DNA from: Candidatus Rokuibacteriota bacterium | GTDB taxonomy: Bacteria; Methylomirabilota; Methylomirabilia; Rokubacteriales; CSP1-6 | Direction of reading: 5' to 3' | NCBI GenBank assembly: GCA_016184305.1 | Contig: JACPCX010000119.1 | Span: 1 to 26,531 of the forward strand | Length of the DNA stretch: 26,531 bases | Shown: piece after piece, positions 1 to 26,531 of the stretch | Layout of the letters: each line of letters begins with the position of its first letter | Numbering within the stretch: position 1 is the first letter of the stretch | Notes under the pieces: generated by a model | What the model was told of the DNA's origin: nothing | Seen by the model: only the letters and a program-made list of their open reading frames with translations | Database searches by the model: none | Made by a program: the position numbers and the translations under genes

Positions 1-896
1 GTCACGAAGGCCGGGAGGCCGCGCGCGTGCATGTCCTTGCGCCCGGCGTCGGCGGCGGCTCGACTCGGATAGTCGCCGACCCGGACGAGGTGCTCCGTCC
101 TGGGCGCCACGTCCCCGACGCGGCGAATCTTCACGCTGAGCCCTTCGGCCGCGAGGCGGCGCGAGAGGGCCACCGCCTCGCGCAGGTCGAGCGCGGGCCT
201 GACGGCCACCACGGCGCCTGCTTGCTGGGCTGTGCCACTTCCCCGAAGCGCCGCGGTCACCGCCGCCACGCTCGCCCCGTTGACGACCACCTCGTGACGG
301 CTGCCCACTGCGGAGGAGCCGCGGCTGACCTTCACCACCTGGACCGGCACCTTCTGCGCTCTGAGGGTGTTCGCCAGCCGCTCCGCGTTCGTTGCGTCCT
401 GGAAAACCCCGACCTGCACCCAGTACCTGCCGGTGCCGGCCGGGGCCGGCGCTGAGGCGTCACGCGAGCCCGCCTTGGCCGCTGGCTTCCGCGGCTCGAC
501 CGTCGGCCCTTTCGACGTGGGCGCCGACGGCGCGCTGTCCTGCCGGGGCCTGGTCTGTGCCGCGGCCGCCGGTGGCCGCTCGACCGGTGGAACGGGCTGG
601 ATCGATTCGGTCTTGCCAGGGGCCGGTGCCGGCGCTGCCGGCGACTCTGCCTTCGAGCTCATCGCAGGGATTGCGGTTGGCGCCTGTGCGGGTGGGGGTA
701 TCACCTTCGCGCCCGGGCGCTCGACGGGCGGTGTGCCGTCCAGCCAGCGGAGCACGTACGGCACGGAGACCGCGAGAATCACCGCCAGCGCCCCGAGCAC
801 GAAGAGCGCGCGGAGCCACCCGGAGGCGAGAAGGCTCCGCGGAGAGAACCGCCCGGGTTCGTCGTCGTCGAGGTACTCGTCTCGGTGTGGGCTCAC
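1..896 (-). CDS. Membrane-anchored SPOR (peptidoglycan-binding) domain protein, DedD/FtsN-like architecture; 3' end runs off the window
   Basis: Not in the ORF track because it has no stop in the window. My translation from GTG 896 gives MSPHRDEYLDDDEPGRF, then a TM helix (WLRALFVLGALAVILAVSVPYVL), a Pro/Ala-rich linker, and SPOR-type motifs YWVQVGVFQDATNAERLANTL and HLVRVGDYPSRAAADAGRKDM. Confidence 0.8.
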   Translation of the reverse strand, partial: MSPHRDEYLDDDEPGRFSPRSLLASGWLRALFVLGALAVILAVSVPYVLRWLDGTPPVERPGAKVIPPPAQAPTAIPAMSSKAESPAAPAPAPGKTESIQPVPPVERPPAAAAQTRPRQDSAPSAPTSKGPTVEPRKPAAKAGSRDASAPAPAGTGRYWVQVGVFQDATNAERLANTLRAQKVPVQVVKVSRGSSAVGSRHEVVVNGASVAAVTAALRGSGTAQQAGAVVAVRPALDLREAVALSRRLAAEGLSVKIRRVGDVAPRTEHLVRVGDYPSRAAADAGRKDMHARGLPAFV

Positions 897-905
897 GCTG
901 GCGAA

Positions 906-933
906 ATGGTAGCACAGAGCCACGGCCTGTAAA
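906..933 (-). promoter_or_regulatory. Putative sigma70 promoter for the SPOR gene
   Basis: Minus strand reads TTTACA (933-928), 16 nt, TACCAT (911-906), with an extended -10 TGn (TGC). It lies in an AT-rich intergenic patch, 9 nt before the GTG start. Confidence 0.55.
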
Positions 934-1026
934 TCAATTTTCCTCAGCGTTCTGGCTAGTTAGGGGCTGTCAGCTAAGAGAGCTGCACGCCCCGAGGGAT
1001 CTCTCTGGCCGGGTGGGCGGTCGGGG

Positions 1027-2373
1027 CTACCTTCGGGCGGAGCCGGACGACCGCCCCGCCGGCTTCCCGCCGCTCTTGCGGAAGAGGATGCGCACCGGAG
1101 ATCCCGCGAACGCGTGGGCGTGCCGCAGGGAGTTGACGAGGTACCGCTCATAGGAGAAGTGGATCTTGTCGGGCAGGTTCACGCGCAGCGCGAAGGTGGG
1201 CGGAGAGACCGCCACCTGCTGGGCCGACTGAATCCGCAGCGGAACGCCGCGCGAGGACATGGGCCGTCGCTCGACCGCGGTGCGGAAGATGGTCAGGAGC
1301 TCGCCCGGCTGGAGGCGGCGCTGCGCCTCGGCCGCCACCCTGTCCACCAGGTCGAACAGCTCGCCGAGCCCGGCCCCCTCGAGCGCGGAGGTGAAGCAAA
1401 CGGGTGCGTAGTCGAGGAACGGGAGGCGATCGTAGATCTGCCCCACGATGTCGGCCTTCTGCACCGAGCCCCGCGGCACGAGATCCCACTTGTTGACCGC
1501 GACCACGAGGGCCCGTCCCGCGTCATGGGCGTAGCCCGCGATGTGGGCATCCTGTGCCGTCACGCCTTCGGAGGCGTCGAGGACGAGAACCGCCACCTGA
1601 CACCGCTCCAGGCTCTTGAGCGCCATCACCACGGAGAGTTTCTCGAGGGGCTCGGAGACGCGGCCCTTCCGGCGGATGCCGGCCGTGTCGACGAGCACGT
1701 AGGGACGGTCGCGGAACGTGAACGGTGTGTCGACCGAGTCGCGCGTGGTCCCGGGCGCCTCGTGGACCAGCACCCGGTGGTGGCCGAGCACGGCGTTCAC
1801 GAGGGAGGACTTGCCCACGTTGGGCCGTCCCACGATGGCGACGCGCGGCCCCCCGCCTTCTGGTGCAGCCACGGGGACGGGCGCGGTCTCCCGGATCGCC
1901 TCGAGGAGCTCGGCCACGCCGCGCCCGTGCTCGGCGGAGATGGGCAGCACCTGCCCGAAGCCGAGGCGGTAGCACTCGCCCAGCGCCGCCTCCTGCCCCG
2001 CGCCGTCGATCTTGTTCGCGGCCACGACCACCGGGCGCTGACTCCGGCGCAGCGTGGCGGCGATCTCCGTCTCGAGGGGGGTGAGTCCCTGGCGGGCATC
2101 GACGACGAACACGATCGCGTCCGCCTCGGCGATGGCGACCATGATCTGTTCCCTCACGGCGGTCATGATGTCCGAGGTGATGCCGGGCTCGAAGCCCCCC
2201 GTGTCCACCACGGTGGCCTGCCAGCGCTCGAACGTGACGGTCCCGTACAGGCGATCACGCGTCACGCCGGGCACGTCGCGGACCAGCGACTGACGCCGGC
2301 CGACCAGGCGGTTGAAGAGCGTGGACTTGCCCACATTGGGCCGTCCCACGATGGCGATGATCGGGCGAATCAC
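1027..2373 (-). CDS. der: Ribosome biogenesis GTPase Der (EngA)
   Basis: Two tandem G domains (AIVGRPNVGKS twice; DTGG/DTAG; NKID/NKWD; GVTRD/GTTRD) and a C-terminal KH-like region (SYERYLVNSLR..FAGSPVR). Confidence 0.97.
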   Translation of the reverse strand: MIRPIIAIVGRPNVGKSTLFNRLVGRRQSLVRDVPGVTRDRLYGTVTFERWQATVVDTGGFEPGITSDIMTAVREQIMVAIAEADAIVFVVDARQGLTPLETEIAATLRRSQRPVVVAANKIDGAGQEAALGECYRLGFGQVLPISAEHGRGVAELLEAIRETAPVPVAAPEGGGPRVAIVGRPNVGKSSLVNAVLGHHRVLVHEAPGTTRDSVDTPFTFRDRPYVLVDTAGIRRKGRVSEPLEKLSVVMALKSLERCQVAVLVLDASEGVTAQDAHIAGYAHDAGRALVVAVNKWDLVPRGSVQKADIVGQIYDRLPFLDYAPVCFTSALEGAGLGELFDLVDRVAAEAQRRLQPGELLTIFRTAVERRPMSSRGVPLRIQSAQQVAVSPPTFALRVNLPDKIHFSYERYLVNSLRHAHAFAGSPVRILFRKSGGKPAGRSSGSARR

Positions 2374-3707
2374 CTGGCCCCCGCCGTGGCGACGAGAGCG
2401 GCCAGGAGGGCTCCCGGGGAGGCCTCCACCGCCGTGACAGGCACCCCGAGCGAGGCCGCGAGGTCGGCCGGCGTCAGGTCGTCGAGGAACACTCCGGCGC
2501 TGTCACGGAGGGCCACCGCGGGAACCAGGACCTCTTCCCCGAGCGGACCGGCAGCGAGTTGCGCCTGGATGTCGCGCCCGGTGAGGAGGCCGGTCACCTC
2601 GATGGTGCCGCCAAACCACTCGTTCCGGACGGCCACGACCGTCGCCGCCAGCCCCTTCACGCTGACCCGTCGAAGGAGCGCGCGCATGCGAGGAGCGAAC
2701 ATCTCCCCCGTCACCACGGTGACCCGGCGTTCGCGGCCCAGGTCCGATGGCAGGCCGGGGAGCACGTGAGCGAAGCCGTCCTCGAAGCGGCGCACCAGCC
2801 CGATGCCATCCTCGGCAATGGCGAAGCCCTCGTAGGCCGGTGCCGCGGGGAGTGGCATCCCGCTCTGCAGGTAGACCTCGTCGGAGGCCCAGACGAAGCG
2901 GCTCCCGAGTCGAGCGAGGCAGTCGCGCTGCCAGCCCTGGATGGTCTGGACGAGTGCCCGCGCCTCATCCGCGGTGAGCGCCCGCAGCCGCGGCAGTCGC
3001 CCGCGGTGTTTCGTGAGGCCCACCGGGACCACGGCCATCGTGGCGACGGCCGGGAACAGCGCCGACAGCTCGCGAAAGGAGCGAGCGAGGTGCTCGCCGT
3101 CGTTCCAGCCGGGGCACAGGACGATCTGGGCGTGCATCCGGATGCCGCTCCGGGCGAGGCGCTCCATGAGCGGCAGCAGATCGCGTTTCACTCGTGGCTG
3201 CCCGAGCATCTGGTGGCGCAGCTCCATGTCGGTCGCGTGCACGGATACGTACAGCGGCGACAGCCGCTGCTCCTCGATGCGGCGGAGGTCCGGCTCCTCG
3301 AGGTCCGTCAGGGTGATGTAGTTGCCGTGGAGAAACGACAGCCGGAAGTCGTCGTCCTTCACGTAGAGACTCTTGCGCATGCCCCGCGGCAGCTGGTGGA
3401 TGAAGCAGAAGACACACGTATTCGCGCAGGTGGAGATCTCCCCCGGCCGGGGCGCCAGGAGCTCGAGCCCGAGGTCCGGGCCCCGCCGCTCGAGCCGTGC
3501 GGCGACCGCCTGACCCTGCCGGTCGAGGGTGAGCGTGAGCCGCTCCTCGCCACTCTGGTAGTGGAAGTCGATGACATCGCGGAGGAGATGGCCGTTGATG
3601 GCGACGATGCGGTCGCCGGGGCGAAGCCCGGCACGCGCCGCCGGTGTCTGCGCGCGTACCGCCGCCACCACCACGCCCGCGGGGGCGTCGACCGCTGTCT
3701 TCGGCAC
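2370..3707 (-). CDS. DUF512 / TIGR03279-type putative radical-SAM-like Fe-S protein with N-terminal PDZ domain
   Basis: PDZ-like N-terminus (PAARAGLRPGDRIVAING), CxxxCxxC motif (CANTCVFC), and family motifs KDDDFRLSFLHGNYITLT, SPLYVSVHATD, VLCPGWNDG, VVPVGLT, EDGIG, VTGLLTGRD, FLDD. Confidence 0.9.
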   Translation of the reverse strand: MPKTAVDAPAGVVVAAVRAQTPAARAGLRPGDRIVAINGHLLRDVIDFHYQSGEERLTLTLDRQGQAVAARLERRGPDLGLELLAPRPGEISTCANTCVFCFIHQLPRGMRKSLYVKDDDFRLSFLHGNYITLTDLEEPDLRRIEEQRLSPLYVSVHATDMELRHQMLGQPRVKRDLLPLMERLARSGIRMHAQIVLCPGWNDGEHLARSFRELSALFPAVATMAVVPVGLTKHRGRLPRLRALTADEARALVQTIQGWQRDCLARLGSRFVWASDEVYLQSGMPLPAAPAYEGFAIAEDGIGLVRRFEDGFAHVLPGLPSDLGRERRVTVVTGEMFAPRMRALLRRVSVKGLAATVVAVRNEWFGGTIEVTGLLTGRDIQAQLAAGPLGEEVLVPAVALRDSAGVFLDDLTPADLAASLGVPVTAVEASPGALLAALVATAGAR

Positions 3708-3710
3708 CCC

Positions 3711-4259
3711 TCAGCTCCGGCCGATCACACCCGGCGGCGGGTTGATCTGCTTGAGCCCCTGGATGAGGTACTGGAGCCCCGAGGCCACGGTCAGCACCGC
3801 CGCAGCCCAGGCGAAGGCTTTCGGGACGATGGGCACGTCGAAATAGAAGAAGAGCATGGCCGCCAGGACCGTCGCCATCTGGAAGACGGTGGAGGCCTTG
3901 CCGAGCCACGTGGGCGCTGGCTGGATGGTGCCCCCCGAGATGTGGATCACCAGCACTCCCACGGTGAGAATAAGATCGCGGCTCACGACCACGGCCGTGA
4001 TCCAGAACGGGATGACTCGCAGATAGGCCAGCGTGACGAACGCCGAGGTGAGCAGGAGCTTGTCAGCGACCGGATCGAGAAATGCGCCCAGCCGGGTCTT
4101 CTGGCCGTGGGTGCGCGCGATGTAGCCGTCGAGCAAGTCGGTGAGGCTCGCCAGGCAGAACACCACGAACGCCGCGGTGGCCCGCCGGTACACCAGCAGG
4201 GTCACGAAGACGGGGATCAGCAGGATGCGCAGTGTGGTGAGCCAGTTTGCGAGTCCCAT
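3711..4259 (-). CDS. pgsA: CDP-alcohol phosphatidyltransferase (PgsA-like)
   Basis: ANWLTTLRILLIP and signature LTDLLDGYIAR..KTRLGAFLDPVADK, plus several hydrophobic helices. Start moved to ATG 4259 (MGLAN) from the ORF-track start at 4295. Confidence 0.88.
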   Translation of the reverse strand: MGLANWLTTLRILLIPVFVTLLVYRRATAAFVVFCLASLTDLLDGYIARTHGQKTRLGAFLDPVADKLLLTSAFVTLAYLRVIPFWITAVVVSRDLILTVGVLVIHISGGTIQPAPTWLGKASTVFQMATVLAAMLFFYFDVPIVPKAFAWAAAVLTVASGLQYLIQGLKQINPPPGVIGRS

Positions 4260-4285
4260 GGGATCGAGGGGGCTGCTGCCGCCTG

Positions 4286-4294
4286 ATTGTAGCA
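4286..4294 (-). promoter_or_regulatory. Extended -10 promoter element upstream of pgsA-DUF512-der
   Basis: TGCTACAAT (TGn plus 5/6 match to TATAAT) in the hflX-pgsA gap; no clear -35. Confidence 0.55.
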
Positions 4295-4342
4295 CCGGCC
4301 CTCGGCCGGCCGGCGGGAAAGCGCCTCGGGATTCGGCTGCCC

Positions 4343-5596
4343 TCAGCCGGCGTCGCGGTAGGGCTCGAGCGGGCCGAGCAGACGCGGCGGCAGCTCGACC
4401 TCGAGCCGGATGCCGTCGGGCTCGTCGGAGCGCGCCAGGACGCGCCCGCGATCGTAACAGAGCGACAGGGCCAGGCCATCCCGGTAGGGGATCCGCAAGA
4501 CCGCCCGCTCCACCCGGCCGCGCAGCGCGCTGTCGATTCGATCCAGCAGGCGATCCATCCCCGCGCCGGTGTGCGCCGAGATGGGGACGCCGTCGAAGCG
4601 CTTGACCAGCATCCGCGGCGGCGCGCCGCCTTCCAGCTTATCGATCTTGTTCAGCGCCACGACGGTCGGGCGGCCCACCAGCCCCAGCTCGGCCAGGAGG
4701 CTCTCCACCGCCGCTGCCTGCTCCTCGAGACCCGGATGGCTCGCATCCAGCACGTGGACGAGCAGGTCGGCTTGCTCCAGCTCCTCGAGCGTGGCCTTGA
4801 ATGCCTCCACGAGCTGATGCGGCAGCTTCCGGATGAACCCGACAGTGTCGGTGAGGATGAACGGCGAGTGCTCCCCGCCGGCGACGAGCCGGGCCGTGGG
4901 GTCGAGGGTGACGAAGAGCTGGTCAGCCGCCGGCCGGCCGGCGCCCGTGAGCCGGTTGAGGAGCGTGGTCTTCCCTGAATTGGTGTACCCGACGAGCGCC
5001 ACCACCGAGAACCCCGTCGCCTTCCTCCGCTCCCGCACGCGACGGCGGTGGGAGCGTACCCGCCGGAGCTCACCCCGGATCTTCTCGATGCGGTGGCGGA
5101 TGATGCGCCGGTCGGACTCGAGCTGCGTCTCCCCTGGGCCTCGGGTTCCGATCCCGCCGCCGAGCCGCTCCAGGTGCTTCCACTGCCTCACGAGCCGCGG
5201 CAGCAGGTACGATAGCTGCGCCAGCTCCACCTGGAGCTTGCCCTCCATGCTGCGGGCCCGCTGGGCGAAGAGGTCGAGGATGAGAGCGGTCCGGTCGATG
5301 ACCTTGAGGCCCAGCGACCCCCCGAGGTTCCGCTCCTGCACGGGAGACAGCGGGTCGTCGGAGATCATGAGGTCGGCACCGTGCTGGCGCGACCATTCCC
5401 GGAGATCCTCCACCTTTCCCTTGCCGAAGTACAGTGCCGGTGTCGGCGCCTTCCGCTCTTGCGTGACGCGACCCACCACCTCTGCCCCGGCCGACTCCGC
5501 CAGCCGCTCCAGCTCGTCCAGTGACTCCTCCACCTCGAAGCGCCGCTGGGTCGGGAGCCGGACGGCGCCCAGCACGGCTTTCTCGCGTCCGGTCAC
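4343..5596 (-). CDS. hflX: GTPase HflX
   Basis: LKVIDRTALILDLFAQRA, EGKLQVELAQL, GGGIGTRGPGETQLE, G1 GYTNSGKT, LFVTLDPT, DTVGFI, NKID. Start placed at GTG 5596, which forms a GTGA overlap with the miaA stop and has AAGGAGG upstream. Confidence 0.96.
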   Translation of the reverse strand: MTGREKAVLGAVRLPTQRRFEVEESLDELERLAESAGAEVVGRVTQERKAPTPALYFGKGKVEDLREWSRQHGADLMISDDPLSPVQERNLGGSLGLKVIDRTALILDLFAQRARSMEGKLQVELAQLSYLLPRLVRQWKHLERLGGGIGTRGPGETQLESDRRIIRHRIEKIRGELRRVRSHRRRVRERRKATGFSVVALVGYTNSGKTTLLNRLTGAGRPAADQLFVTLDPTARLVAGGEHSPFILTDTVGFIRKLPHQLVEAFKATLEELEQADLLVHVLDASHPGLEEQAAAVESLLAELGLVGRPTVVALNKIDKLEGGAPPRMLVKRFDGVPISAHTGAGMDRLLDRIDSALRGRVERAVLRIPYRDGLALSLCYDRGRVLARSDEPDGIRLEVELPPRLLGPLEPYRDAG

Positions 5597-6579
5597 TCGA
5601 TCAGTCCCTCCTTCGTCAGCTGCTGCGCGATGGCGTCGGCGGCTCCGTCGAGCCCGCCGAGCGCGTCCACGTTGATCCACCGGATCTCCGGGTCCCGGGC
5701 GAACCACGTCATCTGCCGCTTCGCGTAGCGCCCGGTGTCGCGGATCATGAGACGGATCGCGTCCGCCTCCGGCATCCGTCCCCTGACCACCGCGCAGAAG
5801 TGGCGGTAGCCGATGCCGCCCATGGCCGGAAGCGTCTCGGCGAAGCCGGCGGTGAGGAGCCGTCTCACCTCCTCGATCATCCCACGGGCGACCATACCCT
5901 GCACGCGATCCGCGATCCGGCGGCGAAGGATCTCGCGCGGCTGGCAGAGGCCCACCATGACCAGCCTGAAGGGGGGAATCGCGGTCGCCCAGCTACTCAC
6001 GGGGCGCCGCTCCCCGGCGCGGCCCTCCGGGCTCCCCGCGAGCGCGATCTCAAGAGCCCGGATGACACGCACGCGATCGTTCGGATGGAGGCGGTCGGCG
6101 GCAACGGGATCGTGCTCGCGCAGCCGGCCGTGCAGCACCGCCGAGCCCTGGGTGCGCCCCATGGACTCGAGCTCCCGCCGGAGGGCGGGGTCGGCCGCCG
6201 GCGCCGGGTCGAGTCCCTTGAGGAGGGCGCGCACGTAGAGGCCGGTGCCGCCCACCACGGCTGGCAGTCGACCCCGGCCCCGGATCTCGGCGAGGGCGCG
6301 GCGGGCGTCGTTGCGGAACCGCGCCGCGTGGTAGCGCTCGTGCGGCTCCACGACGTCGATGAGGTGGTGGGGCACCACCCGCAGCTCGTCCGGCGAAGGC
6401 TTTCCGGTGCCGACGTCCATGCCGCGGTAGACCTGGCGCGAATCGGCGCTCACCACCTCGAGCGGTATCCGGCCCGCGAGGCGCACCGCGACGGCGGTCT
6501 TGCCCACTGCCGTGGGCCCCACGATGACGAGCAAGGGGGGCTGCGGCTCGCCGCCTCGCTCCGCTCGGGGGATCTCCAT
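5593..6579 (-). other. miaA: MiaA moiety; possible independent internal start at ATG 6579 (328 aa)
   Basis: Complete IPP-transferase motifs. ATG 6579 has GAGG 9 nt upstream, within the repeat element. Confidence 0.85.
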
Positions 6580-8412
6580 GTCCGCTCGCCTCGGCGCGCG
6601 TTGCGCTTCCTCGGTCCATCGGCTCGGCTCGCCTCCGGCTGCGCCTCGCACTGCGGGCTGCGGCTCGCCACCTCGCTCCGCTCGGGGGATTTCCATGCGG
6701 CGGATCTCCCGAAGGGACAGCCGCGAGACGACGGGCCGGCCATGCGGGCAGAAGTAGGGCTCCTGCGCTGCGGAGAGGTCCAAGATCAGGCGCCGCATCT
6801 CCTCCCGCTCCAGGGGCGCCGGCGCCTTGATGGCCGCCCGGCAGGCGACGAAGGCCAGCGCCCGGTCGAGGAGCGGGCCCTCGGCTTCTCGTCCGGGCGC
6901 GGCCACTTCCTCGATCATCCGCTCGATGAGCCGCCTCGGCTCCCGGCCGCCGAGGAGCACCGGGACGGAGCGGAGGAGCACCGTGGCGCCGCCGAAGCCC
7001 TCGAGTGCAAACCCGAGACGCTCGAGCGTTGGCGCCCACTCGGTGAGGAGCGTGGCGTCGGCTGGCGCCAGGTCGAGGGGCTGGGGAAAGAGGAGCTCCT
7101 GGGCGGGAAGGGCGTCTCCCGCGAGGTCGGCCCGCAGCCGCTCGAACAGCACCCGCTCATGGGCCACGTGCTGGTCGATGAAGAAGACCTCGTCGTCGCT
7201 GGCCGATACGATGAACGTGTCCTGGACCTGCCCGACGACCTCGCCGAACCGATCACCGGCCGGCGGTCGCGCTTCCTCCATGAACAGCGCGCCCTGCCCC
7301 CCGGAGACGCCTGCGCTCGCCCAGACCGGCTCGGTGCGCTGCGCCGCGCCACCGGCGGCGCCGGCGTCCGTCCAGGAGGGCGGCGCGGTGCCGAGTCCCT
7401 GCTGGTGCTGGACCACGGAAGCGGAGCGCAGGGCGTCCTGCACGGCGAGGAAGAGCATCTCCTGGATCACCCTCGGGGATCTGAACCGAACCCAGGCCTT
7501 CGTCGGGTGGACATTGACGTCCACCTCCTGTGGGGGGAGCGCGAGCGACACCACGGCGGTCGGGAACTGGTCCCGCGCGAGCAGCGGCCGGTAGGCGTCG
7601 ACGAGCGTCTGCGTCAAGAGCGAGTCCCTGACGGGGCGTCCATTGACGATGAGCGTGATCGCGTCGCGGCTGCCCCCGGCCGCCTGGGGAGGTGCGACGA
7701 GACCGGCGAGCGTGATGGAATGGTCGGCCCGCGCCACGTCGAGCATCCGGCCGGCCAGCTCGTAGCCATGGAGCGCACCCACACGGTCGCGGAGCGTGGC
7801 TGCCCTCGGCGCCGCGAGCAGCGGCTTGCCGTCGTTCGCCACGTGGACGTGGATCTCCGGATGGGCCAGCGCGATCGCCTGGAGGAGGCGGAGGATCATG
7901 GCGAGCTCGGCGCGGGCCCCCTTGAGGAACTTGAGCCGACCCGGCGTGTTGAAGAACAGGTCCGCGATCTCCACGGTGGTGCCGGGCGTGGCGGCGACAC
8001 TCATCGGCGCTCCCGCGGTGCCGCCTTCCCCCCGCACCAGGGTCCCCGCTGCGGAGCCCCGCGGACACGACAGGAGGGAGAAGCGGCTCACCGCGCAGAT
8101 GGCAGGCAGTGCCTCCCCCCGGAAGCCGAGGGTCTGGATGGCGTCCAGATCCGCCTCGTCAGCGATCTTGGAAGTTGCATGGCGCAAGAGCGCCAGGCTC
8201 ATTTCCTCCGCCGTCATCCCGATCCCATCGTCCAGGATACGCACGAGCTGCCTGCCCGCATCCCGGAGCTCCACGACGACGCGCGCGCAGCCGGCGTCGA
8301 TGGAGTTCTCGACCAGCTCCTTCACCACGGATGCCGGCCGCTCGACCACCTCGCCGGCGGCGATCTTGTTCACCAGGTGGTCGGGCAGCCTGTGAATGCG
8401 AGGACTATTCAT
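5593..8412 (-). CDS. mutL-miaA: Fused DNA mismatch repair protein MutL - tRNA dimethylallyltransferase MiaA (939 aa, single frame)
   Basis: ATG 8412 forms an ATGA overlap with the mutS stop. MutL motifs: NKIAAGEVVERPASVVKELVENSIDAG, HATSKI, GFRGEAL, DVNVHPTK, DQHVAHERVLFE, ACR, CPHGRP. With no intervening stop, MiaA motifs follow: GPTAVGKT, SADSRQVYRGMDVGTGKP, PHHLID, VGGTGLY, RYAKRQMTWF. Confidence 0.9.
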   Translation of the reverse strand: MNSPRIHRLPDHLVNKIAAGEVVERPASVVKELVENSIDAGCARVVVELRDAGRQLVRILDDGIGMTAEEMSLALLRHATSKIADEADLDAIQTLGFRGEALPAICAVSRFSLLSCPRGSAAGTLVRGEGGTAGAPMSVAATPGTTVEIADLFFNTPGRLKFLKGARAELAMILRLLQAIALAHPEIHVHVANDGKPLLAAPRAATLRDRVGALHGYELAGRMLDVARADHSITLAGLVAPPQAAGGSRDAITLIVNGRPVRDSLLTQTLVDAYRPLLARDQFPTAVVSLALPPQEVDVNVHPTKAWVRFRSPRVIQEMLFLAVQDALRSASVVQHQQGLGTAPPSWTDAGAAGGAAQRTEPVWASAGVSGGQGALFMEEARPPAGDRFGEVVGQVQDTFIVSASDDEVFFIDQHVAHERVLFERLRADLAGDALPAQELLFPQPLDLAPADATLLTEWAPTLERLGFALEGFGGATVLLRSVPVLLGGREPRRLIERMIEEVAAPGREAEGPLLDRALAFVACRAAIKAPAPLEREEMRRLILDLSAAQEPYFCPHGRPVVSRLSLREIRRMEIPRAERGGEPQPAVRGAAGGEPSRWTEEAQRAPRRADMEIPRAERGGEPQPPLLVIVGPTAVGKTAVAVRLAGRIPLEVVSADSRQVYRGMDVGTGKPSPDELRVVPHHLIDVVEPHERYHAARFRNDARRALAEIRGRGRLPAVVGGTGLYVRALLKGLDPAPAADPALRRELESMGRTQGSAVLHGRLREHDPVAADRLHPNDRVRVIRALEIALAGSPEGRAGERRPVSSWATAIPPFRLVMVGLCQPREILRRRIADRVQGMVARGMIEEVRRLLTAGFAETLPAMGGIGYRHFCAVVRGRMPEADAIRLMIRDTGRYAKRQMTWFARDPEIRWINVDALGGLDGAADAIAQQLTKEGLIE
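6538..6697. repeat. In-frame repeat element linking mutL and miaA: two 43-bp direct repeats (6538-6580, 6655-6697) flanking a related 74-bp spacer
   Basis: The copies are 41/43 identical and offset by 117 bp (39 codons); each encodes MEIPRAERGGEPQP. Core motif CCTCGCTCCGCTCGGG; GGCGAGCCG occurs three times on the minus strand. Confidence 0.92.
6697..8412 (-). other. mutL: MutL moiety (~572 aa): GHKL ATPase, linker and C-terminal endonuclease domain
   Basis: ATPase motifs, clamp-binding-like QELLFP, and endonuclease motifs DQHVAHERVLFE, ACR, CPHGRP. Confidence 0.93.
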
Positions 8413-11000
8413 TGCTGACGTTCTTTCAGCTGGCGCTGCCAGTGGGCGAGGAGATTGAGCGCCTGGAGCGGTGTCAGCGAGGCCACGTCGAGCGCGGCCA
8501 GGTCGCGGACGAGCGGGTCGCCGGAGGGCGGGAAGAGCCCCAGCTGTACCGGCGCGTCCGTGGCCGGGGCCGCGGCAGCCGTGAGCGCCGCCCGCTCGCT
8601 CTCGAGCTCTCCCAGGATGCTCCTGGCGCGGTCGATGACCGCCGGCGGAAGCCCCGCCAGTCGCGCGACCTGGATCCCGTAGGACCGGTCCGTGCCCCCG
8701 GGGCGCACCTGGTGGAGAAAGATGATCTCGTCGTTCCACTCCTTGACCGCCACGTGGAAGTTGCGGACGCGGGGAAGTTGCTCCGCCAGGGCCGTCAGCT
8801 CGTGGTAATGCGTCGCGAAGAGCACCTTGGCGCCCCGCCCGCGCTCGTGCAGCTCCTCCGTCACCGCCCACGCGATGGCCAGGCCGTCGAAGGTGGAGGT
8901 GCCGCGCCCCACCTCGTCGAGCAGGATCAGACTGCGCGGCGTGGCGTTGTGCAGGATGCTCGCGGTCTCGACCATCTCCACGAGGAACGTGCTTTGCCCT
9001 CGCGCGAGGTTGTCCTGGGCGCCCACCCGTGTCAGCACCCGGTCGACGAGGCCGATCCGTGCCGAGCGTGCCGGCAGGAACGCACCCACCTGCGCCAGGA
9101 TGGCCAGCAGGGCCGTCTGGCGCATGTAGACGCTCTTGCCGCTCATGTTGGGGCCGGTGAGGATGATGATCTGCGCCGAAGCCGGGTCGAGGCTCACGTC
9201 ATTGGGTGTGAAGGACTGCCCACCGGTGGAGTCGAGCACCGGGTGGCGCCCCTCGACGATCTCGAGCCCGACGCCCTCGTCCACCACGGGCCGCACATGC
9301 CCACGCTGGTGAGCCACCTCGCCCAGCGACTGGAGCGCGTCGACCGCTCCCACCGCGCGAGCCATCCGCAGGAGGCCCTCCGCCTCGGCGGCCACGGCAG
9401 AGCGGACCTGCTCGAAGAGCTCGAGCTCGAGCCGCGCCATGCGCTCCTCGGCGCCGAGGGCCCGGCTCTCGTACTCCTTCAGCTCCGCGGTGATGAACCG
9501 CTCGGCCCCCACGAGCGTCTGGCGCCTCACGTACTCCGCCGGGACCTTGGCGGCATGGGTGTTGCTCACCTCGATGGCGTAGCCGAAGACCCGGTTGAAG
9601 CGCACGCGGAGGGTCGGAATGCCGGTGCGCTCGCGCTCCCGCCGCTCGAGCGACGTGATCCACCCCTTCGCCTCGCGCTGGGCGAGCCGGAGCTCCCGCA
9701 GCTCGGCGCTCCAGCCTTCGCGGATCAGCCCCCCGTCGCGAAGACTCAGGGGTGGGTCGTCCTCCAGCGCCTCCTCCAGAAGCCTGACGAGCCCCGACAG
9801 GGGCGCGATCCCCTCCCCCAAGCGCAGCAGTAGCGGCGACGGAAGCCTCCCCACCGCGTCCCGGACGGCCGGGAGCTCCCGCAGATAGGCGCGCAGTGCG
9901 ATGAGGTCGCGGGCGTGAGCCACGCCCAGCGCCGCCCGGCTCGCCAGGCGCTCGACGTCGCCGATGCCGGCGAGGCGCGCCCTGAGCGCCGTGCGCTCGG
10001 CCGGGGCCTCGGCCAGGGCACCGACGGCGTCCTGGCGCTCCCGGATCCGATCGAGATCCAGCAGCGGGCGCAGGAGCCAGTGCCGCAGGAGCCGCGCTCC
10101 CATGGGTGTCCGCGTCGTGTCGAGCGTCGCCAAGAGGGACCCGCGGGCCGTCCGATCCTGCGCGGTCTCGAAGAGCTCGAGTGTCGCGACGGCGGTACGG
10201 TCGAGGATCATGGCATCTCCCGAGACGAAGCGCTGGATGCGGGTAAGATGGGAGAGGCGTTCCCCCTGCGTGTCCCTGAGGTATGCAAAGGCCGCCCCGG
10301 CCGCCTGGATGCCGGCGGCGAGGGCGCCGAGGCCGAAGGCCTCCAGGCTCGGGACCTTGAAGTGGGCGGTCAAGCGCTCCTGCGCCGCCCGGGCCGAGAA
10401 CCAGGAGGGCTCGACGCAGGTCAACGGGATGCCGAGGTCGCCGAGTGTCCGGGCCAGGACAGCGTCAGCGCCGTGAGCCACGAGGATCTCGGCTGGCCGC
10501 CGGAGCAACGCCGCCTCCAGCAGGGTCTCCCCCGCCCCCTCCTCCTCCCCTACCCAGAAATCCCCTGTGGAGATGTCCGCGAGCGCCACGCCCAGGCTCC
10601 CCGGGCCCCTGTGCACGGCGAGGAGGAAGTTGTTCGCGGCCCCGTCGAGGTACTGCGTGTCCGTCACCGTGCCTGGAGTGATCACGCGCACCACTTCGCG
10701 GCGCACCAGTTTCTTGCCCTTGACCGGCGCCTCCATTTGCTCGCACACCGCCACCTTCTGTCCGGCGCGGATGAGGCGGCCGATGTAGCCGTCGGCGGCG
10801 TGGTGCGGGATGCCGGCCATGGGAACGTCCTGGCGCGCGGTGAGCGTGATCTGCAGGAGTCGCGCCCCGAGGTGGGCGTCCTCGAAGAACATCTCGTAGA
10901 AGTCCCCGAGGCGGAAGAGCAGCAGGTACTCCGGGTAGCGGCGCTTCAGCTCCCGGTACTGCCGCATCATCGGCGTGAGCTCGGCAGCGCCCTCCATCAC
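8409..11000 (-). CDS. mutS: DNA mismatch repair protein MutS (MutS1)
   Basis: TPMMRQY, FRLGDFYEMFFEDA (Phe-X-Glu), Walker A TGPNMSGKS, STFLVEM, DEVGRGTSTFDG, FATHYHEL, SYGIQVARLAGLP, and a C-terminal clamp motif QLGLF. Start is GTG 11000 or ATG 10997. Confidence 0.98.
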   Translation of the reverse strand: MMEGAAELTPMMRQYRELKRRYPEYLLLFRLGDFYEMFFEDAHLGARLLQITLTARQDVPMAGIPHHAADGYIGRLIRAGQKVAVCEQMEAPVKGKKLVRREVVRVITPGTVTDTQYLDGAANNFLLAVHRGPGSLGVALADISTGDFWVGEEEGAGETLLEAALLRRPAEILVAHGADAVLARTLGDLGIPLTCVEPSWFSARAAQERLTAHFKVPSLEAFGLGALAAGIQAAGAAFAYLRDTQGERLSHLTRIQRFVSGDAMILDRTAVATLELFETAQDRTARGSLLATLDTTRTPMGARLLRHWLLRPLLDLDRIRERQDAVGALAEAPAERTALRARLAGIGDVERLASRAALGVAHARDLIALRAYLRELPAVRDAVGRLPSPLLLRLGEGIAPLSGLVRLLEEALEDDPPLSLRDGGLIREGWSAELRELRLAQREAKGWITSLERRERERTGIPTLRVRFNRVFGYAIEVSNTHAAKVPAEYVRRQTLVGAERFITAELKEYESRALGAEERMARLELELFEQVRSAVAAEAEGLLRMARAVGAVDALQSLGEVAHQRGHVRPVVDEGVGLEIVEGRHPVLDSTGGQSFTPNDVSLDPASAQIIILTGPNMSGKSVYMRQTALLAILAQVGAFLPARSARIGLVDRVLTRVGAQDNLARGQSTFLVEMVETASILHNATPRSLILLDEVGRGTSTFDGLAIAWAVTEELHERGRGAKVLFATHYHELTALAEQLPRVRNFHVAVKEWNDEIIFLHQVRPGGTDRSYGIQVARLAGLPPAVIDRARSILGELESERAALTAAAAPATDAPVQLGLFPPSGDPLVRDLAALDVASLTPLQALNLLAHWQRQLKERQQ

Positions 11001-11482
11001 GAGCGCAGCGCTGCCGACAGGCGATCGTAGGTGTCCTGGAGGGATTCGGGGAGGACCTTGGTGTCGCCGATCGTGGCCATGAAGCTGGTGTCGCCGTTCC
11101 AGCGCGGCACCACGTGCACGTGGAGGTGCCCGGCGACGCCGGCGCCGGCTACGGCGCCCTGGTTCACGCCCACGTTGAAGCCATCGGGCCCGTAGACGAC
11201 CCGGAGCGCCCGCACCGCGATCTGGACGAGCCGCATGCAGTCGGCCAGCTCGTCCAGCGACGCCTCGTCGAGCCCCGCCACGTGCCGGGTGACCACGGCC
11301 AGGAGGTGGCCACAGGCGTAGGGATAGGCATTGAGGACGAGAAAGGCGCGCTCACCACGATGGAGGACCAGGGACTGACGATCATCACCGGAGGACAGCG
11401 CGGCGCAGAAGACGCAGGCGTTACCGGGCGCCCCAGCGGTCGAGACGTAACTCATCCGCCACGGTGCCCACAGGCGATCCAC
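10997..11482 (-). CDS. HIT family protein (Ap4A hydrolase/phosphorylase type)
   Basis: RLWAPWR N-terminus, CVFC, LNAYPY..GH, GFNVGVNQG..AGAG, and histidine triad HLHVHVVPRW. Confidence 0.92.
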   Translation of the reverse strand: MDRLWAPWRMSYVSTAGAPGNACVFCAALSSGDDRQSLVLHRGERAFLVLNAYPYACGHLLAVVTRHVAGLDEASLDELADCMRLVQIAVRALRVVYGPDGFNVGVNQGAVAGAGVAGHLHVHVVPRWNGDTSFMATIGDTKVLPESLQDTYDRLSAALRS

Positions 11483-11488
11483 TCGATT

Positions 11489-11764
11489 TCAGGTGTTGAC
11501 GAGCTCGCGGAGCCGCTTGCCGACCTTGAAGAACGGGACGCGCTTCTCGGGGACGCTGACGCTGTCCCCCGTCTTCGGGTTGCGTCCCTTCCGGGAGTTC
11601 CGATGCCGGATCCTGAAGCTGCCGAACCCGCGCAACTCCACCTTGTCGCCCTTGGCCAAGGCGTCGGTGATGTTGTCGAAGACGGTGTTGATGATCAGCT
11701 CCGTCTCCTTCTTCGTGAGGCTCGACAGTCTGGATACTTCCTCGATCAGATCCGCTTTGGTCAT
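11489..11764 (-). CDS. ihfB: Integration host factor beta subunit (HU/IHF family)
   Basis: MTKADLIEE, VELRGFGSF, GRNPKTG, VPFFKVGKRLRELVN; GGAGG SD; rpsA-sppA-ihfB context. Confidence 0.88.
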   Translation of the reverse strand: MTKADLIEEVSRLSSLTKKETELIINTVFDNITDALAKGDKVELRGFGSFRIRHRNSRKGRNPKTGDSVSVPEKRVPFFKVGKRLRELVNT

Positions 11765-11846
11765 GACCGGACTCCCTCCACAGGGCCGCTCTCGCTGCCC
11801 CGGAACCGGTTGCTGGTCGGACGGAACCGGCCGCGCCCGTCGAGAA

Positions 11847-11876
11847 ACGCTAGCATGGGGGTCGAAAGTTTGTCAA
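11847..11876 (-). promoter_or_regulatory. Putative sigma70 promoter for ihfB-HIT-mutS-mutL/miaA-hflX
   Basis: Perfect TTGACA (11876-11871), 18 nt, then TAGCGT (11852-11847) with TGC extension. Confidence 0.65.
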
Positions 11877-11919
11877 GAAGGTTACGGGGTTAGGGCTCAT
11901 GAGGGGCTCCCCATCCTGC

Positions 11920-12810
11920 CTAGTCCATCAGATAGAGCGGGGTGCGGAGCGATGGCAGCGCGGGGAGCAAGGCGCCGGAACCGCCCATCCCCAGCTGATT
12001 GCGCAGGAGATCCGTCAGGGAGAAGCGCCGGCGAGGCAGCAGGAGCCTGGGGCGCTCGGGCAGCCCGGCGAGCTTCGCCGCCGCCTCGATCGCCTCCTCG
12101 AGGCCCCCGAGCTCATCCACCATCTTGAGCGCGCGGGCCTGCTGCCCGGAGTAGATCCGCCCATCGGCGAAGGCGAGGACCGTGGCGCGGTCGAGCCCGC
12201 GCCCCTCGGCCACGGCCGCCACGAACTGCCCGTACACATCGTCCAGCAGCAGCTGGAGAATGCGCCGCTCCCCCGGGGACATGGTCCGTGCGAAGTTGCC
12301 CACGTCCTTGTAGGCCCCGGCCTTCACCACCACGTACTCGACGCCCACCTTCTTGAGGAGGCCCTCCACGTTGGCCATCTGCATGACCACGCCGATGGAC
12401 CCCGTGAGCGTACCCGGGTTGGCATAGATGCGATCCGCGGCGGTCGCCACGTAGTAGCCGCCGGAGGCGGCCACCGCTGCCAGCGACGCCACCACGGGCT
12501 TGCCGGCCTTCCGGACCCGCTGCACGGCAGCGAAGATCTCCTGGGTGGGCCCCACCACGCCCCCCGGGCTGTTCACCCGGAGGACGACGGCACGCACGGC
12601 GGGGTTGTCGATGTGCTCGCGGAGCTCGCGGACCGTGGCGTCGCCGTCCACGAGGATGCCCTGGACCTCGACGATCGCGACCCGCGGGCCCCCGGGCAGT
12701 ACACCGTCCTCCAGCACCGCCATGAGGGCCCAGACCGTCAGCAGGAACACGGCCAGGATCACAGTCGTGAGCCCGAGCCCCAGCATCAGGCTGCGGGCGC
12801 GAGAGGCCAT
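11920..12810 (-). CDS. sppA: Signal peptide peptidase SppA (S49, 36K type)
   Basis: N-terminal TM segment, LRVNSPGG, AASGGYY, GSIGV, GAYKD, FADGRIYSGQQA, VDELGG. Confidence 0.95.
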   Translation of the reverse strand: MASRARSLMLGLGLTTVILAVFLLTVWALMAVLEDGVLPGGPRVAIVEVQGILVDGDATVRELREHIDNPAVRAVVLRVNSPGGVVGPTQEIFAAVQRVRKAGKPVVASLAAVAASGGYYVATAADRIYANPGTLTGSIGVVMQMANVEGLLKKVGVEYVVVKAGAYKDVGNFARTMSPGERRILQLLLDDVYGQFVAAVAEGRGLDRATVLAFADGRIYSGQQARALKMVDELGGLEEAIEAAAKLAGLPERPRLLLPRRRFSLTDLLRNQLGMGGSGALLPALPSLRTPLYLMD

Positions 12811-12813
12811 CGC

Positions 12814-14523
12814 CTAGTCCTCGTCGTCGAAGTCGTCGCCCCCCCGCCGCTTGCGTGCCTTCCCCCGGCCGCGGGTGTCCTGCTGCTGCGGCTCCTCCAG
12901 GATCGCCGCCGCCAGCTCTTTCAGCGACAGCCCGATCCGACGCTCGGTGGGGTCCACGCGGATCACGAGCAGGGTGAGCTCGTCCCCGACGTTGACGATC
13001 TCCGCAGGCGACGCGATGGGCCGGCTGGACATCTGGGAGATGTGCAGGAGGCCGTCCACGCCGGGCTCCAGCTCCACGAAGGCGCCGAAGTCGGTGAGGC
13101 GGACGACCTTGCCGGTCACCCGCGAGCCCATGGGGTAGCGCTGGGAGACGCTCTCCCACGGGTCCGGCTGGATCTGCTTGAGGCCGAGAGAGATGCGCTT
13201 GTTCTCGCGGTCCACGTTGAGGATCTGCGTCTCGATGGCTTGCCCCTTCTTCAGGAGCTCCGAGGGGTGGCCGATGTTCCGGGTCCAGGACATGTCGGAG
13301 ATGTGCAGGAGGCCGTCCACGCCGGGCTCCAGCTCCACGAAGGCGCCGAAGTCGGTGAGGTTGCGCACCTTCCCCTGCACGCGCAGCCCGGGCTTGTACC
13401 GCTCGTCGATGCTGGACCACGGGTCGCTCTCCACCTGCTTCATGCCCAGAGAGATGCGCTTCGTGGCCTTGTTGACGTCCAGCACCTGCACCTCGACGGT
13501 GTCTCCCACGTTGACGAGCTTCGAGGGATGGCGTACCCGCCGCGTCCACGACATCTCCGACACGTGCACGAGGCCTTCCACGCCGGGCTCGAGCTCGATG
13601 AAGGCGCCGTAGTTGGTGAGGCTCACGACTCGCCCGGCGACCTTTCCGCCCACCGGGTAGCGCTCGTCCACCGTCGCCCACGGGTCCAGGGACTTCTGCT
13701 TGTACCCGAGGGAGACCCGGCCCGTTTCCCGGTCGAAGTGCAGCACCACGACCTCGACCTGGTCCCCGACCTGGAAGATCTCCGAGGGGTGGCCGATCCG
13801 CCCCCAGGACATGTCGGTGACATGCAGCAGGCCGTCGATGCCCCCGAGGTCGATGAAGGCCCCGTAGTCCGTGATGTTCTTCACGGTCCCCGTCAGCGCC
13901 ATGCCTTCGCTCAGGACGGCCAGGGTGTGCTTCTTCTTCTCCTCGCGCTCCTCCTCCAGCACGATCCGTCGCGAGAGGACGACGTTGCCCCGGCGGCGGT
14001 TCAGCTTGATGACCTTGGCGCGGATCGTCTGCCCCACGAGGGCGCCGAGGTTCTTCACCGGGCGCAGATCCACCTGCGACCCCGGCAGGAAGGCGCGCAC
14101 GCCCACGTCCACCGCGAGGCCGCCCTTGACCACCTCCACGACGCGGCCCTCCACGGGCGTTCCGCTGTCGTACGAGCGCGAGATGGCGTCCCAGACCTTG
14201 ATCTTGTCCGCCTTGTCCTTGGAGAGGACGATCAGGCCCTCGTTGTCCTCCTTCGCCTCGAGGTAGACCTCGATCTCATCGCCAACCTTCGGGACCCCGG
14301 TGTGCCGGAACTCCTCGATGGCGATGGTGCCCTCGCTCTTGTAGCCGATGTCCACGAGCACCTCGCTGCCGCGCACCTCGACGACGAGCCCGCGGACCAC
14401 CTCCCCTTCTTCGATGTCGTTGCTGCCCTTGGCGAACCACTCCTCCATCGTCTCTTCCCGGGTCTCTCCCACCTCCCTCTGAGTGGCCGTGGGGCCCTGC
14501 GCCTTCTGGTTATCCGTCTCCAT
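12814..14523 (-). CDS. rpsA: 30S ribosomal protein S1 (six S1 domains)
   Basis: DIGYKSEG, RAFLPGSQVD, repeated (D/N)(Y/F)GAF..L..G.(D/E)GL.H.(S/T) motifs; AAGGAGG upstream. Confidence 0.98.
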   Translation of the reverse strand: METDNQKAQGPTATQREVGETREETMEEWFAKGSNDIEEGEVVRGLVVEVRGSEVLVDIGYKSEGTIAIEEFRHTGVPKVGDEIEVYLEAKEDNEGLIVLSKDKADKIKVWDAISRSYDSGTPVEGRVVEVVKGGLAVDVGVRAFLPGSQVDLRPVKNLGALVGQTIRAKVIKLNRRRGNVVLSRRIVLEEEREEKKKHTLAVLSEGMALTGTVKNITDYGAFIDLGGIDGLLHVTDMSWGRIGHPSEIFQVGDQVEVVVLHFDRETGRVSLGYKQKSLDPWATVDERYPVGGKVAGRVVSLTNYGAFIELEPGVEGLVHVSEMSWTRRVRHPSKLVNVGDTVEVQVLDVNKATKRISLGMKQVESDPWSSIDERYKPGLRVQGKVRNLTDFGAFVELEPGVDGLLHISDMSWTRNIGHPSELLKKGQAIETQILNVDRENKRISLGLKQIQPDPWESVSQRYPMGSRVTGKVVRLTDFGAFVELEPGVDGLLHISQMSSRPIASPAEIVNVGDELTLLVIRVDPTERRIGLSLKELAAAILEEPQQQDTRGRGKARKRRGGDDFDDED

Positions 14524-14597
14524 ATTCTGCTGACTTCCTCCTTGGTGGATATCGCCGGTACGGGCGCTTGGCCCGTGCCTGGCGTCGAACCCGTGCT

Positions 14598-15209
14598 CTA
14601 CCCGCTCTGCTCGCCGAGCTGCGCGATGGCGCGCATCATCTCCTCGGTGGCCTCGCGGTACCGCTCCTTGCTCCGCCCCGGCGCCTCCGCCTTGAAGGAG
14701 AGAGGCGGCCCGAACGTCACGCGCACCTTCACCGGCCTCGGGATCACTCGACCGCGGGGCAACGCCCGCCCGGAGCCCGAGACGTAGGCCGGCACCACCG
14801 CCGCTCCGCTCAGCACCGCGAGCATCCCGGCCCCGGCCTTGCCCTCGCGCATAGTCCCCTCGTCGCCCCGGGTGCCCTCGGGGAACACCAGGAGGGCCTT
14901 CCCCTCTTGGAGGACCCGGAGGGCCGCCTTCAGCGCTTTCGCGTCAGTCCCGTCGCGCCGGACGGGCCGGGCGTTGACCCCCCGGAGCACCCAGCCGAGC
15001 AGCGGGATGTCGAACAGCTCCGCCTTCGCCATGAAGCAGAGCCGCCTCCGCGTTGCCCCGCCGACGAACGGCGGGTCCAGGATGCTCACGTGGTTCGACA
15101 CGATGAGCACCGGCCCGGTCGGCGGCACCCGATCCGCCCCCCGGACCTCGACCCGGAAGACGAGGCGCATCAGGGCCACCGCGATGGGCTTCAGGACCCC
15201 GTACAGCAC
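14598..15209 (-). CDS. plsC: Lysophospholipid (1-acyl-sn-glycerol-3-phosphate) acyltransferase, PlsC family
   Basis: NHVSILD (HX4D), FMAKAELF, FPEGTR; typical cmk-plsC-rpsA context. Confidence 0.9.
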   Translation of the reverse strand: MLYGVLKPIAVALMRLVFRVEVRGADRVPPTGPVLIVSNHVSILDPPFVGGATRRRLCFMAKAELFDIPLLGWVLRGVNARPVRRDGTDAKALKAALRVLQEGKALLVFPEGTRGDEGTMREGKAGAGMLAVLSGAAVVPAYVSGSGRALPRGRVIPRPVKVRVTFGPPLSFKAEAPGRSKERYREATEEMMRAIAQLGEQSG

Positions 15210-15877
15210 CGGATCCGCTCGACCTCCGCGAGGAGTCGCGTGACGACCGCTTCGGGCTCGAGCCCGGTGGAGTCGACCACCACGGCCCCGGACGGCTTGA
15301 CCAGGGGAGCCAGCGCCCGGCCCATGTCCTGGCGATCGCGGCGAAGGACCTCTTCGCGCACGGCCGTCAAGTCCACGGTGACGCCGCGGTCCGCCAGCTC
15401 TTCCAGGCGCCGTCGGGCTCGCGTCTCGAGGTCCGCGTCGAGGTAGAACTTCACCTCGGCGTCGGGACAGACCACGCTGCCCGTGTCCCGCCCCTCCAGC
15501 ACCACGCCTCCCGGGGTCGCCAGCGCGCGCTGCAGCGGCGTGAGCTTATCACGCACCGGCGGCAGCGCCGTCAGGGCGGAGGTCAGCTCACCGATGGCCG
15601 GTGTCCGGATCTCCGCCGTGACGTCCCGCCCGTTGACGAACACCTTGTCCTCGACCAGCTCCACCGTGGTCCTCGCCAGGACTTCCCGCAGCGCCGGGCC
15701 GTCCTCGGCGGCAATGCCCGCCCGCTGCACCGCCCAGGCCAGTCCCCGGTACATGGCCCCCGTGTCGAGCAGCCGGAACCCGAGCCGCCGCGCCAGCTCC
15801 CGGGCAGCCCTGGACTTGCCAGCCCCCGCCGGCCCGTCGATGGTGACCACAGGCTTCTTCCTGCCGCAGCCCGTCAC
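15191..15877 (-). CDS. cmk: Cytidylate kinase
   Basis: TIDGPAGAGKS, LDTGAMYR, VLEGRDTGSVVCPDAEVKFYL, RRDRQD..R..APL. Start placed at GTG 15877 (GTGA overlap with the aroA stop). Confidence 0.96.
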   Translation of the reverse strand: MTGCGRKKPVVTIDGPAGAGKSRAARELARRLGFRLLDTGAMYRGLAWAVQRAGIAAEDGPALREVLARTTVELVEDKVFVNGRDVTAEIRTPAIGELTSALTALPPVRDKLTPLQRALATPGGVVLEGRDTGSVVCPDAEVKFYLDADLETRARRRLEELADRGVTVDLTAVREEVLRRDRQDMGRALAPLVKPSGAVVVDSTGLEPEAVVTRLLAEVERIRCCTGS

Positions 15878-17199
15878 GCCGACCCTCTCGCGCACGGCGT
15901 GTCGGCCAGGGCGTTCAGCGTGTCGAGGAACCCCGGGAAGGAGGTGGCGATGCAGTCCGTATCCTCTACCACCGTCTCCCCGTCCGCAAGCAGTCCGGCG
16001 ACGACCAGCGCCATGGCCATGCGGTGGTCCCCGCCGCTCGAGACGGTGGCGCCGCGGAGCCGCGTGCCCCCATGGATCTGGAGTCCGTCGGGCCGCTCGG
16101 AGACGCGCGCCCCCATGCGGCCAAGCTCGGCGGCAATGGCGTGGATGCGGTCGGACTCCTTCACGCGGAGCTCGGCGGCATCGCGGATCTCGGTGATCCC
16201 CTCCGCCACGCAGGCCGCCACCGCGAGCGCCGGGATCTCATCGATGAGGCGCGGGATCAGCGGACCCCGGACCACGGTGCCCCGGAGCGCGGACGAGGTC
16301 ACGCGGAGGTCGGCCGCGGGCTCCGCCGCGGTCGCGCCGAGTCCGAGGCCGCTCTCCTGTCGTGAGATGCGGGCGCCCATCTGCGCGAGAACGTCGAGAA
16401 GCCCGGTCCGCGTAGGATTGACTCCCACACCCTTCACCGTCACCGCTGCATCGGGCCCCGCCGCGGCTGCCGCCAGGAAGAAGGCCGCGGACGAGATGTC
16501 CCCCGGCACCGACACCGGTTGCCCCCTGAGCTGGCCTCCGGGGTGCAGCGTCACGGTTCGGCCCGCGATGGAGAGGTTCGCGCCGAAGGCGCCCAGCATG
16601 CGCTCGGTGTGGTCCCGCGACTGCGCCGGCTCCTCCACCGTCACCGGTCCATCCGCCCACAGCCCCGCCAGCAGCACGGCCGTCTTCACCTGGGCCGAGG
16701 CGACCGGTGAGACGAAGCGGAGCGCGCGGAGCGGCCGCGTACCGGTCACGGCGAGGGGCAGCCGGCTTCCGCCCTGCCGGCCCACCACCGTCGCTCCCAT
16801 CTGGCGCAGTGGAGTCGACACCCGGTCCATGGGCCTCCGCCGGAGCGAGGCATCGCCGGTCAATACGCTCCAGAAGGGCTGGGCGGCCAGCACGCCGATG
16901 AGCAGGCGCGCTGTTGTGCCGGAGTTGCCGCAGTCGATGACGTCATCGGGCTCGAGCAGGGCGGCGAGGCCTCCTCCATCGAGCAAATAATGCCCGGCTC
17001 CCTTGCGAATCACCTCCACGCCGAGCGCGCGCACGGCCTTGAGGGTCGCGAGGCAGTCCTCGCCCTCGAGGAAGCCGGAGATCTCGGTGCGGCCCGCGGC
17101 GAGTGCCCCGAAGAGCACGGCCCGGTGCGAGATGGACTTGTCCCCCGGGACCGTCACCTCGCCCCGCAGCCTTCTGACCGGCGTGACGTGGATCCTCAC
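15874..17199 (-). CDS. aroA: 3-phosphoshikimate 1-carboxyvinyltransferase (EPSP synthase)
   Basis: VPGDKSISHR, DCGNSGTT, SLRRRPM, SAQVK, SRDHTERML, VPGDISSAAF, IDEIP, ELRVKESDRI, DHRMAM, TSFPGF. Confidence 0.98.
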   Translation of the reverse strand: MRIHVTPVRRLRGEVTVPGDKSISHRAVLFGALAAGRTEISGFLEGEDCLATLKAVRALGVEVIRKGAGHYLLDGGGLAALLEPDDVIDCGNSGTTARLLIGVLAAQPFWSVLTGDASLRRRPMDRVSTPLRQMGATVVGRQGGSRLPLAVTGTRPLRALRFVSPVASAQVKTAVLLAGLWADGPVTVEEPAQSRDHTERMLGAFGANLSIAGRTVTLHPGGQLRGQPVSVPGDISSAAFFLAAAAAGPDAAVTVKGVGVNPTRTGLLDVLAQMGARISRQESGLGLGATAAEPAADLRVTSSALRGTVVRGPLIPRLIDEIPALAVAACVAEGITEIRDAAELRVKESDRIHAIAAELGRMGARVSERPDGLQIHGGTRLRGATVSSGGDHRMAMALVVAGLLADGETVVEDTDCIATSFPGFLDTLNALADTPCARGSA

Positions 17200-18044
17200 C
17201 GCAGACGCTCCCGGGCCTGTCGGATCCGGTCAAGCTCCTGCTCGATGGCGGAGGCATCCCCCGACGAGATCAGGCCCTCGAGATGATCCAGCGATTTCCT
17301 GAAGGCCGCCACGGCCTCAACCAAGGCGGGGCGATTGGCCTGGAAGATCTCACGCCACACCCGGGGGCTCGACGCCGCGATGCGGGTCATGTCCCTGAAG
17401 CCCCGCGCAGCCACATCGAGGAATGTCGGGTCCATGCGGAGGACGGCATCCACGAGGGCGCCAGCCACGAGGTGCGGCAGGTGGCTCACAGCCGCCACGG
17501 CGCGGTCGTGAGTCGTGGGGTCCAGAGTGGTCACGTGGGCCCCGAGCGCCTCCCAGAACGTGCGCACCCGCGCCAGGGCGCCCGCGTCGCTCTTTTCGTT
17601 CGGCGTCAGGATCACCACGGCGCCGCGGAACAGGTCCGCACGGGCGATCCTGTAGCCGGACTGCTCGGAGCCGGCCATGGGATGCCCCCCGATGAACCGG
17701 AGCGGGCGCGAGGCGGCGAGGCGGTCGGCGGTACGGACGATCAGTCCCTTTGTGCTTCCCACGTCGGTGATGACGGCCCCGCCGGGGGCTGCGGTCCACA
17801 CCGCCGGCAAGAGGGCCTCGAGGGTCGAGACGGGAGCCGCCAGGAGGCAGAAATCAGAGCCGCTGATCCCATCGCTCAGGTCGGTCGTGATGCGATCCAC
17901 CACGCCCTCCTGGAGCGCCGGCTCGAGCGCCTCGCGCCTGCGCCCCACCGCCACGATCTCGCGGGCGAGCGACGCCTCGCGGACCGCCTTCGCGACGGAG
18001 CCCCCCAGGAGGCCGAGACCGACGATGGACAGCTGGTGGATCAC
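17196..18044 (-). CDS. tyrA: Prephenate/arogenate dehydrogenase
   Basis: GLGLLGGS Rossmann motif, TDVGSTK, GGHPMAGSE, HDRAVAAVSHLPH, GFRDMTRIA. Start placed at GTG 18044 (GTGA overlap with the hisC stop). Confidence 0.94.
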   Translation of the reverse strand: MIHQLSIVGLGLLGGSVAKAVREASLAREIVAVGRRREALEPALQEGVVDRITTDLSDGISGSDFCLLAAPVSTLEALLPAVWTAAPGGAVITDVGSTKGLIVRTADRLAASRPLRFIGGHPMAGSEQSGYRIARADLFRGAVVILTPNEKSDAGALARVRTFWEALGAHVTTLDPTTHDRAVAAVSHLPHLVAGALVDAVLRMDPTFLDVAARGFRDMTRIAASSPRVWREIFQANRPALVEAVAAFRKSLDHLEGLISSGDASAIEQELDRIRQARERLR

Positions 18045-19156
18045 GCGCTCTTCGCTTCCGGGAGCACCTTGCGCAATGCCTTCATGAGCCGCCGGTTCTC
18101 CTCCGGTGTGCCCACCGTGACGCGGAGGGCGTTGTCCATCCCGAAGCTCGTCAGCGGACGGACGATCACCCCCTCGCGGAGCAGCCGCTGGTACACGTCC
18201 ACGGCGTTCCGCCCCACGTCCACCAGGATGAAGTTGGCGCGGGACGGGGTGTACTTGAGGCTCAGCGAGGCGAACTCGTCGTAGAGGAACGCCCGCCCCG
18301 CCTCGATCATGCGCAGACACTCGACGATGTGCCCCTCGTCCTCGAGCGCGGCGAGCGCGGCCACCTGAGCCAGCGAGTTCACGTTGAAGGGGGCGCGAAT
18401 CCGGTTGAGGAGCGCCACGCAGTCAGGCGACGCGATGCCATAGCCCACGCGGAGCCCAGCCAGGCTCGCGGCCTTGGAGAAGGTGCGCAGGATGGCGACC
18501 TTGCGCCCCTGCCGGAGATAGGCCAGCGAATCGGGGAAGTCGGGGCCCTGGGCGAACTCCAGGTACGCCTCGTCGAAGACCACGATGACCCGGTCGGGAA
18601 CCCGGGACATGAAATCCTCGACCTCGTTGGCGGTCACGATCGTGGCGGTGGGATTGTTGGGGTTGGCGACGAAGATCATCTTCGTCATGGGCGTGATGGC
18701 GCGTGCCATCGCTTCGAGGTCGAGGCGGTGCTCCTTGAGGGTCACGACGACGCGGATGCCGCCCACGGCCTGGACGATCATCGGGTACACCACGAAGGAC
18801 GGGTGCGGGATGACGACCTCCTCCCCGGGGCGCACGAACGCCCGCACGAGGAGCTCGATGAGCTCGTTGGACCCGTTGCCCAGGACAATGTCGTCGGGGT
18901 TGACCCCATGGCGCCGGGCCAGCGCGTCGCGCAGGTAGAAGCCGCTGCCGTCGGGATAGCGGTTCAGCTGGCCGAGTGCGGCCGCGATGGCCTTCTGGAC
19001 GCGCTCCGAGGGCGGCAGCGGGTTCTCGTTGGAGGCGAGCTTGATGGCGTCCTTGATGGCCAGCTCGCGCTCGAGCTCCTCGATGGGCTTCCCCGGCTCG
19101 TACGGGGCGATGCCGAGGATGTGGGCGTTGGCGAGTGATTCCCAGGAGGCGGACAT
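18041..19156 (-). CDS. hisC: Histidinol-phosphate / aromatic aminotransferase
   Basis: PYEPGKP, KLASNENP, RYPD, GNGSNELI, NPNNPT, DEAY, RTFSKAASLAGLRVGY (PLP lysine), ANFI. Confidence 0.96.
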   Translation of the reverse strand: MSASWESLANAHILGIAPYEPGKPIEELERELAIKDAIKLASNENPLPPSERVQKAIAAALGQLNRYPDGSGFYLRDALARRHGVNPDDIVLGNGSNELIELLVRAFVRPGEEVVIPHPSFVVYPMIVQAVGGIRVVVTLKEHRLDLEAMARAITPMTKMIFVANPNNPTATIVTANEVEDFMSRVPDRVIVVFDEAYLEFAQGPDFPDSLAYLRQGRKVAILRTFSKAASLAGLRVGYGIASPDCVALLNRIRAPFNVNSLAQVAALAALEDEGHIVECLRMIEAGRAFLYDEFASLSLKYTPSRANFILVDVGRNAVDVYQRLLREGVIVRPLTSFGMDNALRVTVGTPEENRRLMKALRKVLPEAKSA

Positions 19157-19166
19157 GGAAGGCTCC

Positions 19167-20228
19167 TTATGCGGCCGGATAGGACCCGAGGATCTTGAGG
19201 AACTGGCAGCGCTCCTCGACGGCGCGAAGCACGTCTCGCACGTCGTCGGTGTCCCGGTGCCCCTCGAAATCCAGGAAGTTCACGTACTCCCAGGGGCGCC
19301 GCTTGGTGGGCCGCGATTCGATCTTGGTCAGGTTAAGCCGGCGCTCGGCGAAGGGCTGCAGGACGCTGTAGAGGACGCCCGGCTCGTTGCGCATGGAGAA
19401 GAGGATGGAGGTCTTGTCCCTTCCCGTGGCCGGCATGGGCCGGCGCCCCAGCACGAGGAAGCGGGTCGAGTTGTAGGGGTTGTCCTCGATGCGCCGCCTC
19501 AGAACGGGCACCTCGTACAGGCGTCCGGCCATCTCCGAGGCGACGGCGGCGACCGTGGGGTCGTCCTTCGCGCGCGTGGCGGCGGCGGAGGTGGAGGAGG
19601 TGTCCTCCGTCGGGACGTCGGGGAGGTTGGCGGCCAGCCACTGCCGGCACTGGGCGAGGGCCTGCGGGTGTGAGCAGACAGTCTTGATCTCGTCGAGAGC
19701 CCCCGCCCTCGAAAGGAGGTGGTGCGTGATCTCGAGGGTGACCTCTCCCGTGATCACCGCCTCGCCGTCCAGCAGGCTATCCAGCGTGATGTTGACGGGC
19801 CCCTCGGTGGAGTTCTCGACCGGGACCACTCCGTACTCCGCCCGGCCGCGCTCGACCTCGTCGAACACCTCGCCGATGCTCCTGACCGCCACGAACACGG
19901 CCGAGGAGCCGAACCGCTGAACCGCCGCCTGGTGGGTGAAGGTGGCCGGGGGCCCGAAATAGGCCACCGGCAGAGGATTCTCCAGGGCGAGCGAGGCGGA
20001 GAGGATCTCCCGCCAGACGGCCCTGAGGGCGCCGGCTGGCAGCGGGCCGCGGCTCCGGGCCGTGATCCGGTCGAGAACCTGCGCTTCCCGATCTGGCGCG
20101 AAGTACGGGAGGGACTGCTGCCTCTTGAGCTCGCCGATCTGGAGGGCGGCGTCTGCGCGCTGATTGAGGAGGTGGAGGATCTCGTTGTCGAGGTCGTTGA
20201 TCCTGGAGCGCCAATCGTCCAGGTTCAT
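19167..20228 (-). CDS. pheA: Bifunctional chorismate mutase / prephenate dehydratase (P-protein)
   Basis: AroQ domain (RSRINDLDNEILHLLNQRA), FGPPATFTHQAA, VPVENSTEG, SHPQALAQC, NSTRF, and ACT domain with KIESRP and LGSYP. Confidence 0.97.
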   Translation of the reverse strand: MNLDDWRSRINDLDNEILHLLNQRADAALQIGELKRQQSLPYFAPDREAQVLDRITARSRGPLPAGALRAVWREILSASLALENPLPVAYFGPPATFTHQAAVQRFGSSAVFVAVRSIGEVFDEVERGRAEYGVVPVENSTEGPVNITLDSLLDGEAVITGEVTLEITHHLLSRAGALDEIKTVCSHPQALAQCRQWLAANLPDVPTEDTSSTSAAATRAKDDPTVAAVASEMAGRLYEVPVLRRRIEDNPYNSTRFLVLGRRPMPATGRDKTSILFSMRNEPGVLYSVLQPFAERRLNLTKIESRPTKRRPWEYVNFLDFEGHRDTDDVRDVLRAVEERCQFLKILGSYPAA

Positions 20229-21004
20229 AGAAGCTCCTGATGAGGCCCGGTCAGCAACTGCCGCATTATAGGCGATGGGTCCGGGGCGCGCAAGCGCCTT
20301 AGGGCCGAGAGCTCGGCGTCGGTCAGGGGGCGGCTCTCCCCCACCCGGAGGCTTCCGAGGTGCAGCGGGCCGAGCTGAACGCGAACGAGGCGCAGGACGG
20401 GATGACCCAGCGCCTTGCAGTAGCGCTTGACCTCCCGGTTGCGCCCCTCTCCGAAGGTCAGCCGCAACCGCGTCGTTCGCGGCCCGGCGTGCAGGATGGT
20501 GACCGCGGAGGGGACAGCGGGCCCGTCCGAGAGCGTCACGCCCCGGCGCCAGCGCTCGAGATCGCGCGGGATGACCCGCCCCTCCACCTCGGCCTCGTAG
20601 ACCCGCGGGATCTCGTGGCGCGGGTGCAGGAGACGGTTGGTCAGCTCCCCGTCGTTCGTGAGAAGCAAGAGCCCCTCGGCGTCGTAGTCGAGGCGCCCCA
20701 CAGGAAAGAGGCGCGGCCCGCGGCCCCGCAGCAAATCCAGCACGACGGGGCGGCCGCCGGGGTCGCTCACGCTGCAGAGGTAGCCGCGCGGCTTGTGGAG
20801 GAGCACGTAGGAGCTGGCTTCGGTTGCGGGCAGCGGGCGACCGTCGATGGCGATCACGTCGACCTGCGGGTCGGCCTGGGCGCCCGGCTCGAGGCGCACC
20901 CGGCCGTTGACCGTGACGCGTCCCTGGGCGAGGAGCGCTTCAGCTCCGCGGCGCGAGGTCAGTCCCGCTTGCGCCAGGATCTTGCTGAGGCGAATCGGCG
21001 CCAG
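20225..21004 (-). CDS. rluB: Pseudouridine synthase RluB/RsuA family with S4 domain; start uncertain (CTG 21004 or GTG 21136)
   Basis: IRLSKILAQAGLTSRR (S4), LLHKPRGY, FPVGRLDYDAEGLLLLTNDG, EGRNREVKR; scpA-scpB-rluB context. Confidence 0.88.
   Translation of the reverse strand: MAPIRLSKILAQAGLTSRRGAEALLAQGRVTVNGRVRLEPGAQADPQVDVIAIDGRPLPATEASSYVLLHKPRGYLCSVSDPGGRPVVLDLLRGRGPRLFPVGRLDYDAEGLLLLTNDGELTNRLLHPRHEIPRVYEAEVEGRVIPRDLERWRRGVTLSDGPAVPSAVTILHAGPRTTRLRLTFGEGRNREVKRYCKALGHPVLRLVRVQLGPLHLGSLRVGESRPLTDAELSALRRLRAPDPSPIMRQLLTGPHQELL
20265..20293 (-). promoter_or_regulatory. Internal sigma70 promoter in the rluB 3' end, driving pheA-hisC-tyrA-aroA
   Basis: TTGCGC (20293-20288), 17 nt, perfect TATAAT (20270-20265); 36 nt before the pheA ATG, which has an AGGAG SD. 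Confidence 0.65.
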
Positions 21005-21665
21005 CGGCCATCCCCTCCTGGTTCTCTTCTCGGGGCGCAGCGACGGCCCGCCCGCTCTCGTCTGACACCGGGTTTCCAGGCTCCGTGTCGGCCGGGCTAT
21101 CAGCTTCGAACAGCGGCTCCCCGCCGCTCTCGGCACCCTGGGGTTCCGGCATGATCAGCTCGCCGTCGACCTTGGGGAGGTCGGCCAGGTCCCGCAGCCC
21201 AAAAGCCACCAGGAAGTCCCTCGTGGTCTCGTAGAGGAAAGGCCGGCCGGGGGAATCCTTCCGTCCCGCGATGCGGATCAACCGGCGCTCCAGCAGGTTG
21301 TCGAGCACACCCTCGGAGTTCACCCCGCGGATGGCGTCGACCTCGGGCCGGGACACGGGTTGCCGGTATGCCACGATGGCCAGCGTCTCGAGGGCGGGGC
21401 GCGAGAGGCGAGAGCGCGTGCGTGAGCGCGCGAGCTTCACGAGCCACGGCGCCACCTCGGACCGCGTGACGAGCCGGAAGCCCCCGCCCGCCTCCATCAC
21501 CTGGAGGGCGCGCCCCTCCCCCTCGAGGCGGCGGCCCAGCAACTCCAGCAGCGCCACGGCCTCGGCCGGAGAGGCGAGCCCCAGGACGTCCTGGACGGTG
21601 ACGGCTTCAACGGGGATGTCCGAGGCGAAGAGGAGCGCCTCCAGGACGTCGATCGGCTCAGCCAT
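20940..21665 (-). CDS. scpB: SMC-Scp complex subunit ScpB
   Basis: LEALLFAS, GGFRLVT, LSRPALETLAIVAYRQPVSR..DAIRGV, GRPFLYETT..FL..FGL..L.DLP, and an acidic low-complexity tail. Confidence 0.95.
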   Translation of the reverse strand: MAEPIDVLEALLFASDIPVEAVTVQDVLGLASPAEAVALLELLGRRLEGEGRALQVMEAGGGFRLVTRSEVAPWLVKLARSRTRSRLSRPALETLAIVAYRQPVSRPEVDAIRGVNSEGVLDNLLERRLIRIAGRKDSPGRPFLYETTRDFLVAFGLRDLADLPKVDGELIMPEPQGAESGGEPLFEADSPADTEPGNPVSDESGRAVAAPREENQEGMAAGADSPQQDPGASGTDLAPRS

Positions 21666-22464
21666 TGCCTCGGTCTCCGCCGGCTTCGGGCGCGGTGGCG
21701 CTCACGATCGTCTCGGCCTCCGGGGTGCGCCGCTCGATGACGATGTCGCTGAAGAGGTCCCCCTGGCGCGCCCTGGCCTGGCCCAGCCGGACCAGCTCCA
21801 GCAGCGCGAGGAGCGTGACGATCCACTCCGCCCGCACGCGGTCTGCGCCCGCCACCGAGGAGAAAAGGAGCGACCAGGTGTGGCGCAGCAGCGAGACGAT
21901 CTCGGCCATGCGCTCGAGGATGGAGATCGGGCTCGCCTCCACCTCGCGCGGCGCCTGCTGCTTCTGGGCCTGGATCAGCCGCGTCATGGCCCGCTGGAGC
22001 AGGTGGACCGAGAGGTCTTCCAGCGGGATCTCCTCGGGCGGCGGTAGCTCGCCCACCGTGCGGCCGAAGAGCAGGGCCTGCTCGGCTTCCCGCTGGGCGA
22101 GCCAGCCGCCCAGCGCCTTGATGCGGGCGTACTCCTGCAGCCGCTCGGCCAGCTCGCGGCGCAGCAGCTCGCCCTCCTCGTCCAGCGCGTCGTCCTGGGC
22201 CCCCTCGGTGTCCGGAACCAGCAGCTTGGACTTGAGGTAGATCAGCGTGGCGGCCATCACCATGAAGGAGCCAGCCATCTCCAGATCCTGGAACCGCACC
22301 GACTCGAGGTGGGCGAGGTACTGATCCGTGATCGTCCGGACGGGGAGCCTGGCGAGGTCCACCTCGTGGGTCCGGCACAGGTGCAGCAGGAGGTCCAGCG
22401 GCCCTTCGAACGCCTCGACGCGGACGGTGAGCCCCGCAGGGGCCTCCGCCGTTGCTGCCGTCAT
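21658..22464 (-). CDS. scpA: Segregation and condensation protein ScpA (kleisin)
   Basis: FEGPLDLLLHL, ITDQYL, FMVMAATLIYLKSKLL, TLLALLELVR..Q.DLFSDI. Start is ATG 22464 (ATGA overlap with trpS); the 821-aa ORF call is over-extended. Confidence 0.95.
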   Translation of the reverse strand: MTAATAEAPAGLTVRVEAFEGPLDLLLHLCRTHEVDLARLPVRTITDQYLAHLESVRFQDLEMAGSFMVMAATLIYLKSKLLVPDTEGAQDDALDEEGELLRRELAERLQEYARIKALGGWLAQREAEQALLFGRTVGELPPPEEIPLEDLSVHLLQRAMTRLIQAQKQQAPREVEASPISILERMAEIVSLLRHTWSLLFSSVAGADRVRAEWIVTLLALLELVRLGQARARQGDLFSDIVIERRTPEAETIVSATAPEAGGDRGNG

Positions 22465-23453
22465 GGCTCGAGCCCCACGGCACTTCGCACCTCTTCCATT
22501 GTTTCCTGGGCGGTCTTGCGCGCCCGGCGGGATCCCTCGTGAAGGACCTCGAGGACCTCCTTCGGGCGATCGGCGAAGTGCTGGCGGCGCTCCCTGATGT
22601 CCCCCAGCGGCGGCAGGAGATGCGTGAGGAGCACGCCCTTGCAGTCGAGACAGCCGATCCCGGCCGTTCGACAGCCGGTGGCGCACCCCTCGCGCTCGGC
22701 CTCGGGGGTGAAGATGCGGTGCAGGTCGAAGACGGGGCACAGGTCCGGGTCGCCCGGGTCGCTCCGCCGCTTGCGAGCCGGATCGGTGATCATGGGCCGG
22801 ATCTTGGCCGTGATGGCGTCGGGAGAGTCGGAGAGGTAGATCGCGTTGTCGTAGGACTTGGACATCTTCCGACCATCGGTCCCGGGCACCTTGGGGATCT
22901 CGGTCAGCTTCGCCTGGGGCTCGGGGAAAATGGGCTTCCACGTGTTGTTGAATCGCCGGGCGACCTCTCGAGTCAGCTCCACGTGGGGCACCTGATCGAT
23001 GCCCACGGGCACCCACTGCGGCTTGTACATGAGGATGTCGGCAGACTGGAGCAGCGGGTAGCCCAGCAGTCCGTACGACGGGGATTCGAGCCCGAGCTGC
23101 TCCACCATCTCCTTGTAGCTGGGCACGCGCTCCAACCAGCCCACCGGCGTCACCATGGAGAAGAGCAGGTGCAGCTCGGCGTGCTCGGGCACCAGCGACT
23201 GGATGAACAGCGTGGAGCGCTCTGGGTCGAGCCCCGCCCCGAGCCAGTCGGCGGCCATCTCGAGCGTATTGGCCGGAGCCTCGACGCTGTTGGCGGCGTC
23301 CGTCGTGAGCGCGTGCCAGTTGGCGACGAAGAAGAAGCAGTCGTAGTCGTCCTGCAGGCGCACCCAGTTGTCCAGCGCCCCGAGGTGGTTCCCGAGATGG
23401 ACCTTGCCCGTGGGACGCATCCCCGACAGCACCCGCTGTTTCGATGACGGCAT
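22461..23453 (-). CDS. trpS: Tryptophan--tRNA ligase
   Basis: LSGMRPTGKVHLGN, HALT, GYPLLQSADIL, VPVGIDQ.PH.E, KMSKS. ATG 23453 has a GAGG SD; GTG 23465 is an alternative start. Confidence 0.98.
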   Translation of the reverse strand: MPSSKQRVLSGMRPTGKVHLGNHLGALDNWVRLQDDYDCFFFVANWHALTTDAANSVEAPANTLEMAADWLGAGLDPERSTLFIQSLVPEHAELHLLFSMVTPVGWLERVPSYKEMVEQLGLESPSYGLLGYPLLQSADILMYKPQWVPVGIDQVPHVELTREVARRFNNTWKPIFPEPQAKLTEIPKVPGTDGRKMSKSYDNAIYLSDSPDAITAKIRPMITDPARKRRSDPGDPDLCPVFDLHRIFTPEAEREGCATGCRTAGIGCLDCKGVLLTHLLPPLGDIRERRQHFADRPKEVLEVLHEGSRRARKTAQETMEEVRSAVGLEP

Positions 23454-23461
23454 GACAATCC

Positions 23462-24229
23462 TCACCCCGTGTCGCTCCGGCGGCGGCGGGCCTCCCAGGC
23501 CTTGGCCATCCGCAAGAAGACGTAGTCGGCGTAAAGGACGGCGAGCACGAAGCCCCGCCAGCCGTCCAGGAACCCCAGGCGCATAATGTACATCGAGACG
23601 AAGCGCCCGAGGGGTCTGAAGATGAGGTCGGCGACTCGGGCCGGCCTGCTCCGCGCGAGCCAGTCCTGGGCCGCGAGGGTCGAGTACCGGTTCGAGCGCT
23701 CCGCGAAGTCCTCCAGGCTCCGGTACGAGTGGTGGAGGAGCGGCTCGCGCAGGCGCTCCACGGGGCCGCCGACCTGCACCGACTCATGCACCGCGTCCGC
23801 CACGAACCGGCCCGCTCCCCGCCGGAAGAGGCGCAGCTGGTAGTCCGGATAGAGCCCGCCGTGGCGCACCCACGCCCCCCAGAAGATGTTCCGCCGCGGG
23901 AGGCGGTAGCCCATGGTGGGGCTGTCCTGCTCGAGCACCCGGAGGATCCGTTCGCGCAGCGCCGGCGTGACCCGCTCATCGGCGTCCAGCGAGAGCACCC
24001 AGTCGCCCGTGGCCTGATCCAGCGCGAAGTTCTTCTGGGCTGCGAAGCCGGGCCACGGGCGGGTCCAGATCCGCTCCGTGAACTCCCGCGCCAGCGGCAC
24101 CGTCTTGTCGGTGGACTCGGCATCGACCACGAGGATCTCGTCGGCCCACTGGACGCTCTCGAGGCAAGGCCGGAGTCGCTCCTCCTCGTTCCACGCGATG
24201 ATCGCGACCGACAGCCGCGCCCGCGTCAC
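23462..24229 (-). CDS. Glycosyltransferase family 2, WaaE/KdtX-like LPS core enzyme
   Basis: LSVAIIAWNEE, VVDAESTDKT, GFAAQKNFA, WVLSLDADE, YPDYQLRLF, VHE, GFLDGWRG. Confidence 0.9.
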   Translation of the reverse strand: MTRARLSVAIIAWNEEERLRPCLESVQWADEILVVDAESTDKTVPLAREFTERIWTRPWPGFAAQKNFALDQATGDWVLSLDADERVTPALRERILRVLEQDSPTMGYRLPRRNIFWGAWVRHGGLYPDYQLRLFRRGAGRFVADAVHESVQVGGPVERLREPLLHHSYRSLEDFAERSNRYSTLAAQDWLARSRPARVADLIFRPLGRFVSMYIMRLGFLDGWRGFVLAVLYADYVFLRMAKAWEARRRRSDTG

Positions 24230-25257
24230 GAGCGATCCTGATCGAGGAGGCCCTGCGCCGCGGCGAGCGCCGTCGAGGGGGCGAGTCCGGCCATGGTGCC
24301 ATCCGGGCTCTGCAATCCGCGGTTCCGCGGGCCGTAGGGCCCGTTCCGCTCCGCGCGCGTCGGGCCGAAGAGGCCCAGACAGGGCGTGCCCACGGCGGCG
24401 GCCAGGTGGAGCGGGCCGGTGTCTCCGGCGACCATGACGGAGCAGCGGCGGAGCAGCGCGGTGAGCTCATCGAGATCGGTGGGCGGGGCCAGGACGGCGC
24501 GGATCGAGAGGCCCGTCGCGATCTGCCGCGCCATGTGGACCTCGTCCGGGCCCCAGAGCAGGAGCAACCGGGCGCCTGCCTCGGCGCCCAGCCGCTCGGC
24601 CAGCTCCCGGAAATGCGCCACGGGCCAGCGCTTCTCCGAGCGTCCGGCCCCCGGGTTCAGCGCCACGAGGCGGTCGCGGGGCTTGAGGCCGTGCTCGGCG
24701 AGAAAGTCGTCCATGGCCCGCTCGGCGGCCGGCCGCACCGGAAGGTGGAACTCCGGGGCGCCCGCGAGGAGTCCGAGCGGCTCGAGGAGCGACAGGTACT
24801 GCTCCACCACGTGCACGGCCTGGGGCGGCGGTGTCACGTGGCGATTGGTGAAGAGCGCGTTCAGCCTCTCGCGGCAGTGGGACGCGCTGAAGCCGATCCG
24901 CAAGCCGGCACCCGTGTAGGCCGTGAGCAACCCGCTCTTGACGAGGCCCTGCAGATCGAGCGCCACGTCGAAGCGCGCCCCGCGCACGCGGGTGCGGAGG
25001 CGGCCGAGCTTCCCCAACACCTCGCGCGCGCCGCTCGGGCGCCAGATCAGCCGGCGCCAGAGCCGCGTGTTCACCGGGATGACGCGGTCGAGATCGGGGT
25101 GGTCCCGCAGGAGCGCGTACTCGCGCGCCTCGACGATCCACGTGAGCTCCGCGTCCGGGCGGGCGCGGCGAAGCGCGCGGGCCACGGGCAGGGCGTGGAT
25201 GACATCGCCGAGCGCCGAGAGCTTGATGATCGCGATCTTGAAGGGAGCCGGTGTCAT
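24226..25257 (-). CDS. waaC: Lipopolysaccharide heptosyltransferase I (GT9)
   Basis: [29 protein letters not shown]...[20 protein letters not shown]...RNGPY. Confidence 0.88.
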
Positions 25258-25733
25258 CGGGAGAATCTCTGGAGGATGGTGGCGATGAGATCGCGCGTCG
25301 AGTGGCTCTTGGGGTCTCCGGCGATGGCGACGCGCCCACCCGCCCCGAGCACGCTCTGGCGCTCGGGCACCGTGTCCTCCGTGTAATCCGTCCCCTTGGC
25401 CTGCACGTCGGGGCGGAGCCGCCCCACCAGCGCGTCCACGGTGTCCTCGTCGAAGCTGACCACCGCGTCCACGGGCGCGAGCGCGGCCAGGATCTCCGCT
25501 CGCTCCGCCTCGCCCATGAGCGGACGCCCCTGTCCCTTCAGCCGGCGCACTGAGGCGTCGGAGTTGAGCGCCACGACGAGCACGTCGCCCAGAGCCCTGG
25601 CCGCCTGGAGATAGCGGACATGCCCCACGTGCAGGAGATCGAAGCAGCCATTGGCCAGGACGATGCGCTTGCCCTCGGCCCGCCAGGCCGCGACCAGGCG
25701 GACGGCGTCCTCCACGCTACAGCGGGTGGCCAT
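25254..25733 (-). CDS. hldC: D-glycero-beta-D-manno-heptose 1-phosphate adenylyltransferase (stand-alone RfaE/HldE domain II)
   Basis: [40 protein letters not shown]. Confidence 0.92.
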
Positions 25734-26531
25734 CGGAAGCGAGGGCCTGGCTGAGCTCCCCGGGCGACACCGTTGCGGTGCCGCGCTTCATCACCACCAC
25801 GCCGCCAGCCACGTTCGCGAGCCATGCCGCTTCACCAGGGCTGGCGCCGGCGGCGAGCGAGACCGTGAACGTGCTGATCACCGTGTCGCCGGCTCCCGTC
25901 ACGTCGGCGATCTGGTCACTGCCGTGGATCGGCATGAAGGTCACCGGCCCCTCGCGCTCGAAGAGCGCCATGCCCCGGCTGCCGCGCGTCACCAGCAGGA
26001 ACCCGGCGTCGAGCCGCTCGAGCACGGCGCGCCCGGCTTTCTCGATGGCGCGGTCATCGGGCAGTTCGCCCCCCGTGAGTGCCTCCACCTCCGGCTCGTT
26101 GGGCGTGGCCGCCGTCATTCCCTTGAAGCGCAGGAGGTCGTAGCGGCTGTCCACCGCCACGACCGCCCGTCGCGGGCGGGCGACCGCCAGCACCGCATCG
26201 AATACCCGGGGAGAGGCCGCGCCATAGCCGTAGTCCGAGACGACGAAGGCGTCGGCCCGCGCGCCGATCTCCCGGAGGCGCGCGATGAGTCGATCCTCCA
26301 CGTCGACAGCGAGGCCGCAGGGCGGCTCGCGGTCCAGGCGCACCACCTGCTGGCGGGTGGACTCGTAGCCGCCAGCCATGATCCGCGTCTTCATCGGCGT
26401 CGGCCGCCCGGGGACGCGGAGGATCCCGTCGGTGGAGACGCCCGCGGCCTGGAAGAGCGCCGAGACCTCACCGCCCGGGCCGTCGGCCCCCAGCACCCCC
26501 ACCGGAAGCGCGCGGGCGCCGAGCGCGTGGA
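25717..26531 (-). CDS. hldA: D-glycero-beta-D-manno-heptose 7-phosphate kinase (stand-alone RfaE/HldE domain I, PfkB family); 5' end outside the window
   Basis: Frame is open to the window end (..[14 protein letters not shown]..); [40 protein letters not shown]. Confidence 0.9.

Follow-up and report, generated by a model that had tools for sequence, protein, structure and literature searches.

A probable variable-copy, MIRU-like repeat at the mutL/miaA overlap of a Rokubacteria genome, and a MutL-MiaA fusion very likely due to misassembly

Mycobacterial interspersed repetitive units (MIRUs), reportedly described by Supply and colleagues in 1997, are the closest working model for the repeat analysed here. 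In the portions of the published descriptions available (PMC12548453, PMC3184786, PMC3635867, PMC4213456), MIRUs are intercistronic units of 40-120 bp that occupy tens of loci per genome and vary in tandem copy number; their small ORFs overlap the neighbouring genes with a -4 spacing, the tetranucleotide overlap being rebuilt, and they carry GC-rich inverted repeats, imperfect terminal inverted repeats and a 4-bp duplication, with no known mobilising enzyme. Excerpts on the Rickettsia palindromic elements (RPE; PMC10969869, PMC3733652) describe a palindrome of about 150 bp with a stable hairpin, often inserted in frame in ORFs, housekeeping genes among them, where it encodes a conserved peptide. 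REP families are marked, in the part of the source seen (PMC3733652), by GTAG feet, present on more than 90% of units.

We analysed a stretch of 26,531 nucleotides (the window) in which mutL is followed by miaA. Our preferred reading, to which we assign a probability of roughly 70%, is that the mutL/miaA overlap carries a variable-copy MIRU-like locus, that this locus likely adds a harmless extension to MiaA, and that the fusion of both genes in the assembly is very likely an error. The features of the region are the following:

5593..6537, minus strand: miaA core (tRNA dimethylallyltransferase; Pfam IPPT, E 7.5e-80; named cluster members)
6538..6552, minus strand: right 14-15-bp direct repeat, the sole copy remaining in the empty allele
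6553..6669, minus strand: 117-bp unit of 39 codons, stop-free, in the miaA frame
6554..6568, minus strand: hairpin 2, predicted on the purine strand only, CC-GA-GC-GGA-GC-GA-GG
6577..6579, minus strand: internal ATG, from which public gene calls give a 328-aa MiaA starting MEIPRAERGGEPQP
6622..6649, minus strand: hairpin 1, predicted on the purine strand only, with two tandem G·A blocks, a GGC/GCC stem and a GCC-GGA-GGC triloop tip
6655..6669, minus strand: left 14-15-bp direct repeat (GGCGAGCCGCAGCC), which in the true sequence directly follows the GTGA overlap of stop and start
6671..6696, minus strand: 26 bases of very likely misplaced repeat sequence, in the place of the true 22-nt mutL end
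6697..8412, minus strand: mutL, 571 codons present (Pfam HATPase, DNA_mis_repair, MutL_C)

In the assembly, MutL, the repeat and MiaA form a single ORF, which the sequence-only reading had taken for a fusion of neighbouring genes by the repeat. This ORF lacks the stop and the last six codons of mutL; a 578-aa MutL ending ELRRTW belongs to the same 90% cluster, and a 16-nt piece of the true mutL end had no match across the whole assembly. In the contigs of all four best-matching runs, from one study that may be the source, mutL was followed without difference to 6697 and then read E-L-R-R-T-W-stop, with a depth of 0 over 6682-6689 (the run contigs are those of Logan, which drop rare variants). 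A contig of run X5, from another study, spans miaA to mutL across the normal stop, both homologous metagenome assemblies (L245 and L246) have the normal mutL end (…ELRRTW-stop), and the mutL contig of G001 goes on with the normal E-L codons. The window's mutL-repeat junction was absent from the contigs of these five runs and from the two homologous assemblies; runs X6 and X7 had no contig across the junction and were uninformative, and three of five assembly matches (L247-L249), which arose by chance, were dropped. Among the loci of relatives, the Trp-stop of mutL stands directly before miaA in 27 of 29, the other two being broken or joined within the array, and the fused 939-aa protein occurs on one contig only, the 14 other listed cluster members being separate MutL or MiaA proteins. 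Because the runs and assemblies agree on the normal mutL end, neither the fusion nor the larger part of the first 43-bp repeat holds up, and the 26 bases at 6671-6696 are very likely an assembly or gap-filling error that created the fusion.

Alternatively, the junction might be real and stem from a rare strain, where conversion mediated by the repeat would have deleted the mutL stop to give a MutL-MiaA fusion. The assembly leaves the ORF open, its product has been deposited as a protein of 939 aa, and similar stop-removing joins, possibly artefacts themselves, occur in drafts at the ferredoxin end of G003 and the fabD end of G001; however, the junction lacks support in the contigs of five runs and in two homologous assemblies, there is no homology at it, and G001 has a different chimeric join at the same array, so that we regard this explanation as highly improbable. 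A search of titles and abstract starts found no paper on a natural MutL-MiaA fusion. The analysis thereby sets aside a fusion, very likely false, that public protein collections already contain, and it illustrates how these arrays give rise to chimeric joins in Rokubacteria drafts.

The two 43-mers at 6538-6580 and 6655-6697, 41/43 identical and 117 bp apart, are present in the assembled letters, as is the absence of TAA, TAG and TGA in six frames over the 160-bp element (stop-free stretch about 6526-6756). Nevertheless, most of the first repeat (6671..6696) is very likely spurious and the real direct repeat has 14-15 bp; one of the two differences, both previously called synonymous in the fusion frame, lies inside the spurious stretch and the other at its edge. 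GGCGAGCCG occurs three times only over the whole 160 bp and once in the spacer, where three copies had been claimed. The minus strand of the element is 62.5% purine. Stop-free tiles in six frames made up 279 of 19,975 160-bp genome tiles (1.4%), and 6.6% of base-shuffled copies of the element were equally stop-free because it has only 7 T in 160; stop-freedom is therefore only mildly unusual. GNA triloops were enriched, with 4 observed against 1.2 in dinucleotide shuffles (p=0.028). One of the proposed mini-hairpins, GCG-CAA-CGC, has no GNA loop.

Once the 26 bases are set aside, one 117-bp unit is left, which is present in L245. L246, run X5 and protein P0011 lack it, and the copy number at miaA varies between 0 and 1 among strains. 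The mutL/miaA overlap is GTGA, and the unit lies there between 14-bp direct repeats, always in the miaA frame; no tetranucleotide overlap is rebuilt at its right end, the 14-bp repeat bracketing the unit instead. Ribosomes probably translate through the unit, which would give MiaA a harmless additional segment at its N-terminus.

The repeat belongs to a dispersed family. The genome has 64 loci of it, of which 30 are free and 34 lie within an IS-derived MITE, and the family occurs in three of three congeners, which rules out a single copy or a local tandem duplication. As far as the literature searches reached (subscription journals lay outside their coverage), no description of the family was found, Rfam gave only weak matches far below family cut-offs and none at gathering score, and the phage and plasmid collections contained no match. 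A strict whole-unit pattern matched 4 of 151 genomes of the class and missed most known copies, so that it informs little on range, and the 58 regions in G001-G003 come from best-scoring matches and fall short of every copy. Periods are mostly 52-66 and 117-123 bp, 23 of 43 being multiples of 3, and arrays are head-to-tail only, with strands mixed in 0/64 loci. Among the 30 free loci, 19 lie in sense between co-oriented genes, 3 in sense inside ORFs, 5 in antisense, 2 at convergent and 1 at divergent positions; over the genomes sampled, 62 of 100 free copies were same/same and 5 opposite/opposite, the purine-rich strand being the sense strand at co-oriented junctions. The expected tolerance of the repeat by coding regions, whichever way it points and in more than one frame, was borne out by a few copies within proteins (pdhC linker, sense; kdsA N-terminus, antisense), but these in-frame cases (pdhC, kdsA, miaA), in different frames and strands, are a minority, most free copies lying at gene junctions. 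sucC carries 2 versus 3 units in G000 and G001, and empty and filled alleles were found at sucC, kdsD and pdhC, with RTGA at both ends of the filled site at sucC and TGATG at kdsD.

By analogy with the systems above, the family is a MIRU-like variant, neither RPE nor REP. Compared by behaviour only and not by sequence, and with the partial sources at hand, it resembles MIRUs in unit size, tens of loci, tandem copy numbers that vary, a place between cistrons, small ORFs that overlap the adjacent genes at a -4 spacing and the lack of a known mobilising enzyme; a tetranucleotide overlap restored on either side of the unit at some sites may be a further likeness. Unlike MIRUs, it occurs in a different phylum, has three modes (C-terminal extension, N-terminal extension and mini-ORF), and about half of its copies are nested in an IS-derived MITE; relative to the same excerpts, its predicted hairpins use tandem G·A pairs on one strand only, neither imperfect terminal inverted repeats nor GC-rich internal ones were found in the unit, and the duplication at the miaA site has 14 bp, not 4. 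Like RPE, as partially described, a minority of its copies extend housekeeping proteins in frame (at the pdhC linker and at the N-termini of kdsA and miaA), but the family has no long palindrome and no single conserved peptide, uses several frames and both strands, and lies mostly at junctions, not inside genes. The family would be the equivalent of MIRUs in a second phylum, and its clean empty and filled alleles lend themselves to asking whether frames carried by the repeats preserve translational coupling.

Of 36 purely intergenic sites, 18 (10 mini-ORFs and 8 N-terminal extensions) were chained from stop to start at -1/-4/-7/-8, compared with 11 and 5 after shifts of +1 and +2 (p=0.0014), and 18 had no strict chain; with one site per orthologue group, the median was 12/26 (p=0.008). 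The +1 control scores often, with 11 strict and 23 lenient chains against 29 lenient chains observed. For comparison, genome junctions with 60-300-bp gaps chain in 70 of 484 cases. When a stop lay 3 nt before the first GCGAG, a start was found at -4 in 11/11 sites versus 1058/2653 gene stops. The gene calls and starts in this test come from our own codon model, the copies and genomes are related to each other, and the window's site, the chimeric miaA site of G001, 4 in-gene copies and 2 arrays with N runs are left aside; the 16S 3' end was not found in the assembly. By comparison with MIRUs, a unit on overlapping stops and starts likely lets ribosomes run into the next gene. Under the MIRU-like reading, units would be gained and lost by recombination or slippage between short direct repeats, and new free sites would arise where homology guides insertion, at stop/start overlaps and short look-alike words. 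T-poor, stop-poor copies may be kept by selection, since ribosomes could pass them as a C-terminal extension, an N-terminal extension or a bridging mini-ORF.

The unit is not a Watson-Crick palindrome of the RPE or REP kind: standard folding of the unit gave z +0.9 (RNA, no better than shuffles) and +2.75 (DNA), and its longest Watson-Crick hairpin was no better than shuffles. The family does carry GNA-loop hairpins whose pairs covary, predicted on the purine strand only. Hairpin 1 covaries across the family, and in hairpin 2 complementarity of the flanking pairs holds for 171 of 178 instances, against 94 when partners are shuffled. The G·A scoring scheme was chosen after the sequence was seen, and the main compensatory swap may go back to one ancestral event. 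GNA triloops are the commonest hairpin 2 loops (119/178), the tetraloop variants fit GNRA in 5/5 cases, and G·T wobbles are kept in stems. The sense orientation of copies, these wobbles and the GNRA fits could also be explained if the unit were a structured RNA between cistrons, selected for a role in ribosome loading or in the stability or processing of the mRNA, which would account for sense bias and covariation. Against this, the commonest loops are, as far as the available source goes, a DNA motif, RNA folding (z +0.9) does not exceed shuffles, Rfam has no match and near-identical strains lack the unit at miaA, and we consider a selected RNA unlikely.

Stable structures in DNA include, according to the part of the source available (PMC10085684), GNA triloops and CGAG blocks. 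Together with hairpins predicted on one strand only, stereotyped left ends (11/11 after DTGA at 3 nt, 8/8 after GTAG at 1 nt) and the GTAG feet that mark REP families in the excerpt seen (PMC3733652), they would suit a non-autonomous ssDNA element of the REP or IS200/IS605 kind, in which an HUH (Y1) enzyme would recognise the G·A/GNA hairpins and insert after TGA-N or GTAG, coupling being a by-product of target choice. However, a nearby Y1/RAYT was looked for and none of 20 Y1 loci in the family's genomes (drafts, in which absence is unproven) was flanked by the unit, the genome's own Y1 gene is flanked by a different repeat, and the draft genomes G003, G006 and G008 hold the family with no Y1 match found. 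Filled sites also have direct repeats, which HUH insertion, to our knowledge, does not normally create, and we consider such an element unlikely. No GIY-YIG nuclease was found among 12 window proteins scanned, nor was an enzyme for the free copies. Likeness to GTAG REP/BIME and RAYT systems, as partially documented, extends to short hairpin units, clustered arrays and GTAG before 8 copies; the differences are that GTAG directly precedes 8 of 26 scored left ends, against the >90% of that source, that arrays are head-to-tail only, that stems need G·A pairs and that no unit-flanked RAYT was seen. Similarly improbable is a mobile single-strand element that a putative enzyme would bring to TGA stop/start overlaps by a DNA-type hairpin pair as handle, in which the modelled tandem sheared G·A pairs and GNA loops would be invisible to standard folding programs; if true, this would supply the missing spreading mechanism of MIRU-like repeats and make them findable by structure across bacteria. 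In any case, the one-strand G·A hairpins offer a handle on the spread of such repeats, a point left open in the literature portions seen.

Regarding the MITE, no autonomous partner was found in G000, where ordinary genes occupied the two long stretches bounded by end-like motifs, and DUF772 had no match in G000-G002. About half of the copies ride within this element of 121 bp, whose terminal inverted repeats are like those of DUF772-transposase ISs in relatives; the IS-derived MITE, with CTAG-type ends, hosts the nested copies, while the free unit lacks terminal inverted repeats of its own. In Porphyromonas, according to the excerpt available (PMC4596501), a bacterial MITE with an internal minisatellite is already known.

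The contig under study (C30) belongs to a draft genome of 3.2 Mb with 70% GC (G000), and those members of its protein cluster that carry a name belong to Candidatus Rokubacteria or NC10. Within the gene run mutS-mutL-miaA-hflX, a minus-strand ORF of the assembly joins MutL, a repeat and MiaA.

6697..8412, minus strand: mutL
6538..6697, minus strand: element between mutL and miaA
6553..6669: 117-bp unit within the element, flanked by 14-15-bp direct repeats
6622..6649 and 6554..6568, purine (minus) strand: predicted hairpins 1 and 2
5593..6537, minus strand: miaA core

The features described in the sequence-only reading, namely two 43-mers of 41/43 identity, their 117-bp spacing and freedom from stops in six frames, are all present in the assembled sequence. 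Stop-freedom is modest: it was found in 279 of 19,975 genomic 160-bp tiles and, with just 7 T among the 160 bases of the purine strand, in 6.6% of base shuffles of the element. GNA triloops numbered 4 versus 1.2 in shuffles (p=0.028). Overall, the repeat family is real and the fusion very likely spurious.

The mutL-miaA fusion was not borne out and most probably reflects an assembly error. In contigs of four sequencing runs (X1-X4, from one study that is possibly the source of the assembly), mutL was identical to the window up to 6697 in 4/4 and then continued as E-L-R-R-T-W-stop followed by the left end of the repeat, with zero coverage of window positions 6682-6689. Run X5, which belongs to a different study, gave a contig spanning miaA to mutL across the identical normal stop; X6 and X7 were uninformative for the junction. 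Five metagenome matches to the mutL end were found, and the two that were homologous (L245 and L246) both had the normal stop. As determined by alignment, 6671-6696 occupies the place of the true 22-nt mutL end. Among 29 miaA loci of relatives, 27 had mutL directly upstream, ending Trp-stop, and the other two were broken or mis-joined within the array. The fused 939-aa protein is recorded from a single contig, whose length is exactly that of the window, the remaining 14 of the 15 listed cluster members (40 of 63 read) being separate MutL or MiaA proteins. A real junction carried by a rare strain is most improbable, about 5% being left for it because contigs hide rare variants.

Other joins were observed at repeats. 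In the related genome G001, where mutL terminates at a contig end, a different chimera lies at the same miaA array (L012 on G001:C136, about 1290-1500): an array after a gene that we take to be TIGR02757-type is joined to the unit preceding miaA, and this partner gene lies in G000 on C142, beside its own array. This would probably make it the second chimera formed at this repeat. The ferredoxin gene of G003 (L230, with a shared short word at the join and its stop lost) and fabD of G001 (L218) run directly into mid-unit, as either real deletions or further assembly errors. Truncated nested copies occur in G000 at C187:13631, C8:5469, C10:3179, C215:55686 and C133:2321. As the G000 assembly has only 4 N and 0 of 478 contig ends in repeat words, further gap-closing errors at its repeats are possible.

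What is new at the miaA locus is the disproof of the fusion together with clean empty and filled alleles. L245 (97% identity at the mutL end) carries a single 117-bp unit flanked by two 14-bp direct repeats, and a GTG overlapping its mutL stop is predicted to open a frame through the unit into MiaA, adding 39 residues. The unit is absent at miaA from L246 (100% identity at the mutL end), from X5, which may represent the same population as L246, and from protein P0011, and there the same frame yields a short start. Public gene calls mostly start MiaA at an ATG within the unit. At this site G003 has a related 48-bp array in frame, and G002 an array with in-frame stops and a GTG supplied at its end.

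A profile of the 60-bp unit gave 79 matches at 64 loci in G000, none of them mixed-strand, and 0 in the reversed genome. At least 20 matches were found in 3/3 congeners and in three other genera, and any match in 20 of 41 genomes, so that the proposed dispersed, many-copy family was confirmed; literature searches found no description of it. Across four genomes, units of the 117 type numbered 22. Thirty-four of the 64 loci sit within the loop of a 121-bp MITE (179-184 bp when filled) and 30 are free; by strict motif count, 34 loops were empty and 26 filled. This MITE, empty or with a 60-bp unit in its loop, lies on many G000 contigs (e.g. C46:15247-15368, C109:4411-4593). In its ends it is similar to the DUF772-transposase ISs of relatives, the motif being present at 13 of 30 such loci, three of them as pairs about 1.3 kb apart. 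Nested copies have evidently spread together with the MITE.

Tolerance of insertion in any frame or orientation was supported by sucC, kdsD, E2-linker and antisense kdsA copies. At sdhB/sucC, a single GTGA overlap in G007 corresponds to RTGA at both insert ends in G000 and G003, and likewise in G001. At kdsA/kdsD, one TGATG in G006 corresponds to a five-codon bridge in G002 and G003, lengthened by one unit in G000 and G001. The pyruvate dehydrogenase E2 linker holds two in-frame units in G000 and G001 and none in G002, G003 and G007; the two units begin at codons V-R-A-A-A, resembling the unit's left end, and are true in-gene insertions. A copy at the kdsA N-terminus is antisense; starting from GTGA it stays in frame, and its length differs between G000 and G001.

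L134 (G000:C18:32864-32979) and L237: E2-linker copies
L125, about 698-800 (G000:C168:14706-14797), antisense: kdsA copy

Positions were analysed with gene calls from our own codon model. The 30 free G000 loci comprised 19 sense between co-oriented genes, 5 antisense, 2 convergent, 1 divergent and 3 sense within ORFs, one being the fusion artefact; of 100 free copies, mainly from four genomes, 62 were same/same, 5 opposite/opposite and 26 had no gene called on at least one side. Of 36 purely intergenic sites, 18 had a start that overlaps the preceding stop and chains to the downstream gene (10 mini-ORFs and 8 N-terminal extensions), versus 11 (+1) and 5 (+2) in shifted controls (p=0.0014). With one site per orthologue group the median was 12/26 (p=0.008); the genomic background was 70/484 for 60-300-bp gaps and 673/1340 for short junctions. 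Another 18 sites have a preceding gene that extends into the repeat, and 11 of these end on strict overlap, a signal that is weak after pooling orthologues (p about 0.1). Left ends with a 3-nt gap had a start at -4 in 11/11 sites (background 40%), and those with a 1-nt gap were preceded by GTAG in 8/8. Against coupling, the strict chain is missing at half of the 36 sites, and unit periods are multiples of 3 in only 23/43.

Free copies would be gained and lost by recombination or slippage between short direct repeats, new sites would be seeded by homology, and selection for frame and coupling would follow. Movement of free copies by an HUH route remains a rival. The suggested link to a Y1/RAYT transposase found no support, since 0 of 20 such loci adjoin a unit, and the Y1 gene of G000 itself carries another repeat: in L242 (G000:C13:33258-36581) it is flanked by one with GGGGTCAGGTCTTGCA ends, whose core word has about 39 copies in the genome.

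Standard RNA folding of the element gave no signal (z +0.9), and in standard DNA folding 200/200 shuffles folded at least equally well. With tandem G·A pairs allowed, a scoring chosen after the sequence had been seen, the purine strand formed, within the genuine part of the element, a predicted 12-pair hairpin, equalled by 1/500 shuffles and absent from the other strand; it occurred on the purine strand in 90/98 copies versus 35/98 on the other. Covariation is a partly independent check. Among 209 layouts, the middle pair of hairpin 1 was C-G 137 times and G-C 49 times (independence would predict about 118), with a G-N-A loop of varying N (62, 42, 18); flanks of hairpin 2 pair in 171/178, versus 94 in partner shuffles, around GGA or GNRA-type loops. 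Only a few ancestral events may lie behind these pair swaps. Both GNA triloops and CGAG blocks, the latter with sheared G·A pairs, are described in PMC10085684 as stable motifs of DNA; the modelled fold may matter at the level of either DNA or RNA.

The label DTGA is used in the comparison with MIRU. The family works like MIRU as summarised in excerpts of PMC12548453, PMC3184786, PMC3635867 and PMC4213456. The proposed RPE-like or REP-like class was not supported: the family lacks the palindrome described for RPE (PMC10969869) and, judged by the text of PMC3733652, shows neither the regular foot nor the RAYT association of REP.

A separate repeat (L296-L299; G000:C164, C168:56415, C181:30945, C85) has a GATGAG-stem-CGAAG layout that resembles a hammerhead core. 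An Rfam search gave no match to it at E 0.5. In the window, the 261-bp and 516-bp repeats at 13017-13879 and 1739-2364 are ordinary, corresponding to the S1 domains of ribosomal protein S1 and to the pair of GTPase domains in EngA/Der, respectively. At the sucC, fabG and miaA junctions (L204, L222, L034), some relatives instead bear unrelated GC-rich hairpin inserts; several repeat families are therefore attracted to the same junctions.
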